A stretch of 64,000 bases of DNA from Candidatus Heimdallarchaeota archaeon (GCA_019056785.1 DXJV01000087.1:8295-72294), one strand, 5' to 3'. Shown: positions 1 to 64,000, counted from the stretch's first letter. Made by a program: numbers and translations. Notes: a model not told the origin generated them from the sequence alone.

Positions 1-583
1 GGCCGGCAAAATGAATGATGAGCAGCTCTACCAGATAGCCGGAAAAGCCATTCACCTTGATATCCGCACCATAAACGCCTATTCCCTTCATGAACTGTTT
101 CAGCAGCCGCACCTCATCATTTCCGCCGACGGGGAGGTGGGTTAAAACGAACTTTTTATGCAGCGGGCTCCTGTCTACAGGGCTACGCAAAGGTCGTCCT
201 TGTTGATATTCATAACAAGGAATGATTTCTACCTGCACATTGTGGTAATAAGTAAATAAATAGGGGTGCTGCGCATGCCGTTTTTCCCACTCGAGTGACA
301 ACTTTTGGCGGATGACCCGAAGCACCTCCTCAGGGTTAAAAGGGCTATCATAGGGAAGAATAAGAAATAAATCAATATCCCGCGTGCCGGCCAACCAGGT
401 ATCGCGAGAAAAGGAACCTGTCAATTCTATACGAGCGGTTATACCCGCCTTTTTAAGAATAATGCTGATTTTTCCTTTTAGATCGTCTACCAGCTTTTTG
501 AGAGTCGCAACTTCTTTTTTTGACGGATGAATTCTTTTCAGTACTTCCATTTGAACTTGTTCGGCTAATTTTTCAGAGATCAT
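1..583 (-). CDS. cca: CCA-adding enzyme (archaeal class I tRNA nucleotidyltransferase), N-terminal ~194 aa; rest of gene lies beyond the window edge
   Basis: Reverse ORF open to position 1, absent from the track because truncated. ATG at 581-583. My translation is MISEKLAEQVQMEVLKRIHPSKKEV...ELTGSFSRDTWLAGTRDIDLFLILP, i.e. the G-S-x-x-R-x-T-W...D-I-D nucleotidyltransferase motif of archaeal CCA enzymes. It is adjacent to thpR, as is common in archaea. Confidence 0.8.
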   Translation of the reverse strand, partial: MISEKLAEQVQMEVLKRIHPSKKEVATLKKLVDDLKGKISIILKKAGITARIELTGSFSRDTWLAGTRDIDLFLILPYDSPFNPEEVLRVIRQKLSLEWEKRHAQHPYLFTYYHNVQVEIIPCYEYQQGRPLRSPVDRSPLHKKFVLTHLPVGGNDEVRLLKQFMKGIGVYGADIKVNGFSGYLVELLIIHFAG

Positions 584-605
584 TTTTTTCACCAACAATT
601 AGTTC

Positions 606-1190
606 CTACAATGATTCTGCTGTGCGTTCGAAGAGCGTGGAATAGCGTGGCCCTTGTTGTGTAAGAACACTCTTTTTCAGTTTGAATTTTGTAATAGTTG
701 TTGTTCCAAAGACATGATGTTCCATTGCACGTATTTTTTCCACAAGTAAAGCTTTATTATTTGTTCGTTTCAATCGCCCAATTGTTAGATGAGCTTTAAA
801 TGCTCGACGCTCCTTTTTCACATTGAATGGTGCACATATCTGCTCGAGTTTTGTAGCCAGCGTTTTTAAAGGCTCGAATCCTTGTATGACGCCAATATAA
901 ATGGCATTAATATAACTAAAGGATGGGAGACAGCCCACGCCTTGCAACTCGAGGGTAAATGGTTCAAAGGTTATCTTCTCTGCAGCTTTCTGAAGCTCGG
1001 GGACGATACTTTCATCGATATCGCCAAGAAACTTGAGTGTGAGGTGAAGGTTGTTTGGTTCCACGAATTTTATGCGCGTTTCCGGTAAGGCCAGCTCTTT
1101 TTGCACTTCGACAATCTTTCTTTTCAGCTCTTTATCGTCGATATCTATGGCAAAGAATGCACGAATACTACTACTCATACTTGCCATCAT
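606..1190 (-). CDS. thpR: RNA 2',3'-cyclic phosphodiesterase / 2'-5' RNA ligase family (2H phosphoesterase)
   Basis: 194 aa with the two H-x-T-x motifs of the 2H superfamily (HLTLKF and HLTIGR) at typical spacing. Confidence 0.85.
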   Translation of the reverse strand: MMASMSSSIRAFFAIDIDDKELKRKIVEVQKELALPETRIKFVEPNNLHLTLKFLGDIDESIVPELQKAAEKITFEPFTLELQGVGCLPSFSYINAIYIGVIQGFEPLKTLATKLEQICAPFNVKKERRAFKAHLTIGRLKRTNNKALLVEKIRAMEHHVFGTTTITKFKLKKSVLTQQGPRYSTLFERTAESL

Positions 1191-1313
1191 CTCAAGGGAT
1201 GCTTTGTTATTTGGATTTGATTCATTAATATTTAATTAACTTTTAGTGAAAAACTAATTTCATAGAACAGTTTTTATTCTGGAACTGTAGAAAAGAGCTC
1301 AAAGAGAAATAGA

Positions 1314-1754
1314 GTGAGAATTATGCCTTTTAAGATTCGCGCCATCACCAGGCATTATCCTACAGAAGATCCGAAAAAAATCCGAAAAGCCTTGACAGCC
1401 CTCCTTGAAGGCGAAGTCGAACAAGAAAGCCACGGAGAAGACCACTTTTTGTACGTTGAACGAACGGACTATAAAGCTCTTGATAAATTACATGAAATGA
1501 TTCGCAAGCAAAAAATCCTTGATGTCGCACGAAAAGCACTGCGAAATGGTAGAGTAGAGAATTCCACTGTCTTCTTTCTTAACAAGCAAGCAGCATTCAC
1601 AGGGAAGATCAATTTCTGCGATGAATTTGGGGAGTCCCCCTTAGGGCCAATCCGAATTGAAATTGAAGATGACAACTTGAGTGAACTCATCGATTGGCTG
1701 ACTCCTTACACGAAAAATGGTGTCGAAGTGAAACTTGTTTCTCGTTTTCCCTAA
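1314..1754 (+). CDS. UPF0201 / COG1325-type RNA-binding protein (predicted exosome-associated)
   Basis: About 145 aa with an N-terminal HYPTEDPKKIRKAL segment resembling the P-T-E-D motif I recall for UPF0201 proteins. GTG at 1314; the first ATG at 1323 is an equally good start. Confidence 0.55.
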   Translation: MRIMPFKIRAITRHYPTEDPKKIRKALTALLEGEVEQESHGEDHFLYVERTDYKALDKLHEMIRKQKILDVARKALRNGRVENSTVFFLNKQAAFTGKINFCDEFGESPLGPIRIEIEDDNLSELIDWLTPYTKNGVEVKLVSRFP

Positions 1755-1769
1755 AAGGGTGTTTTACTT

Positions 1770-2720
1770 TTACATCTGCTCCCGGTCCAATTCTTTACGG
1801 TCCAATAAAATTTCCAAGCCATCGTAAGCAACGAGTGCTTCAGGGAATTCTTCGCGAGCTTGTGCAGTTAAAAGGCTATCATCTTTATGTCGGGGAGAAA
1901 TATGTGTTAAAATAAGACGCTTCGCCTCTGCTTTGGCGGCTATTTTTGCTGACCATCTTGCTGTCGAGTGCAGCTTTTCTCTCGCCAAGTCAGTCTTTTC
2001 ATCGCTAAAGGTTGCTTCCATAATGAGTACATCTGCTCCTGCGGCAAAGGTTGCAAACGCTTCTGGGTCATACAAACCATCCGAGCCTATGACTATTTTG
2101 AATCCTCGCCGTTTCTTCCCTAAAACCATATCTGGAGAGATAACTTTGTTGTCACTTGAGAGCACGGCTTTCCCTTGTTGAAGCTCACGCCATTTTGGTC
2201 CTCGCGGGACCTTATAAGCCAGGGCTTTTTCTTTATTGAATCGCCCCAAACGGTCTTTTTCTATATAGGCATACGCCAGTGTATAGACGGAGTGAAGAAC
2301 GCTTTTGGCAAAAATCCGGTAGTCAACTCCCTCACAAACAAACCCTTCTTCTGTTATCTCGAATAAATCAATGGGAAAATTGAACCCCAGATTTTCGTCA
2401 GCGCTGAAAATACCAGTAAAGAGTTGTTTAATACCAAAGGGGCCATAAATGGCTAGTGGAGCTGTTCGCCCTTGCTGTTTCATTGTATGCAGTAAACCGA
2501 AAATCCCAAAATAATGGTCACCATGAAAATGACTAAAGAAGATCTTGGTTATTTTCTGCATTTTGATATTAAATTTCATCATTTGGTATTGTGCTCCTTC
2601 CCCACAATCAAAGAGGAAAATCTCTCCATTCTCTCGCTGAAGGGCAAGACTCGAGAGAAACCGCTCTTTTTGTGGCACCGCTGCAGAGGTTCCTAAAAAG
2701 ACAAGTCGTAGACGGCTCAT
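1770..2720 (-). CDS. rnz: Ribonuclease Z (tRNA 3' endonuclease, metallo-beta-lactamase fold)
   Basis: N-terminus LVFLGTSAAVP; FDCGEG; SHFHGDH zinc motif; C-terminal LILTHISPR. Length of 316 aa is typical of short-form RNase Z. Confidence 0.9.
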   Translation of the reverse strand: MSRLRLVFLGTSAAVPQKERFLSSLALQRENGEIFLFDCGEGAQYQMMKFNIKMQKITKIFFSHFHGDHYFGIFGLLHTMKQQGRTAPLAIYGPFGIKQLFTGIFSADENLGFNFPIDLFEITEEGFVCEGVDYRIFAKSVLHSVYTLAYAYIEKDRLGRFNKEKALAYKVPRGPKWRELQQGKAVLSSDNKVISPDMVLGKKRRGFKIVIGSDGLYDPEAFATFAAGADVLIMEATFSDEKTDLAREKLHSTARWSAKIAAKAEAKRLILTHISPRHKDDSLLTAQAREEFPEALVAYDGLEILLDRKELDREQM

Positions 2721-3853
2721 TGTTTTCTGAAGACTCCTATAGTTCTAGTTAGAGACCTATGAATGTAAATTTTTTCTGACACTTCTTGATAAAAACCATG
2801 AGCTTCTGCCGGTTGTTGGATAGGAATTTCAGAAAGGATGCTGATGGAAACAGTTCCGTTGCGCTTCACCAGTGTCGCCGCCTGAGCAAAAAAATCCTCG
2901 AGTAAGGGGACGATCTTTTGACCAAAAGTTGAGGTTGAACGCCCATAGGGAGGGTCAGTGACTATCGCATGGAGCCGTTGGTTATGCAAAGGAATTTTCC
3001 GTGCATCTCCCACTAGTAAACTATAATCACTTGTTGGAGCGAAATGCTGGAGATTTTTTGCAGCACCGGCGACCATTTTTGGGTCAATGTCCATACCAAT
3101 CATTCTTAACCCCATCATTGCCCCTTCAATCAATATCCCTCCAGGTCCACAGAAGGGGTCGAGAACATACCCCGTGCTACTCGCTTGAGTGAGATTAACC
3201 ATTAGTCTTGCAAACCGTGGCTCGAGTGTCCCTGGTTTAAAGAATGGTCGCAAATCCGGACGCCGAGCAGCAAAGACACCTTTTACTTGTGCGAATTCTT
3301 CAACACCAAATAAATAGCGCTCCTTTGTAAAAAGTAAGACAAAAGTTACTGCAGGTTCTTTCACATCCACATGTATTTTTCCTTTCAGCGCTGTAAAAAT
3401 GCTTTTTCCAATTGCTGCTTCGAGAGGAGGTGAGAGCAAATGCTTTGAAGCATTCACAATTCGATACACACGTACAAGGAATGATGGTTGCTTATGCACA
3501 ACCCGAAGGAAATCTATTGAGCTTGTGAGTTCCTTCACAATGGCATCATAGCTCTTATCCTTAGCTGTTCCCCTAAATAGTAATCGCATAACGCGTCGAC
3601 AATAGGCTGCACGTTCTGCCACTCTTTTCGCGACAGCTGGTGTACACTTGACAATTATGCAGCTTGGTAACTCCTCTTCAATGTGGAATGGTTCTTGCTC
3701 ACTTTTCAAAATTGATTTGATCTCTATAGCCGGAAGGGTTGGATGATTTGCTGCCAAATGGAAAAAATGGTAGAAAAGCTCCTTAGTTTTTTTGCTTTCT
3801 TTTTCTTCTGCTTCTGGGGTAATATGTTCTGCAACGCCCATTCGTATGTGCAA
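2717..3853 (-). CDS. trm11: tRNA (guanine10-N2)-methyltransferase, THUMP-domain (Trm11/Trm-G10 family)
   Basis: N-terminal THUMP-like half; C-terminal SAM methyltransferase with LDPFCGPGGILIEGA and the DPPYGRS catalytic motif. TTG at 3853; the ATG at 3841 (MGVAEH) is an alternative start. Overlaps rnz by 4 nt. Confidence 0.8.
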   Translation of the reverse strand: MHIRMGVAEHITPEAEEKESKKTKELFYHFFHLAANHPTLPAIEIKSILKSEQEPFHIEEELPSCIIVKCTPAVAKRVAERAAYCRRVMRLLFRGTAKDKSYDAIVKELTSSIDFLRVVHKQPSFLVRVYRIVNASKHLLSPPLEAAIGKSIFTALKGKIHVDVKEPAVTFVLLFTKERYLFGVEEFAQVKGVFAARRPDLRPFFKPGTLEPRFARLMVNLTQASSTGYVLDPFCGPGGILIEGAMMGLRMIGMDIDPKMVAGAAKNLQHFAPTSDYSLLVGDARKIPLHNQRLHAIVTDPPYGRSTSTFGQKIVPLLEDFFAQAATLVKRNGTVSISILSEIPIQQPAEAHGFYQEVSEKIYIHRSLTRTIGVFRKQ

Positions 3854-3861
3854 CCTTGTCG

Positions 3862-4749
3862 CTAGTCGTCTTTCTTAAGGTGTTCGTAAATTATTGGCGC
3901 AAGTGGAATGATAGAATAAGCTGAAGGGAGGGAATCGGTTCCTACTAAGGCTTCTGCCCCTGCAGCCAGGATGCGTTTATCCGCTTCACCCACGAGCATC
4001 ATGTGGGTGCTTGCAACAAATACCCGCCCTACCTCTTGTTCCTGCAATAAAGCAACTGCTTTTGCAATTGTTCCTCCCGTTCGGATCACTTCATCTGCAA
4101 TAATCACATCTCGACCTTTAACAGCAATTTCATGTGAGTAAAGAGTTGTTTCACCTGTTTTGGGGTCGCGCTTTTTTTCAAAATAGTCCGTTTCAGTTTG
4201 TAATATTTCGCCAATTATTGCGGCACGTTTTTTCGCTCCAAAATCAGGCGCTAAAACAAGGGGATTATTAAGGGGTAATTTTTTGAAATACTCACCAAAA
4301 GCACGCATTGCTGTGATATTCTGATAAAAGGTTTCTCGTCCCTTTAGTACTTCTGGATTGTGTATATCAACCACCATTAGTCGTTTTGCAGGTGTCGCCT
4401 CGATCATCTTGAAAACATTGAAAATACTGACAACCTCACCTGGAAGGATCCGCCGGTCCTTTGCAGAATAAGCCAGATAGGGTGTCACTAGAGTTATGTC
4501 TCGCGCACCAAATTCGAAGGCAGTATATGTAATTTGCAACAGACTGATAAGGTTTGAATCTTGTGGTCGCGCGAGAGACTGAACGATAATAGTTTCTTCC
4601 TCACAATGCTCTTTTGAAAAAATCAAGTCTCTTTCGCCATCAGGGAAAAATTTAGCAGTAACCGCAATATGTTCAGCTTTCAATAAATTTGCTAATTGTT
4701 CACCTATAACCGGTTGCCCCGGACCAGAAATTACTGTTGTCATATCCAT
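3862..4749 (-). CDS. prs: Ribose-phosphate pyrophosphokinase
   Basis: 295 aa with FPDGE near the N-terminus, VVDIH, and the PRPP-binding loop VIIADEVIRTGGT. Confidence 0.9.
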   Translation of the reverse strand: MDMTTVISGPGQPVIGEQLANLLKAEHIAVTAKFFPDGERDLIFSKEHCEEETIIVQSLARPQDSNLISLLQITYTAFEFGARDITLVTPYLAYSAKDRRILPGEVVSIFNVFKMIEATPAKRLMVVDIHNPEVLKGRETFYQNITAMRAFGEYFKKLPLNNPLVLAPDFGAKKRAAIIGEILQTETDYFEKKRDPKTGETTLYSHEIAVKGRDVIIADEVIRTGGTIAKAVALLQEQEVGRVFVASTHMMLVGEADKRILAAGAEALVGTDSLPSAYSIIPLAPIIYEHLKKDD

Positions 4750-4866
4750 TTACCAGCAATCTTCAGTTATACTCACATTAACTAACATTATAATTGTTTT
4801 AAAAATCATCGCAAAAAGTTGATTCCTTCAAATGACCAATCGAAGGCGGCTTTTTCTTTTTTTTTC

Positions 4867-5148
4867 CTATTCTTGTTTTGCGGGACGATAAAGGATGATA
4901 GTCTTACCTCGTTTTTCGACTAATTGTGATTGCGTTTTTTTAGTGATGGTCTGAATATCCACTTGTAGGTTTTCGCTTTCGAAATTTTGGAGGAATTTCA
5001 CTTTAATGAGTGTATGACTTGCCAGTTGGTGATCGATCGCCGTAAAAATTGCCTCTGTCAAGCCATGCTTCCCAACATTCACTTTTGCAGGCTGGTTCCA
5101 AATTGGTAGCAATTGTTCTTTAAGTGCTCGCTTCAAGTTCTTTGTCAT
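4867..5148 (-). CDS. YhbY/CRM-domain RNA-binding protein
   Basis: 93 aa. GKHGLTEAIFTAIDHQLASHTLIKVKF matches the CRS1/YhbY signature (GK.G....v...i...L..heLiKv). Confidence 0.75.
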   Translation of the reverse strand: MTKNLKRALKEQLLPIWNQPAKVNVGKHGLTEAIFTAIDHQLASHTLIKVKFLQNFESENLQVDIQTITKKTQSQLVEKRGKTIILYRPAKQE

Positions 5149-5246
5149 CGCCTATTTCATCCTTTGTGCTCAATTATTTCAGGATGGTTTTTCTTGACTG
5201 TTGTAAATAAACTTGTTTCCAATTATGATATTACTCTTATAGAGAA

Positions 5247-5324
5247 GGGTGGTGCCCTAGAAGATGAAAAAAGCGGCCTTCACTTTTCCCATCTCTTTTT
5301 ACGGGGACTTTGAGAGCACCACCC
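5247..5324 (-). terminator. Long imperfect hairpin closed by a perfect 9-bp GC-rich stem, directly after the stop codon of the 5327..6190 gene
   Basis: GGGTGGTGC (5247-5255) pairs with GCACCACCC (5316-5324). Inner pairing CTAGAAG/CTTTGAG and an A6/T5 helix. On the - strand the interior contains GGCCGCTTTTTT. Confidence 0.35.
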
Positions 5325-5326
5325 AC

Positions 5327-6190
5327 TTAAGATGGCCTGTTGTTTTTTCTGTTTGGATCAAGGGTCTTTGACTGAGGAGTGGGTTCCAGCCGTTGTACGG
5401 CTTGGGCGGTATAGGCAGTAACTTTGATGTAAAAACCGATAAGCATCAATAATGGGCCGGTAACCCAAGTGACAATTGCTAAGGAAGGGAAGAGATAGGG
5501 TGAGAATGTGACAAAGGAGTCTATTAAAAACAATAATAATCCTAGAATAATCGTTGAAAAGCCGATTATGAAAAAGCCTATGCGTTTTTTTGCCTGGGGA
5601 TTTTCTAATTTGAAGTAAGTTATGGTTAACAAGATCGCTCCGAAAATAACCAATGCAGCTGGAATTAACTGGACAAATGACTTTCCCAAAAGATTATCTG
5701 TGGTTTTATATCCTCCAACGCCATCCGGCACAACCCAGTCATTTAAAACGCCAAAAGAAATCATCACAATGGCTAATATTGTTGCACCAAGATAAAGCAA
5801 CCAATGAATTGCTTCTGCACCAAAGTAAATACCAATGGATGCGATAAAGAGGAACAACGCACTTAAAATCCCGGCTGCAACACAAATGTTTCGGAGGATA
5901 TTTGCTGCCGCAAGTGAACTATAGGCAATGGTAAAAGTAAGGCCGTTAAACAAAAGAGAAATCGACCAGCAAATAAAACCTGAAGCGAATAGTTGATTTA
6001 ATCGTTTCCGGGGATTTTTTAGGAGAAACGACAAACTGAGAACTATTGATATTATTCCTGCACTAATCCATGCCACCGAGGTAAAGAAATTGAAGGTCGT
6101 CATCATTTTTACTGAATCCACTCGCATAAGATAATTCAGAGTGGAGTATTTAAAAGGCCCCGATCGAAATAATTGCAGAAAAAAAGACAA
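5327..6190 (-). CDS. Polytopic membrane protein (about 7 hydrophobic helices), function unknown
   Basis: Seven hydrophobic stretches of about 20-25 aa by eye, with a short polar C-terminal tail. The true start is probably the internal MMTTFNFF (about 28 codons downstream of the listed start). No catalytic motif recognised. Confidence 0.6.
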   Translation of the reverse strand: MSFFLQLFRSGPFKYSTLNYLMRVDSVKMMTTFNFFTSVAWISAGIISIVLSLSFLLKNPRKRLNQLFASGFICWSISLLFNGLTFTIAYSSLAAANILRNICVAAGILSALFLFIASIGIYFGAEAIHWLLYLGATILAIVMISFGVLNDWVVPDGVGGYKTTDNLLGKSFVQLIPAALVIFGAILLTITYFKLENPQAKKRIGFFIIGFSTIILGLLLFLIDSFVTFSPYLFPSLAIVTWVTGPLLMLIGFYIKVTAYTAQAVQRLEPTPQSKTLDPNRKNNRPS

Positions 6191-6312
6191 AAAAAGACCT
6201 TTTTTCTAAAAAACAGCTGTTTTGCCGTAAGCAATCAAACGTGACCTTTTGTGTGCGATTTTGTCTTATTTTCGGGGTTTAAAAAAAGAGACTAGAATAG
6301 TATTTCGGTGCC

Positions 6313-6337
6313 AACTTTGAGAAAAACACTCAAAGTT
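6313..6337. promoter_or_regulatory. Perfect 9-bp inverted repeat with 7-nt spacer in a divergent intergenic region (candidate operator or leader hairpin)
   Basis: AACTTTGAG-aaaaaca-CTCAAAGTT. It lies 42 nt upstream of the ATG at 6379. No T-run follows on either strand, so it is not terminator-like. Confidence 0.3.
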
Positions 6338-6378
6338 CCTTGTAAGATCGCCAGATAGAAGCGATTGGTGAGAAAAAT

Positions 6379-6636
6379 ATGTATAAAGAAACTATTCATT
6401 TACTCGACAAACAGTCCGATAAAAAGCAAATTGTAGATGAGCACAAGGATGATACGCCTTTGCAAAAGAAACAGTCCGGTTTGGTTTTCCTGGAAATTCT
6501 CTGCCCTCAGACGAAACAACGATTAAATTCACGCAATTGCCACAAATGCAAGCATAAAAAAATTCTCTATAGACAACACCCGCGAGGGCAAATTTTGGAA
6601 ACGATTATCTGCAACTTTCATGATGAAACAGACTAA
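6379..6636 (+). CDS. Small basic Cys/His-containing hypothetical protein
   Basis: 85-aa ORF with C-x13-C-H-K-C-K-H ... C-N-F-H. No family recognised, and coding status is uncertain. Confidence 0.35.
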   Translation: MYKETIHLLDKQSDKKQIVDEHKDDTPLQKKQSGLVFLEILCPQTKQRLNSRNCHKCKHKKILYRQHPRGQILETIICNFHDETD

Positions 6637-6725
6637 GTATTCATCAAGCCAGCACATTAACTGCTGTGTTTTTAAACGATAATTGAGACTATTTTCCAAA
6701 TATCCTTTGAAGGGTCAGGGCAAAC

Positions 6726-8177
6726 ATGAAACTTAGAATAAGTGAGAGCAAATTACGAAAAGCGGTTATTGGAACGACTGTTTTTAATGGCCTCCTCTTA
6801 GTCACCTATATTTTTCACCTCATTACCCTTATGGTGAATGAGACCTATACTTTGTTTATTCTATCGTTACCCTCTTATCTTCTCAGCCGCAGCTGGCTTC
6901 TCTTGATTGGGTTATTTGGCCTAGAAAGTCTGTTGTTGGTCTATTATTGGTTCAAGAGCAAAAATGCCCCTTCCACCCGAGAAACTCAAGCCGAAGCAAC
7001 CCTTCCTGAAACTTTTGACATAGACAAACTCTTAGAGGAAGACAACGAGCAATTGGATTTGGTTGAAAATGAAGCACTAACCTCGAGAGAAACCATAACT
7101 GATTCCAATAATCCTGAACCAGATTATAGACCAATCGAACAAGAGCCATTACAAGACGAACCCTCTCAGGAGCCTTTAGAAGTTTATCAAAGCGCTCTAG
7201 ATGAGATGGATACAGATGATCCGACAATCGAACTTGAGTTTGACAAATTGTGGGAAGAAGCAATTAAACATGTTCGAAGTGCTGCGATTAAAAAAAAAGC
7301 TGGTCTGATGCAAACGTCTGAAAAACCAAAGCCTATTGAAGCAAAACCAGTACGACCTCTCGTTGCACGCTCTATGAAAGAATTTACCGGGAAAAAAACA
7401 ATTGCTAAGGACCCCTCTCTTGAAAATCCCTTATCACGGGCGCTTATTCGCAAGTCTAAATTGAAGCCAAAACAATTAGTGTTCAATCCTTCTCTCATCC
7501 GGGATGAACATCGCGAATTTTATAATGAAATTGCTTTAAACAATTGGATTTATCGTGACAGCCACGACCGCAAGCGTGTTGGCATTTTTAAAACAGCTTT
7601 GGATGAGACACGTTTTCAAGAGGTTGATATTTCCTATCTCTTTGAAGCAGGCGTTCTTCATAAGCTCTTGATTCCCTTCCCTTCAGGCTCATTTATAGTC
7701 TATAGCATCAATACTGATGAGGACAAGAAAATCGTTAGGAATATTTTAGCGAAGTTATGTAAACAGCACAATGTTATTTTGGGACGAAAAAACGTTGCTT
7801 TTGTTAACTACGCTGATTTAGGGGTTGAACGCAAGGATTGGCGATTTGATTTTACCATCGACCAGCGATTTTTAGGCATGATTTGGATTAGCAACTTTCT
7901 CGTTGAAGATGATTTTACCGCCACCTACTCTCTTTCTTTTCAACATAAGAAGGAATTAAAAGCTCTTTTCGCCGCCACACAAGTATTGGCTAACAGCCAT
8001 CAGTTCCAACCAATGATCATCACCGATTATTCCTGTAATAAACAGATCATTCAAAACCACATAGAACAGCAAGGATTTGGCCAGGCAATTATTCTCCCCT
8101 TTGGTGAGAAGCCATTTCTGAAACAATTTTTGGGATTACTCAAAGGAAAAAGATCTGTTCTTTCCTCAGAAGGTTAG
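6726..8177 (+). CDS. Membrane-anchored hypothetical protein: N-terminal TM helices, acidic disordered linker, ~230-aa C-terminal globular domain
   Basis: 483 aa. It has 2-3 hydrophobic helices in residues ~15-75, then a D/E/P/Q-rich low-complexity region (~80-170) and a K-rich region. A mixed alpha/beta-looking C-terminal domain follows. No motif recognised. Confidence 0.6.
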   Translation: MKLRISESKLRKAVIGTTVFNGLLLVTYIFHLITLMVNETYTLFILSLPSYLLSRSWLLLIGLFGLESLLLVYYWFKSKNAPSTRETQAEATLPETFDIDKLLEEDNEQLDLVENEALTSRETITDSNNPEPDYRPIEQEPLQDEPSQEPLEVYQSALDEMDTDDPTIELEFDKLWEEAIKHVRSAAIKKKAGLMQTSEKPKPIEAKPVRPLVARSMKEFTGKKTIAKDPSLENPLSRALIRKSKLKPKQLVFNPSLIRDEHREFYNEIALNNWIYRDSHDRKRVGIFKTALDETRFQEVDISYLFEAGVLHKLLIPFPSGSFIVYSINTDEDKKIVRNILAKLCKQHNVILGRKNVAFVNYADLGVERKDWRFDFTIDQRFLGMIWISNFLVEDDFTATYSLSFQHKKELKALFAATQVLANSHQFQPMIITDYSCNKQIIQNHIEQQGFGQAIILPFGEKPFLKQFLGLLKGKRSVLSSEG

Positions 8178-8226
8178 AAAGAGGGGGAAGAAAAGGAGTG
8201 AGGGAAGAAAAGAGAGGATGGTGAGA

Positions 8227-8490
8227 TCACTCTGAATCTCGGATATTTTCTAAGATGGAAATTATTTTCCAAATTAATGTACGAGCATGAACAGGACAAT
8301 TTGGGTCCAGGCTAGTTTCCTCTAAAATGCTTGTAGCAATATTTGCTCGGATTGCCGGCGACGGTTCTTGATCAACATTACTGAGTGTTGCCAGAGCATC
8401 ACTTGCGCTTCGACGGATATTACGAGGAACACTAGTATCTTCACTAATATCTTTTAAAATTCTAAGAGCCATTTCTTCATCTTCAGACAT
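8227..8490 (-). CDS. UPF0147 family protein
   Basis: From the internal ATG (8488-8490) the sequence reads MSEDEEMALRILKDISEDTSVPRNIRRSA...DPNCPVHARTLIWKIISILE. This matches my recollection of the archaeal UPF0147 signature (SVPRNIRR ... DPN.P.H.RT.IW). The longer track ORF (to 8622) adds an implausible hydrophobic extension. Confidence 0.65.
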   Translation of the reverse strand: MSEDEEMALRILKDISEDTSVPRNIRRSASDALATLSNVDQEPSPAIRANIATSILEETSLDPNCPVHARTLIWKIISILENIRDSE

Positions 8491-8622
8491 ATTTCCATCA
8501 CCTTTAGTTCCATGAAAAACGAAATTTAAAACGTTCAATGAAAGGCAAACAATCAAGGTTATATGAATATTACTATAGCTAAAAAAAAGCCTCTGATAAG
8601 GGCAAAGAAGTTTTTTTACCAT

Positions 8623-9210
8623 TTATTCTGCAAGCCATTTTTCCAGCCGGTAAAAAAGATAAGTGGTGCAACTAGAAGCCAGATAGGCTTTGTGCCCTAA
8701 ACTCACTTTCCTCCCGCCCAAAGAAGTGATGATTGCTTCATATTCGACGGAAATATCTTGTCGTCCTCCTAAAACAAAGCAAAGCTTCGCTTCTTTCTGG
8801 AAAACAGACTTATAATGTGATAATGGTTGCCCATTTTCAGTCAGCTGAAACATTTGATAGCCTTGCGCTCGGATAGCCCTGAGATATCCACCCACATTGT
8901 CAACTGGTTGCCAATGAAAGCTTGCTCCTTCAGGGAGAGGTTCATTATTTAGAGCCTTTTTTATTAAGGCTGCAACTTCAAGTTCGTCACAAGGGATGCT
9001 TGGTTTTAGAGGGAGACTGTGCACCTCTAAGAGCCAGGGAGATTCTTTCGTGAAAAGCACTTGAAGTTGTGGTGCCATGGTTTCAACAAAAGACGGGAAA
9101 AGGGAAAGGATCAACCGAGCCACAACATCTACCTTGGACTCTCCCGGGAGGTTTTTAAGAGAGAAGTCCCTCGAAGGTGGTTTTTCCTCGAGTAACAAGA
9201 GTATTAGCAC
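8623..9210 (-). CDS. trmY: tRNA (pseudouridine54-N1)-methyltransferase (SPOUT, TrmY/COG1901)
   Basis: N-terminal DFSLKNLPGESKVDVVARL resembles the M. jannaschii TrmY segment DINLKDLPGSCGRLDLLCR. The C-terminal FVLGGRQDIS...RKVSLGHKAYLASSC resembles FIIGDHIGIG...KRISLSPLELHANHC. GTG start. Confidence 0.7.
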   Translation of the reverse strand: MLILLLLEEKPPSRDFSLKNLPGESKVDVVARLILSLFPSFVETMAPQLQVLFTKESPWLLEVHSLPLKPSIPCDELEVAALIKKALNNEPLPEGASFHWQPVDNVGGYLRAIRAQGYQMFQLTENGQPLSHYKSVFQKEAKLCFVLGGRQDISVEYEAIITSLGGRKVSLGHKAYLASSCTTYLFYRLEKWLAE

Positions 9211-9364
9211 TTCTTTTTGAGACAGGTTGCTAATTATTCATACCCCTCTGTGCGACGTTGTATTTCTTATGGCAAAGGCCAAATTGAGTGTTCCAATTTT
9301 GCAAAAAAAGTCCACTTGGAAAAGAAAGGAAAGGGTAGGAAAAATTTTTTTCTCAACCACTAAA

Positions 9365-9646
9365 TCAATATGACCGATTTTTTCGTTCATCTTTTGAACG
9401 AATCTTCACTCGTCCTCGATGAACGGCGCAGGAGACACAGTAGTATTTTGTCACCCGTTCTCGAGGGATGAAGGTGCCTTCCTTTCGCAATTCGCGAGCG
9501 AGGGTTGGATCAATTAAGGTAACATATTTTGTTTCTTTCTTTACTTTATCAGCTGGAACTAAACGACCACAGGAAGAGCATTGGACGAGTCCACCCTTTC
9601 CCTTACTGCCTTTTGATCTTCCGCCGGATTTTCGTTTCTTTGGCAT
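9365..9646 (-). CDS. rps26e: 30S ribosomal protein eS26
   Basis: From the internal ATG the sequence reads MPKKRKSGGRSKGSKGKGGLVQCSSCGRLVPADKV...YYCVSCAVH. It has the eS26 N-terminus and the C-x2-C ... C-x2-C zinc ribbon. Confidence 0.85.
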   Translation of the reverse strand: MPKKRKSGGRSKGSKGKGGLVQCSSCGRLVPADKVKKETKYVTLIDPTLARELRKEGTFIPRERVTKYYCVSCAVHRGRVKIRSKDERKNRSY

Positions 9647-9848
9647 TCTTTCACAACCATCTTCAGTTTGCATTCAAATATATTATGTGTTTTTCGACAG
9701 AACCACATTTTAAAGATTTGCTTTCCCTTGAAAAGAGCAACCAGGATGCCAAAAAAGATTAACTACTCATTTGACAACCAAAGGAAAAACTTTTTTCACT
9801 GGAAAAGAAATTTAAGGAGATAGAAATATGTTTACAGACTAGGAATGG

Positions 9849-10241
9849 ATGTTAACCTCTATGACAACAAGCTACCTTGAACGAGAAGAACCAAAAGATG
9901 TTTCGAAAGCTTTTAAGCGACTGAAAAAACGAATTACTATCGATAATTTGTGGATGTATATTTTACGCCTTTTGCAAGAAAAAGAGATGTATGGGTACGA
10001 GATAAGAGAATCCATTAAAAAGCAATTTGGCTTCGAACCTGCCACTATCACTTCTTATACCATTCTACATCGTCTCCAGGAAGATAATCTGGTCATGTCA
10101 TTTGTTAAGGACAACCCCGAGGGACGCCCAGACCGGAAATATTATACTATCACCGAAGATGGCGAACGAGCAATGCAAGATGCTAAAAGGTTTCTCAATG
10201 AGATCCTCACTCGAGTCTTTGATAAGACAAAAACAGAATAA
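9849..10241 (+). CDS. PadR-family winged-helix transcriptional regulator
   Basis: LWMYILRLLQEKEMYGYEIRESIKKQFGFEPATITSYTILHRLQEDNLV is the typical PadR core (YGYEI ... Y..L.RLE..G.v). Confidence 0.75.
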   Translation: MLTSMTTSYLEREEPKDVSKAFKRLKKRITIDNLWMYILRLLQEKEMYGYEIRESIKKQFGFEPATITSYTILHRLQEDNLVMSFVKDNPEGRPDRKYYTITEDGERAMQDAKRFLNEILTRVFDKTKTE

Positions 10242-10264
10242 AAGAAAGAGAGATTCCTTTCTTA

Positions 10265-11413
10265 TTATTCTACCTCGAGGGGTTTCGATTTAGTATAAAC
10301 CACTACTTTTCCATTTTTAATCATAACATCATTCTCGAGTCTTTGCCCTCCTGCTCCTTTTACATACACTCCAGGTTCAATGGTAAATACCATTCCTTCT
10401 TCTACTTTCAATTCCACAAAATCTTTGAGCTTTTCTTCAGAGGTGGGTTTTTGTCGCACGCCTGGTGCATCATGAACGGTTAATCCGAGTCCATGCCCTA
10501 AGCCATGCGGCATATGAAAACCCGCCTTTTCGATAACATCAACGGCGGCTTGGGAGATTTTCCAGAGAGGAACACCAATATCAATGGCATCTATTGCTGC
10601 TTCATAAGCTGCAAAACAAGTCTGTTTGATTTTTTCTTGTTCAGCTGTTAACTTTCCAAAGGAGATTGGTACTGTTATATCAGAGGCATACCCTTGATAG
10701 AGCGCCCCAAAATCTATAAGGGCAAGACCTGGCTTGGAGAATTGGTTATTTCCTGCAAAAGGATGGCAGTGGATGAGATGAGAACGTTCAACATTCGCAA
10801 CAAGCGAGGGGAACGAATTATCTTCAGCGCCATACTCACGTATTTTTTTCATCACTAAGAAAGAGAGGTCATTTTCAGTCCCATTGGGCACCTCTTTTGC
10901 GAACTTCTCGATATCCTTGAGCACTTTATTACCAATCTTCCCTGCTTTTTCCAGGAAGGCAAGTTCTTTTGGTGTTTTTGTTGATCGTAGTTTACGAAAG
11001 AGCTCATTTACTTCTATGGGATTGTCATAAATTCGGAGCGCTGGCAAGGCTTTTTTTAGCGCTATAATCCAGCGGTAACTGATCATTGCATTAACGCCTA
11101 TTACGGGTGAGTCACTTTTCAGTACCTCTTTGACATACTGTTCAAAATTTGTTCGTGAATCTGGATCTGTTATGATTGTATCAACAGTTGCATGTTCTTT
11201 AGCCAATTCAACATCCCACGGTATTAAGATTGTTTCACCGCCAGGGGTGAGCAAAAGAAAGCCATCCATAGGGTGCCCTGAAAGAAACCGGAGGTTAACA
11301 TCACGAGAATTTTCCCAATCTGCGAGAAAGAGGAGGTCGATTTTTTTCTCTTCCATAAAAGCAGTTATTTCAGCCATTTTTTCTTCTGTTATTGGACGCA
11401 TTTTTCTCATCAA
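10265..11413 (-). CDS. M24 family Xaa-Pro aminopeptidase/dipeptidase
   Basis: Creatinase-like N-domain plus pita-bread domain with DFGALYQGYASDIT, HGLGHGLGLTVHDAP, FTIEPGVY and LENDV metal-ligand motifs. Confidence 0.85.
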   Translation of the reverse strand: MMRKMRPITEEKMAEITAFMEEKKIDLLFLADWENSRDVNLRFLSGHPMDGFLLLTPGGETILIPWDVELAKEHATVDTIITDPDSRTNFEQYVKEVLKSDSPVIGVNAMISYRWIIALKKALPALRIYDNPIEVNELFRKLRSTKTPKELAFLEKAGKIGNKVLKDIEKFAKEVPNGTENDLSFLVMKKIREYGAEDNSFPSLVANVERSHLIHCHPFAGNNQFSKPGLALIDFGALYQGYASDITVPISFGKLTAEQEKIKQTCFAAYEAAIDAIDIGVPLWKISQAAVDVIEKAGFHMPHGLGHGLGLTVHDAPGVRQKPTSEEKLKDFVELKVEEGMVFTIEPGVYVKGAGGQRLENDVMIKNGKVVVYTKSKPLEVE

Positions 11414-11584
11414 CTAATTGTTTGTTGTCTTTCTTAAACATTTAAGTGACCACAAGTACTATTCCAACTATAAAAAAGCTCTTTTGAGCTAGCTTTCAAA
11501 TGAAAAGTATTTTAAAAAAGAAGGAAAACCATCTTTACACACCAATGATCAATCCCATAAAAACAACATGTGGTGCTTTGAAAA

Positions 11585-12094
11585 ATGCCGGACCAGAAGC
11601 AAAGAAAAATCGATTGGCAGAAAGAAGCAGAGATTCGCCCTTCGACAGAAGAGGAAGCAAAGAAGCTCAAAGAACTTATTGTCACTGCTTACACTCCTAT
11701 TGAAGCAATCCTTGGGAGAAAGCCACGTGGCATGCTGGAAACAGAAGAAGAAATCCTAGAACGCATAAGAAAGCGCTCCATCTTTTCGGTTTATTATAAA
11801 AATAGGCTTGTTGGGACATTTACCATCCAATTTAATGATGAATTTGACTTGATAGAAATTTCTAAAGTGGCCGTCATTGCTGAGCTTCAAAACAAAGGTT
11901 TGGGCACCTATCTTATGGATACTGCCGAACAAATGGTTAGAGAACGCGGGGAAAGAAAGGTGATGATCGAAACTTATGATGACCACAAAAGATTGGTAAA
12001 TTTCTATAAACACATGGGGTATCAAACATTCCACAGCAAAGTCAATAAGGGCAATTTGGTTCTTATGATGGAAAAAGAATTATACTCAAGGTGA
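11585..12094 (+). CDS. GNAT family N-acetyltransferase
   Basis: The acetyl-CoA motif A is VAVIAELQNKGLGTYLM (Q/R-x-x-G-x-G/A). Size of 169 aa. Confidence 0.75.
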   Translation: MPDQKQRKIDWQKEAEIRPSTEEEAKKLKELIVTAYTPIEAILGRKPRGMLETEEEILERIRKRSIFSVYYKNRLVGTFTIQFNDEFDLIEISKVAVIAELQNKGLGTYLMDTAEQMVRERGERKVMIETYDDHKRLVNFYKHMGYQTFHSKVNKGNLVLMMEKELYSR

Positions 12095-12753
12095 AAACTA
12101 TGGATCTCCGAATTGTTCCTGGCGTTTCATGGAGTGCTAATTGTTATCTCCTCATAGACGAAGAGCAAAATAAATTGCTTATTATTGACTTGGGGCTGGA
12201 TGGACGGCTTACTGGCTATTCGCTCCGAAAATCCCTCGAAGAGTTATTGGGTGAAAATTCAGAGGATTTTGAAGTAGAAGTGTTTCTAACACATTCTCAT
12301 ATTGATCATATTGCCGGCGAAAACAATCTCCCTCCTTTCAAATCGCTCATCTTCAGCGCCAGTAAAATAGCTGCCGAGCACATTAATTCTCGGGATCATG
12401 TGACTTTGTTGCAGCAATTTGGGGGGAAAATTACTTTTTCTGTCGAAAAAACCTATGAAGATGGTGCAACCTTTTCTTTTGCGGGAAATGAGTTTCAAGT
12501 CCTTCATTGCCCGGGTCACACGGATGGTTCTGCCGTTTTATTTTCCCCAACTATGCAAGCCCTCTTTTCTGGCGATGTCGTTTTTAAAGGGTCAATAGGA
12601 CGGATGGATCTTCCTACTGGCAATCCTGAGGAAATGCGACAGTCATTAAAGCGATTATTAGAATATGACATTCAACATCTTTATAGTGGTCATGGCGAGG
12701 CTCTCCATGGAAATGTTAAAAGGAACATTCAAAGAGCATTACAATTGTTTTAA
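12091..12753 (+). CDS. Metallo-beta-lactamase fold hydrolase (glyoxalase II-like)
   Basis: THSHIDHIAG (H-x-H-x-D-H), later HCPGHTDGS and SGHGE. Overlaps the GNAT gene by 4 nt. Confidence 0.8.
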   Translation: MKTMDLRIVPGVSWSANCYLLIDEEQNKLLIIDLGLDGRLTGYSLRKSLEELLGENSEDFEVEVFLTHSHIDHIAGENNLPPFKSLIFSASKIAAEHINSRDHVTLLQQFGGKITFSVEKTYEDGATFSFAGNEFQVLHCPGHTDGSAVLFSPTMQALFSGDVVFKGSIGRMDLPTGNPEEMRQSLKRLLEYDIQHLYSGHGEALHGNVKRNIQRALQLF

Positions 12754-12780
12754 AGATTTAAAAAGAGAGAAAAGAAGAGA

Positions 12781-12803
12781 GTAGCAAAGCAAGATGTTGC
12801 TAC
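12781..12803. terminator. 7-bp perfect hairpin between convergent genes (possible bidirectional terminator)
   Basis: GTAGCAA-agcaagatg-TTGCTAC, between the MBL hydrolase stop (12753) and the OFOR beta stop (12828). Flanks are A/T-rich. Confidence 0.35.
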
Positions 12804-12827
12804 TACAAGTCAATTTATTCAAAATTA

Positions 12828-13730
12828 TTATTTTTTAATGTCTGCTAACGAAGTAATAATAGACCATTGGTAATCGATGTATTTCTGGTAAGCTTCAACA
12901 AGCTCTTTGGAAATGCCTTTATAGCGCCCTTGATATTTCAGATACTCTTCAAGGGGCTTTCGTTTTGCAGGATCCCTGTATTTTTTACTAAGGGGTGAAA
13001 GTTCGATGTCTCCATCTACGGCTTCCCAGAGAATGTGTGCACCTGTTTCGACGGCTAATTTTCCAACTTCAATTGTTTTTTCAGCCGGAAAGCGCCAGCC
13101 CACGGCACAAGGAGCAAGCAAATATATAAATTTAAAGCCTTTCATTTGCTGAGCTTTTCTTAGCTTTCCAATAAAATCTCGAGGGTAGGATGTACACGCG
13201 GTGGCAACATACGGGAGATGGTGGGTCCACATGATGAGAGCAATGTTTTTTGGTGAACCAATACGACCGAACGGCGTTGTTGTTGTCCGTGCACCAGGAG
13301 GCGTTGCGCCTGACTTTTGAACTCCGGTATTGCTATAACTTTCATTAGAATAAGTAACATAAATCATGTTATCATTTCGTTCTGCCGCGCCAGAGATGGT
13401 TGCTAGTCCTATATCAACACTTCCGCCGTCACCAGCCCAAGCAAGAACAGTAGTGTCGGTTTTTCCTTTTGCTTCGAGTGCCGCAGACACCCCTGAAGCT
13501 GAGGAAGCTGCAGCGGCAAAGGCAATATTTAAGACAGGCACAGTGATGGCCGATTTCGGGTAGGGGCCTTGCCAGACGGAGGTACAGCAAGCAGGAATAG
13601 TCATAATAACATTTTCACCCAAAGCTTTGAGTGCATATCGCAAACCCAGGGATGAAGAGCATCCTGCACAAGCAGCATGACCTGGAAGGATGGGCTCTGG
13701 GGAACTAAGAATTTCTTTTGTGGTAACCAT
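12828..13730 (-). CDS. 2-oxoacid:ferredoxin oxidoreductase, beta (TPP-binding) subunit, POR/VOR type
   Basis: N-terminal PGHAACAGC Cys cluster and the WAGDGGSVDIG TPP motif. Last gene of a gamma-delta-alpha-beta string. Confidence 0.85.
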   Translation of the reverse strand: MVTTKEILSSPEPILPGHAACAGCSSSLGLRYALKALGENVIMTIPACCTSVWQGPYPKSAITVPVLNIAFAAAASSASGVSAALEAKGKTDTTVLAWAGDGGSVDIGLATISGAAERNDNMIYVTYSNESYSNTGVQKSGATPPGARTTTTPFGRIGSPKNIALIMWTHHLPYVATACTSYPRDFIGKLRKAQQMKGFKFIYLLAPCAVGWRFPAEKTIEVGKLAVETGAHILWEAVDGDIELSPLSKKYRDPAKRKPLEEYLKYQGRYKGISKELVEAYQKYIDYQWSIITSLADIKK

Positions 13731-13738
13731 GGATTATT

Positions 13739-14941
13739 TCACCTCTTTAAGGATGCAAGATCCTTTTCAATTAAGTCAGCAACATATTCTGCTGTGACAT
13801 CCATTCCACTCAACCCTTCAATATGGTGGAATGGTTTTGGATGATTGTCTCCTTCATAAAGGGCGGCCATAGTATCAATAGCGATGACGCCTTTATAGCC
13901 GTAAGATGGCGCCCGCTCAATGAAATGAATGGTTTCCGCCCCCTTACATGCTTCTCGTATCTCTTCATCGGGGAAGGGTCGAAGAACACGCAACCGGAGC
14001 AATCCAACATCATAGCCTTTCTCTTTGAGGATATCAACAGTGACTTCAATTTCTTCAGCAATGGACGAATGGGAAACAATGATGTGCTTTGTTTTCTTAT
14101 CGATACCGTAAGTTTCTATCAGATCGCCATGGAACCTGCCAAAACGTTTCTTATAGTCGGCACAAACATCCTTAATAATTTGTTTCGCTCGATGAGTCGA
14201 CTCCATAATGTTCTGTCGTTTTTCCCGGAAGTGGGAGGGGTAGGATAAATTGCTGTGGGTCACAGGATGCTTTGGGTCGAGGATGAAATGCTTGGGAGTA
14301 TATGGTGGTAAGAAATCATCAACTTCTGCTTGGGAAGGCATATCAACGGGTGCACTGGTATGGGACAGAATGAAGGCATCCTGACACACCAGAGAGGGCA
14401 TGTATACTTGCTCATTTTCACCCACTTTGTAGGCCATTAATACCGTGTCAAAGACTTCTTGGACATTTTTACAATAGTATTGAATACAGCCAGAATCTCG
14501 CAAGCCCATAGAATCTTGTGTTTGCGCCCAAATGCTCCAGGCGGGAGCAAGTTCTCTATTAACAATACTCATCACGGTAGGTAGACGTGCGAGGGCAGCC
14601 CACCAGACAAGCTCTGCCATATAGAGAAGCCCATGGGAAGAAGTTGATGAAAAAGTTCGAGCACCAGTTGCTGAAGCACCGATCAATGCACCGGCGGCAC
14701 TATGCTCACTTTCAACTTTAATGTATTTTGCCCCCATTTTTCCGCTGTCCACAAACTCCGAAACTTTCTCAATACAACCGGTTGAAGGGGTAATAGGGTA
14801 TGCTGCCACCACTTCAACACGGGCCATTTTTGCAGCATATGCTGCGGCATGATTTCCGCTGATAATTAATGTCATTGGCTTTTCATGCCCTAATGATACA
14901 GGACGGTTGTTACTTACAGTCATTTTTACGTTTTCCTCCAC
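13739..14941 (-). CDS. 2-oxoacid:ferredoxin oxidoreductase, alpha subunit, POR/VOR type
   Basis: GNHAAAYAAKMARVEVVAAYPITPST is the typical N-terminus of PorA/VorA. Length 400 aa. Confidence 0.85.
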   Translation of the reverse strand: MEENVKMTVSNNRPVSLGHEKPMTLIISGNHAAAYAAKMARVEVVAAYPITPSTGCIEKVSEFVDSGKMGAKYIKVESEHSAAGALIGASATGARTFSSTSSHGLLYMAELVWWAALARLPTVMSIVNRELAPAWSIWAQTQDSMGLRDSGCIQYYCKNVQEVFDTVLMAYKVGENEQVYMPSLVCQDAFILSHTSAPVDMPSQAEVDDFLPPYTPKHFILDPKHPVTHSNLSYPSHFREKRQNIMESTHRAKQIIKDVCADYKKRFGRFHGDLIETYGIDKKTKHIIVSHSSIAEEIEVTVDILKEKGYDVGLLRLRVLRPFPDEEIREACKGAETIHFIERAPSYGYKGVIAIDTMAALYEGDNHPKPFHHIEGLSGMDVTAEYVADLIEKDLASLKR

Positions 14942-15262
14942 TCACTCATCCTCTTTGACAAATTCTGTCTCTTTGACCATTGCAATACATTTCTGTGGGC
15001 ACTCGTTTGCGCAAATGCCACAACCCTTGCAAAAGTCATAATCTATAATGATCTTCCCCTTCTTATGTGAGGGGTCTTCTGTGTCAATTGTGATACACGG
15101 TTCAGGGCAATAAAGAATGCAAATTTCGCATCGCGTGCACTTGTCATGGTTAATTACTGGGCGAAAAGTTCGCCATAAGCCGGTATTCCCAGCAGAACCT
15201 TTGGACGGTAAGGATATCCAAGTTTCAACGCGAAACTCATCTTCTTCTTTTGTCTTTGGCAA
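14942..15262 (-). CDS. 2-oxoacid:ferredoxin oxidoreductase, delta subunit (2x[4Fe-4S] ferredoxin)
   Basis: Two C-x2-C-x2-C-x3-C-P motifs (CTRCEICILYCP, CKGCGICANECP) in 106 aa. Confidence 0.85.
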   Translation of the reverse strand: MPKTKEEDEFRVETWISLPSKGSAGNTGLWRTFRPVINHDKCTRCEICILYCPEPCITIDTEDPSHKKGKIIIDYDFCKGCGICANECPQKCIAMVKETEFVKEDE

Positions 15263-15269
15263 TTTTTAC

Positions 15270-15833
15270 TCACACTCCATTTTTATAGGGTATTGTTTCG
15301 ATATATCCTCTTTTAGCGGCTTCGAGATTACTTTCCCAAAGACGTTCGTTTAGTTGACTCTTGATCGCTTCGAGCACCGAGTCTAACTTCACCAGACCGG
15401 TCGCTTTTGCTACGGCCCCAGTCATGATTGTATTTGTGATATAACTTTCAGCAATGCGTAATTTCAAATCGATGGCAATTTGTGTTGCATCGACCCAGAA
15501 TTTCTTGCATTTGAGCTCTGAGGGGAAGGAGATTTCTTTATTAGAATTGACAACAAGAATTGTCTTTTCGGATATCCCTTTCATATAGAGAATCTTGGGG
15601 AGCACAGGGTCTAATACTGCAACAACAGTGGGATGGTAAATCGCAGAATGGCGTTTAATTGGCTTGTCGGAAATCCTCGTGTAAGTCTCCACTGGAGCGC
15701 CGCGTCTTTCAGCACCATAAAAGGCAAAGGCTTGAACGGATTTTCCTTCGCGATGAGCTGCTGCTGCTAGAATCTTTGCAGAGGTCACCGCCCCTTGTCC
15801 GCCTCTACCATGCCAACGGATCTCTTCAAACAT
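15270..15833 (-). CDS. 2-oxoacid:ferredoxin oxidoreductase, gamma subunit
   Basis: IRWHGRGGQGAVTSAKILA is the signature N-terminus of PorG/VorG. Length 187 aa. Confidence 0.85.
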   Translation of the reverse strand: MFEEIRWHGRGGQGAVTSAKILAAAAHREGKSVQAFAFYGAERRGAPVETYTRISDKPIKRHSAIYHPTVVAVLDPVLPKILYMKGISEKTILVVNSNKEISFPSELKCKKFWVDATQIAIDLKLRIAESYITNTIMTGAVAKATGLVKLDSVLEAIKSQLNERLWESNLEAAKRGYIETIPYKNGV

Positions 15834-16056
15834 TTTTGTTGGTCACCTTAATTTTTCAAGGATAGCTACTTACTATGATTTTTAATTCTTTGCTTGTAAT
15901 CCAACTGCCTGTCGCTCGGAAAAAAAGCTGAGCGGAAAGCCTACGCATTTGGCACGAAGGTTGCAAGCATTGCAATCAAATCTAACGGATTATTAGCAAT
16001 ATTATTTAATGTTTTGCATACTCATCGCTTTTCAGTAGGTGTACAAGAAAAGAGAA

Positions 16057-16174
16057 TGGTAGCCCGGAGCGGATTCGAACCGCTGTCCCCGGATTCAGAG
16101 TCCGAGATGATTGACCAATTTGCTTGCGCTACTGATTGTTGTTACTCAGCAAACGCAACCTACACCACCGGGCT
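16057..16174 (-). tRNA. tRNA-Gln (anticodon CUG) with a ~41-nt intron in the D-loop; 3' CCA encoded
   Basis: Reverse strand reads AGCCCGG-UG-GUGU-AG[41 nt]UUGGUCAA-UCAU-C-UCGGA-CUCUGAA-UCCGG-GGAC-AGCGG-UUCGAAU-CCGCU-CCGGGCU-A-CCA. Acceptor (7 bp), anticodon (5 bp) and T (5 bp, UUCGAAU loop) stems pair perfectly or with G-U. The cloverleaf forms only after removing roughly 16119-16159. Confidence 0.8.
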
Positions 16175-16195
16175 GAAAATGCGCAGCTTCTTAGC

Positions 16196-16222
16196 AGTTT
16201 TATCGCACAGCGACTATTTATG
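16196..16222 (-). promoter_or_regulatory. Candidate TATA-box region for the tRNA-Gln gene
   Basis: Two A/T boxes on the - strand (CGATAAAACT and CATAAATAG) lie 22-40 nt upstream of tRNA position +1. Confidence 0.3.
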
Positions 16223-16335
16223 CTTAACTGATGCCATTGCTTTTTACAGCACCGTTATTTACTTTATAATAATTACTATGAATAATTAAAAAAGAATGAA
16301 TAAAGGCGAAAGGAGATATTATTAATCAAGGCTCT

Positions 16336-16704
16336 TTATTGCTCTGTAAGTCCTTCTCGAGCTTCTATTTCCTCAGGAGTAGACTGCAAGTCTTTTAGTA
16401 AGGTGTATAAGTCAGGTTCTTTGATTCCTGCTTCCTGAAGATACTCGATGAACCATCGGGCAAGGCGACGCGTTTCTAACTCCATTCCTGTCCTTTCTTC
16501 ATAGAAGGCGGTGATTTTCTGTGCCACTTCGGCAATGCTATTACATTTGAATTGCCCTTCACTATTTGAGCCGTCGAAAATCTCTATCTCAACTTTCATC
16601 TTTGGTGAGTAATTCTTCCGGTTAGGAGCAAAAGTTAATTTTGCCATATAACGGCTTGTTCCCAGAAAGCGTTTTATAATGGATTCTTTTGACATTGCTA
16701 TCAC
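16336..16704 (-). CDS. Hypothetical soluble protein (122 aa)
   Basis: Clean ORF with plausible composition. No motif recognised. Confidence 0.5.
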   Translation of the reverse strand: MIAMSKESIIKRFLGTSRYMAKLTFAPNRKNYSPKMKVEIEIFDGSNSEGQFKCNSIAEVAQKITAFYEERTGMELETRRLARWFIEYLQEAGIKEPDLYTLLKDLQSTPEEIEAREGLTEQ

Positions 16705-16802
16705 AACGATTTTATTTCGTACTATTTTTAATTTAAACCTTATAATTCTTATTCTCTAGGAAAAAAAACTTTTTGCAATTTTGTTCCAGTACGGTTCTCT
16801 TT

Positions 16803-17297
16803 TTATTGGATTCTTGAAGAGACCAATGGCTCACCCTTGTTTCGCTTTGGCACTTCTTCAAGCTCTTCTTCTGAGGTTAGCGCTGCCTGTAAGGCACGGC
16901 TGGTTTTTCGCAATCTGATAAAGGGCATGATTAAACTCGCCAAACCAAGCAGGGCAAAAAAGCCAGAAGCAACATAGGGATAAGCATTCCCACTTTGAAA
17001 ACCCATGTACAAAAATGGTCCGGCCATAAGGACCACAATAGCAGAGAGAAATAAATGCATAGTACCAGGTCGCCCTTTTATACTAATAATTGATGTTTTC
17101 TTTTCTTTTGTCCGGCGAGCGTCGATTTTCATCCAGAAAATCTCTCCGAGTAAAGCCCGCACACCGATTTCTAGGTGTTGTGGGTCCTTTCTTGAGAGCG
17201 GTTGCTCTTTGATTTGAGTGTTTTGTACTTTAGTTTCGAAATAGATTGTTGCTTTTTTAATTGCTTTGAATTGGGAAAGTGGCGATTCAAATTCCAT
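16803..17297 (-). CDS. Hypothetical membrane protein (soluble N-domain plus 2 TM helices)
   Basis: 164 aa. Hydrophobic segments LFLSAIVVLMAGPFLYMGF and ASGFFALLGLASLIMPFI. No family recognised. Confidence 0.5.
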   Translation of the reverse strand: MEFESPLSQFKAIKKATIYFETKVQNTQIKEQPLSRKDPQHLEIGVRALLGEIFWMKIDARRTKEKKTSIISIKGRPGTMHLFLSAIVVLMAGPFLYMGFQSGNAYPYVASGFFALLGLASLIMPFIRLRKTSRALQAALTSEEELEEVPKRNKGEPLVSSRIQ

Positions 17298-17462
17298 TGC
17301 GGATCCAGTCCTAAAGGCAAATATGTTTCAAACAATTAATAAATACTATTCAAAGTTCTAATTAAGCAAAAAGCGGAAATACTGTTGAAGCATATAAAAT
17401 TAAAGAAAATTTTATAACCCTTTTGAATCAAACAACCAATCAATTTTCATTGAGGATTTATT

Positions 17463-18536
17463 ATGAAAACAATAGCAGTAATTGGCTTAGGGAAATGGGG
17501 TAAAAATCATGTTAGGAACATTCAACGTTTGTATGCTGAAGGGTTTTGTGACAGAGTGCTTATCTGTGATCAAGACAAGAATCAATTGAAAAAGATCGGT
17601 GACCTTAACAACATCCCGCTAGAACAAAGGTATGACAATCTTGATGAGATGCTGAAAAAAGAAGAAATTTCTGGAGCAATACTTGCAGTGCCAACAGCAA
17701 TTCATAAGAAGCTTGCCTTGCAAGTATTAGAGCACTGCGACATTTTATGTGAGAAACCTTTAGCACCCACGGTAGAAGATTGCCAAGAAATTAGTGCAAA
17801 AGCCAGAGAATACAACCGCATCATCCAAGTGGGGCATCTCGAGAGATACAATCCTGTTGTGGTAACCTTAAAATCATTGCTGGAAAAGGAACAAACAGAA
17901 GATAAAATCATGCATTTAACTGCTCGTCGAGTGGGGCCCGGACCAAAGAAACTTGATAGCAAGGACCTGGACCCCAACTATTTTGGCTGTGGACATGATT
18001 TCATGGTGCACGATATCGACGTTGTTAATGGGCTATTAAATAAACTCCCCAAAAGAGTACGAGCTACTTCTGCCTATATTAAAAACTTCCCCTATGAAGT
18101 GGAACTTTTTGCCGTCTTTGAATATGAAGGGAAGAAAGAGCTAAATAGCGACCCGATCTTATTCGATGTTCGTGCCACTTGGCGCGCCTATCCAAACCTC
18201 AAACGCCGGAAACTTATCGTTCAAACAACAAAAGACGTTATTACTCTTGACTTTATCCTACAAGAAATTACCAGTGAAAAAGGTTTGGCAGAACATGCAT
18301 TAAGTAATTCCTTCTCGGAATTTATTAGCACATATCGTGCTACAGAGATTACACACCATTATCTGGCTACGGGAAAGGATCAAGAACCCTTATACCTCGA
18401 GGATAAAGACTTTCTCAGTTGCATTGATAGCCGGAAAAAACCTCTCGTTTCTGACATAGAGGGAACCAATGCCGTGAAATGTGTCGTGGCTGCCATAGAA
18501 TCTGCCAAAACAGGAAAAGTAGTGGAAATAAAATAA
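17463..18536 (+). CDS. Gfo/Idh/MocA family NAD(P)-dependent oxidoreductase
   Basis: N-terminal Rossmann IAVIGLGKWGKNH, the conserved CEKPLA motif, and length 357 aa. Confidence 0.8.
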   Translation: MKTIAVIGLGKWGKNHVRNIQRLYAEGFCDRVLICDQDKNQLKKIGDLNNIPLEQRYDNLDEMLKKEEISGAILAVPTAIHKKLALQVLEHCDILCEKPLAPTVEDCQEISAKAREYNRIIQVGHLERYNPVVVTLKSLLEKEQTEDKIMHLTARRVGPGPKKLDSKDLDPNYFGCGHDFMVHDIDVVNGLLNKLPKRVRATSAYIKNFPYEVELFAVFEYEGKKELNSDPILFDVRATWRAYPNLKRRKLIVQTTKDVITLDFILQEITSEKGLAEHALSNSFSEFISTYRATEITHHYLATGKDQEPLYLEDKDFLSCIDSRKKPLVSDIEGTNAVKCVVAAIESAKTGKVVEIK

Positions 18537-18557
18537 AGTGATTCCATCCACTTACTT

Positions 18558-21332
18558 TCATTTTTTGGTTTGCGCAAGAAGTAGTTCCTCAAAGGCTGCT
18601 ATTGCTGCTGTAAGCTGTCCTTTCTTTTTCCCGCTTCCCCGGGCAAAGGTGGGTTTGCCGCCTCCGGAACCACCCATCACTTTTGCAACAGCTTTAATCA
18701 ATGTTGCACTTGAAATTGTTTTTGCAGCAGTTTTTCCGGCACCAATAGCAATGAAAAGGCTCTCTTTTTCAATAAGTAAGATTACAAGGTCAGGGTGCTT
18801 TTCTGTCAGAGTGAAGATTAATTGGCTAAGGTAATCGGTATCTCCTTTGAGGGCTTTTGCGAGGATTTTATAGCGGCCGACCTTTTTAATTGACTTTTCT
18901 AATAACCGGCCTTCTAAAGCAGCTTTCTCCTTCTTTAATTCCAGAATCTCTTTTTTCTGGGCTTTCCATTCATTGAAGAACCGTTTTACAGTGTTAGGAA
19001 GAGCTGCAAGATCAATACCCCAAACATCAAGCGCTTCGTGGATAATTCGATTTCGTCGCTGGATCTCTTTAATGGCTGTTTCACCCGTAACAAACTCCAG
19101 ACGAACAATACCATCCTGAATCCGTTCTGCACCGAGAATAAGAATTGGTCCTACATCACCTGTACGATTCGCGTGCGTTCCTCCACACGCTTCAATATCT
19201 ATATCATCAATTGCTACGATGCGAAGATATTTTCCAGGAACAGCTCCACCTTGATAGATAGTAAAGCCGTATTTTTGCTCTGCAACGTCCCGTGAGAGGA
19301 TCTCCTTTGAGACTGGGATGTTTTGATAAACAATTTCATTTGCTCTTTTCTCGATTTGGGCGATCTGTTCTCGTGTTAAGGAATCATAATGGGTAATATC
19401 GAGTCGAGCTTTTTCCATTGTTTTTTCTGCACCGGCTTGCCAAACGTGTGGTCCCAAGACTTCCCGCGCAGCAGCATTCACAATGTGCGTTCCCGTGTGA
19501 TGGCTCATTAAAATCCTTCGTCGATGAGGATCAACTGTACAGACCACCTTTGTTCGTTTCGTGGGGAGAGGCTGCTCTAAAATGTGCACAACAACTGCAC
19601 CGACCTTTCGAACCTCTTTAATTGCCACGCCATCAATAGTGCCAAGATCGTGGAGTTGGCCACCGGATGTGGGATAAAAGCCGGTTTTTTTCAACACAAC
19701 TAAATTGTCTTTTTGCCAGAGCACTTCCCCGGTAAAGGTCATCATATCATAATCAACAATGGTGTCGGGCAAGTCATCAGGAATAGGAAGTTCTGCTTGG
19801 GTAGCTAATGGCTTTGCAACACTACTTTGTTCATGAATTTCATTTAGTTTACTGTAGAAATCTTCAGGAATGCGGATGATCTTTCCCATTTCTTTGGCCA
19901 CTTCAACAACCATTTCAGGAACAATGCCGTTAGAATCATAAAGTTTCACCAATTCTTCTGTGGAGAGTCCACTTGCAGTTGTTAGTTTCTTCTGGAGGAG
20001 CTTCTTTCCTTTTTCTTTAGTCGTTTTGTATCGGCGATATTCAATATCAATGACTTTCTTGACAGTTTCACCGTGTTTTGTATATACCGGGAATAAATCT
20101 TTAAGATCCTCCATATGCCACGCCATAAGATCATGAATGTCCAAGTCCCAACCATTTTTTGCGAGAATGGACCAAACCCGCCGTAAGAGGAAGCGGAGGT
20201 TATAGCCCCCACCAACATTTGATGGCAATGCTCCGTCTGAGATTGCCCATAAAAGGGAGCGCGTATGATCAATAATTGAATAGACTGCTTTCATTGGTTG
20301 AATTTCGTTTCTGAGCTCTCCAGGGTCCATACCAAGGGTTTTCGCCACTTCTATCCAGACTCGAGCAACATTGGTTTCAGTATAATTTAAGATACCACTG
20401 TATCGCCCATATTTTTTCCAGAATGCCTGATTAGGCTTCAAGCCAAGGGTCTTTAGCACTTTGGGAAGGACCGTATTAAAATTCACTTCATATTGTGTTG
20501 GTGTGCCATTGATAAGCCAGGTTGATCGCCCCAAGCCAGCACCCATATCAATCACTGTCGTTGCCAGCTTTTCATAGGAACCATTAGGGGTAATCTTATA
20601 GGTCATATAAACCTGATTTCCAATTTCCAATCCCCGGATGAAGAATTCAAGTGAACTTCCGAGGTTTCCTCCGCCGAGCCAAGCATCTTCATGATAAACG
20701 ATCTCTTCTGCTTTAACCCCTAAGCCGTTTGTTAAGTAATCATGGATATATTTGATCCCCTCGTCCATGAAATAAATAAACTTCTTAGGTTTGTTAAAAA
20801 CCAGTTCTCCCACCATCACAAAGGAGGTGAAATGCCTTCCAGAGAGCCCGACATTATCAATATCATTAAACCGTAAACAAGGCTGTGGAATAAGGACAGG
20901 GTTTGCAGGTGGGTCAACTTCTCCACTAACAACATGTGGTTGAAAACCATAGACAGAGGCTTGAACAAATTCCGTGTCAGCACGCCACCGGGCAACAATG
21001 GGATACCTAGGAATGACAGTATGGCCATGTTTTTCAAAGATGGGTACCCATGCTTTTGTCCACGTTTCGGTATAGTTAAATCGCTTCTTGGTGGGGGGGT
21101 TATCTATAAAGCCATAGGGTAAAAGGCCGCTTTTAAGGCGACAATCTGGTTCGTCACAATAATCGCGGTCATTTATCGACCAGAAGCTATTCCCACAATG
21201 TTTACAAACATGCCGCGAAAACCCCAATTCTTGTAAAGATTTTACAGGATAGAATTGTTCAGGTTTGCTCTTTGCTTTCTGGCGGATTTCATTTTTCAAT
21301 TGCTTCTCGCTGACCAAGGGAATCACACACAA
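18558..21332 (-). CDS. alaS: Alanine--tRNA ligase (archaeal type)
   Basis: 924 aa. N-terminal zinc-like C-x2-C (CKHCGNSFWS), editing-domain HHTGTHIVN and CGGTHANRTG motifs, and a C-terminal DHHA1-like GGSGGGKPTFA. TTG at 21332; GTG at 21326 is an alternative start. Confidence 0.95.
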   Translation of the reverse strand: MCVIPLVSEKQLKNEIRQKAKSKPEQFYPVKSLQELGFSRHVCKHCGNSFWSINDRDYCDEPDCRLKSGLLPYGFIDNPPTKKRFNYTETWTKAWVPIFEKHGHTVIPRYPIVARWRADTEFVQASVYGFQPHVVSGEVDPPANPVLIPQPCLRFNDIDNVGLSGRHFTSFVMVGELVFNKPKKFIYFMDEGIKYIHDYLTNGLGVKAEEIVYHEDAWLGGGNLGSSLEFFIRGLEIGNQVYMTYKITPNGSYEKLATTVIDMGAGLGRSTWLINGTPTQYEVNFNTVLPKVLKTLGLKPNQAFWKKYGRYSGILNYTETNVARVWIEVAKTLGMDPGELRNEIQPMKAVYSIIDHTRSLLWAISDGALPSNVGGGYNLRFLLRRVWSILAKNGWDLDIHDLMAWHMEDLKDLFPVYTKHGETVKKVIDIEYRRYKTTKEKGKKLLQKKLTTASGLSTEELVKLYDSNGIVPEMVVEVAKEMGKIIRIPEDFYSKLNEIHEQSSVAKPLATQAELPIPDDLPDTIVDYDMMTFTGEVLWQKDNLVVLKKTGFYPTSGGQLHDLGTIDGVAIKEVRKVGAVVVHILEQPLPTKRTKVVCTVDPHRRRILMSHHTGTHIVNAAAREVLGPHVWQAGAEKTMEKARLDITHYDSLTREQIAQIEKRANEIVYQNIPVSKEILSRDVAEQKYGFTIYQGGAVPGKYLRIVAIDDIDIEACGGTHANRTGDVGPILILGAERIQDGIVRLEFVTGETAIKEIQRRNRIIHEALDVWGIDLAALPNTVKRFFNEWKAQKKEILELKKEKAALEGRLLEKSIKKVGRYKILAKALKGDTDYLSQLIFTLTEKHPDLVILLIEKESLFIAIGAGKTAAKTISSATLIKAVAKVMGGSGGGKPTFARGSGKKKGQLTAAIAAFEELLLAQTKK

Positions 21333-21448
21333 TTAAATTCGTTTTCAAGCCATTTTTATGTTAATTTGCTTCTTTACAAGCTTTCTCTTAAAGTTTCTTA
21401 TTGTTTGTTATTAACTATTTCAAACAGATTTAGCAAGTACAACTTAAA

Positions 21449-21505
21449 AGAAAAAGGGGAAAAAAAGCATCTCCGAAGGTAAAATAACTCGGAGACAGTC
21501 GACTG
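21449..21505 (-). terminator. Terminator of the ribosomal-protein operon: palindrome, 7-bp hairpin and T-runs
   Basis: Downstream of the uL15 stop lies ACAGTCGACTGT (21496-21505). Next is TCTCCGA-12 nt-TCGGAGA (21470-21495), then on the - strand GCTTTTTTTCCCCTTTTTC. Confidence 0.55.
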
Positions 21506-21510
21506 TACTA

Positions 21511-21954
21511 TTAAACGGTTTTTGCCACGCCACCGGCTTTCTCGAGTTTGGCTTTTGCCGACTTTGAAAATTCTTCAGCAATAATAGCCATCTTCTTTGC
21601 TTTGCCTTTCCCGAGTACCTTAGTAATGCCGAGTTTTCTGGTATCTACGATAATCTTCCCGCCTTCTTTTGTAGCGATGCCTTGTTTTAAGAGGGAGGGG
21701 AGTTTCTCAGTAAGTTCGCCAATATTGATCGCTTTTGTTGGTTGAGAAGCTCTTGGGGGGCGGACAAAGCCTTTTTTGCCATACGTTCGACCAATCTTTA
21801 TGGAGTGCATCCATTCATGACGGTCGCCACCGGCATTGCCAACACCGCCTCTACTGCCGGCTTTCTTATGTCCCTTCTGAATACCATAGCCGTGGTGCAT
21901 ACTGCCGCGCTGTTTGCGCACTTTTCGTTTAAATCTTTGAACCATTTTTTTCAT
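21511..21954 (-). CDS. rpl15: 50S ribosomal protein uL15
   Basis: RKQRGSMHHGYG...GSRGGVGNAGG; position after uL30 in the conserved string. Confidence 0.9.
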   Translation of the reverse strand: MKKMVQRFKRKVRKQRGSMHHGYGIQKGHKKAGSRGGVGNAGGDRHEWMHSIKIGRTYGKKGFVRPPRASQPTKAINIGELTEKLPSLLKQGIATKEGGKIIVDTRKLGITKVLGKGKAKKMAIIAEEFSKSAKAKLEKAGGVAKTV

Positions 21955-21961
21955 CCCTCTT

Positions 21962-22456
21962 TTACATCATTCGCTCCAGGAGCTCATTAATTGCTGCTCC
22001 CCGGTAGCCCAAGTCACCATGTCTTTGGACAGGATTCTTTACACTTTTAAAACCTTTACGAGGGGGATGCAAACGGAAAAGAGGTTTAAGCCCTTCAATT
22101 CGCCGCATATCAGCTTTTCCTGCCAGAAGAGCAGTCACGAATGCACTTAAACTTTCAAATTTATGTTGTTTCAAGAAGGTTGTTGTTAGTTTTTTATTTC
22201 CACTGATTTTTCCTCGTTTCTTCAGTAATGCTGTGAGAGTCCGCTTGTCAATTTCGCCCCATGTGACTGCATCCTTTACTTTTTGAAGCATGCCACGATG
22301 AGTTGCATCATTAGGCACAACAACAGCATGATTAGGACGAGTTAAGTTCAGCAATTTAAGGGCATGTTTGACATCTTTTGGTTGGTCAACATTGCCTCTG
22401 ATTCGAACGATTGCTAATAAACCAGCGGCATCCTTTTTTGTAGACATTTTTTTCAC
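21962..22456 (-). CDS. rpl30: 50S ribosomal protein uL30
   Basis: LAIVRIRGNVDQPKDVKHALKLLNLTRPNHAVVV is the uL30 signature. Archaeal length of 164 aa. Confidence 0.9.
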   Translation of the reverse strand: MKKMSTKKDAAGLLAIVRIRGNVDQPKDVKHALKLLNLTRPNHAVVVPNDATHRGMLQKVKDAVTWGEIDKRTLTALLKKRGKISGNKKLTTTFLKQHKFESLSAFVTALLAGKADMRRIEGLKPLFRLHPPRKGFKSVKNPVQRHGDLGYRGAAINELLERMM

Positions 22457-22470
22457 ACTCTTTTCAATTA

Positions 22471-23091
22471 TTACCTACCCCAGTCTCTCGGGGTCATAAT
22501 TTTGTACGTTGCTTTCAACGCTTCAAAGGTCGCCTTCGCATAATTTGAAGTTGTTCGTGTCTCGCCAAAGGTCTTTGTCCAGACATCTGTAATGCCTGCT
22601 AACTCAAAGACGATTTTCGCGACATTTCCTGAAGCTAAACCCAAGCCTTTTGGCGCGGGTTTACATATGACCTCGACATTTCCGGTTTTCCCTCTTACTT
22701 TGAAGGGAATGCTATGGGGATCATGGCAGGAACACTCCCAAGAACCACACCCACGTCGTACGGGTGCGAGATTCAGTTTGGCAGCAGTAATCGCCTTTCG
22801 AATGGCAGGACCGATCTCTCGTGTTTTCGCTTCGCCTATACCGATATAGCCATTGCGATTGCCAACTGCAACGCAAGCTTTAAACCGTGACTTTTCACCT
22901 GCATCGGTTTGTCTTTGTACGAGGTTAATATTTATTACTTCATCTTCAAGATTCGGAACGAGGGCATCGATAATTTCTTCCTCACTTATTTTCTTCGATT
23001 GTTGGAAGATTTCATCGATAGATGTTATTTCACCTTTTTTTACCATTCGACCGAGTTTTGTTTTTGGTTTCCATTCACTTAATTCTGCCAT
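22471..23091 (-). CDS. rps5: 30S ribosomal protein uS5
   Basis: dsRBD-like N-domain ([35 protein letters not shown]) plus the S5 C-domain; conserved position. Confidence 0.9.
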
Positions 23092-23097
23092 TTTTCA

Positions 23098-23420
23098 TCA
23101 CTTTTTAGATTTTGTTCCTGAAGAGCTCTTTTTTGTCGAAGTGGTAGGCTTCTTACCTTTTGTACTGGTGGTTGTTTTACTTACAGTTGATTTCTTAGCG
23201 CCAGTTGATGTAGTACTCTTCTTTTTAGTGGTCGAAGTAGCAGCTTTTTTAGTTGTCGTCGTTGGCTTCTTTTTTGGAGGTGTGGTTTTTGTTGCAGCGG
23301 TGGTCTTTGGCTTTGGCGTGGGTTTCTTTGTTGGAGTTGCTTTCTTCTTTGGTGCAGCTTTCTTTGCTTTGTTTTTCTTATTACGATTTGTAAGATAACT
23401 CTTCATGGTCTTTGAGATGA
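23098..23420 (-). repeat. Low-complexity Lys/Thr/Pro coding tract (uL18 tail)
   Basis: Reiterated AAR-AAR-ACN codon runs. The F/L/V-rich antisense ORF 22853..23398 is its shadow. Confidence 0.8.
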
Positions 23421-24012
23421 AAGCTTCATCAATGGCTTTCTTAGTTGCCTTGAAGTATGTTGGAAGGCTCTCAGGCTTTGCGCCTGTTTTCTTGTAGCCG
23501 GAAAATTGTTGTTGATATTTTTCAGGCTGTTCTTTCTTTAACTTGGCAGCAAAGTCAGCGATAATTTGACCGCTAATTCGCTCTTCGGATGGAAAGATCT
23601 CAGGATCATGAGGGATATTTAAGCCGGCCTGGACTGCGCCACAAAGCATTGCTGCAATTCGGGTATCTTTTCTACAGGAATTAATACCAATATCAAGAAT
23701 GGCATTCTTTATACCAAGAGACAGAGCATATTTTCCTGCGAGATAGCCCGTTAAATAGGCAGCTGGAACGTTGCTGGTCGCACCTTTCCAACCATACTGT
23801 TTAAGATGTTGGGAGGAGGCGGCTGTCAGGATCTTGTCGCCGATAACTTCTGCTTGAACGACACTCACTAAGTGATGCTTGTTAGAGCGTCGTACAACCA
23901 ACCGGGGTAAACCTGATCGTAATAATCGCGCCCTTCTATGGAAGTTCGTTTTCCCACTCCGTCTTCTGCGGAAGGGGACATGATAATGTGCGGATTTTGC
24001 CATTGTTCTCAC
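23098..24012 (-). CDS. rpl18: 50S ribosomal protein uL18 with a ~110-aa Lys/Thr/Pro-rich C-terminal extension
   Basis: The core (residues 1 to ~195) begins HYHVPFRRRRSGKTNFHRR..LRSGLPRLVVRRSNKH, typical of archaeal L18/L5e. Residues ~196-304 are KKxTTT/KKPT low complexity in the same frame. Confidence 0.9.
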   Translation of the reverse strand: MRTMAKSAHYHVPFRRRRSGKTNFHRRARLLRSGLPRLVVRRSNKHHLVSVVQAEVIGDKILTAASSQHLKQYGWKGATSNVPAAYLTGYLAGKYALSLGIKNAILDIGINSCRKDTRIAAMLCGAVQAGLNIPHDPEIFPSEERISGQIIADFAAKLKKEQPEKYQQQFSGYKKTGAKPESLPTYFKATKKAIDEAFISKTMKSYLTNRNKKNKAKKAAPKKKATPTKKPTPKPKTTAATKTTPPKKKPTTTTKKAATSTTKKKSTTSTGAKKSTVSKTTTSTKGKKPTTSTKKSSSGTKSKK

Positions 24013-24533
24013 GAACTCCTCTTAACCTTTTTTGACTTTGCAACACGAAGCTCGCGCATCACGGCTTCGACTTCAGGTAAGCGACGTTTGGACATTCTGT
24101 GATCTTGAATGTACATTCGCAAATAATTTGCAGAGCGAAACATTCCACCTTTTGCTCGGAGATAGAGCAAACGATAAGTTGCTTTATCGATAAAGTTTTT
24201 GTCACGAAGCACTTTTAGATAAGCACGTTGTTTCCGGATGCGATTGATCCAATCGCGTCGGAGGTCTGTTCGTGCGGACTTTCGACCTTTTCGACTGCCA
24301 TGTCCTCTTCGCTGACCTTTAATACGTTTCACATGAAGCTCTCGGGCTCGACTGCGACTGACTCCTTTTATCTTTCTGACTCGAATAGCACCACTATGAA
24401 TTAATGCTCGAATATCTCTTCTAGTAAGTGCCATTTGAACATCATCTGCAGCATCAGGGTCAATGTAGACTCTATTAACGCCTACCCCGAGAATATCAGC
24501 TGCAATATTTCTTTGCGTTTTTAAATCAGTCAT
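24009..24533 (-). CDS. rpl19e: 50S ribosomal protein eL19
   Basis: LKTQRNIAADILGVGVNRVYIDPD...RRGHGSRKGRKSAR; conserved position between eL32 and uL18. Confidence 0.9.
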   Translation of the reverse strand: MTDLKTQRNIAADILGVGVNRVYIDPDAADDVQMALTRRDIRALIHSGAIRVRKIKGVSRSRARELHVKRIKGQRRGHGSRKGRKSARTDLRRDWINRIRKQRAYLKVLRDKNFIDKATYRLLYLRAKGGMFRSANYLRMYIQDHRMSKRRLPEVEAVMRELRVAKSKKVKRSS

Positions 24534-24552
24534 TCTTCTTCATTCCTCTTTG

Positions 24553-25059
24553 TTATTTTTTCTTCTTTGTAGTGGTAGCTTTTTTGGTTGTAGTACCTGT
24601 TGTTGACTTCTTACTAGAAGTGGTCTTTTTTGCGCCGGAGGAAGAACTTTTCTTTGCCGAAGCGCTTTTTGAAGCTGATTTCTTGGCTGTGCTTGTACTC
24701 GTAGCCTTTTTAGTGGTAGATTTTGTTGAGGTGCTTTTCTTTGTGGTCGTGCTAGTAGGCTTCTTTGTAGTGGTAGACTTCTTTGTGGTTGTTGAACTTT
24801 TGGTAGTTGTTGGCTTCTTGGTTGTGGTCTTCTTTGCAGCAGGTTTCTTAGTCGTGGTTGATTTCTTTGCTGTCGGTTTCTTTTTCATGCCAATTTCAGC
24901 TTCAATTCGTTCTAATTCTTCTAATTCTGAAGCCGTTAGACTCGTCGCTGAGGGGCGTTTCTTTCGAGGCTTTTTCGCCTCCGATTTTTTCTTCACGTCG
25001 CTATCTTTCTCTTGCAACAACTCCTCAGAGATTTCTGAGATGGTGGCGAAAGACAATGC
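24553..25059 (-). repeat. Low-complexity Lys/Thr/Ser coding tract (eL32 tail)
   Basis: KKSTTTKKPAAKKTTTKKPTTTKSSTTTKK... The antisense ORF 24572..25162 is a shadow. Confidence 0.8.
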
Positions 25060-25440
25060 TTCTTCCGGTCGGTTTATGATTTTAATACCCAATTCATCGG
25101 CGCGATTTGTAATTGCTACCTTCTTTCTTGTGCCGACAGAAGAGGCAATTCTTGCGACCTGAGTTTTTAGGGTGATCTGCTCGAGTTCATCTGTATTGTG
25201 AATTAATACTTCCTCTTTACCAGTTCGGGTTAGCCCGCGGGTGGCCTTTGGTCCACGAAAACCTACACGAACTATCGTTGGTATTCCGCGCTTGTGGTGG
25301 CGCATGGAATTGTCAATACCAATTGGCTTTCGCCAACTCGTTTTTAAACGTTTATAGCGCCAGCTCTCTTGTCGCCTGAATTTTGGGCGTGATTTTCGGA
25401 TTTTATCACGCTCTCGTAATAATCGCTTGTCAACTGTCAT
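24553..25440 (-). CDS. rpl32e: 50S ribosomal protein eL32 with a ~168-aa Lys/Thr/Ser-rich C-terminal extension
   Basis: From ATG 25438-25440 the sequence reads MTVDKRLLRERDKIRKSRPKFRRQESWRYKRLKTSWRKPIGIDNSMR (eL32 core, ~127 aa). A low-complexity tail follows to residue 295. The track start at 25578 would overlap uL6 and is rejected. Confidence 0.85.
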   Translation of the reverse strand: MTVDKRLLRERDKIRKSRPKFRRQESWRYKRLKTSWRKPIGIDNSMRHHKRGIPTIVRVGFRGPKATRGLTRTGKEEVLIHNTDELEQITLKTQVARIASSVGTRKKVAITNRADELGIKIINRPEEALSFATISEISEELLQEKDSDVKKKSEAKKPRKKRPSATSLTASELEELERIEAEIGMKKKPTAKKSTTTKKPAAKKTTTKKPTTTKSSTTTKKSTTTKKPTSTTTKKSTSTKSTTKKATSTSTAKKSASKSASAKKSSSSGAKKTTSSKKSTTGTTTKKATTTKKKK

Positions 25441-25456
25441 CTTCTTTTTCCAACTC

Positions 25457-26017
25457 CTATTCAATACCAACATGTTGTGCTGAAAGCCAGATACCATCCA
25501 TAAATCTTCGAGGGTCCTTGTGATATTTTCCTCGGAGTTTACAAGCTTCTTGAATGTTCGCGGAGGTTTGACCAACATGTTCTTTATTTATCCCGGTGAT
25601 AATCAATTCATCACCTTCGACCTTGACTTTGACATCATCACCAAAAATCTTTGCAAACCGCGGATGGCGTTGCCCGTACAGATTCTTAATGATTACTTCT
25701 TTGCCTTTCACTTCGACTGTGATGGGAAAGTGGGAATAGACAATGGTTAGACGATAGGTGTATCCTTGGGTTACACCGACAATCATGTTTCTAACATGAG
25801 CTGCAATTGTTCCGAGCATTGCTAATTCTTTCTTTCTAGGAAAGGCAACGGAAATTTTCAGAGTGTTCTTTGTCAGAGAGAGTTTCACAGGTTCGCCTGC
25901 GAAGTCACGTTCGAGGGTTCCTTTCGGACCGGTAACAGTCACTTTCATACCTTTGAGGGAAAGTGTCACCCCTTCTGGTGCTTCTACAGTTCGTTCTGAG
26001 TAGACTGCTTTTGGCAT
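25457..26017 (-). CDS. rpl6: 50S ribosomal protein uL6
   Basis: Two-domain L6 pattern (VTVTGPKGTLERDF...; ITGINKEHVGQTSANI) and conserved position. Confidence 0.9.
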   Translation of the reverse strand: MPKAVYSERTVEAPEGVTLSLKGMKVTVTGPKGTLERDFAGEPVKLSLTKNTLKISVAFPRKKELAMLGTIAAHVRNMIVGVTQGYTYRLTIVYSHFPITVEVKGKEVIIKNLYGQRHPRFAKIFGDDVKVKVEGDELIITGINKEHVGQTSANIQEACKLRGKYHKDPRRFMDGIWLSAQHVGIE

Positions 26018-26034
26018 TCGCTAATCACTCCTAT

Positions 26035-26427
26035 TTAGTAAACATAGGCGAGGAGCCGTCCTCCAATACCTAATGCTTTCGCATCTTCGTGGCTCATCAC
26101 ACCCTTTGGTGTGGAGACGATAAGAATTCCAATATCTCTTGCTGGGAGGAATTTTTCTTCCCAAATCTCGAATTCTTGATGTTTCACAGGAAAGCGGGGC
26201 TTAATGACCGCGCATTTGTTTATCCGCCCTAACAATTGAATTTTGAAGATGCCTGCACGGTCGTCGTCAATAAATTCAAATTCACCAATGTAACCTTTTG
26301 CCATCATTACTTTGATGACAGAGGAGATCAATTTCGAGGCGGGTTTCAAATAAACTTCTCGCTTTCCCAACTTCTCAGCATTTTGGATGCTGTTCATCGC
26401 GTTAGCAAGAGTATCTAATAAAGGCAT
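26035..26427 (-). CDS. rps8: 30S ribosomal protein uS8
   Basis: [22 protein letters not shown]...GGRLLAYVY; typical uS8 termini. Confidence 0.9.
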
Positions 26428-26463
26428 GTACCATTCACCTTCTATTCTTTTCGCATGGATGCT

Positions 26464-26646
26464 TTATCCACCATGCCCTCCATAGCGTTTGAAGCCGATA
26501 GTATCTGCGACTTCACGGAAGCAGCGTCGACAGAGGTATAAACCATGACGACGGATGAGCCCAACACGCGTTCCACATCGAGAGCATTGACGCGAACCTT
26601 TACCAAATTTTGCTTCTCTTGGTTTTGTTCCTGAACCTTTAGCCAT
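26464..26646 (-). CDS. rps14: 30S ribosomal protein uS14 (zinc-binding type)
   Basis: 60 aa with [25 protein letters not shown] (C-x2-C ... C-x2-C). The overlapping 26442..26657 ORF is in the wrong frame. Confidence 0.9.
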
Positions 26647-26657
26647 TTCGTTTTCAC

Positions 26658-27212
26658 CTATTCTACAATTAGTCCAAGTTCGGTTTCAGCGAATACTATC
26701 GCTTCTTCTCTTGAGATCCTGTGCTTCACAGGAATCTTCTTCGGGGAACGGAATCTTCGTTTTACCCGATAGCCTGGGCGTTCTAACCGTATTAGAACAT
26801 CCAGTCCTGTTACCCCCAAATTTGGGTCGTATTTCGTGCCTGGAATGTCGATGTGCTCTCTTATACCAAATCCGAAGTTTCCTTCGCGGTCGAAAGCACG
26901 TCTAGAAATTTTATTATCACGAACATCAAACAATCGCGGAATGAGATCTTTGATTTTCTGTTGGTCCCGGATGGTGACCATTGCTCCAATGGGTTCGCCC
27001 TTTCGAATCCCAAACTCTCGGAAAGTCCGTTTCGCCCTTGTTTCCTTCGTTTTCATTCTACTGATAGATTCAATGATCTTCCTGACACGCTCTAAAGCTT
27101 CTCCTGATTCTCCAACACTACAATGAAGGATTAAAGAAGCGACCTTAGGTTTCCGCATGGGGTGTTTTTTCCAATCATTAAGAAAGTCGTCTTTACTCAT
27201 TGCAGCTGCCAT
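26658..27212 (-). CDS. rpl5: 50S ribosomal protein uL5
   Basis: [21 protein letters not shown]...FGIREHID; conserved position. Confidence 0.9.
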
Positions 27213-27967
27213 TATTTACCAGCTCCTCCTTTTGCTTCTTCCCAGAAGGGGACTTTATCACCAACAACAAACACATATTCGGGAGTTGTTTGTACTTCCA
27301 CCCCGTCAGATGAAACTATTTTCACCGTTGAGGCACGTGGACCAAACCGCCATTGGAATTCTGTTATGGTGCCGGCTTTCCCAACGTTTCGTCCTGCAAT
27401 TATGAAGGCATATTTTCCTTCTTTGAAGGGGTAATGTGCCAAGATTTTTTGACTTGGAAGTTCAATTACAATAGTGTCCTTTGTCATGTATTTTTGTTCG
27501 ATACCTTCTTCTTTTGGCAATAGGATGTTTCTTCCATCGTGAAGGTTTAATTGCAATTGTCCGCCCTTAATAGTCGTCTTATTGAGGATTTGACAGGCCT
27601 TTTGATTCCTTGGCCCCTTTTTAATTTCATAGGGAGCCAGAACGTGCAAGTAATGGGGTAAAAGACGGAAGCTTTTATTGATCTGGTCGATTTGTATAAC
27701 ATCCATTAAACCAACAGGGAATTTTGGATTGGTTACTACACGACCATCCACTTTCACATAATGCTTGTTAAGGATAAACTTTAGTTCATGAGCTGTTTCT
27801 GCAAGTTTCAAAATATCACGTAAGAGGATGCCAATAGGAACGCTTTTATCTTTGCTGTGAGGACCGGGATCCGCTCGAAAAGCAAATTTATGCTTCTTCC
27901 GGGGGAGCACCCAGTTACGTGGGGAGGCTATCCGTTTCTGATGTTTTGAACCACCTGATTTTGTCAT
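27212..27967 (-). CDS. rps4e: 30S ribosomal protein eS4
   Basis: From the internal ATG (27965-27967) the sequence reads MTKSGGSKHQKRIASPRNWVLPRKKHKFAFRADPGPH, followed by S4/KOW-like domains. The listed upstream start would overlap uL24. Confidence 0.85.
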   Translation of the reverse strand: MTKSGGSKHQKRIASPRNWVLPRKKHKFAFRADPGPHSKDKSVPIGILLRDILKLAETAHELKFILNKHYVKVDGRVVTNPKFPVGLMDVIQIDQINKSFRLLPHYLHVLAPYEIKKGPRNQKACQILNKTTIKGGQLQLNLHDGRNILLPKEEGIEQKYMTKDTIVIELPSQKILAHYPFKEGKYAFIIAGRNVGKAGTITEFQWRFGPRASTVKIVSSDGVEVQTTPEYVFVVGDKVPFWEEAKGGAGK

Positions 27968-27983
27968 TTTTTTCTCAATCCTG

Positions 27984-28406
27984 CTAACTTGATTCTTCAA
28001 CAACCTCTTCTTCTAATTCCTCTTCTTCGAGGGGGAGGCGTCTCTCGACAACAGCTTTTCGGCCTTTGTCTCGCATATTCTTCAAATTAATGATCTCACA
28101 ATTGCATGCCCGAACTGGAAAGTGTTGAGCCGAGCCATCTGTCTTCTCAAAGGTTACCCCTTCAACAGTAAGACGCATCGCTCGATAATCAACTTTCGAG
28201 ACCTCGCCTTCTATGCCTTTAAAAGAACCCTTCCGAATACGAATGGTGTCACCTTTTCGGACAACCAGCTGTTTTACGCCCTCTTTTTCAGCTAGTGCCG
28301 GAGCAAGGGGAGCGGTTAGGATCTTTCGTCGTTTGTGTAATGGCGCGGTGTAAAGTTGCTTTCGTTTTTTGGAAGGACGTTTTGTGAGTGAAGCTTTCCG
28401 TTTCAT
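27984..28406 (-). CDS. rpl24: 50S ribosomal protein uL24 (KOW), with short acidic C-terminus
   Basis: The KOW segment is VVRKGDTIRIRKGSFKGIEGEVSKVD. The C-terminus is LPLEEEELEEEVVEESS. Confidence 0.9.
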   Translation of the reverse strand: MKRKASLTKRPSKKRKQLYTAPLHKRRKILTAPLAPALAEKEGVKQLVVRKGDTIRIRKGSFKGIEGEVSKVDYRAMRLTVEGVTFEKTDGSAQHFPVRACNCEIINLKNMRDKGRKAVVERRLPLEEEELEEEVVEESS

Positions 28407-28425
28407 CTTTTTTCAACTCCTGAGA

Positions 28426-28842
28426 TCAAACAATAGTGCTGGCAGCATGTGCCACTCGAGGCCAGCGTTCTGCCGCTTCTTTAGCGACAGGACCCCTAAT
28501 TTCGCTTCCACGAGGGCTTCCCTCGGGACTGGAAATAACTGCAGCATTATCTTCAAATTGTACCCACAGACCATTTGGTCTTCGATACATTTTCCGCTGA
28601 CGGATCACTATTGCAGGTAAGACTTGTCGTCTCATTTGAGGAGTTCCTTTTTTGACTGAAACAATCACCATATCGCCTATGGAGGCTGTGGGGTAACGAT
28701 TCAGTCGACCTTTGAAACCTTTAACTGCAATAATCTCAATTACTTTCGCACCGGTGTTATCAGCGCACGTTAACCGTGTGCCAACGCTAACACCCTTGCT
28801 GAGTCTTGGGAGAGATATTCCGGTTACTTTTCTTCTTGACAT
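28426..28842 (-). CDS. rpl14: 50S ribosomal protein uL14
   Basis: From the internal ATG (28840-28842) the sequence reads [33 protein letters not shown]...IRGPVAKE. The upstream extension would overlap uS17. Confidence 0.9.
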
Positions 28843-28864
28843 TTTTCCATACTCCTCAAGTATT

Positions 28865-29227
28865 TCACTGTTCTTTGCCTTCAGTAGGCTGCTTTTCTTT
28901 TGCAATTACAACATAAGCAATAGTCTTGCTTAATGGTCGACATTCCATAATTTTGACGATATCACCTTCCCGAGCATCGATGCAGGGAGGATTATGAGAG
29001 GCAATTGTGCTGTGCTTTCGTTCATATCGCTTGTATTTTTTGACGAAAGAGAGGTAATCTCTTCGAACGACTACAGACTTTTGCATTTTATGGCTGACAA
29101 CTGTGCCAGTCAGAATTCTTCCTCGAACACGCAAGCTTCCATGGAAGGGACAATTTACATCGTTACAAACTTTTTCTGGTTCTGGAACATCAACGCCAAT
29201 ATATCTTGACATCTTTTCTTTTACCAC
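28865..29227 (-). CDS. rps17: 30S ribosomal protein uS17
   Basis: [34 protein letters not shown]...[12 protein letters not shown]. Confidence 0.9.
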
Positions 29228-29529
29228 CTTTTACGAATACTTTTTTTCAATCTATTTTCTGGTTGTCCTTTTAATACCCAGCCTTCAACATCCACCTGCT
29301 CGCCAGATGGGAGAGTAAATCGGAATATGCAGTCTTTTTTCGGGACCTTTATGCGTTGGCGTTGTCCAAGAGTAGCAGTGGGAAAGGGTTCAATAACCAA
29401 TAGGTTTTTCGTCTCGTCAATGACAAGCCCTTTTAGACCTATTCGTTGTTTGTCTGTTGCGGAGAGTATTTCAATAGTCAAACCGATCAACTCATGTTGG
29501 TGGATATTTTCAGGGGTTTGTGGACTCAA
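29221..29529 (-). CDS. rnp1: Ribonuclease P protein component 1 (Rpp29/Pop4 homologue)
   Basis: HELIGLTIEILSATDKQRIGLKGLVIDETKNLLVIE is the Rpp29 Sm-like core. It sits in the classical archaeal position between uL29 and uS17. Confidence 0.85.
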   Translation of the reverse strand: MSPQTPENIHQHELIGLTIEILSATDKQRIGLKGLVIDETKNLLVIEPFPTATLGQRQRIKVPKKDCIFRFTLPSGEQVDVEGWVLKGQPENRLKKSIRKRW

Positions 29530-29729
29530 AGTTCACCATTCTCTTTCATTACAGTTAATATTCTTGCGATGGTCTTTTTCACTTGTTTAACCTTGGTGGG
29601 CTTTTCAAGTGAACCACCGGTTGCAATCCCTGCCCGTAAAACGGCAAGGTCCTTTTGCAATTTTGTTAATTGATACTTTCGCTGTTCAGCGCTCATATAC
29701 CGAATTTCACGCATTCTCAGAATTGGCAT
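29526..29729 (-). CDS. rpl29: 50S ribosomal protein uL29
   Basis: 67 aa. LRMREIRYMSAEQRKYQLTKLQKDLAVLR is the typical uL29 helix-hairpin. Confidence 0.9.
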   Translation of the reverse strand: MPILRMREIRYMSAEQRKYQLTKLQKDLAVLRAGIATGGSLEKPTKVKQVKKTIARILTVMKENGEL

Positions 29730-29732
29730 GCT

Positions 29733-30383
29733 TCATTTCTCCTTCTTTTTCTTCTTGTCTTCGGCAGATTTCGCTTTCGTCTCTTTTTTTGTTTTAGAGG
29801 AGGTTGTTTTTCCCTCTTTTTTCGCTGTTTTTGTGCTTGTTTCAGCTTTTTTCGATTGGCTCTTCTTAGCAGGAGCAGCAGCATCTTTTTCTTTAGTACT
29901 CTTCTTGGGCTTCTCAGCCGTTTTAGCCGGAGCTTTTTTCTCCTCGCTTTTCTTCTTTGCTTTCGTAGGTTCTTTCTTTGCTTTTGCAAGCTCTTTCTTT
30001 GGCTCAGCTTTCTTCCTCGGTGCAGCAGCTTTTGTCGTTGGTTTTTCTTCTGGTTTCTTTACAGCGGGTTTCTTTGCCGCGGCTTTGGCTTTCTCTTTTT
30101 TCGCTGCTGGTTCTTTTTTCTTAGCTTTCTTCTCTTCACCCGGTTCTTTCTCAATAAGCTCTGATAGCTCTTCAACCTCTAAGTCGAGAGAGGTCTTTTT
30201 CGCAACGGGTGTCTTTTCTTCTTTAACAGCGACTTCTTTTTCTTTTGGAACTTTTTCAGCCGGGGCTGCAGCTTTTTCAGGAACCGCTTTTGCTTCCTCC
30301 GGCTTTGCAGCTACAGGTTTTTCTTCTTGTACGACTTCCGCTTCTTCTTTTGGACTAACCTCTGTAGTGGGTTCTTCCAGTTT
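29733..30383 (-). repeat. Low-complexity Lys/Ala/Glu/Pro coding tract (uS3 tail)
   Basis: KKAKKKEPAAKKEKAKAAAKKPAVKKPEEKP... Antisense ORFs 29670..30164 and 29728..30501 are shadows. Confidence 0.8.
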
Positions 30384-30995
30384 GACGGATTTAATGGTAA
30401 TTTCATCAGGGAGGTCAATATCACCACGCATAATGCTAACTGTCACACCAATCGTGCCCAATTTCATTATAGCAGTAGCATTAGCAGTTTTCACATATTG
30501 AGTACCCACTTCTCCACTCTTTGCAAGAAAGCCCATTCGATAAGCTTCATGCCGAGAGCGTTTACTGGTAAGCTTGCCCGAGATGATAATTTCGCACCCT
30601 TTTGCGCCTGCATTAAGAACACGTCGAAGGACAGAATAGGCGGCCCGACGGCGATGCACCCCTCGCTCAATGGCAGAGACAAGTGTATACGCCATAACCT
30701 TCGGATTAAGTTCGGGATTGACCACTTCTTTTACTTCGATTTGTGGGTTGTCAATTCCATATTCATTTGCTAAGATGTCAGTGATCATACGGATGTTTTT
30801 TCCACGACGACCAATGACAATACCGGGTCGTGAAGCATAAATGGTGATACGTTCACCGAGAGGTGTTTTAGTGATTTCCACACCACCATATCCTGCTCTT
30901 TGTAGTTCTCTTGCTAAGAATTCATCAATTCTCGCTTGACGAACGCCTTTCTTAATGAAATGATTAACAGCTGTCAATATTTTAGACCTCTTCAA
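29733..30995 (-). CDS. rps3: 30S ribosomal protein uS3 with a ~215-aa Lys/Ala/Glu/Pro-rich C-terminal extension
   Basis: The KH domain (GGVEITKTPLGERITIYASRPGIVIGRRGKNI) and the S3 C-domain run to about residue 205. A continuous in-frame low-complexity tail follows to residue 420. Confidence 0.9.
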   Translation of the reverse strand: MKRSKILTAVNHFIKKGVRQARIDEFLARELQRAGYGGVEITKTPLGERITIYASRPGIVIGRRGKNIRMITDILANEYGIDNPQIEVKEVVNPELNPKVMAYTLVSAIERGVHRRRAAYSVLRRVLNAGAKGCEIIISGKLTSKRSRHEAYRMGFLAKSGEVGTQYVKTANATAIMKLGTIGVTVSIMRGDIDLPDEITIKSVKLEEPTTEVSPKEEAEVVQEEKPVAAKPEEAKAVPEKAAAPAEKVPKEKEVAVKEEKTPVAKKTSLDLEVEELSELIEKEPGEEKKAKKKEPAAKKEKAKAAAKKPAVKKPEEKPTTKAAAPRKKAEPKKELAKAKKEPTKAKKKSEEKKAPAKTAEKPKKSTKEKDAAAPAKKSQSKKAETSTKTAKKEGKTTSSKTKKETKAKSAEDKKKKKEK

Positions 30996-31443
30996 TTGCT
31001 ATCTCAATATGAGTTAAGTAATTATATTTCGGGGACGATGACCCTTGAGCGCGGGGGAAGAACCGTTTGACGATCATTCCTTTTTGAGAGCAAGCATGAA
31101 TAATCTTCATTCGTTCTACATCCAGCCCTTTAAACTCTGCATTGTTTTCAGCGTTTTCAAGAACACTCAGAATCATCTTTGCCGCCTTCACAGGATAGCG
31201 ACCAGCAGGCCATTTTGAAAGATCTTTCCGATGAGCGACGTGTTTCTTGTGGCGTTTATAAGGAATAGAACGTTTCATTTTAATGACATCCTCGAGATAT
31301 TCCTTTGCCTTGTCAAGAAACATGCCCTTAATATGGTTGCAGATCTCTCGTGCAGCCTTTGGACTGATATCAGCTTCTCTTGCACTGGCAATGGCTGTAC
31401 GATCCGGGTCTAAGCCGAAAATCGAATATCCAAATTGTGGCAT
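30982..31443 (-). CDS. rpl22: 50S ribosomal protein uL22
   Basis: ASAREADISPKAAREICNHIKGM...KIIHACSQKG. It is the first gene of the string in this genome. Confidence 0.9.
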   Translation of the reverse strand: MPQFGYSIFGLDPDRTAIASAREADISPKAAREICNHIKGMFLDKAKEYLEDVIKMKRSIPYKRHKKHVAHRKDLSKWPAGRYPVKAAKMILSVLENAENNAEFKGLDVERMKIIHACSQKGMIVKRFFPRAQGSSSPKYNYLTHIEIAIEEV

Positions 31444-31571
31444 TTACATTTCCTCGTATTGTTAGTACTTTTTCTCAATAATCGTAAAGACGACTACATT
31501 CATTTTTTTCGAATTGTTTGGGGGGTAAACCCAGTCTTTGATTCATACTTCAATCCAGCGAATCACTCATA

Positions 31572-31679
31572 GGCAGTTGATTCCTGGAACCTCCAAGAGG
31601 CGCGACTCCCCTTCTGCATAAACTTGTGCAAGGTCGGAGCCCAATTATGCACACGCTTAGATAAGTTCAGCGCTGCAGT
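31572..31679. ncRNA. GC-rich structured island in an AT-rich spacer: candidate small ncRNA or structured 5' leader of the uL22 operon
   Basis: About 50% GC by eye against a much more AT-rich spacer around it. It contains hairpins CCTC-caa-GAGG (31590-31600) and TGCATA-aact-TGTGCA (31615-31630), the latter extendable by CCTT/AGG. No family signature (C/D, H/ACA, SRP, RNase P) recognised. Confidence 0.25.
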
Positions 31680-31951
31680 AATCTGAAACAAGAACAGTCT
31701 CTTTAAAAATCTTGTGTCATTTTTCAGCAAAAAAAAGCAAAAATAAACAAAGTAGAAAACTACTAACAGTAAGGGAAAATGCACCCACAATAATTACTTT
31801 CTAAGCTCTTTTTCTGGCTAAAAACAAGTTTGTGAAGAGAAAGGATTAAATAAGTTAGAAAGTAGCTAATAATAATCAAGAAGTATTTACAGCGCGAAAA
31901 ATGAGAAATGTCTTTGAAGCATTTTGATTTACGAGCCGGGGGCAATTTAAT

Positions 31952-32248
31952 TTGTCAAAGAATATAAATGATTATGTAATAAGAAGAAAGGATGGCTTGA
32001 AAATCTGCAAAATTTGTCAAGCGATTATTCAAGATGAAATGGATCACATGAAACGCCGGCATCCAAAATATTTGAAATATCTCGAGAAAAGAGAAGAAAA
32101 CGAAGAACGATATATGTGTTGCTATTGTGGTTTATGGGTAAAAAATTGGAGAGAGCACATAAAACAACAACACCCGGAAATTATCGCAGAAGCCGCAAAA
32201 AGAGTGAAACCCGAACCTGAAGAAGAGGAATTTGAATTTACTTTCTAA
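31952..32248 (+). CDS. Small protein with two C2H2-like zinc-finger motifs and an acidic/aromatic C-terminus
   Basis: 98 aa, TTG start. CKICQAIIQDEMDHMKRRH and CYCGLWVKNWREHIKQQH share the spacing C-x2-C-x9-H-x4-H. The C-terminus is KPEPEEEEFEFTF. Confidence 0.6.
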   Translation: MSKNINDYVIRRKDGLKICKICQAIIQDEMDHMKRRHPKYLKYLEKREENEERYMCCYCGLWVKNWREHIKQQHPEIIAEAAKRVKPEPEEEEFEFTF

Positions 32249-32338
32249 AAACTAAATCCATAAAAGGGCAAAAAAAAAGAGGAAAAAGAAACACTTGGTA
32301 GTGCTTACCAGAATGTTTCACATGGAGAGCCTTTTCAT

Positions 32339-34414
32339 TTAGGGTGCAACCTGAGAATATTTCCTTGTAATGGCAAATGATTTGAACTCAAAGCCTGTGC
32401 CGGTATAACCTGCTTTTCCAAAGAATTCCACCCACTGCAAACGCAGGGTTTGAATAAAGGAAAATAGCCCCTCAAGAGCAAGGATTACAAGAGCACCAAT
32501 AGCAACTCCAACATAATTTAATGCACCCAAGTGATGCCCATCACCTACAAAATCTGTGAGTAAGAAAACATGTGAAAGTGCACCATGAACTGCATTCATT
32601 GCGAAAATTCGCGCATAGCTAACGGTATGGGAAAGTGTAGAAAGAAGGATGTCCAAAATTTCACCAATGCCATTAAACCCATGTGTTACTAGATAAATGG
32701 AGAGAATGATAATTGGGCCGACAAAAGCTCCTAAAAAGAACCATAGTGAGCTGCCTATTTTAAAGAAGGGGATTTTCTGCCCTCGCCAAGATAAAAGCGC
32801 TAAATCAAAGGTTCCTGAGTTTGTAGCGGAAAACCAATTCATAAAGTTCGACCCGAAAGTAAAGACAAGAATGAATAATGCCCAATGCATAATTGCCCAC
32901 ATTAATGTGACCAGAAAAGCTTCTTTATAATGTTTATGTTTGATATTTGTCAGGAATCGCAAAATATAACCAATAGTCATATGGGTCATCCCAATGAGAA
33001 GCGATAATTCGAGCATTAGAATAACAGATTTCGCCCCGTTGTGTAACTCATTACTTTCAGGGCTGAACCACAAAGCCTTTGGTGCCCCATATTCATGAGT
33101 TATTCCAAAGTATGAACCAAATAAAACACCAAAGATAATAGCTGAAATACCTGACACAATAATGAGCATCGCGCCTGATTTGAAATACCCTTGAATTTCA
33201 CCCATAAAGTTATTGGCATTCAGTTTCTTGTTCCTAAGAGTCAAACCATAAATTCCAAGAAGTGTAAATAATGCGCCATGACCAACATCCGCAAACATAA
33301 TACCAAACATGATTGGGAAAAAAATTTGAAGTATAAGAGCAGAATTAAATTCATTATAACCAGGAACACCATAAGCATTTACCAATGTCTGATAAACTCG
33401 AGCAAATTTTGGTGTAGAGGTCTTTGTCGGAAATTCTGACTCTTCAAAAACAGGTTTAGAAAATTCAATCACTCCGGTTTTCTCAGTTGCAGTGAGAATT
33501 GCTTTTTCAATTTTACTGGTTTTCTTTTTAGGAAGCCAGGCCCAAAAAGCAATATTTCGCTTTGTCGATCGAGTCATATTCTTGATTCGTAAAATATTCT
33601 CTTCAATTAGTAATTGCTCATAATAAGCAAGAATGAAAGCACCTTTTTCTTCAATAATTTTCTCTGCATCCAAATGATATTCTTTTATTTTTGCCTCTAA
33701 TTCCTCAATTTTCCGCAGGCTTTTTTCTTCCACTTTTTTTGGCTCACCAGAAATTCGTTCCGGAATGGTTATCTTTTCAAAGTCATAAGCTATTAATAAC
33801 CGGTTTACATCTTCCTGGTATCTTTCCAAAAAGCCAATAGCCAGAAATGAGTAATTGCCCTCTGTTGAGGACTCTCGAAGGACAAAATTGCTATCTGTTA
33901 TCGCATCAAGGTTCCATTTAAATCGGGGAAGAAGTTTCGTGTTGATACGACCAAAAATCATAGTGAAATATGGACGTTCCTCATCTAAATCTTCGAAGCT
34001 AAAGCCAACGGTTGCTAAATTTCGAGAAATGTCTATAATAGATTTGTTTTTTTGTAACTCTCGTTCTGCAAGAGAAATGCGATCGTTTAGTTGTTTCAGC
34101 TTAATAATATATTCCTTATAAAATTGCTGTAATTGTTTTAAAACGTGCTTTGAATCGCGATCATCAATTTCTACCTTCTTTACTCTTTTCCCTACACGTT
34201 TTTCTACTTCAAAATCTGCAATTACTTGCTGAAACTCTTCCAAATATTCCTTGATCATTGTGCCATGTTCGTAAGAGGTGATATTAAATGGCTTTTTTTG
34301 AATATCGATTATTTCAATATCCTCACAACTTGAAATGAAACGAAGAAGATTTCTTGAGTATTCAAGGGGAGCAACAACTTTTACTGTCAGCATTCTTTCT
34401 GGGACAAAGCTCAT
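32339..34414 (-). CDS. atpI: A-type ATP synthase subunit I (membrane stator, V-ATPase a-subunit homologue)
   Basis: Start taken at ATG 34412-34414 (MSFVPERMLTVKVVAP...), giving 691 aa. The N-terminal half is a soluble coiled-coil, and the C-terminal half is polytopic with the conserved Arg-containing helix (LSHTVSYARIFA). The longer track ORF runs through an upstream terminator hairpin. Confidence 0.85.
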   Translation of the reverse strand: MSFVPERMLTVKVVAPLEYSRNLLRFISSCEDIEIIDIQKKPFNITSYEHGTMIKEYLEEFQQVIADFEVEKRVGKRVKKVEIDDRDSKHVLKQLQQFYKEYIIKLKQLNDRISLAERELQKNKSIIDISRNLATVGFSFEDLDEERPYFTMIFGRINTKLLPRFKWNLDAITDSNFVLRESSTEGNYSFLAIGFLERYQEDVNRLLIAYDFEKITIPERISGEPKKVEEKSLRKIEELEAKIKEYHLDAEKIIEEKGAFILAYYEQLLIEENILRIKNMTRSTKRNIAFWAWLPKKKTSKIEKAILTATEKTGVIEFSKPVFEESEFPTKTSTPKFARVYQTLVNAYGVPGYNEFNSALILQIFFPIMFGIMFADVGHGALFTLLGIYGLTLRNKKLNANNFMGEIQGYFKSGAMLIIVSGISAIIFGVLFGSYFGITHEYGAPKALWFSPESNELHNGAKSVILMLELSLLIGMTHMTIGYILRFLTNIKHKHYKEAFLVTLMWAIMHWALFILVFTFGSNFMNWFSATNSGTFDLALLSWRGQKIPFFKIGSSLWFFLGAFVGPIIILSIYLVTHGFNGIGEILDILLSTLSHTVSYARIFAMNAVHGALSHVFLLTDFVGDGHHLGALNYVGVAIGALVILALEGLFSFIQTLRLQWVEFFGKAGYTGTGFEFKSFAITRKYSQVAP

Positions 34415-34456
34415 ATTTTTACACCTATTCATAGTCTCAAGTGTTTTGAAAAGAGC

Positions 34457-34470
34457 TCTAATAAAAAATT
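34457..34470 (-). promoter_or_regulatory. TATA-like box upstream of atpI
   Basis: The - strand reads AAATTTTTTATTAGAG about 45-55 nt upstream of the atpI ATG and downstream of the terminator hairpin. Confidence 0.35.
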
Positions 34471-34504
34471 TGTGGATGTTCACAAAATTAATCGAAACAG
34501 AGAA

Positions 34505-34569
34505 AGCTAAAAAGAAAGAGAAGAAAAACAATCATAGAAAATGATTTTCCTGTTTGGTTGGAAAATCAT
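34505..34569 (-). terminator. Perfect 10-bp hairpin overlapping the aminotransferase stop codon, followed by a T-rich tract
   Basis: ATGATTTTCC (34541-50) pairs with GGAAAATCAT (34560-69) across a 9-nt loop. On the - strand it is followed by TTTCTATGATTGTTTTTCTTCTCTTTCTTTTT. Confidence 0.55.
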
Positions 34570-35852
34570 CCAAGTTCGTTAGTAAGAAGCTTTCCTAAGC
34601 GTGTGATTCCTTCGTAAATCTCATCTTCTTTATTATAAGAATAGCCTAAACGCATAGAATTTGTTTTGGCTTGGGATGAGACTAACTTGCTTCCGTCTTC
34701 TTCTAAAGCCCAACCCTTTATGGGGTAAAAAGCAGCACCAGGAACAAACATAATGTCATTTGGTATTGCAACATCAATCAAGAATTGTTTGGAATTGAAC
34801 AGTTTCTCGGACTCATACCAAACAAAAAATCCACCATTTGGTTTAGTGTGTTTTCCTGCTGGAAAGGTTTCTTCGATGCCTTTTAGCATTGCTTCGGAGT
34901 TCTTTTGATATGTACGTAAACATTCAGGGAGGACCTTGTCGATATATTTCTCATAATAAATAGCCATAATCTTTTGAAGGATAGTTGGAGAGCAGAGGTC
35001 GAGATACCCTTTATCTTTTAACACCTCGTCTTTCAGACCTTTAGGCAGGACAGAATATCCCATCCGTAACACAGCAGCTTCCTTAGATGTTGTACGTAAA
35101 TAAGCAACTCGATTGTTTTCTTTATCCAATGATTTTATTGGTTTAATGGATTCTCCTTTAAATTGGATTTCTTTGTATGCTTGATCTTCGATAAGAAGAA
35201 GATCATATTTTTCTGAGATATCAAATAAAGCTTTTCGGCGCGCCCATGGAAGAGTTGTTCCCTTTGGATTATCAGAATCAGGCACGACATACAAGATTTC
35301 TGGTTTCTTCCCAAACTTCTTTTCCGCTAAGGGTATTGCTTTCTCCACAAATTCAGGGATAATACCATCCAGATCAGTTGGGATGGTAACAATTTCAGCA
35401 CCCATTTTGAATGCAGGAGCAAGAAAGCCCAAATAAGCAGGGCTCGGGGTGAGAATGACATCACCAGGGTCGATCATAGTATCCAAAATAGCATACAGAG
35501 CTTGTTGGGAGCCTGCCGTTAAAACAACATCCTTCCAGCCGCTTTCTTCGTCGAGGTATAAGCCATCAATGCGTCTCATTCGGTCAGCTAATACGCGCAA
35601 ACAAAATTCTTGCCCTCCAGTCGGCCCATAGTTCCATAATGAGATGGCTTTTCCGTATCTTCCTTCGTCGTAATCACGCTTATTTTCTTCACTGATTTCT
35701 ACCAAAATATCTGATAATGTTTCAATTGGCAATGCACCTGGTAAGCCACCACCGAAATTCCACTTCACTTTGTATTCTAAAAGAGCTCTAATTTCAGATG
35801 GGGGTAACAGCTTCGTCCATATCGCAAAATCAAATCGGTTGTTTTTAGTCAT
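34566..35852 (-). CDS. Class I/II PLP-dependent aminotransferase
   Basis: 428 aa. It has PxxYxG, SDNPKGT (N-P-x-G) and the PLP-lysine region TTSKEAAVLRMGY (S-x-S-K...R-x-G-Y pattern). Confidence 0.85.
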   Translation of the reverse strand: MTKNNRFDFAIWTKLLPPSEIRALLEYKVKWNFGGGLPGALPIETLSDILVEISEENKRDYDEGRYGKAISLWNYGPTGGQEFCLRVLADRMRRIDGLYLDEESGWKDVVLTAGSQQALYAILDTMIDPGDVILTPSPAYLGFLAPAFKMGAEIVTIPTDLDGIIPEFVEKAIPLAEKKFGKKPEILYVVPDSDNPKGTTLPWARRKALFDISEKYDLLLIEDQAYKEIQFKGESIKPIKSLDKENNRVAYLRTTSKEAAVLRMGYSVLPKGLKDEVLKDKGYLDLCSPTILQKIMAIYYEKYIDKVLPECLRTYQKNSEAMLKGIEETFPAGKHTKPNGGFFVWYESEKLFNSKQFLIDVAIPNDIMFVPGAAFYPIKGWALEEDGSKLVSSQAKTNSMRLGYSYNKEDEIYEGITRLGKLLTNELG

Positions 35853-36010
35853 GATTTTTTCAACCTGTTAATTGGTGATAACTTTCTAAGTAAATTATAA
35901 CCTTCAATTTTTGATTCTAATTTTTTAAACATATACTTCTCAAGAGAGTTAAGATTAACCCTTTAAAAAAATGTTGATTATTAAGAATTAAAAGAATTTT
36001 GTAAGAAAAA

Positions 36011-36040
36011 TAAGTAAAAAACGGCACAGAGATTAGCCGT
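36011..36040 (-). terminator. Hairpin plus T-runs downstream of atpK
   Basis: ACGGC-10 nt-GCCGT (36021-36040). On the - strand it is followed by TTTTTACTTATTTTTC. Confidence 0.5.
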
Positions 36041-36113
36041 CTTTAGAGTGCACTTGGTTATTGGGTGTTGGTTTATTGAGCAGCCTTCATGCATTCAACT
36101 TCGAATCTAGATT

Positions 36114-36389
36114 TTAAGAGATATTTCCTACCAATACAAATGCAATAACAAATCCATAAATGGCAATAGCTTCAATTAATGCCAAAAGGACAAGCATTTT
36201 TCCAAAGGATTCTGGCTTTTCGACAATGGCAGCAGCAGCAGATGCAGCAGCCGTTCCAAGACCTAACGCAGCACCAATGCCGGTCAGTCCAATCGCTAAC
36301 CCAGCACCAAGCGCAATGAGACCTGATTCTGACTCCGCGAGGATGGAGAAATCTGCTCCGGGTGCTCCACCGCTAAAAGCTACAACCAC
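36114..36389 (-). CDS. atpK: A-type ATP synthase subunit K (proteolipid c subunit, single hairpin)
   Basis: Two TM helices with a G/A-rich helix 1 (GLAIGLTGIGAALGLG). The ion-binding Glu is in helix 2 (LLALIEAIAIYGF). The GTG start has no SD; the frame stays open upstream to a strong GGAGGT (36478-36483), see findings. Confidence 0.85.
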   Translation of the reverse strand: MVVAFSGGAPGADFSILAESESGLIALGAGLAIGLTGIGAALGLGTAAASAAAAIVEKPESFGKMLVLLALIEAIAIYGFVIAFVLVGNIS

Positions 36390-36550
36390 TCTAACGATGG
36401 CAGTAATACCAATTGCGATGACTACTACTTGAATTGCAATAAAGATCTTTTTTGCTATTGATAATTGAATGTTAGTTACCTCCTTAGGGGGGAATTTACT
36501 ATATAGCGAATAGACTTTTCATAAAGGGTTTTTAATCTTTACGAAAATTC

Positions 36551-37633
36551 TCACAGTAAGATGATTTTATCAAGAATTTCCTCAGATGCTTTATCATGTA
36601 TTTTACCCAAGATTATCGTACGAAGATTTCGAATTTCTATTTCCTTCAAAAAGAAGAAAGCGGGATAGATGGTTATATTAAAACTTGCACCTCTGAAAAT
36701 CGAATTAGCAATATGAACGATATGTTGATCAGCATATAAGTCGAAATTAGCGAGAGGAGTTAAACCAGTTTCAAGATTTGTGATGAGACGATTAGCGAGG
36801 TCCTTGAAAGCAGTTTCCTCTTTTATGAGTTTGAATGTCTCTTCAAAATCTTGTGCAGCGAGGAAACGCTCAAGCAATTGTTGTGAGAGAGGACAAAATT
36901 GAGTATAGATAAGCCATTTTTTGACCATAGCCGGTTGGATTCCAAAGGCTTTTGATCGCAGAATAATCTCCAAATTTTGAATGCCGATTTGTGCCTCAAA
37001 GAATCTTTTAGCTGATCGGTAATCTGCTCCCTTTAGGGATTGCAGTGTGTTACAAAGGGAATCATAATAAAATTGGTCGATAGCAATGATAAGTGGATAA
37101 ACAATATCCAGATAGCGATATTCTCCAATGACTTTTTCTAATGCAGAACGAAGAGCGGGATTTTCTAAACGGGAAATTAAATCTGGAATGTCTTTTGCTG
37201 CAAATAAGCTCTCTGTTTGGCGATTTTCTTCCTCCGATAGGCTGATAAGCATTCCTCTGGCATCTTCAAACCGATTTGCCCCGTAAAGACCCGAAAGTAT
37301 GACTTTTATGTTGTTTAAAAAGAAACGAGAACCAAAAGCGGTAATAAATTGTTGGGAGCGAGGGGGAACGAATTTCCGAAAACTGTTAAATTGATCAACA
37401 AAGTTTTGAGTTAGACGCCGGTCAATTTCAATTAGATTCGGGTAATCTTTAACCATTTCCGAGCCAATTATCTCATGATAGTTTGTTTGCGCAAGCATCT
37501 GGCGAAGATTGTTAAGATCAGTAGCGCTTGCCAAAAGGTTGTATGTACCTGCAGAAAAGAGCATAGTACGTTGTGAGCGCATATAAACATTTAGAGGACC
37601 ATAATCTCGAGCATTTTTAAACATCGTCTTCAT
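36551..37633 (-). CDS. atpC: A-type ATP synthase subunit C (V-ATPase d-subunit homologue)
   Basis: 360 aa, all-helical. The N-terminus YGPLNVYMRSQRTMLFSAGTYNLL...LAQTNYHEIIG resembles the Y.y..aR.ra....L....Y..L....T.Y start of archaeal AtpC. Adjacent to atpK. Confidence 0.75.
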   Translation of the reverse strand: MKTMFKNARDYGPLNVYMRSQRTMLFSAGTYNLLASATDLNNLRQMLAQTNYHEIIGSEMVKDYPNLIEIDRRLTQNFVDQFNSFRKFVPPRSQQFITAFGSRFFLNNIKVILSGLYGANRFEDARGMLISLSEEENRQTESLFAAKDIPDLISRLENPALRSALEKVIGEYRYLDIVYPLIIAIDQFYYDSLCNTLQSLKGADYRSAKRFFEAQIGIQNLEIILRSKAFGIQPAMVKKWLIYTQFCPLSQQLLERFLAAQDFEETFKLIKEETAFKDLANRLITNLETGLTPLANFDLYADQHIVHIANSIFRGASFNITIYPAFFFLKEIEIRNLRTIILGKIHDKASEEILDKIILL

Positions 37634-37761
37634 CTCTCGAATAATTTGAAGAGTTATCCAGATAAAACATTTTTTAAAGCTTCATCTGAAAATGACTCAA
37701 CAGTTTAAAAAAAGAGCTGATTTATAATTCTTTTTGCTCATATCAGTAAAAAGCATTAATT

Positions 37762-37800
37762 GAAAAAAAGAGGGGAAAAGAATTCAACACTTGAATTCTT
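37762..37800 (-). terminator. Perfect 10-bp hairpin plus T7 run terminating the GTPase/membrane-protein unit
   Basis: AAGAATTCAA-cac-TTGAATTCTT (37778-37800). On the - strand it is followed by TTCCCCTCTTTTTTTC. Confidence 0.6.
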
Positions 37801-37916
37801 ATTGATGACATTCACTACTTCTCAACAATTTCGACGACTTCTTTCTTTTTCTTGGAAAAAGAAGAGGCGATGGATTCCATTGTTGCAGTTATTTCCTTGC
37901 TCATCTGCTTGACAAT

Positions 37917-38699
37917 TCACGCTTTGCCATGGATACGTCGTTTCAACCGATCTGGTAGTATCCATCCAAAGTAATCAATAATAATACTAATACTCGCTGT
38001 GATTCCCCGTAAGGTATGAACTAAACCGACCACAACGGGGATTTGGTGCATATTAGGCATTATATAAAAACTCGAAATCAACGATAATGTCATAATGAGT
38101 ACAACCGGTGCCAAGATATAGGTGAATCCTTTTCTTGCCACAGGGTTTTCAACATCACGTTGAATGCAGATGAGTCTGAAAACGATTTGTACATGGATTA
38201 ATGAAAAGACAGGCAAATAAATGGCTAAGCCATAAATTATTTGAGGTAAATAGAGGACAATTTCCACGCCCGCTAGAATGAATTTTTGATAAAACCGAGG
38301 ATTCGGAACATCAAACATTATTTCTGCGGCCATTAAGGTAATGAAAATCGAGATAACAGCTGTTAAAAATACAGTTGTCATAGCACGAGCGAAATCCTTG
38401 TCCTGTAAAATGTGGCGATTAGAAAAGTAGTAGAAGATGTAAGCAAGAGAATAAAAGAAGGTATACGAAAGAATGAGATACCCCACCCAATGGCTGTCGC
38501 CCTGGTAGAAATAAAGTGTTTCACTTAAAGCCGTGGCAATTTCACCAAAAGCAACAAATAGAAAGCTAATGGTCAACAATAAAGTACCAAGAGTTTTTTT
38601 CTTTAAAAATTGTCGGAACAACAAAAACACGAAAGCAAGTGCAAGAAGCGAAGCAAGATAGGAAATAATCAAAAAATACCATGTGAAAGCTAATCCCAT
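37917..38699 (-). CDS. Polytopic membrane protein (7-8 TM), translationally coupled to the Arf-like GTPase
   Basis: 260 aa. Hydrophobic helices lie at about residues 3-28, 36-58, 70-92, 105-127, 138-178 (one long helix or two), 191-214 and 221-247. The C-terminus is basic (RLKRRIHGKA). The ATG is 3 nt after the GTPase stop, with GGAGGT 7 nt upstream. Confidence 0.7.
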   Translation of the reverse strand: MGLAFTWYFLIISYLASLLALAFVFLLFRQFLKKKTLGTLLLTISFLFVAFGEIATALSETLYFYQGDSHWVGYLILSYTFFYSLAYIFYYFSNRHILQDKDFARAMTTVFLTAVISIFITLMAAEIMFDVPNPRFYQKFILAGVEIVLYLPQIIYGLAIYLPVFSLIHVQIVFRLICIQRDVENPVARKGFTYILAPVVLIMTLSLISSFYIMPNMHQIPVVVGLVHTLRGITASISIIIDYFGWILPDRLKRRIHGKA

Positions 38700-38702
38700 A
38701 GC

Positions 38703-39191
38703 TTAGACCTCCTTTAGCATTTTAATGAACCATGAAAATGAATCATATACACCTTCGCCGGTTCTTGCAGAAGTGGGGAAGCAAGCCCAGGTAATCGGTA
38801 AATCGATATCCATGAGACCGAATTCTTCGATGAATTCTTTTCGAGAAAGACTATTAGGTAAGTCAACTTTATTTAGCAAGATTAACACAGGTGTTTCTTC
38901 GTTGATTTGTGTGTTAAGAATGTTGTAGAAAATTTCTTTCGCTTCTGCCAAGCGAACAACATCTGTACTATCAACCACAAACACAAGAGCATCTGACTTT
39001 TCATTAATTTGATTCCAAAGTCCTCGAAAGTCTTCCTGACCACCAAGATCAAAAACATTTAAACGCAATTTTGGAAAATTAATTGTTTCACGATTTACCC
39101 CCATTGTTGGGATAGTTTCGATAAATTCACCTTTTACCAAATAATTTAGTAGAGTGGTTTTTCCGGCTTTGTCTAAGCCACAAATAGTCAT
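38703..39191 (-). CDS. Arf/Arl/Sar-family small GTPase (no N-terminal amphipathic helix)
   Basis: G1 is GLDKAGKT (Arf: GLDAAGKT). Switch I is TIPTMGVNRET (Arf: TIPTIGFNVET). G3 is FDLGGQEDFRGLW (Arf: WDVGGQDKIRPLW). Also FVVDSTD, G4 NKVDLPN and G5 TSARTGEGV. Length 162 aa. Confidence 0.9.
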   Translation of the reverse strand: MTICGLDKAGKTTLLNYLVKGEFIETIPTMGVNRETINFPKLRLNVFDLGGQEDFRGLWNQINEKSDALVFVVDSTDVVRLAEAKEIFYNILNTQINEETPVLILLNKVDLPNSLSRKEFIEEFGLMDIDLPITWACFPTSARTGEGVYDSFSWFIKMLKEV

Positions 39192-39220
39192 ATTTACTTG
39201 TTTTGTCTACTTTTAAAGAG

Positions 39221-39234
39221 TTTTTATAAAAAAA
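39221..39234 (-). promoter_or_regulatory. TATA-like box upstream of the GTPase gene
   Basis: The - strand reads GTCTTTTTTTATAAAAACTC, about 30-43 nt upstream of the GTPase ATG (39189-39191). Confidence 0.35.
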
Positions 39235-39284
39235 GACATTTCTCAAATCACCTTGATTATTAAAAATATTAGGGGATACAATTT

Positions 39285-39695
39285 CTACCATAAGTCTTCT
39301 GCAAGTGATTTAGCTACTCGTTTGCCATTTGATTCCGCTTTATCCTTCTCTTCTTCAATTTTAACCTCAATGGTGGTCACAAAGCCAATTTTTATCTTGA
39401 TGGTCTTTGACCCAAAGGCATTATAGATTGACGGCAAGATTTGTTGAAGAAGCTCAAGAAAGATTGCATCATTATTTTGCAACTCGGAAATAATAATGGA
39501 AAACAATTTTCGTACACTTTGGATATTATAATCGCTATTATCAAATACCACCACTAAAGAAGCGATATTATTACACTCGGTTTGGGAAGGAATGATAAAA
39601 ACATAGCCCGAGATTGCGCTACCGTTATTCATTACATTAGAAGTAAAATCGCCTGCCTTTGCACCGAAAGGCATAACTCTTAATAGTATTCTCAT
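39285..39695 (-). CDS. Hypothetical soluble protein (136 aa) immediately upstream of the GTPase gene
   Basis: Clean ORF on the same strand, 93 nt from the GTPase gene. Alternating beta/alpha-looking segments and an acidic-then-basic C-terminus. No motif recognised. Confidence 0.55.
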   Translation of the reverse strand: MRILLRVMPFGAKAGDFTSNVMNNGSAISGYVFIIPSQTECNNIASLVVVFDNSDYNIQSVRKLFSIIISELQNNDAIFLELLQQILPSIYNAFGSKTIKIKIGFVTTIEVKIEEEKDKAESNGKRVAKSLAEDLW

Positions 39696-40059
39696 TTTTT
39701 AATGGCTGAGGTAAAATATCAGGGTAAACCTTAATGAGCTCCAAGCCATTTTTTCACATTTGAACTAAACAGACACTCACAGGTTTAATTTTGCTCACCT
39801 AGAAAGTAAATGTTAGAAACTTCTTGAAAAGTAATATAAGTCTTTCACTTTAGGAAAATTTGAAAAAAAAAGTTCGGCTAAATAGGATTTTTTTTCAAAA
39901 AACAAGAGCGGAATATTTTCGCTTTACAGCAGGGAATTAATTGGAACAAAGGAGGAACTGAGCGAGAAAACAGTTCTACATTTGAACCAATAGACATTAA
40001 AAGAAAAAAGACTATTATCAACTAAAATTGATTAAAAGTTAAAACTAAGGAAAACAAAA

Positions 40060-41508
40060 ATGACCGATGGACAAGAAATAGCCGATTTTGCTATTGACTT
40101 TGCAACAAAACAAGGAGCAAAGTATGCAGAAGCCCGCTTTGAAGAAACAATGGCTGAAGGATATACAACCAGAAACGGCGTAATGATTGGTGGAGGGAAA
40201 AAGAACTTTGCTGGCATTGGTATGCGAGTTCTCACAAAAGAAGGAATGGGTTTTTGTTCTACAGCAAAATTGGATAAGGATGAGATTAAAAAAGCAATTA
40301 AAATTGCTGTGAAAATGGCTCGAGCGAGCAGAAGGAAGGAACCTATAAAGTTCTCAGAGGAAAAAGCTGTTCAAGCTAAATGGCAAACGCCTGTAGAAGA
40401 AGCTTTTGAGGATATAGCGGATGAGGACAAAATACAATTTGTCCAGCAAATTGATAAAACATTAATGGAGCAAGAGTTTGGTTCAGCTTTGGTGACAAGA
40501 ACATTAATACTTGATTTAACTCGGAACAAGAAATATTTTACAACAAACGAGGGAACAAAAATTGAAAGTGAAAAAAGCCTTATCGCTTTCTACACGTTCA
40601 ATACTGCAAAAGGAGTGTTTGGAACCGAGCAACGATTCTATGGTCAAGCAGGAGCTATGGGTTGGGAATGGTTCAAAAAGGAGAAGATCCTCGATAAGAT
40701 TATCGAGGACAATCGTGCTCTTGTAAAAACAGCGAATCTTGCCAAAGAAGCTTCTCTCGGAGTTACCGATGTAATCGTCAGTGGCGAAGTAGCTGGAATT
40801 ATTGCTCATGAAAATTGTGGGCACCCCTCAGAAGCAGACCGCATTCTCGGGCGAGAAGGAGCTCAAGCAGGCGAGTCATTCTATATTGACCTGTTAGAGA
40901 AAGGCACTCTTGGTGAAATTCAACTTGGTTCGGAGGTGGTGACAATCATTGACGACCCCACGCTCCCAGGAGGAGCAGGTTTTTATGAATACGATGATGA
41001 AGGCGTTAAAGCTCGCCCCCGATTTCTTATTAAAAACGGTAGGCTGAATGAATTACTCTTCAATCGGGAATTTGCCGCAAAATTCAACACCCAATCAAAT
41101 GCAGCTGCCCGAGCAATAGGATATAATCGAGAACCGATCATTCGGATGGCTAACACTTATTTTGCACCGGGCAAGTTCACCCTTGAGGAATTGTTTGAAG
41201 ATGTAAAAAAGGGCTTGTATATGAAAAGCTTCACAGAATGGAATATTGATGACCGTCGCTATCAAAGTAAATACGTTGGCTTAGAAGCATATATCATTGA
41301 AAATGGTGAATTGACGGAACAAATGGTTCGACGACCAATCCTCGAGTTAACTACCAAAGGAATCTTCGGCAGTGTAGATGCAGTTTCAAAGGAAACTGAA
41401 TTTCCTTATGGAACATGCGGTAAGAGCGATCCTGCTCAGGGAGCACCATGCTGGATGGGAGGGGCCCAGCTTCGGTTACGGAACATTCGACTTGGAGGCG
41501 GAAAGTAA
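40060..41508 (+). CDS. tldD: TldD-family metalloprotease
   Basis: 482 aa with the HENCGH (H-E-x-x-x-H) zinc motif and a conserved C-terminal GxC...GG region. Followed immediately by its PmbA partner. Confidence 0.9.
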   Translation: MTDGQEIADFAIDFATKQGAKYAEARFEETMAEGYTTRNGVMIGGGKKNFAGIGMRVLTKEGMGFCSTAKLDKDEIKKAIKIAVKMARASRRKEPIKFSEEKAVQAKWQTPVEEAFEDIADEDKIQFVQQIDKTLMEQEFGSALVTRTLILDLTRNKKYFTTNEGTKIESEKSLIAFYTFNTAKGVFGTEQRFYGQAGAMGWEWFKKEKILDKIIEDNRALVKTANLAKEASLGVTDVIVSGEVAGIIAHENCGHPSEADRILGREGAQAGESFYIDLLEKGTLGEIQLGSEVVTIIDDPTLPGGAGFYEYDDEGVKARPRFLIKNGRLNELLFNREFAAKFNTQSNAAARAIGYNREPIIRMANTYFAPGKFTLEELFEDVKKGLYMKSFTEWNIDDRRYQSKYVGLEAYIIENGELTEQMVRRPILELTTKGIFGSVDAVSKETEFPYGTCGKSDPAQGAPCWMGGAQLRLRNIRLGGGK

Positions 41509-42876
41509 ATGACAGAATCAATACTTAATTTGACCCTTTCTCTTGCGCAGAAAGAAGGAGCAAAAGAAGTCATTGTACAGCACTCTTTTGGTCCGGGGTA
41601 TCAGATACGTTTTTCGAATGCTGCTATCGATATTGCTAAAAAATGGGATAACAACACCCTCGAGGTTTTCCTTGCAATTGGACAAAAAACTACTCAAATT
41701 GACATTCTTGATCCATCACCAACAAAAATTAGAGAAGCTATTCCTCGTACAATGAGATTCTTAAGGAAAATGCCTGACAGCGAGTTATATGCTGGGATGG
41801 AGGACCGCGTCTTAGCTTATCAGCAACTCGATGGACTTTATGACAAGCGTGTGGAGGGGCTGTATGAACAAGCACCGGACTTGGTGAATGGAGCCATTAA
41901 TGCTGCTCTTGCTGCAGGAGCAAAGCGTGTTGCAGGCGTCCTTTATTTCGGGAGCGAAACCGTGGAACTCCAGACAAGCTATGGGTTTACCGGAAGCTAT
42001 AAACATTCCTATTACAGATCAACCATTCGCTCTTTTGTTGATTTTGAAAGCAGCGGCCAGCAAGTGGTTGTGGGACGCGACTTAACCGATCTTGAAAAGA
42101 AGCTCACTAACGCCGGACAAAAAGCAGGCAAACTTGCAGCCATGGCGGTTGGTGGCAGACAAGGAAAGGCAGGGACTTATGATTTAATTATGAGCCCCAC
42201 AGTCGGAGCAAATGTGCTTGGTGAGATCACGAACAGCGCTAACCCCCTAATGATTCTTATGGAGATGAGCCCCTTAAAAGATCATTTTGGCGAACAGATT
42301 GCCCCTGAAAACTTGCAAGTAATAGATGATCCGCACATAAGTGAAGGCCTGGAAAGCAAACCATTTGATGTAGAAGGCACGCCCACAGCGAAAACACCGA
42401 TCATACAAAATGGTGTTTTAGTTGGAATGATCCACAATACCTCTTCCGCAAAAATAATGCAAACAGAATCAACCGGAAATTCAGCCCTTCTTGATATTGG
42501 CATGGGATCAAAAGTACTTGCGCCAGAAACAACGAATATGGTCTTCTCCAAAGGAGAGCAAACCTTTGAGGAAATAGTTGCTGACTCGCGAAAACCGACA
42601 ATTTATGTCACATCCAATTGGTACACACGATTTACCAATATGCTCGAAGGAGAATTTTCCACCATCCCCAGAGATGCTATGTTCCTTATAGAAAAAGGGG
42701 AAATCAAAAAACCCGTACGAAAACTACGACTAACTGACAATCTCCTACGAATGAGCAAAAATATTATTGCTGTTGGAAAAGATCAGAAACAAATCTTCTG
42801 GTGGGAAGTTTATACCCCAACATTCATTTCAACAATTAAAGTGGCAGATTGCAGATTAACAGCGGCCACGCAATAA
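41509..42876 (+). CDS. pmbA: PmbA/TldE-family protein (TldD partner)
   Basis: 455 aa, homologous in layout to TldD but lacking the HExxxH motif. Its start codon abuts the tldD stop. Confidence 0.8.
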   Translation: MTESILNLTLSLAQKEGAKEVIVQHSFGPGYQIRFSNAAIDIAKKWDNNTLEVFLAIGQKTTQIDILDPSPTKIREAIPRTMRFLRKMPDSELYAGMEDRVLAYQQLDGLYDKRVEGLYEQAPDLVNGAINAALAAGAKRVAGVLYFGSETVELQTSYGFTGSYKHSYYRSTIRSFVDFESSGQQVVVGRDLTDLEKKLTNAGQKAGKLAAMAVGGRQGKAGTYDLIMSPTVGANVLGEITNSANPLMILMEMSPLKDHFGEQIAPENLQVIDDPHISEGLESKPFDVEGTPTAKTPIIQNGVLVGMIHNTSSAKIMQTESTGNSALLDIGMGSKVLAPETTNMVFSKGEQTFEEIVADSRKPTIYVTSNWYTRFTNMLEGEFSTIPRDAMFLIEKGEIKKPVRKLRLTDNLLRMSKNIIAVGKDQKQIFWWEVYTPTFISTIKVADCRLTAATQ

Positions 42877-42885
42877 AAAAGTAGC

Positions 42886-42926
42886 AAAGAGCCTATCTTT
42901 AAGACTCTTTATACTTCATTTTTTTT
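42886..42926 (+). terminator. Hairpin plus T8 run downstream of pmbA
   Basis: AAAGAG-13 nt-CTCTTT (42886-42910), followed by a run of 8 T (42919-42926). Confidence 0.45.
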
Positions 42927-43034
42927 AATGACAGTGGTGATTCATACGCAAAAAAATATTACTTGAGAGTTTGGGAGCAGTTGAGTTTGCTGCGAAAAAT
43001 TCAGAAAAAGATTTTTACAGCTGACAACAAACTA

Positions 43035-43040
43035 TTTATA
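43035..43040 (+). promoter_or_regulatory. TATA-like box (TTTATA) upstream of pyrG
   Basis: AAACTATTTATAGCAG, 55-60 nt upstream of the pyrG ATG. Confidence 0.3.
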
Positions 43041-43094
43041 GCAGCTTCGAGTTAGTGGAGCTTTTATTAGCAAATAACCAAAGGATTCAGAAAA

Positions 43095-44732
43095 ATGACT
43101 AAAAAAACAAAGTTCGTCTTCGTTGTAGGGGGTGTGATGTCGGGGATTGGTAAAGGAGTAGTAACCTCGTGCATCGGAAAAAATTTGCAGGTGCGAAAAG
43201 GAACAATTGATTTAATAAAAATTGACCCCTATCTTAACATAGATGCTGGAACGATGAATCCCATCCAGCATGGTGAAGTGTATGTCACTGATGATGGCGG
43301 AGAAATCGATGTTGATTTTGGTCATTATGCTCGGATACTTGGTCTTGATATGAAGAAAACACAAAATATTACCACAGGACAAGTTTATCGGGAAGTTATT
43401 CGAAAAGAACGTGCAGGAGACTACTTGGGGCACACAGTTCAAGTCATTCCGCATATTTCTAATGAAATAAAGCGGCGCATTCGCGAAGTCAGCACCTTTA
43501 AAAACCCTGACGTTTTACTTGTTGAGATAGGGGGAACTGTTGGCGACATTGAATCGCTCCCCTTTTTAGAAGCTATTCGACAAATGATTATGGAAGAGCC
43601 CGAAGAAGACACTTTACTGGTGCATACAACCTATGTTCCCGTGCCGGATCACTTACATGAAGCGAAAACAAAGCCCACCCAACATTCTGTGAAAGAGCTG
43701 CGGGGTATTGGATTGAACCCAAATATTATCGTCTGCCGTAGTCATAATATTCTTGATGAAAAAACTAGGAAAAAGGTGGCACTCTTTTGTAATGTTCCTG
43801 ATGAAGCCGTTTTTACACTCCCGGACCTCGAGTCAGTTTACTCTGCCCCTTATCATTTGGATAAACAAGGATTAGGCGAGCTGCTAATAAAACGACTAAA
43901 ACTCAAACTCTCTCCACCTGATTGGAAAGAATGGAATGAGTTGATTGATCGATATGAAAACCCAACGGCAAAAGTAAAAATTGCCATGGGAGGAAAATAC
44001 ACACAACTAGTTGATTCGTATATCTCTGTTAATGAGGCATTAAAACATGCTGCCGCCTTTTATCGTTATGGTGTTGAAATTGATTGGATAGAAACAGAGG
44101 AAATTGAAGAAGACCCCCAAAAAGTGCGAATCCTCGAAGAATATGATGGGTTACTTGTTCCAGGAGGGTTTGGATATCGGGGCACAGAAGGAAAAATCAA
44201 GCTAATAGAATATGCCCGTGAGAAGGACATTCCTTTCCTTGGCTTGTGTTTCGGCTTTCAACTGGCAACTATAGAATTTTGTCGACATGTACTGAAAATC
44301 AAAAACGCAACAAGTTTTGAGTTTACAAGTAGTGGGGATATAAACTCGAGTAATTTAGTTATTGACCTTCTACCTGAACAAAAGGGGGTAAAAGAAATGG
44401 GTGGGACAATGCGCTTAGGAGGTCTCCCTGTTAAGATTAAAGAAAACACAAAGGCCTTTGAACTTTATAAAAAGACCTTGATCCGAGAACGCCACCGCCA
44501 CCGCTATGAAGTAAACCCCCAATTTATCCAACGTATTGAAGAAAAGGGGCTGATCTTCTCCGGTACATCTGAAGATGGGAGACGAATGGAAATTCTCGAG
44601 CTACCTGACCACAAATTCTTTATGGCATCACAATTTCATCCGGAATTTACTTCATTACCTTGGAAACCAAACCCTCTATTTCGAGGGTTCATTGGTGCGG
44701 CAATTGAACGGAAAAAGAAACGAGAAAGCTAG
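43095..44732 (+). CDS. pyrG: CTP synthase
   Basis: N-terminus KFVFVVGGVMSGIGKG. The glutamine amidotransferase half carries GLCFGFQ (catalytic Cys) and HRHRYEVN. Confidence 0.95.
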   Translation: MTKKTKFVFVVGGVMSGIGKGVVTSCIGKNLQVRKGTIDLIKIDPYLNIDAGTMNPIQHGEVYVTDDGGEIDVDFGHYARILGLDMKKTQNITTGQVYREVIRKERAGDYLGHTVQVIPHISNEIKRRIREVSTFKNPDVLLVEIGGTVGDIESLPFLEAIRQMIMEEPEEDTLLVHTTYVPVPDHLHEAKTKPTQHSVKELRGIGLNPNIIVCRSHNILDEKTRKKVALFCNVPDEAVFTLPDLESVYSAPYHLDKQGLGELLIKRLKLKLSPPDWKEWNELIDRYENPTAKVKIAMGGKYTQLVDSYISVNEALKHAAAFYRYGVEIDWIETEEIEEDPQKVRILEEYDGLLVPGGFGYRGTEGKIKLIEYAREKDIPFLGLCFGFQLATIEFCRHVLKIKNATSFEFTSSGDINSSNLVIDLLPEQKGVKEMGGTMRLGGLPVKIKENTKAFELYKKTLIRERHRHRYEVNPQFIQRIEEKGLIFSGTSEDGRRMEILELPDHKFFMASQFHPEFTSLPWKPNPLFRGFIGAAIERKKKRES

Positions 44733-44780
44733 AAAACCCTTTTCCTTAGTATTATAAAAGTAAGAAAGAAAAGAAGGATG

Positions 44781-45059
44781 CTAAATAGAGAAGATCACAC
44801 TTGAAACTTTTGTACTGCAGACTTTTCGAACACCATGGGAACCGGGCTCATACCGTGACACCAACAAACCTGCTTCTTCCAGAATTTTTATTTGGGCACT
44901 AATATTTGCTTCGGTTTGATTGAGCATTGCCGCGATTCGACTTACATCAATATCTTTTTCGGTTGTCATTTTCAATATTTGCAGCCTTGTTTTTGAAGAC
45001 AGCGCTTTTGCAACGATCGGGATTCTGTCTCCATCAACATGTAGTGTTTCTTCAGCCAT
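44781..45059 (-). CDS. ArsR-family winged-helix transcriptional regulator
   Basis: LSSKTRLQILKMT...VSRIAAMLNQTEANISAQIKILEEAGLLVS is the ArsR/SmtB HTH pattern. Length 92 aa. Confidence 0.7.
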   Translation of the reverse strand: MAEETLHVDGDRIPIVAKALSSKTRLQILKMTTEKDIDVSRIAAMLNQTEANISAQIKILEEAGLLVSRYEPGSHGVRKVCSTKVSSVIFSI

Positions 45060-45390
45060 TGTTTATACCCCATTGTTTTGAGCAATTAATTACTTTCGAA
45101 GTACTATTCAAACGGGATGTAATAAATAAACATTTCTGTTTCTTTTTTAATAACCATTTTAAAGATAAACTAGTTAATAATACAATTACTCTTTTCTTCT
45201 AATGTTATAGACTACTATTGTGTAAGCTTTTTCCGGCACAGAATATACAAGTCTTAGAGGGGTTCATCTCTTGCTAAGGAATTTCATCGGGCAAATAACA
45301 AACGACACATCTTTCTTATGACCTATTTTAGATTTTTCGATAGGGTTTAAGAAGGCATACTTCGTTCTTTTTTTAGGAGCGTTTCTTAGC

Positions 45391-46311
45391 ATGGCAAAAG
45401 CAGCAGAATATTTACTCGAACTTGAAAAAAATGACTTTCGCATTTTACAAGCAATAGAAGTTGGCATGCGAACCTCCGAATATGTTTCACTCGAGACGAT
45501 TGTTGAATTCAGTAAACTCAGGGTGGATCAGGTTATTCATCGTTTGGATAAGCTTCACTTCCTAGAGTTAATTTTTCGCTGGAAAGGGAATTATCTGGGT
45601 TATCAATTGACCCATCATGGCTACGATGTTCTTGCCTTTCGTGCATTGTCAGAACGAGATTCAATAGTTGCCATTGGCCTTCCAATCGGGCGAGGAAAAG
45701 AAAGTGATGTGTTTTTAGCGTATAATGCTACCCAAGAAGTTCTGGTAGCAAAAATTCATCGTGTCGGCCGGCCTAGCTTTCAACGAAGTAAAAAATTACG
45801 AAGCTATATCGGCAAACGCAGTCATTTGAATTGGTTATACAAATCCCGTCTTTCCGCAGAGCGAGAATTTCAAGGCTTGGAAATTGCTCATAAGATAAAG
45901 GCAAAAACACCAAGAGCAATCGATCATAATCGCCATATTATTATCATGGAATTTTTTGAAGGAAAAGAACTAGTTGAGTCTTCTGCAATAAAAAAACCTT
46001 TGGCATTATTTAATGGCATCATTTCTGAAATTCGAAAACTAGTTGTTGAAGGGGGGATAGTTCATGGCGATCTCTCAGCTTACAATGTAATTATCACACC
46101 AGAAAATGACTTTTTACTTATCGATTTCCCACAATTTGAACCTATGGATCACCCCAATAGCCACGAGTTGCTGCTCCGAGATATCACAAACATTTGTAAA
46201 TTCTTTAAACGCAAGTATAAATTGCAAGCAAACCCGCAGGAAATTTTCAAGCAGATAATAGCAGAATATGAAGAGAAATTACAGAAAAAAACAAAACGAA
46301 AGAAAGGATAG
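45391..46311 (+). CDS. rio2: RIO-type serine/threonine kinase Rio2
   Basis: N-terminal winged helix (FRILQAIEVGMRTSEYVSLETI) specific to Rio2. The RIO domain carries GRGKESDVF, VAKIHR, IVHGDLSAYNVII and IDFPQ. Confidence 0.85.
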   Translation: MAKAAEYLLELEKNDFRILQAIEVGMRTSEYVSLETIVEFSKLRVDQVIHRLDKLHFLELIFRWKGNYLGYQLTHHGYDVLAFRALSERDSIVAIGLPIGRGKESDVFLAYNATQEVLVAKIHRVGRPSFQRSKKLRSYIGKRSHLNWLYKSRLSAEREFQGLEIAHKIKAKTPRAIDHNRHIIIMEFFEGKELVESSAIKKPLALFNGIISEIRKLVVEGGIVHGDLSAYNVIITPENDFLLIDFPQFEPMDHPNSHELLLRDITNICKFFKRKYKLQANPQEIFKQIIAEYEEKLQKKTKRKKG

Positions 46312-46332
46312 CTATTAATTTTCTTGGTGGCG

Positions 46333-47634
46333 CTACTCTTTAGTGAGCGTTTTTTGTGAGGTTTTCACTTTTTCTTGGAGCAGAAGATTTAATGCATCAT
46401 TCTCTCCTCCCAAAGCAAAGTTGAGGATTTCTGTGAAAAAGAAAGTGGGCAGTGGCTCTGGATTATACTCCCTCTGATGTACAGTATACATCATACTGCA
46501 ATTCCCACAACCGAGGATTAATGCGTCCACAGAACGTGCTTTCAAAGAATCTATCCTTTTTTTACCAATCGCATAAGCAATCTCCTTATTATAAATTAAC
46601 ATAGAAGAACCACAACAGAGTGTTTCGAAAGGATATCGTATTGACTTTATGGCGGTAAGCGAGAGCAAATTCCTGAGAAGATTAGAACCAATGGAAGCAT
46701 TTGGTGAAGTTGGTGCCGGGCGGATAACTTGACAAGGAACTTGTGTTCCCACAGTCAGTTGTACTAGTTGTTGATTCTGCTCGGGTTCGATAAGTTGTTT
46801 CAAGCGCTCTTGTAGATCTTTGTTTTGTAGGAATTCAGAGAGATGGAAGATACGAACTGTTCCTGTATATTGCTTGTTAATTGTAGCCAAATAGTGATTC
46901 ACTTTTTTAAGAAGAGATGGTTCTTGTAACAACTTTTGATTTACCCGCCGCAAATTGCCCGTACAACCCCCGCAAAGAGAAAGAATAGTTGTAATACCCC
47001 TTTCTTCAGCAATAGCCAAATTATGTGCAGCTGAAACAAGCCATAGCAGTTCAGACTGTGACTCGGTCATAATAGAACCACAACAAACAAAGGGTAAATC
47101 AACAAAGGAAATTTCCAATTGTTTCAATAACTCACGAGCAGATTTTTCATACTGTAAAACGCGATAGGGGATCAAGCAGCCTAAAAACAAAGCAATGGAT
47201 GTTTGGAGGGGGGAGGCTTGAAGGTTCTTAGAAAAGGTTGCTGGAAGAGGAGGGGGTTGCTCTTCACCGCGAAGAATCTGTTCATACAAGTATGCTACTT
47301 CTTCCACCGGTTTTGCAGGCAGCTGTGGCAAGCCATACTCTTCTCGAACGGCTGCTAATTCTTTTGAAATGGGAAACAATGTTCCGAACTTTTTGAGTTG
47401 TTCCAGTGGTTCTCTCATCTCTTTTGAGTTCTGCTCTTTTGTTCGACGCTTTTCGATAGCATGTTGTCTTGCAGAATTTGAAGCACATGCATCTTCACAA
47501 TAAAAGCAATTGGTACAATACCACACGTTACCCTTATCTTGCAATATCGGATAAGCACCCTCAGTTTTATCAGCTTGAGTTACAGGACAAGGAAGAAGTT
47601 TCTTCTGGTCCGCACAATCATCTTTTGGTGGCAT
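46333..47634 (-). CDS. Fe-S protein with two CCG cysteine-rich domains (HdrB/HdrD-like)
   Basis: The N-terminus has CTNCFYCEDAC (C-x2-C-x2-C-x3-C). Two C...CCG...C-x2-C units follow: LGC...VCCGS...CGGC and PC...LCCGS...CGNC. Confidence 0.75.
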   Translation of the reverse strand: MPPKDDCADQKKLLPCPVTQADKTEGAYPILQDKGNVWYCTNCFYCEDACASNSARQHAIEKRRTKEQNSKEMREPLEQLKKFGTLFPISKELAAVREEYGLPQLPAKPVEEVAYLYEQILRGEEQPPPLPATFSKNLQASPLQTSIALFLGCLIPYRVLQYEKSARELLKQLEISFVDLPFVCCGSIMTESQSELLWLVSAAHNLAIAEERGITTILSLCGGCTGNLRRVNQKLLQEPSLLKKVNHYLATINKQYTGTVRIFHLSEFLQNKDLQERLKQLIEPEQNQQLVQLTVGTQVPCQVIRPAPTSPNASIGSNLLRNLLSLTAIKSIRYPFETLCCGSSMLIYNKEIAYAIGKKRIDSLKARSVDALILGCGNCSMMYTVHQREYNPEPLPTFFFTEILNFALGGENDALNLLLQEKVKTSQKTLTKE

Positions 47635-47697
47635 GTCTAACGGCTAAATAAAAAGACTGCTAAGGTATAATTATTTCGATTCATTTTCCAAAGCAAG

Positions 47698-48000
47698 CTA
47701 CTCGAGGAAAGCTTCAGATGAGAGAAGTTCATTGATTTCGTCACAAATTTGAATATTAATCGGGTGCTCTGCATCAGAAAGATAGAGTGTCAAACAGTCA
47801 CGAACTTTCTTGATTTCCGGAAAAAAGGTCTTGCCAAAATTTATTGCAGCGGTTAGTTGTTCACCGCCATGATGAACATAGGCATTCTCACCAATTCGTA
47901 TATACCCGGCTTCTCGCAACACTTTTTGAAAAAGTTTCTCCATTTTCGTAGGATTCGCAATGAAGCATGTCACAATCATTGGGAATCTAATTCGGCTCAT
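47698..48000 (-). CDS. Hypothetical small protein (100 aa)
   Basis: From the ATG at 47998-48000 the sequence reads MSRIRFPMIVTCFIANPTKMEKLFQKVLREAGYIRIGENAYVH... (beta-alpha-beta-beta pattern). No confident family. Confidence 0.45.
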   Translation of the reverse strand: MSRIRFPMIVTCFIANPTKMEKLFQKVLREAGYIRIGENAYVHHGGEQLTAAINFGKTFFPEIKKVRDCLTLYLSDAEHPINIQICDEINELLSSEAFLE

Positions 48001-48193
48001 ATCGCACCCGTCCTTCAATTCAAAACAAATAACGATAATATATAATAACAAATTAAAAGATTAAAAACTATTTCTTTGGAAAACGCATAAAAAAGTTGCC
48101 AGGCGATTTTTTAAAGCCTTTTATGCCCAAAAAGTAAAAAAACTTATTTGATATGTCAAAAATACTGGACACTAGGATTTGGTGTTATTTCCT

Positions 48194-49540
48194 ATGAAAC
48201 AAATTCAAGTAACCCTTCCCTCTGAAGAGGCCGAGGAGCTGGCTGAAAGTTTAACAGAGGTTGTTTCCCCCTCTCAAATTAACCTCATCAAAGGTACAAC
48301 TTCGAGTTTAATTCTTATTACAGTCTTTCCCACACGAACGGGCTTTGTGATGGATTATTTGGATGACTTGGGGATCGGCCGGATTAAAGGGAGAATAACA
48401 ATTACGGAGATTGAAGCAACAATTCCTCGAGTTCGCCCTCGAAAGCAGGACAAATTTTTACGCAGAATATCCATTGAAGAATTAGAACATAATGTAGTTA
48501 GTTTAGCAAAGATAGATTTCAATTACATTTCCTTTATAATTTTATCATCAATAATAGCTGCAATGGGTCTTGTCACCGACAATAATATTACTTTGATTGC
48601 TTCAATGATCGTTGCCCCCTTAATGGGTCCCATTGTTGCAATGGCATTTGGTGCAGTGACTTCGAATCAAAAAATCTTGAAAGAAGGAACCATTGTAGAG
48701 CTTTGGGGGATGATAATCTCAATAGGAATTGGTTTTGTAATTGGTTTGGCCTATCATTTCACACAGACTGAGCCAAGTACCTTTATTATTGCCCGTGGAG
48801 AACCCAACATTGTTGATTTGGTTGTGGCAATTGCTTCAGGGCTTACAGCCGGGATTTGTTTTGTTAGTGGCACTTCTCTTGCTCTTGTTGGTGTAGCTGC
48901 TGCGGCGGCACTCTTACCTGTAGTTGTTAATATTGGTATTTCTCTTGGAATGTTTGAATGGCGCCTTGCTTTAGGGAGCCTTGTCCTGTTCATTACCAAC
49001 CTTGTCTCAATTCATCTTGGATGTATGATCATCTTTTGGATACGGAAAGTAGAACCACCAAAGGCAGTTAAGAGAGTAAAAGCGAAAAAATCACTTCGCG
49101 CACAATTATTTGCTTTTGGGATTCTCTTGCTCGTTGTTGCATTACCAATCACTCAAACGTCTATTCAAATTGGGAGAAAATGGCGCTACCAAAAAATCAC
49201 TAATGATGTTACAACCGAGATTTTGCAGCCCCTCGAAGGGGTAATCTTTCCGCCTGAGAAACTCGAGGTTTCAATAAGTGCAACTCTCACTCGTAATTAT
49301 GTAGTGAACATTACCATTCGGATTTTTTCATCGAAACAACTCCCCAATGGAACGAATTTGGCGATAAAACAAGAAATAGAGAATCGAGCGAAACATCCAA
49401 TAAACTCACTTATCTTAGAAGTAATTATAATTCAGGAGTTTGAACCTCTCGCATTACTTTCTACGCCAGAGATAACCGGCATTCTACCGCAACGAGAACT
49501 AAATGTAAATCCTTTTACCCGAGCGTTTATCCTTGGGTAA
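48194..49540 (+). CDS. DUF389 / TIGR00341-family membrane protein
   Basis: Soluble N-domain followed by a hydrophobic core carrying ASMIVAPLMGPIVA, the (M/L)-x-V-A-P-L-M-G-P signature I associate with DUF389. The ATG at 48194 is preferred over TTG 48179. Confidence 0.7.
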   Translation: MKQIQVTLPSEEAEELAESLTEVVSPSQINLIKGTTSSLILITVFPTRTGFVMDYLDDLGIGRIKGRITITEIEATIPRVRPRKQDKFLRRISIEELEHNVVSLAKIDFNYISFIILSSIIAAMGLVTDNNITLIASMIVAPLMGPIVAMAFGAVTSNQKILKEGTIVELWGMIISIGIGFVIGLAYHFTQTEPSTFIIARGEPNIVDLVVAIASGLTAGICFVSGTSLALVGVAAAAALLPVVVNIGISLGMFEWRLALGSLVLFITNLVSIHLGCMIIFWIRKVEPPKAVKRVKAKKSLRAQLFAFGILLLVVALPITQTSIQIGRKWRYQKITNDVTTEILQPLEGVIFPPEKLEVSISATLTRNYVVNITIRIFSSKQLPNGTNLAIKQEIENRAKHPINSLILEVIIIQEFEPLALLSTPEITGILPQRELNVNPFTRAFILG

Positions 49541-50324
49541 TTCCTTCAACTGAAAGATTGTATTTTTTAAGGAGGAGAGCGATTTCCTTTAATTCCGTAA
49601 TGGTTTGCACTGTTAATTTCTTACGGAAGAGGTGAGAGTTGAGAGTTGCGGCGGCGCGTGTAATGTCATGTTTTCGCCAAATATTCATCTCCGGGTCAGC
49701 TAAAAGGATAAAGAGCTTTTTCTTTTTCTTATCCGCTATGAGGAAAACATCTCGGTGCATGATCTCTTTGCCAATAAGCTCTTTTACCTCTCCTTTCTTA
49801 GTGACTGTGAAGATTCGTGGTAAAACACCTTGGAAGAGAAGATTCATTTTCCGAAAGACAGTATGAAGATTTGCTGTTTGAAGGTCATAGTCGTAAACAA
49901 TCTCACGAGAGATGATGTTGAAATAGGGCTCTATCAATCCATAAGAATCTAATATTTGTCGCGTATGCTCGATATTATAAATGAGGAATAGGACACAAAA
50001 ACGACCACAAGTGGCAATGCGTGTATCTTTAGAATCTTTGGCTTTAACCACAAAGGAAATGGCTAATGCCCGTAAAGATGCATGATCTTTAACAGGAAAT
50101 GGCCCAAATTGTTGAATGGTTGAGCGTCTTTGTTCGTCATCCTCTATGTCATCAATAACATCTAAAGGATTATCCAAGCCAATAACGGTCATTCCTTTTA
50201 TCGATAAAATCATAGCCTCATCATCACCCAAGTGAGTATTATTGAAAACAATGTTAGGGCCGCTATCGCTAAAGGTTGAAACAATCATTCCAACAAGTTT
50301 GGGTTCGTAATCATTAATATCCAT
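49527..50324 (-). CDS. Hypothetical soluble two-domain protein (265 aa); possible longin/roadblock-like fold (speculative)
   Basis: From ATG 50322-50324 the sequence reads MDINDYEPKLVGMIVSTFSDSGPNIVFNN...FGPFPV...FCVLFLIY. The pattern is strand, G-P, strand, and it recurs. The track start (TTG 50387) is less likely. No catalytic motif. Confidence 0.55.
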   Translation of the reverse strand: MDINDYEPKLVGMIVSTFSDSGPNIVFNNTHLGDDEAMILSIKGMTVIGLDNPLDVIDDIEDDEQRRSTIQQFGPFPVKDHASLRALAISFVVKAKDSKDTRIATCGRFCVLFLIYNIEHTRQILDSYGLIEPYFNIISREIVYDYDLQTANLHTVFRKMNLLFQGVLPRIFTVTKKGEVKELIGKEIMHRDVFLIADKKKKKLFILLADPEMNIWRKHDITRAAATLNSHLFRKKLTVQTITELKEIALLLKKYNLSVEGITQG

Positions 50325-50670
50325 CAATTTATACCTCGAGAGATTCGGAAGGGTTTTTTTACCAGGTAAAGACAAATGTACACGCAATTATTATTTGCTA
50401 ACTCTTTCTTTATATGCCTTTTTAAAGGAGCATTCGTTAAAATAGCAATGAAGACTTTTAATTAATTGCCTTTAAGGATAAAAATTCCCAGAAAACAAAC
50501 GAAGTTGTTAAAAAGCCAAAAAGGCTTTTGCCAGAACAAAAATACTTTAAATGAAAAAACAAGCTTAGTTAAAAAGGCGATGAAGTGTTTTCAAACATAA
50601 TCTTGATAAAACACTTTAGCTTATAGTATTTATAACTGATTGAAAAAACTCAACGGATGGTTGATAAAGT

Positions 50671-51129
50671 ATGACTCTTGGAAAAATGATTCTAAAGAAA
50701 AATAAGGCGGTTTCGCCAGTTATTGCGACTATTCTACTTATCGCTTTGACTGTTACTGCTGCTGCTATTGTTTATTTTGTCGTTGTTCCGCTTTTGAAAG
50801 GAAAGCCTGAGCTTGTCCCACTTGACTATGATAAGGTTTCAGGAACAACTGATCGCTATCAAGTCGAAATTCAAAACACAGGTGGCGCAGAAGCAAACAT
50901 TGTAGGGCTTGACTCGTTCGACCTTACAAACACCACTGGTACTATTCATCCAGTAGCTGTGTACATTGGCACTGATCCAGTCAATTTCACATCACCCTAT
51001 GTTTTGAACCCCAATGATTCAGTGACATTCATTTTAGACTTCGACACAGCTTTTACCTCTGGTGGAACCTACACTTTAACTATTCACTATGATGGTGGGA
51101 AGACTTTAGAGCTTGATTTTACTTACTAA
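50671..51129 (+). CDS. Archaeal type IV pilin-like protein (class III signal peptide, DUF1628-like N-terminus)
   Basis: KKNKAVSPVIATILLIALTVTAAAIVYFVV is the K-[GA]-[VI]-S-P-V-I-A-T-I-L-(M/L) prepilin signature. The C-terminal domain is beta-rich. Confidence 0.8.
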   Translation: MTLGKMILKKNKAVSPVIATILLIALTVTAAAIVYFVVVPLLKGKPELVPLDYDKVSGTTDRYQVEIQNTGGAEANIVGLDSFDLTNTTGTIHPVAVYIGTDPVNFTSPYVLNPNDSVTFILDFDTAFTSGGTYTLTIHYDGGKTLELDFTY

Positions 51130-51359
51130 ATTAATCTCTTCCCTTTTTTCTCTATTTTTTCTTTTTCTAATGCTTTTTTCTCAGTAAATTTTGCTTAGTT
51201 TTAAATAGGTGGAAAACAATCTTTTTAATAAAGAACATTAGTTGAATGCAGGTTGGCATTTCTTCTAAATAGAAATGAAAACACTCTCGCAGGAGACGGT
51301 TTTTAAAACAATGACAATTAATGAAATATTAAATTAAAAAAGGGGAAAAATGAAAAACA

Positions 51360-52568
51360 ATGACAATTACTCCAACGACAATTGGGATTATTGTAGCAAG
51401 TATTGGCGTATTTTTTTTGTTGTTTCTGATTTTTATCATAAGTAGATACCGGAAATTCAAAACAAACGAATATGTGATTCGATTTAGAAATGGGAAAATC
51501 AAATCTGCAGGAAAAGGTGGTAGATGCTTCCTTATGCCGATCATCGATGAGATTGTGGTTATCCCGACTACTACACAACAAACCTTTTTAGAGGCACGAG
51601 AAAAAGTTCTCTCACGTGAGTTTCAAGACGTAGCAATTAATGCTTTTGTCTTTTGGAAAGTGGTGAAACCGGAAGTTGCCTTTACAGCAGTTTCTTGGGA
51701 TCAGAAAGAAACAGATTATATTGAAAAAATCATTAAAAATGCTGCTGAAAGTATCATCCGAACAACTTGTGCCAACATGCCACTGGAATCAATAATTCGG
51801 GATCGAGGGGAAATCATCAGTGCAGTTTCAAAGGAATTACATGACTTGCTAGCAGATATGGGAATTGTCGTCATTTCTGTAGAAGTTCGAGATGTAGAAG
51901 TGTTAAATAATAATCTCAAAAGTAATTTGGAAGCATCCAAACAAATTGCAGAAGAAGAAACCGCTCGACTCAGACGAGCGCAAATGGAAGAGGTGACAAG
52001 ACTTCGAGACCTCGAGGTAAACCGGAAAACAGGCATTCAGGAACAAAGTGTTCAGATGGAAATCCAGCGAGAAGCGAAAAACAGAGAAATCCAAATCCAG
52101 AAATTGGAATTACAACGAACAGCAATTGAAGCGGACACCTTAAAGAAAAAGGTTACAATCGAAGCAGAAGCAGAGTATGAAAAGATGAAACGCTTAGCTG
52201 AAGGTGAAAAAGCCAGATTGATCGCCAAAGCAGAAGGTGAAGCTGCAGCAGTGAAAGCGAATCTAGTGGCAGAAGCAGAAGGTATTCTGGAACAAGTAAG
52301 AGCATTGGCACAAGCAGACCCGAAATTCTTCCAACTCAAAATAGTCGAGATGCTACCAGAAATTTACAAGCAATTAAATGTAGACAAAATGTTTGTGATG
52401 GGAGATGGGCAAAAAGCCTTTTCGAGCCTTGCCGAATCAATTATTCCGTTTTTAACAGTATTACCTGAAATCACAGAAAAGAGTCTGGGCTTTACGAAAG
52501 AACTTGCTAAAGAAACAACAACTAAAAAAGACGCGGCAAAAAAGAAAGCAAAAGAGAAGGCGACATAA
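51360..52568 (+). CDS. SPFH/Band-7 protein, flotillin-like
   Basis: N-terminal TM helix, an SPFH domain, then a long Glu/Ala-rich coiled coil (AEAEYEKMKRLAEGEKARLIAKAEGEAAAVKANLVAEAEG) typical of flotillins. Confidence 0.85.
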   Translation: MTITPTTIGIIVASIGVFFLLFLIFIISRYRKFKTNEYVIRFRNGKIKSAGKGGRCFLMPIIDEIVVIPTTTQQTFLEAREKVLSREFQDVAINAFVFWKVVKPEVAFTAVSWDQKETDYIEKIIKNAAESIIRTTCANMPLESIIRDRGEIISAVSKELHDLLADMGIVVISVEVRDVEVLNNNLKSNLEASKQIAEEETARLRRAQMEEVTRLRDLEVNRKTGIQEQSVQMEIQREAKNREIQIQKLELQRTAIEADTLKKKVTIEAEAEYEKMKRLAEGEKARLIAKAEGEAAAVKANLVAEAEGILEQVRALAQADPKFFQLKIVEMLPEIYKQLNVDKMFVMGDGQKAFSSLAESIIPFLTVLPEITEKSLGFTKELAKETTTKKDAAKKKAKEKAT

Positions 52569-52661
52569 AAAAGATATGGAGGGATGATTTGGCTCTTAAA
52601 AAGAGCCTTTCCAATCTTTTTTATGAAAAAAATGAAACACTAAAAATTTAGTACAACAAAA

Positions 52662-53570
52662 GTGAAAAAATACTCAAGGGAAAAATATAGCTTGACAATG
52701 TTTAACCGTTTAGTTAACCAACCTCTGATTCAAGCCCGGGAGTTGCTCCCATGGGAAGTCTATCTGAAAGGCTTTTGTATTGGCTTTCTTATTTTTGGTA
52801 GTATAGTTGTCTTGTTAGTTTTGATTACAATGGGTATTAGCACTGGACATGCACTAACTCATGAGTTTGATCACGGATTAAATCATGATATTACCACAGA
52901 GGTTAATGTTGATAAAGATTTAACCATTGATAAGGACCTCTCTATCGATAAAGGTTTACCTTTTGAGAGGGAGCTTACTTTCGACAAAGAACTTTCTGTT
53001 GATAAGGATCTCACAATTGATAAAGATGTCTCAATTACCCATGAGCTTAGTTTAGGTGAGGTTGACCATCTCCATGGGCCAATGGTTGTAGATAAAAGTG
53101 GTTCGGCACCGCTTCTTTTATTAATTGCAATTTTCTCAATTACTTTTGGCGGTTTAGGATTGTTGTTATTTTGGCAACAACCTGAAATGAATCCTTTTGC
53201 GCGACTAGCAACTATTTTAATTACACCTATTCTTTTATCAATAATTGTTGATCTCCTCTGGCGAAAAATTGCTGTTTCTGAAACATATCGTCTTCCGACA
53301 AATCAAGAATTTATCGGAAAAGAAGCAGTTGTGATGGTAGAAGTTGATGCAGAAGGGGGAACTATTCGCGTTGAATTACCCGATCAACTTGAGCCTTTGC
53401 GCGTACCGGCAAAAGCAGTGCACAAACATCAGAAATTTCTCAAAGATGAATTAGTTTTTATTGTAGGTATTGATAAGAACTTTTATCTTGTGGATAACAG
53501 CCGAGATTTACTCAAGGGAAAAAGTAAATTACAACTCTCAGAACCTGAAGAAAACGAAGACCAAGAGTAA
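52662..53570 (+). CDS. NfeD-like membrane protein (C-terminal OB-fold) with an internal hexapeptide-repeat loop
   Basis: TM helices, then the C-terminal FIGKEAVVMVEVDAEGGTIRVEL...VFIVGIDKNFYLV, resembling the NfeD OB domain. It lies directly downstream of the SPFH gene, a known pairing. GTG at 52662; ATG (MFNRL) at 52698 is an alternative. Confidence 0.65.
   Translation: MKKYSREKYSLTMFNRLVNQPLIQARELLPWEVYLKGFCIGFLIFGSIVVLLVLITMGISTGHALTHEFDHGLNHDITTEVNVDKDLTIDKDLSIDKGLPFERELTFDKELSVDKDLTIDKDVSITHELSLGEVDHLHGPMVVDKSGSAPLLLLIAIFSITFGGLGLLLFWQQPEMNPFARLATILITPILLSIIVDLLWRKIAVSETYRLPTNQEFIGKEAVVMVEVDAEGGTIRVELPDQLEPLRVPAKAVHKHQKFLKDELVFIVGIDKNFYLVDNSRDLLKGKSKLQLSEPEENEDQE
52899..53066 (+). repeat. 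About nine tandem 18-nt (hexapeptide) repeats inside the NfeD-like gene
   Basis: The peptide reads EVNVDK-DLTIDK-DLSIDK-GLPFER-ELTFDK-ELSVDK-DLTIDK-DVSITH-ELSLGE. His-rich segments flank it (HALTHEFDHGLNHD and VDHLHG). Confidence 0.8.
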
Positions 53571-53604
53571 ACTTAAAAGAAAAAGAAGAGAAAGGCCCAA
53601 GCCT

Positions 53605-54501
53605 TCAGAGCTCCAAGTTTTTTAAGAAGGCCCGTAATTCTTCTCCGATCTCTTTATCCCGAAGACAAAAACTAACAAAGGCTTTTGCATAAAGTGGAAA
53701 AGAACCTGTATCGAATCGCTTTTCACTTTCTGCCAACTGTAAAGCAACGATTCTGCCTTCTTTGCGAAGCAAGTGCATTGCATCTGTGAGCTGTTTTTCG
53801 CCTCCCTTCCCAACTTTCACTTGTTTAATATAGTCAAAAATAACTGGTGAGAACACATAACGCCCACAGATTGCAAGATTACTCGGAGCTTCTTTGGGCG
53901 AAGGTTTCTCAATTAAGTCTTTGACTAAGTATTTCCCTTTTGTTTGTGTGCTTTTCTGCTCTTCCAAAAAAGGGCTTACAGCTAAAATGCCGTATCGATT
54001 GCAATGCTCTAATGGGATTTCCTCAACTGAAAGTGCGCAAACAGCCTTTGCCTTCCTATGAAAGTCAATGAGTCGTGCAAGATGGATTGGGCTTTGGGAG
54101 GAATCGATAATCGTATCTCCCAATGCAACAACAAAGTTGTCATTCCCGACAAATTCCTTTGCTTTATAAACAGCATCAGCCAGGCCTGTTGGGATTGCTT
54201 GCCGGACATAGAATATTTGCACATTCAAATTCTCCAGGGCTTCTAAATCATGTAGTTGATTTACTTTATTTTTTTTCTTCAAGTCTTCAAGAAGAATAGG
54301 GTCCCGGTCAAAATGGTCCTCAATTGCCCGTTTGTTTTTTCCAGTAATAATTAAAATATCTTTAATCCCTGCAGCTTCCATCTCTTCAACAATATATTGG
54401 ATGACTGGCTTTTTTGCTACTGGTAACATCTCTTTTGGTTGGGATTTTGTTGCAGGGAGCATTCTGGTTCCCAAACCCGCTGCTGGAATGACACCTTTCA
54501 T
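53605..54501 (-). CDS. galU: UTP--glucose-1-phosphate uridylyltransferase
   Basis: MKGVIPAAGLGTRMLPATKSQPKEMLPV is the GalU N-terminal signature. Length 298 aa. Confidence 0.85.
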   Translation of the reverse strand: MKGVIPAAGLGTRMLPATKSQPKEMLPVAKKPVIQYIVEEMEAAGIKDILIITGKNKRAIEDHFDRDPILLEDLKKKNKVNQLHDLEALENLNVQIFYVRQAIPTGLADAVYKAKEFVGNDNFVVALGDTIIDSSQSPIHLARLIDFHRKAKAVCALSVEEIPLEHCNRYGILAVSPFLEEQKSTQTKGKYLVKDLIEKPSPKEAPSNLAICGRYVFSPVIFDYIKQVKVGKGGEKQLTDAMHLLRKEGRIVALQLAESEKRFDTGSFPLYAKAFVSFCLRDKEIGEELRAFLKNLEL

Positions 54502-54679
54502 ATAACTTTCACAACCACTTTTCTTATTTTATTATTGAGATAAATTTCTCATCACCCATATATTAGAGAGGTTTATATCAATATAAAACTTCGGGAATTT
54601 TTTTATAAAGACACAAAATACCAAATTTTTTAGGTCTTGTAGAGCGACTATTAAACCGACAAAACCCAAACAGAAGCAA

Positions 54680-54722
54680 TAAAGAAAGAAAAAGAAGAGG
54701 TTCATTGCAAAAAAGCAATGAA
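54680..54722 (-). terminator. Perfect 8-bp hairpin immediately after the atpB stop, followed by a T-rich tract
   Basis: TTCATTGC-aaaaaa-GCAATGAA (54701-54722). On the - strand it is followed by CCTCTTCTTTTTCTTTCTTTATT. Confidence 0.5.
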
Positions 54723-54723
54723 T

Positions 54724-56175
54724 TTATACGTCACGATTGTTGTAATTGACAGAGGGGTCTCGGTCGGAGGGATGGAAATAGTCGAGGATTTTATCAGAAA
54801 TACGCTTAAGGTCCCGTTTTGGATTTGGGAACGCAGCAAGAAGATCCCAACCTATGTCCAAAGTCGCAAAAATCGACCGATTCTCATCTCTTCCTTGATT
54901 GATGAACTTGGCTTCAAATTCATCGGCAAATTTGAGATAGAGGTGGTCTTCTTCTGTCAAGGATTCTTCACCGACAACTGCAACTAAATTCCGGAGGTCA
55001 ATACCTCGAGAATAGGCATAATACAATTGGTCGGCGAGTTCTTTATGGTCTCTTCGTGTCAAACCTTTCCCAATGCCTTCTTTCATCAACCGAGATAAAG
55101 AGGGGCCAACATTGATTGGTGGATAAATTCCCCGACGATGCAATCCTCTATCAAGAAGTACTTGTCCTTCTGTTATGTAACCAGAAAGGTCAGGCACAGG
55201 ATGCGTCATATCATCGTTTGGCATGGAAAGAATGGGCATTTGCGTGATGGTGCCTTTCTTCCCTCGAATCCGTCCGGCACGTTCATAAATACTTGCCAAG
55301 TCAGAATACAAGTAGCCAGGATATCCACGTCTTCCGGGCACTTCTTCTCTTGCAGCACCAATCTCTCGGAGTGATTCAGCATAATTTGTCATATCAGTCA
55401 AAATAACAAGAAGATGCATATCGCATTCATAGGCAAGATATTCCGCAGCTGTTAAAGCAAGGCGTGGAGTAATGATCCGTTCGATGGCAGGGTCATCTGC
55501 AAGATTAAGAAAGAGAACAACACGATCCAAAGCACCACTTTTTTGAAATTCGTTTCTAAAGAATTGTGCTTCTTCTGCCGTTATACCCATTGCAGCAAAA
55601 ACAACTGCAAATTCTTCTTTTTCACCCAATACAGTTGCCTGTCTGGCAATTTGTGCTGCTACTTCATTATGTGGCAACCCACTTGCAGAAAAGATCGGCA
55701 ATTTTTGCCCTCGGATAAGTGTAAAAAGACCATCTAGTGTCGAGATTCCCGTTTGAATGAATTCTCGCGGGTACTGTCTTGCGTAGGGATTAATAGGTGA
55801 GCCAGAAATTGGCCACTCCTCCTTGGCAATGATCGGTGGTTGATTGTCAATGGGTTCACCTCTTCCGTTAAAGATCCGGCCAAGCACATCTACCGACACA
55901 GGTAATTTCATGGTTTCCCCTAAGAATTGCACCGTGGTATCTTTTACATCAATACCTGTTGTGCCTTCAAACAATTGCACGACAGCAATGTCCCTTGACA
56001 CCTCAAGGATTTGGCCTGAACGTACCTCACCATTTGGGAGACGTACTTTTGCAATTTCGCCATACGAAACGCCGCCACGCCCTTTGAGGTTCACAAACAA
56101 GAGGGGGCCTGAAACCTCTGTAGCTGTCTTGAAGATTCGTTTTGAAAGTACTTTTTTGGTTGGTGTTTCTGTCAT
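54724..56175 (-). CDS. atpB: A-type ATP synthase subunit B (non-catalytic)
   Basis: 483 aa with [28 protein letters not shown]-like ([12 protein letters not shown]) and [14 protein letters not shown] motifs. Confidence 0.95.
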
Positions 56176-56187
56176 TTTTCTTTTCTC

Positions 56188-57999
56188 CTAATCTTTTGTC
56201 AATCCTGGCATCATACGGCCACTGATCCGGTCGACAATATCATCAGCGTGGAGTGCATCAATCTCCATCAAGAGATTGCCCAAGTCTTTCTCTGCCTTTT
56301 TATTTGGGACATATTTCATTCGAGCAATTTTATCGACTATGGGCAAATTCATCATTTCGGGTAATTTCACACCTTGATTATAGAGTTCTCTCATTTTATG
56401 ATAGAAATCAATAATTGCTTTAAGCATCAACCATTGTTTCTGAATGGAGGCATAACTGTCAACATCACTGAAAGCGTTCTGTTGCAAAAAGTCTTCCTTG
56501 ATCATTCTCGCAGTTTCGAGGATAATTTTTTCGGATTCGGGTAAAGCCTCGGGACCGACTAGTTGGACGATGTCTTCTAACTCTTTATCTTTTTGAAGAA
56601 TGGCCATTGCTTCGGAACGATAAGCTAGAAAATTAGGGTCAACATTTTCCGAATACCAAGGAGCCAATTCATCAGTATAAAGAGTATAGGAAATCAAATA
56701 ATCAATGGCTGGGAAATGACGCCTTGCAGCCAAATCTTTACTTAATGCCCAAAAGACTTTAGTAATCCGCAAGGTATTCTGAGTGACGGGTTCGGAAAAG
56801 TCCCCGCCTGGGGGGCTCACCGCACCGGTTATCGAGATAGACCCTTGCCGGTCCTTTGAGCCTAAAGTGAGAACTCTGCCTGCGCGCTCGTAGAATTGAG
56901 CGATTTTACTGGCGAGATAGGCAGGATATCCGGCTTCGCCAGGCATCTCTTCTAATCGGCCAGAAATTTCTCGCATCGCTTCTGCCCAACGAGAAGTACT
57001 GTCAGCCATCAAAGCAACATCAAAACCCATATCTCGATAATATTCTGCCAGAGTCATGCCAGTATAGACACTTGCTTCACGAGCAGCAACAGGCATATTG
57101 CTCGTATTTGCGATGAGAATTGTTCGGTTCATAAGTGGTTCACCGGTATTTGGGTCTATTAGCTCAGGAAAGTCTTCAAGGACATTTGTCATCTCGTTTC
57201 CACGCTCACCACAACCGATGTACACAACTATTTGCGCATCTGACCATTTAGCCAATTGATGTTGTGAGACAGTTTTCCCTGTACCAAAGCCACCTGGGAT
57301 TGCGCTTGTACCACCTTTTGCGATCGGGAAGAATGTATCGAAGATCCTTTGTCCTGTAAGTAATGGAATGGAAGGTTCCAGTCGCTTCTTTATTGGCCGA
57401 GGATGTCTGACGGGCCATTTCTGGAGCATGGGGATCTCAATTTCTTGCCCATTATGTTTTACTTTACAAATAGGCTCCTTAATTGTGTAATCGCCCTTCT
57501 TTACAATCTCGGTAATTGTTCCTTTAATGCCCGGAGGAATCATCACTCGATGTTCTACTACAGTGCCTTCCTTTACTGTACCAATAATATCGCCTGCTAC
57601 CACCTTCGTACCTTTTTCAATAGTGGGAACAAAAGGCCATTTAATATTGTAATCTAAAGGAGGAACTACCACACCCCGACGAATGAAATCATCTTTTGTT
57701 TGCTCAAGAATATCAGGAAGGGGTCGTTGAATACCATCATAGATCTTACCGATAAGGCCTGGGGCTAATTCAGCACTTAATCCGGCCCCAGTACCAATCA
57801 CCTTTTCATTGGGAAGCAAACCATCAGTCTCTTCATACACCTGAATGGTGCAAACGTCACCTTGAATCCTAATAATTTCACCAATAAGGCCTTCTTCACC
57901 GACTTTGCAAACTTCGTACATGGAGCTCCCAAACATACCATCCGCTTCCACAACGGGACCGGAGATCTTGAGAATTCTTCCAACTCTTTGTTTTGACAC
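56188..57999 (-). CDS. atpA: A-type ATP synthase subunit A (catalytic)
   Basis: 603 aa with Walker [18 protein letters not shown], and [34 protein letters not shown] start; normal length, so no intein. Confidence 0.95.
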
Positions 58000-58188
58000 A
58001 ATTCAATCCTCTTAACAGCTCTTTTTTCTGATGAATAGGGGATTTTACCCGCTTAATCAGTTTGCGGTTTTAATGAATGTACTCTAATTCATTCTTTTTG
58101 AAAAATAGCTTACATAAAAAAGCTTTGTTAACTAAATGAAAAAGCAGTTTAACAGAAAAGAGAAAAAAGGGGGAAAATGAATAATTCT

Positions 58189-58767
58189 TTAAGTTTTGAA
58201 GAATTCAGAAAAGATATCTTCTTCTTCCTCTTCCCCTTCTTTTTCTTTCTTACCTTTGTCTTTTTCAGCGCCTTCTTTACTTGTCGCTGATTCCACCATT
58301 GTTAATTCTTCTTCTACATGTTCGCCGGCAGCGCTTTCGATGACTTTACAAAAGTCTGAGTGAAGTTTAATGGGGATGGGGATTTGGGAATCAAGCAATT
58401 CCACAGTAACCTCTTCACGGCTCACATCAATACGGTTGATCTTAGCGCGACTGCCTTTAAATGGCCCACTAATAATTTCAATGATGTCATTGACATGCAA
58501 CCCTTCAATGGTTGGTTTTGGAACAAGAAAACTTTCCAGCTCAGAGATATCTACTTCACCAACAACACGGCTTCGTAAATGCGGGATGCCCAGAACCGCT
58601 TTGTCCACATTTTCAATATCCTTTGCTTCGATGAATAAATAGCCCCGCAAAGATTCAGGTATCAACAAAGAGTAAACTTCGAGCTTCTTCGTTTCGATCT
58701 TTTTGTTGATATGCTTTGCAATGGCTCTTTCTTGGCCAATTGTTGCCCGTAGCGTCCAAATAGTCAT
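58189..58767 (-). CDS. spt5: Transcription elongation factor Spt5 (NusG homologue) with a ~44-aa acidic C-terminal tail
   Basis: NGN domain (IWTLRATIGQERAIAKHI...GYLFIEA) plus KOW (IIEIISGPFKGSRAKINRID). The tail is ...GAEKDKGKKEKEGEEEEEDIFSEFFKT. Classical secE-spt5 adjacency. Confidence 0.85.
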   Translation of the reverse strand: MTIWTLRATIGQERAIAKHINKKIETKKLEVYSLLIPESLRGYLFIEAKDIENVDKAVLGIPHLRSRVVGEVDISELESFLVPKPTIEGLHVNDIIEIISGPFKGSRAKINRIDVSREEVTVELLDSQIPIPIKLHSDFCKVIESAAGEHVEEELTMVESATSKEGAEKDKGKKEKEGEEEEEDIFSEFFKT

Positions 58768-58996
58768 ACTTTCTTCAACCCTTAGGCTCTTCCGAATTTT
58801 GTTCCTATTAAATCTTTTTTATACTACTTTAATAAAGATTGTTTGTCCTTTTGGAGAAGGGATCCTGGAAAAAACTTTCCCAAAGAGAGCTCTAAATTGA
58901 TTCAAATGGGAAAGAGGAAGTTATTCGTCCTCTTCTTTTAGAAAGAAGACTTAGCGCTTTGCCTTAAGAGGAATAAACAAGTGAGCGTAATTATTT

Positions 58997-59185
58997 TTAT
59001 TGTATGTTTCCAATTACAGTGAAGAGAATGTGAATAATATAACCAACTAACCCAACAAGCAATATGCCAATTGCAGTAATTCGCACAGTTAACCAGATTT
59101 CCTTTCGATCAGGTCGCTTACTATGAATCAATAATCGTTTACTTCGTGTGAAAAATTCTCCGATGTTCATACTCGTCACGTTCAC
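58997..59185 (-). CDS. secE: Protein translocase subunit SecE / Sec61-gamma
   Basis: 62 aa. A basic N-terminus (SKRPDRKEIW) precedes a single C-terminal TM helix; upstream of spt5. Confidence 0.8.
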   Translation of the reverse strand: MNVTSMNIGEFFTRSKRLLIHSKRPDRKEIWLTVRITAIGILLVGLVGYIIHILFTVIGNIQ

Positions 59186-59383
59186 ATTAATAGCTTGTTC
59201 ATATGGACAATAGTCGCTACACAGAAAAAGCGACGGATATTTTAAAATCTTTTGTCAAGACCCGAGATTTTCTAATGCGGAAAATTTGGCCAGTTTCGAC
59301 CACTTTTTTCATAATTACTGACCATATAAAGATAAATTAAGAGAAAAAGTCAAATTAAAAAAAGATTTAAGATTCAAAAGACA

Positions 59384-60886
59384 TTGAATAAAAAGGAGCT
59401 CTTACAATCTATGTCAATAGCAAAAACAGAAACAATCGTCCCAGAAAAACCTTCCATCAAGGAAGTCTTAAAGAATCGTCCGTTTATGCTACTCTTCACG
59501 GCACAATTCATTGAGAATATCGGTCGAGCGATCTCGGGTTTAGCACTAGAATTTCTAATCTACGAACTTACGAGAAGCCCTCTTATGATGGGTATTCTTT
59601 CTATCATCTGGCTCTTACCCTTTGTTGTTATAGCTCCTTTTGCAGGTGTTTATACCGACCAGTTCGATCAACGTAAGATCATGCTGTGGTCAAATATTGT
59701 CAGCTTTTTTGCTGCGATAGGATTCCTTATTATTTATTTACTGAAGGATGCATTAACAATAATAACATTCATTAAAATTGCTCCTGGTCACAATTTAGTG
59801 ACCATTAATTATACTCACGTTATTTGGCCACTCTTTCTCTTATTGTTTATTAACTCCTCTTCTGCTGCCTTTTTCTTCCCGGCAAGAAACGCCTATACAC
59901 GCTTGATCATTAAAAAGAAGAACTTACTTGTTGCAAATTCCATTGGGAGCACTGTTTTCCAAATTGCAACAATTGTTGGATACGTCTTAGCAGGGGTGTT
60001 AGCGGAAGCAAGCTATCTCGGAAGCTTCATTACAAATGCTGGAACCTTTTTAATTTCCGGTACACTTATTACCCTTCTCTTCCATATTGGGAAGAAGCCT
60101 CCAGAAAGAGTAAAAGAAAAGACACGCACATTGAAAGCGGAAATGAAGAAATTCTATAATGACATTCGTATTGGTTACCAGGCAGTTAAAGAAAAGCCTA
60201 AAATCTCCTATATGCTCTTAATTTTCTCTGCGATTACCTTCACTTTTGGGGCGGTAAATGTATTGTTTATTGTCATTCTTCAAGGCGAGATGTCTTTGGG
60301 GGCAACATGGTATGGCATTTTCCAAGGGCTTATGGGCGCTTCGGGCATCATTACAGCGATTGTTTTAATGGCAATTGGGAAAATTAAACGGAAAGTGATG
60401 GTATTAAATATTGCGTTTGTGTTTGCAACAATTGCCCTATATTTCTTTGCAGTAATAAGAAACAAATGGGTTATGGCAGCTATCCTCTTTTCATTTGGAA
60501 TTATTAGTGTTTCAATTAACGTACCCTCCTCGACCCTAATTCAAGAAAAAATTGCTTATGAAAAACAAGGGCGGGTATTTGGAGCAATGCAACTCGCTCA
60601 AGGAATCGCGCAGCTCTTAGGTATGGGAATAGTTTCTTTAATTGCCGAATATGTTCTTCCTATGTATGTCTTACTAGCAAGTTCAACACTTTGTGCAATT
60701 ATCATTTTTGCAGGCATGATTTATTCCGGCATAAAAGGTCTAATGGGGAATGATTACACAGAATCAGAGAAGAGCGATAACACAGAGCTATCCTCGATAA
60801 AGGATGAGCCTCTTGTCTTTGATGAAAAAGAAAGAATGATTAGAGAAGAGTTAGAGCTTGATCAAACTGTTCCTACCATAGAATAA
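59384..60886 (+). CDS. MFS transporter
   Basis: About 12 hydrophobic helices and an MFS-like loop motif after TM2 (APFAGVYTDQFDQRKIM, resembling G-x-x-x-D-R-x-G-R-R). TTG at 59384; ATG at 59411 is an alternative. Confidence 0.75.
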   Translation: MNKKELLQSMSIAKTETIVPEKPSIKEVLKNRPFMLLFTAQFIENIGRAISGLALEFLIYELTRSPLMMGILSIIWLLPFVVIAPFAGVYTDQFDQRKIMLWSNIVSFFAAIGFLIIYLLKDALTIITFIKIAPGHNLVTINYTHVIWPLFLLLFINSSSAAFFFPARNAYTRLIIKKKNLLVANSIGSTVFQIATIVGYVLAGVLAEASYLGSFITNAGTFLISGTLITLLFHIGKKPPERVKEKTRTLKAEMKKFYNDIRIGYQAVKEKPKISYMLLIFSAITFTFGAVNVLFIVILQGEMSLGATWYGIFQGLMGASGIITAIVLMAIGKIKRKVMVLNIAFVFATIALYFFAVIRNKWVMAAILFSFGIISVSINVPSSTLIQEKIAYEKQGRVFGAMQLAQGIAQLLGMGIVSLIAEYVLPMYVLLASSTLCAIIIFAGMIYSGIKGLMGNDYTESEKSDNTELSSIKDEPLVFDEKERMIREELELDQTVPTIE

Positions 60887-60919
60887 GAAAAGAGAAAAAA
60901 GGAAGAAACTTGATAATAA

Positions 60920-62065
60920 TTATTCGAATGTTTCAAGTCCCAAGTCCAAATCCTCCTCGAGGAGAACATCCATTCCTAAAGCATCTTCTTGAATGTTAGA
61001 GATGATATAAGGACTACGCACACCACTCACAATAATTGTTGCACGTATTGTTCCCTCAAGTTTAGGATCAATTAACACACCAAACTTTACTACAATATCA
61101 TTACTTAAACTGTCTGTTACAGCCCGAATCACTTCTTCGGTTTGATTGAGCTTCAAGTCCGGGCCGCCTGTGATATTTAACAGCACGCTTTTTGCGGACC
61201 GAATATCTACCTCAAGAAGTGGATTCTTCAAGGCGTCTTCTACTGCTTCGCGAGCACGATTGTCAGGGCTACTGGATTCTCCAAGACCGATTATGGCTGC
61301 TCCGCCCTCGCCCAAAACACGTTGTACATCAGCAAAATCAACATTCACATCACCTGGGCGATTAATAATTTCGGTCACTCCGCGTACGGCCCGAATGAGA
61401 ATTTCATCTGCTACGAGAAAAGCCTCTTTTAGAGAGAGTTCAGGGGCAATTTCAATTAACTTCTCATTTGGAACAACAATTGTCGTATCACTACTTTCGT
61501 ACAAACGACGCAACCCTTCTTTTGCGTGTTGCAATTTTGTGCGCCCTTCGACTTCAAAAGGCAGAGTACAAATTGAAACTGTTAGAACTTCAAGGTTTTT
61601 AGCGATACGAGCTATTACTGGTGCAGCACCTGTGCCTGTACCTCCACCCAGGCCACAAACAATAAAGCACATATCCACTTGTGATAAAATACCTTTTAGT
61701 GTCTCACTCGATTCCATCGCCGCTTCTGCTCCAATTTGAGGATCATTTCCGGCGCCTAATCCCCGACACAGTTCCCGTCCGAGAAGGAGTTTCTTGTGAC
61801 TTTTCGAATAAAGAAGTTGTTGAGCATCAGTATTCGCTGCTAAAGTAACTGCACCGACGATACCAGATTCATTCAAGCGAGTGATTGCATTATTTCCTGC
61901 ACCACCAACACCGATCACCAGAATTTTCGCTTGCATGTTTTCAATGATTTTTCGCAAATCATTATCAACATCATTGGCATCATGTTGTCCTTCCTTCGGA
62001 GCAAACAAATCAGGGACTTTTTCTTTTTCGGTTATGTTTTTAATAAAAGATTCCAAGTTCCTCAC
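60920..62065 (-). CDS. ftsZ: Cell division protein FtsZ
   Basis: VIGVGGAGNNAI, NTDAQ, the tubulin signature GLGGGTGTGAAPVIA, and a C-terminal acidic tail. Confidence 0.95.
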   Translation of the reverse strand: MRNLESFIKNITEKEKVPDLFAPKEGQHDANDVDNDLRKIIENMQAKILVIGVGGAGNNAITRLNESGIVGAVTLAANTDAQQLLYSKSHKKLLLGRELCRGLGAGNDPQIGAEAAMESSETLKGILSQVDMCFIVCGLGGGTGTGAAPVIARIAKNLEVLTVSICTLPFEVEGRTKLQHAKEGLRRLYESSDTTIVVPNEKLIEIAPELSLKEAFLVADEILIRAVRGVTEIINRPGDVNVDFADVQRVLGEGGAAIIGLGESSSPDNRAREAVEDALKNPLLEVDIRSAKSVLLNITGGPDLKLNQTEEVIRAVTDSLSNDIVVKFGVLIDPKLEGTIRATIIVSGVRSPYIISNIQEDALGMDVLLEEDLDLGLETFE

Positions 62066-62198
62066 CTATGAGAGCTAATTAGGAACATTTTATTAAAAAA
62101 CCAATGTGAGACCAAGAACTTGTTCTAATAATTACAGAGATAACATCTACAGAATACATTAAGAGGGAAGAAGAAAAAAGGCGCTTAAAAGAGCCTTT

Positions 62199-63275
62199 TT
62201 AGAGGGATAAATAGATCAATCCTAGAGTAGCCAACGCTAAAAGAGAAGAAATGAAAGAAGTTACACCCATCGCAACAACAATCTCATGCTCCCGCATTGG
62301 TTGTTTTGCAACGAGCCAACGCGTCAAAGTGAGCGGGGCTTTTTTGTGAGGGTTCGCCGAAATCTCTTCTGTGTCATCATGTACGATAGTTGGTCGCTCT
62401 TTTATCTGCCGGCGTTCTCGAAGGCCCTTAATACTGGAAAGGATTTGAAAAGAATTCATTATCTGAGGCATCATTGCGACAATAATAATAATCTCAATTC
62501 GGCCAAATATTGCAACTAAAGCAATCATTGCACCAATTGTTAAACTCCCCGTATCACCACAAAAGATCTTCGCAGGATAACGATTAAACCAGTAAAAAGC
62601 AAACAAACACGCAAAAAGCAAGACTGAAAGCACAACACCCGGGAAAGTATCAATGGCAGTTTTTTGTTGGATGCCCAACACAACAGTGGAGATAATTGCA
62701 CTTCCTGTAACAAAAAGCATTGTTACTGGTGTAGAACCATTCATCACATCCAGCATATTTGTGGCATTCGACAACACTGTAATAGCAAAGGGCACTAACA
62801 ACCAATAAACAATTGTTATGGTTATTGAACCAATAAGAGGGAGGAAGGGACGCGGGTTAAAAAGTAGAAGTTCTGTCTTCTCAAAAGTTGGATTTGCGAC
62901 AAGTTGCCAGATAAGAAGGGGGATACTTGGTATAAGCAACAAGAAAGGTTTGGTAATCGCACCTAAAGCTTTCAAATCATCCCAAATGCCAATAAGCCCC
63001 ACAAGAAGTATGACAATTGCTGAGACAGTGAAAAATTGCCAGTAGTCTGGGAAGATAAAGATACAACTAATAAGCATCACTATTAAAACGATCACAATGC
63101 TGACACCCCCCATCTCAGCCACCTTTGGTCGCTCCTTTTTATGGACATCAAGACCATAGATACCTTTCTTTAAAAAGAATTTACTGAGAAACCATGTAAG
63201 AAGAGCTGTTGCCCCAGCAGCAAAAACAAAAATGATAATGAGCCAGATCCAATCCATTAAGTCCATAATCGTCAC
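62199..63275 (-). CDS. Glycosyltransferase family 4: polyprenyl/dolichyl-phosphate HexNAc-1-phosphate transferase (AglH/ALG7/MraY-like)
   Basis: About 10 TM helices with the conserved WDDLK (D-D), NMLDVMNG (N-x-x-D-G-x-D/N-G) and GDTGSL motifs. Confidence 0.8.
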   Translation of the reverse strand: MTIMDLMDWIWLIIIFVFAAGATALLTWFLSKFFLKKGIYGLDVHKKERPKVAEMGGVSIVIVLIVMLISCIFIFPDYWQFFTVSAIVILLVGLIGIWDDLKALGAITKPFLLLIPSIPLLIWQLVANPTFEKTELLLFNPRPFLPLIGSITITIVYWLLVPFAITVLSNATNMLDVMNGSTPVTMLFVTGSAIISTVVLGIQQKTAIDTFPGVVLSVLLFACLFAFYWFNRYPAKIFCGDTGSLTIGAMIALVAIFGRIEIIIIVAMMPQIMNSFQILSSIKGLRERRQIKERPTIVHDDTEEISANPHKKAPLTLTRWLVAKQPMREHEIVVAMGVTSFISSLLALATLGLIYLSL

Positions 63276-63546
63276 GATTCAACAAATTAATAATGATTTT
63301 TTTTGAGTTCAAGTTTGTATTACCAATTAAAAAATTTTTGATAAAAAAATCCTTTAGTTCGAAATTTTAAAAGAAATTAAATAGTCGTTTTTGTTCGTTA
63401 TTGGCTAAAGAACGATAACTTATCGTGAAAAATATTTTAACGAAAAGAGTTTACGTTTAAAGTGTCAAAAGAAGAACTTTAGATGATTGGAAAAATCATA
63501 TAAAAAAGAACAGAAGGTAAAAAGATTGTCCAAAGAAAAAACTGTA

Positions 63547-64000
63547 ATGCTATTGAGTGGAAATGAAGCTTTTGCTCGAGGTGTCTTGGAAGCAGGAGTG
63601 GATGTTGCTGCAGCCTACCCTGGAACGCCCTCCACAGAGATCATGGAAACAATCGCGCGGTTTGGAAAGGAAACAGGGATGCATGCAGAGTGGTCCATTA
63701 ATGAGAAAGTGGCCTTTGAAGTTGCCCTGGGAGCATCCTGGAGTGGCCTCCGGTCGTTTACAGCTGCAAAACATGTTGGTTTAAATGTTGCGGCTGACCC
63801 ATTCTTTACAGCTACACTTTTCGGCGGCATGAAAGGTGGCTTTGTTATGGTTATCGCTGACGACCCCAGCTTTCATTCAAGCCAGAATGAACAGGATACA
63901 CGGATGTATGCTCTTGCTGCCCATGCCATTTGCATGGAGCCATCTACGCCCCAAGAAGCTCTTGATATGATTAAATTTGCCTACGACTTTTCCGAAAAGT
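63547..64000 (+). CDS. iorA: Indolepyruvate:ferredoxin oxidoreductase alpha subunit, N-terminal fragment (continues beyond window)
   Basis: Absent from the track because truncated. My translation is MLLSGNEAFARGVLEAGVDVAAAYPGTPSTEIMETIA...ADDPSFHSSQNEQDTR, the typical IorA N-terminus. TTG at 63526 is an alternative start. Confidence 0.8.
   Translation, partial: MLLSGNEAFARGVLEAGVDVAAAYPGTPSTEIMETIARFGKETGMHAEWSINEKVAFEVALGASWSGLRSFTAAKHVGLNVAADPFFTATLFGGMKGGFVMVIADDPSFHSSQNEQDTRMYALAAHAICMEPSTPQEALDMIKFAYDFSEK

Follow-up and report, generated by a model that had tools for sequence, protein, structure and literature searches.

Does this locus encode a working switch, in which an Arf-family GTPase without a membrane-binding helix is made together with its own polytopic membrane partner? 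An earlier interpretation of the DNA (the sequence-only reading) suggested as much for two genes in the window, the 64,000-nucleotide stretch from a Candidatus Heimdallarchaeota archaeon analyzed here. According to PMC11914678, the native regulators of Asgard Arf GTPases have yet to be identified; its structure search of 52 predicted Asgard proteomes returned no convincing candidate. Native GEFs and GAPs are also stated as not known in PMC12290439, which asks if the partners of Heimdallarchaeial GAP-like longins are ArfR or Rag GTPases. In MK-D1, GTPase genes are generally outside longin/roadblock operons, and gene arrangement therefore does not reveal their partners (PMC10933270).

Comparison with related loci indicates that the two genes probably belong to a three-gene operon that has recently degenerated here. 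The operon is conserved in Heimdallarchaeia, among them the Gerdarchaeales, from which the window comes. The intact cassette appears to be undescribed so far.

Gene order and conservation of the cassette

In intact form, the cassette encodes a longin protein of ~165 aa (150-171 aa), a 178-aa Arf-family GTPase and a 7TM protein of ~295 aa, in that order. The order is present in all loci examined, damaged copies included; loci with the triad are L001/7/9, L002/3, L005, L006, L012, L014/15, L016, L018/19, L020/21, L022 and L023, plus the damaged copies. These come from Heimdallarchaeia/Gerdarchaeales contigs and represent ~11 distinct flanking contexts, with neighbor genes unrelated between loci. 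The GTPase and membrane protein genes are adjacent in every related locus with sufficient flanking sequence, down to ~23-30% identity. The pairing of these two genes, as proposed earlier, is thus conserved. They do not form a self-contained unit, given that the longin gene is directly upstream, and the membrane partner, which had been set against roadblock/longin partners, shares its cassette with a longin.

Intergenic gaps are 13-45 nt between the longin and Arf genes and, in 9 of 10 intact loci, 0-6 nt between the Arf and 7TM genes. Locus L023, a syntenic close relative of the window copy, has all three genes intact (157, 178 and 295 aa), with TldD on one side and V-ATPase subunit C on the other. 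At L020 there is a longin and 7TM pair without an intervening GTPase gene. A search of the whole window gave no further copy of any of the three genes. A scan of GTDB species representatives, which do not include the window genome, recovered only one locus, already in our set; the family is rare. Features of the window copy are listed in Table 1.

Table 1. Cassette features in the window, in order of transcription.
Feature	Position	Strand	Observation
BRE/TATA-like block AAAGTGAAAG + TTATATTA upstream of longin	39831..39851	-	Near-invariant in window, L008, L023, L004, L013
Longin remnant (predicted NPRL2/FLCN-like fold)	39285..39798	-	Homologous to 150-171-aa proteins upstream of Arf in all related loci
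In-frame TGA in longin gene	39754..39756	-	Gly (GGA) in intact relatives; common to independent assembly L008
+1 T insertion, frameshift in longin gene	39675..39676	-	Window AAGAGTTATGCC vs AAGAG-TATGCC in L013 and L004; also in L008
TGT (Cys) for family-invariant Arg, longin beta4-beta5 loop	39573..39575	-	Window TECNN vs L023 TERNN
Shine-Dalgarno AAGGTGAT for ancestral GTPase ATG (39237-39239)	39247..39254	-	Position conserved in L004, L013, L023
Ancestral Arf-family GTPase gene, 178 codons	38703..39239	-	N-terminal 16 codons disrupted; core intact with all G motifs
Lesion cluster destroying N-terminal amphipathic helix	39205..39234	-	Four- and five-way DNA alignments; identical in L008
GGAGGT Shine-Dalgarno of membrane protein gene	38707..38712	-	Within last GTPase codons (K-E-V); arrangement and KEV C-terminus conserved in orthologues
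Ancestral 7TM gene	37815..38699	-	294 codons vs 295 in L023; one codon lost by 3-nt deletion near 38438
Three substitutions at family-conserved cytoplasmic-face residues	37947..38189	-	Polarized changes on window lineage
TGA for Trp262 of 7TM protein	37917..37919	-	TGG in L023, L004, L013; Trp invariant among close orthologues; shared with L008
Hairpin + T7, likely cassette terminator	37763..37800	-	Stem conserved with differing loops in L023, L004, L013

The GTPase gene

The features that the sequence-only reading listed are all present where it placed them. However, both of its ORFs are truncated remnants relative to their orthologues. The GTPase core ORF (38703..39191, minus strand, 162 aa) matches Pfam Arf (PF00025) at 151.2 bits, versus a cutoff of 22.3, over residues 3-158. 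Its translation includes the Arf-type G1-G5 motifs GLDKAGKTT, TIPTMG, DLGGQEDFRGLW, NKVD and TSARTG. The best PDB matches are to GerdArfR1 (8OUN, E = 2e-36) and also to eukaryotic Arf1/Arf6.

The ATG from which this ORF was read (39189-39191) has no Shine-Dalgarno sequence, and its Met is internal, replaced by Leu or Ile in L005, L012, L014 and L020. The ancestral ATG is upstream and in frame, and reading from it now stops after 8 codons. Three lesions cluster here: a +1 T in the T-run 39228-39234, a TAA at ancestral codon 5 (39224-39226; also present in L013), and a -1 deletion near 39205/39206. The region reads MSFFIKTL*K*TKQVN-MTICGLD in the window versus MSFLQKLFRSRTKQVN-MTICGLD in L023. 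In intact orthologues, this N-terminus is a conserved basic amphipathic helix of 16 residues, MSFLxxLFRxRTKxVN, with muH of 0.46-0.75 (0.57 for Arf1) and a net charge of +3 to +5. In alignment it coincides with the membrane-binding helix that is resolved in the crystal structure of GerdArfR1 (PDB 8OUN). The GTPase was said to have no such helix; its orthologues carry one, and the window copy, in which the helix is not intact owing to the TAA and the +1/-1 frameshifts, lost it by mutation.

Decay of the window copy

The longin gene of the window is dead. The listed 136-aa ORF (39285..39695) is only its 3' part. The membrane protein ORF (37917..38699, 260 aa) is shortened by a nonsense codon, versus 295-304 aa in orthologues; beyond the TGA the frame is open for 33 conserved codons to a TAG at 37815-37817, with the tail IVKQMSKEITATMESIASSFSKKKKEVVEIVEK in frame. 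The truncation is ~10 residues past a conserved PDW motif, and distant members of the family naturally span such lengths, a point against loss of function. The three substitutions in this gene are Arg172 to Gln (38187-38189), Gly243 to Asp (37974-37976) and Trp252 to Arg (37947-37949). At least 90% of 51 family members share Arg172 and Trp252, and Gly243 is invariant in the 8 close orthologues.

Compared with L023, the longin and 7TM genes together contain 2 nonsense codons and 1 frameshift, and the 5' end of the GTPase gene contains one nonsense codon and two frameshifts. All of these lesions recur in L008, an independent metagenome assembly with 98.7% nucleotide identity to the window. L008 also has a Q138* nonsense codon in the membrane protein gene, and another frameshift. 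The same truncated proteins occur in 2-5 contigs each, from several archives. The flanks are clean, with 0 indels in 3638 nt and intact genes for TldD, PmbA, CTP synthase and V-ATPase subunit C that evolve at dN/dS of 0.03-0.06. Stop codon usage in the window is TAA 32, TAG 11 and TGA 15. An alternative code or selenocysteine was considered and rejected, given this normal usage and the alignment of the TGAs with Gly and Trp.

Between the window and L008, the membrane protein gene has 12 nonsynonymous and 6 synonymous changes, versus 4 and 23 in PmbA (Fisher p = 0.001; dN/dS 0.58 vs 0.05). On the window lineage, the cassette as a whole accumulated 25 nonsynonymous and 11 synonymous changes, versus 5 and 9 on the L023 lineage. 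These window-lineage changes comprise 14 nonsynonymous versus 3 synonymous in the longin gene, 9 and 5 in the 7TM gene, with conserved residues among those changed, and 2 and 3 in the GTPase core. The core thus shows no relaxed constraint and, judged by this pattern, may still be used.

Overall, the window cassette is very probably non-functional or merely residually functional, because the longin gene is dead, the GTPase lacks both its helix and the start linked to a Shine-Dalgarno sequence, and the 7TM protein has a premature stop and changes at conserved residues. Different, independent lesions occur in three other lineages (L013, L004 and L010/11). This joint decay of the three genes in several lineages argues for their functional interdependence.

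Gene junction, putative promoter and terminator

At the junction, the GTPase TAA (38703-38705) is followed by 3 nt (gct) and then by the ATG (38697-38699) of the membrane protein ORF. Translational coupling of the two genes, as described in the sequence-only reading, is supported by the location of the Shine-Dalgarno sequence within the conserved K-E-V C-terminus of the GTPase. The pair had also been assigned a TATA box of its own. That string, TTTTTTTATAAAAA (39221-39234), falls inside the former helix-coding sequence of the GTPase, and a conserved promoter-like block stands upstream of the longin gene instead. The intergenic DNA around this block varies across the window, L008, L023, L004 and L013. 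We infer from this pattern that it is likely the promoter of the whole cassette.

The putative terminator has a perfect 10-bp stem (37791-37800 pairs with 37778-37787) with a 3-nt loop, and the T7 is at 37763-37769. With RNAfold the hairpin scores -7.8 kcal/mol (z = -1.46), not significant by energy alone, and a terminator scan did not detect this A/U-rich hairpin. A scan for sigma-70-type promoters gave 9 matches versus 7.7 expected, a consensus type that is uninformative for an archaeon.

Predicted structures of the longin and 7TM proteins

The AF2 model of the longin protein, built from 33 sequences (pLDDT 82), has the element order beta-beta-alpha-beta-beta-beta-alpha of the longin fold. 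The best Foldseek match is NPRL2 (E = 5e-7, TM 0.70), followed by Npr2, NPRL3, a Lokiarchaeota roadblock-longin protein, DENND1A (TM 0.44), Lst4 and FLCN. The 33 members had only scattered chance matches and no family match in Pfam/NCBIfam, and a PDB sequence search with the family profile returned nothing relevant. The GP motif of GAP longins is defined at the start of beta2 (PMC12290439). It is absent from this family, in which the equivalent residues are a near-invariant G15-L16, with the Gly kept and the Pro missing.

A candidate arginine finger, Arg72, is invariant in the 33 longin homologues and precedes beta5 by 1-2 residues. Judged by secondary structure, and not by an alignment, this would be the position of NPRL2 R78 and FLCN R164. 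R78 was confirmed in the NPRL2 sequence. With hhalign, the longin profile gave no significant match to residues 1-177 of NPRL2, which left Arg72 and R78 unaligned.

For an intact orthologue of the membrane protein, AF2 predicts 7 TM helices, a beta hairpin and a helix 8 (8-sequence alignment, pLDDT 75). Where the earlier count was 7-8 hydrophobic helices, the model has 7, not 8. Lys plus Arg residues number 3, 3 and 5 in loops 1, 3 and 5 and 10 in the C-tail, whereas the N-terminus and loops 2, 4 and 6 have 0 each, indicating an N-out/C-in topology. All residues conserved in at least 85% are on the cytoplasmic side; the outer face is variable. The conserved motifs, NRH at the end of TM3 and GYxGW..PDW at the end of TM7, are placed like the signature motifs of GPCRs but differ from them in sequence. 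Conserved polar residues are scarce within the membrane core.

The top 50 Foldseek matches of this model in the PDB are all GPCR 7TM domains, although the matches are modest (E = 6e-4 to 8e-3, TM 0.38-0.57, rmsd 6-10 A). The membrane protein and 8 orthologues matched no family in Pfam/NCBIfam, even at E <= 10, including any 7TM Pfam family, and a PDB sequence search with a 51-member 7TM profile gave no match at E <= 10. Assignment to a transporter or enzyme family, which would set the protein apart from the GTPase, thus finds no match in these searches.

Possible mechanism and alternative explanations

How might the intact cassette work? We tentatively suggest, from gene order, predicted folds and analogy only, that the 7TM protein could activate or dock the GTPase at the membrane, in the manner of a GEF or receptor. 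GTP loading would release the amphipathic helix into the membrane, and the longin protein would turn the GTPase off via its arginine. The idea of a minimal switch formed by the GTPase and its membrane partner is retained here insofar as the two are conserved and coupled; the window copy itself, which is degenerating, is a poor candidate for a working switch.

It is improbable that the window copy operates as first conceived, as a functional pair of genes under a separate promoter, in which the 260-aa membrane protein anchors or activates a helix-less GTPase. The GTPase core is intact with no visible drift, the junction coupled by the Shine-Dalgarno sequence is also intact, the TATA-like string is 30-43 nt upstream of the ATG at 39191, and short-tailed family members occur naturally. 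However, the start Met would be a non-conserved internal residue without a Shine-Dalgarno sequence, the genuine one serving the upstream ATG with its 8-codon frame. Further, the membrane protein has lost the cytoplasmic Arg172, Gly243, Trp252 and Trp262, the conspecific L008 adds Q138*, and sister lineages have lesions in the cores of both genes. GerdArfR1 and HodArfR1 no longer bound membranes once the equivalent helix was deleted (preprint 10.1101/2024.02.28.582541). Sequencing or assembly errors, or recoding, by which the genes would be intact in vivo, are extremely improbable. Several indels are indeed in homopolymers (T7 at 39228-39234; A-runs in L004, L008 and L013), but identical lesions are present in an independently assembled metagenome contig, and the same truncated proteins recur in contigs from several archives. 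Seven lesions across relatives are stop-creating base substitutions, lesions are confined to the cassette, with 3.6 kb of adjacent sequence free of indels, and the nonsense codons come with excess nonsynonymous change at invariant residues. As regards recoding, all three stops are in normal use, and the residues opposite the TGAs are Gly and Trp rather than Cys/Sec.

The remaining alternatives concern the intact cassette. Operons can mix unrelated functions, and the membrane protein could be, for example, a transporter or enzyme that simply shares the operon; we regard this as highly improbable, given adjacency kept to ~23-30% identity in ~11 unrelated contexts, translational coupling to the GTPase gene, and decay of the genes together. 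Conservation concentrated on the cytoplasmic surface, and the lack of a Pfam, NCBIfam or PDB sequence match, also count against it. A more serious, if doubtful, alternative exchanges the roles: the longin would be a GEF or effector (compare DENN, TRAPP, Mon1-Ccz1 and SRX of SR-alpha), and the 7TM protein a regulated effector, such as a GTPase-gated channel or transporter, or a passive anchor. Most longin-domain regulators are GEFs (PMC12290439), the GP-motif Pro is missing from this family, DENND1A and Lst4 are among its fold matches, and L020 pairs longin and 7TM genes with no GTPase gene between them. Against this, the best folds are the GAP subunits NPRL2/Npr2 (TM 0.70 vs 0.44 for DENND1A), and the scarcity of conserved polar residues in the 7TM membrane core argues against a channel or transporter. 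The invariant Arg just before beta5, presumably placed as in NPRL2 and FLCN by secondary structure and not by an alignment, would also point to a GAP.

A more specific version is an unlikely one: a prokaryotic receptor-G protein module in which a GPCR-like 7TM protein is exchange factor or receptor for the Arf GTPase and an NPRL2/FLCN-like longin is its GAP. If true, an Asgard Arf GTPase would gain its first native regulators, all encoded in a single operon of the archaeal class nearest to eukaryotes, and the module could be a forerunner or analogue of GPCR-G-alpha and Rag-GATOR signaling. G-alpha is thought to derive from the Arf family.

Relation to known systems

The closest known relatives of the cassette GTPase are the Asgard ArfR/AArf proteins (GerdArfR1, 8OUN/8OUM; HodArfR1; Heim12F4_9-5), Arf-family GTPases of the same archaeal class. 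Like these, it lacks Gly2 and has the Arf-type GLDxAGKTT and DLGGQ...W motifs, and its N-terminal helix aligns with GerdArfR1 over SFLQ(K/R)LFR. It is nonetheless a distinct paralogue (TICGLDKAGKTT, NKVD and a C-terminal KEV), and its window copy is without the helix. Operons, neighbors and membrane partners are not mentioned in the published ArfR/AArf work.

A longin of NPRL2-like fold also works with a small GTPase and a multispanning membrane protein in the system of GATOR1 (NPRL2), Rag and SLC38A9 on lysosomes, with FLCN-FNIP and C9orf72-SMCR8 (an Arf GAP) as related cases; an invariant Arg before longin beta5 would be a further likeness. Unlike these, the cassette GTPase is Arf-type rather than Rag, and the longin is a single 165-aa domain with no DENN or C-terminal parts and no Pro in the GP motif. 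The membrane protein is 7TM rather than an 11-TM amino-acid transporter, and no homology between the longin and NPRL2 was detected at the sequence level.

The predicted 7TM protein resembles GPCRs in its N-out/C-in topology, with TM4 and TM5 separated by a beta hairpin and TM7 followed by an amphipathic helix, and in having conserved residues at the cytoplasmic ends of TM3 (NRH), TM5/6 and TM7. Its partner is likewise a GTPase of the Arf/G-alpha type, with DxGGQ in switch II. However, the DRY, NPxxY and CWxP motifs are absent, as is any sequence or profile similarity, and TM-scores are only 0.38-0.57. The GTPase lacks a helical insertion domain, and beta/gamma subunits are absent. The likeness to GPCRs need not mean homology, and convergence of 7TM bundles is plausible.

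In Sec12-Sar1 and Sys1-Arfrp1/Arl3p, a membrane-embedded protein also sets the site at which a helix-bearing Arf-family GTPase is activated. The folds differ from the predicted 7TM fold, Sec12 being a single-pass beta-propeller and Sys1 having four TM helices, and neither gene adjoins its GTPase gene. MglA-MglB and other prokaryotic GTPase/roadblock operons similarly place a small Ras-superfamily GTPase beside a GAP of the roadblock/longin superfamily. The cassette differs in its Arf-type GTPase with an amphipathic helix, a longin rather than a roadblock protein, and a strictly linked 7TM gene.

Implications for Asgard Arf GTPases

Against the general pattern reported for MK-D1, the cassette provides a counter-example, in which a longin gene and a 7TM gene, one of each, always border a single ArfR subfamily. 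It nominates two specific, clonable candidates for native regulators or partners of an Asgard Arf GTPase. The window copy alone is misleading, as it suggests a helix-less Arf GTPase. The three window remnants are annotated publicly as ordinary genes and, because of this, an intact orthologue (the L023 or L001 cassette) is the right experimental material.

A conserved three-gene cassette

Relatives of the membrane protein are few: a word-indexed search of 5.8 billion proteins recovered 10, and exhaustive profile searching of 1.8 billion gave 72 cluster representatives. All source-named relatives come from archaeal metagenome-assembled genomes, nearly all Heimdallarchaeota or "Asgard group" (two exceptions are labeled Thorarchaeota or Bathyarchaeia). 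Every locus with sufficient flanking DNA has the identical trio in the same order: an unannotated protein of 150-171 aa (gene 1, longin), an Arf GTPase of 177-179 aa (gene 2), and a membrane protein of 280-338 aa (gene 3). Neighboring genes are unrelated among ~11 contexts. Genes 1 and 2 are spaced by 13-45 nt, and genes 2 and 3 by 0-6 nt in 9 of the 10 intact loci. The conserved GTPase C-terminus K-E-V (AAG GAG GTx) is also the membrane gene's Shine-Dalgarno (SD) sequence. The sequence-only reading had proposed a self-contained two-gene unit of GTPase and membrane protein. Their adjacency is clearly conserved in related genomes, and this synteny supports a dedicated membrane partner for the Arf-like GTPase. 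The two-gene limit is an artefact of decay; the longin gene belongs to the set, and gene order indicates that its product is a third partner extending the pair.

Decay of the window copy

The features named in that reading are all present at the positions it gave, though the ORFs are truncated remnants (see table), and orthologs exceed them in length. Pfam PF00025 scores 151 bits on the 162-aa ORF (cutoff 22.3), whose start Met is an internal residue without an SD; other orthologs have Leu or Ile there. The supposed TATA box is mutated GTPase coding sequence. Lesions were defined against a close relative, L023 (GCA_021498085.1, contig JAIZWM010000006), which has the same neighbors (TldD/PmbA on one side, V-ATPase subunit C on the other) and an intact cassette of 157, 178, and 295 aa. 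The 16-codon GTPase N-terminus now reads MSFFIKTL*K*TKQVN. Lineage-specific changes in the longin gene number 14 nonsynonymous (N) versus 3 synonymous (S). The membrane gene has lost one codon and carries Arg172Gln, Gly243Asp, and Trp252Arg at conserved residues; its former tail stays in frame up to a TAG at 37815-37817. The hairpin folding energy alone is not significant (z = -1.46), and three relatives keep the stem with a differing loop.

Features of the window, and a dead GTPase gene in a distant lineage
Feature	Position	Strand	Remark
Longin gene, TGA	39754-39756		Gly in relatives
Longin gene, +1 T	39675/6
Longin gene, Cys codon	39573-39575		replaces family-invariant Arg
GTPase gene, real start ATG	39237-39239		preceded by SD AAGGTGAT
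GTPase gene, TAA			ancestral codon 5; common to L013 (damaged relative)
GTPase gene, +1 T	in run 39228-39234
A/T-rich string	39221-39234		"TATA box" of the sequence-only reading
GTPase gene, -1 deletion	near 39205
Arf-family GTPase ORF, 162 aa	38703..39191	-	Pfam PF00025
GGAGGT	38707-38712	-	within final GTPase codons
Hydrophobic membrane ORF, 260 aa	37917..38699	-	ATG 3 nt past GTPase TAA
Membrane gene, TGA for Trp262	37917-37919		Trp262 invariant among close orthologs
Perfect 10-bp hairpin + T7	37763-37800	-
Proteolipid (subunit c/K-like) ORF	36114..36389	-	after V-ATPase subunit C gene
Aminotransferase-like gene	34566..35852	-	after proteolipid ORF
Dead triad GTPase	L010 2709-3260, L011 4445-4996		distant lineage

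The lesions are real, because every one recurs in L008, a metagenome contig from an independent assembly (98.7% identical), and identical truncated proteins occur in several contigs and several archives. L008 has a further longin-gene frameshift and Q138* in the membrane gene. Recoding was excluded: TAA, TAG, and TGA terminate 32, 11, and 15 window genes, and no other fragmentation is seen. The lesions are also specific to the cassette, since the adjacent 3638 nt has zero indels between the window and L008, the neighboring TldD, PmbA, CTP synthase, and V-ATPase subunit C genes are intact (dN/dS 0.03-0.06), and in this comparison the membrane gene has 12N:6S versus 4N:23S in PmbA (Fisher p = 0.001). 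The window GTPase core shows no relaxation (2N:3S), and in distant members of the membrane-protein family the natural C-terminus lies at about the point where the window protein is cut off. The window copy is very probably non-functional.

Other lineages are affected as well. In the close relative L013 the GTPase is frameshifted and the membrane gene has W7*; in L004, also close, there is a 10-nt deletion in the longin gene, a Gln to TAA change in the GTPase, and a frameshift plus TAG in the membrane gene. In the distant contigs L010/L011 the GTPase gene is dead, with a P-loop G→V change, the catalytic Gln deleted, and two stops; the longin and 7TM neighbors still have open reading frames, and their sister contig L012 carries an intact triad. 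Three lineages beyond the window carry differing lesions. Because long-term dN/dS between these lineages is 0.03-0.08, decay is recent and recurrent. In total, the cassette is broken in ~4 of ~12 lineages (the window clade and L010/L011).

Predicted proteins and a proposed membrane-sited switch

AF2 models the gene 1 product (33 sequences, pLDDT 82) as a longin domain. The model's top Foldseek match is NPRL2 (E = 5e-7, TM 0.70), followed by Npr2, NPRL3, a Lokiarchaeota roadblock-longin protein, DENND1A, Lst4, and FLCN; hhalign of the family with the verified NPRL2 sequence gave no significant match. An invariant Arg directly precedes beta5, which we take, by position alone, to be the site of NPRL2 R78. 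GAP longins have a "GP motif," whereas the gene 1 family lacks its Pro.

The intact GTPase has Arf-type motifs throughout, and its closest PDB match is GerdArfR1 (8OUN, E = 2e-36). At the N-terminus, SFLQKLFRSR is aligned to SFLQRLFRQK of GerdArfR1. The GDP crystal structure of GerdArfR1 resolves this N-terminal helix, and membrane binding in yeast depends on it (preprint 10.1101/2024.02.28.582541). Ortholog N-termini have muH of 0.46-0.75 and net charge of +3 to +5. The earlier impression of a helix-less GTPase came from gene decay; orthologs carry the helix.

The membrane protein has no match in Pfam or NCBIfam. Its AF2 model (8 sequences, pLDDT 75) comprises seven TM helices and a disordered tail, with a TM4-TM5 beta hairpin and a short helix following TM7. 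Judged by the charges of its loops, the topology is unambiguously N-out/C-in. Residues conserved at >=85% in a 51-member alignment all lie at cytoplasmic helix ends or in cytoplasmic loops (K34, G38, T39, L42, Y91, F93, R96, D101, R172, G192, Y244, G246, W247, P250, W252), and the outer face is variable. The top 50 PDB fold matches are all GPCR 7TM domains, at modest scores (E of at least 6e-4, TM 0.38-0.57); sequence and profile comparisons with 7TM families found zero similarity.

The strict three-gene linkage, translational coupling between genes 2 and 3, and joint decay, together with the membrane-inserting helix, the cytoplasmic-face conservation of the 7TM protein, and the GAP-fold longin with its invariant Arg, point to a membrane-sited GTPase switch. 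The 7TM protein would recruit or activate the GTPase, as Sec12, SLC38A9, or a GPCR does; GTP-bound, the GTPase would insert its helix into membranes, and the longin protein would afterwards inactivate it. The roles may instead be swapped, with the longin acting as GEF or effector and the 7TM protein as effector or anchor. The intact cassette is a new version among small-GTPase switch modules, and nominates proteins that can be tested as native regulators of Asgard Arf GTPases; PMC11914678 describes such regulators as still to be established. Which GTPases pair with Heimdallarchaeial GAP-like longins has been raised as a question (PMC12290439), and MK-D1 GTPases are generally outside operons with longin or roadblock genes (PMC10933270). 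Published work on Asgard Arf GTPases leaves operons, neighbors, and membrane partners unmentioned, and a full-text literature search found no description of the longin-Arf-7TM triad.

Flanking genes, records, and additional copies

A block at window 37700-37750 (-), TGAGCAAAAAGAATTATAAATCAGCTC, is nearly invariant across the window, L023, L004, and L013. Located past the cassette terminator and ahead of the V-ATPase subunit C gene (36551..37633), it is likely an archaeal promoter for V-ATPase genes. The order V-ATPase subunit C, proteolipid, aminotransferase-like gene (window 34566-36389 (-)) is the same in L023; window 35853-36550 holds only the small proteolipid ORF. Synonymous divergence from L023 (36551-42876) differs ~ten-fold between neighboring genes (V-ATPase C 0.04, membrane 0.11, GTPase 0.15, PmbA 0.20, TldD 0.41), which suggests recombination among related strains.

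In public records the three remnants (37917-39695) are listed like any normal protein, under the names "ADP-ribosylation factor family protein" or "hypothetical protein" (RLI71368-70 / RLI73777-79, MHA1879032-33). These MAG proteins appear under both labels, Ca. Heimdallarchaeota and Ca. Gerdarchaeota.

Two or more paralogous triads per genome occur in GCA_021498085.1 (L014 and L023) and GCA_011366235.1 (proteins P0002/P0006 and P0013/P0017), and such redundancy might explain the decay of individual copies. In L016 (VIKN01000037.1), a further Arf-family GTPase gene, transcribed divergently, lies immediately upstream of the triad (3274-3783 (-)). In L020 (RDOD01000045.1, 1508-2849), a complete triad is preceded, 1 kb upstream, by a second, divergent pair of longin-like and 7TM-like genes separated by only 52 nt, with no intervening GTPase gene. 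The longin-like protein of this pair (158 aa) retains the Arg-Asp-Asn motif; its 7TM-like protein (270 aa) lacks the tail and has VRH instead of NRH.
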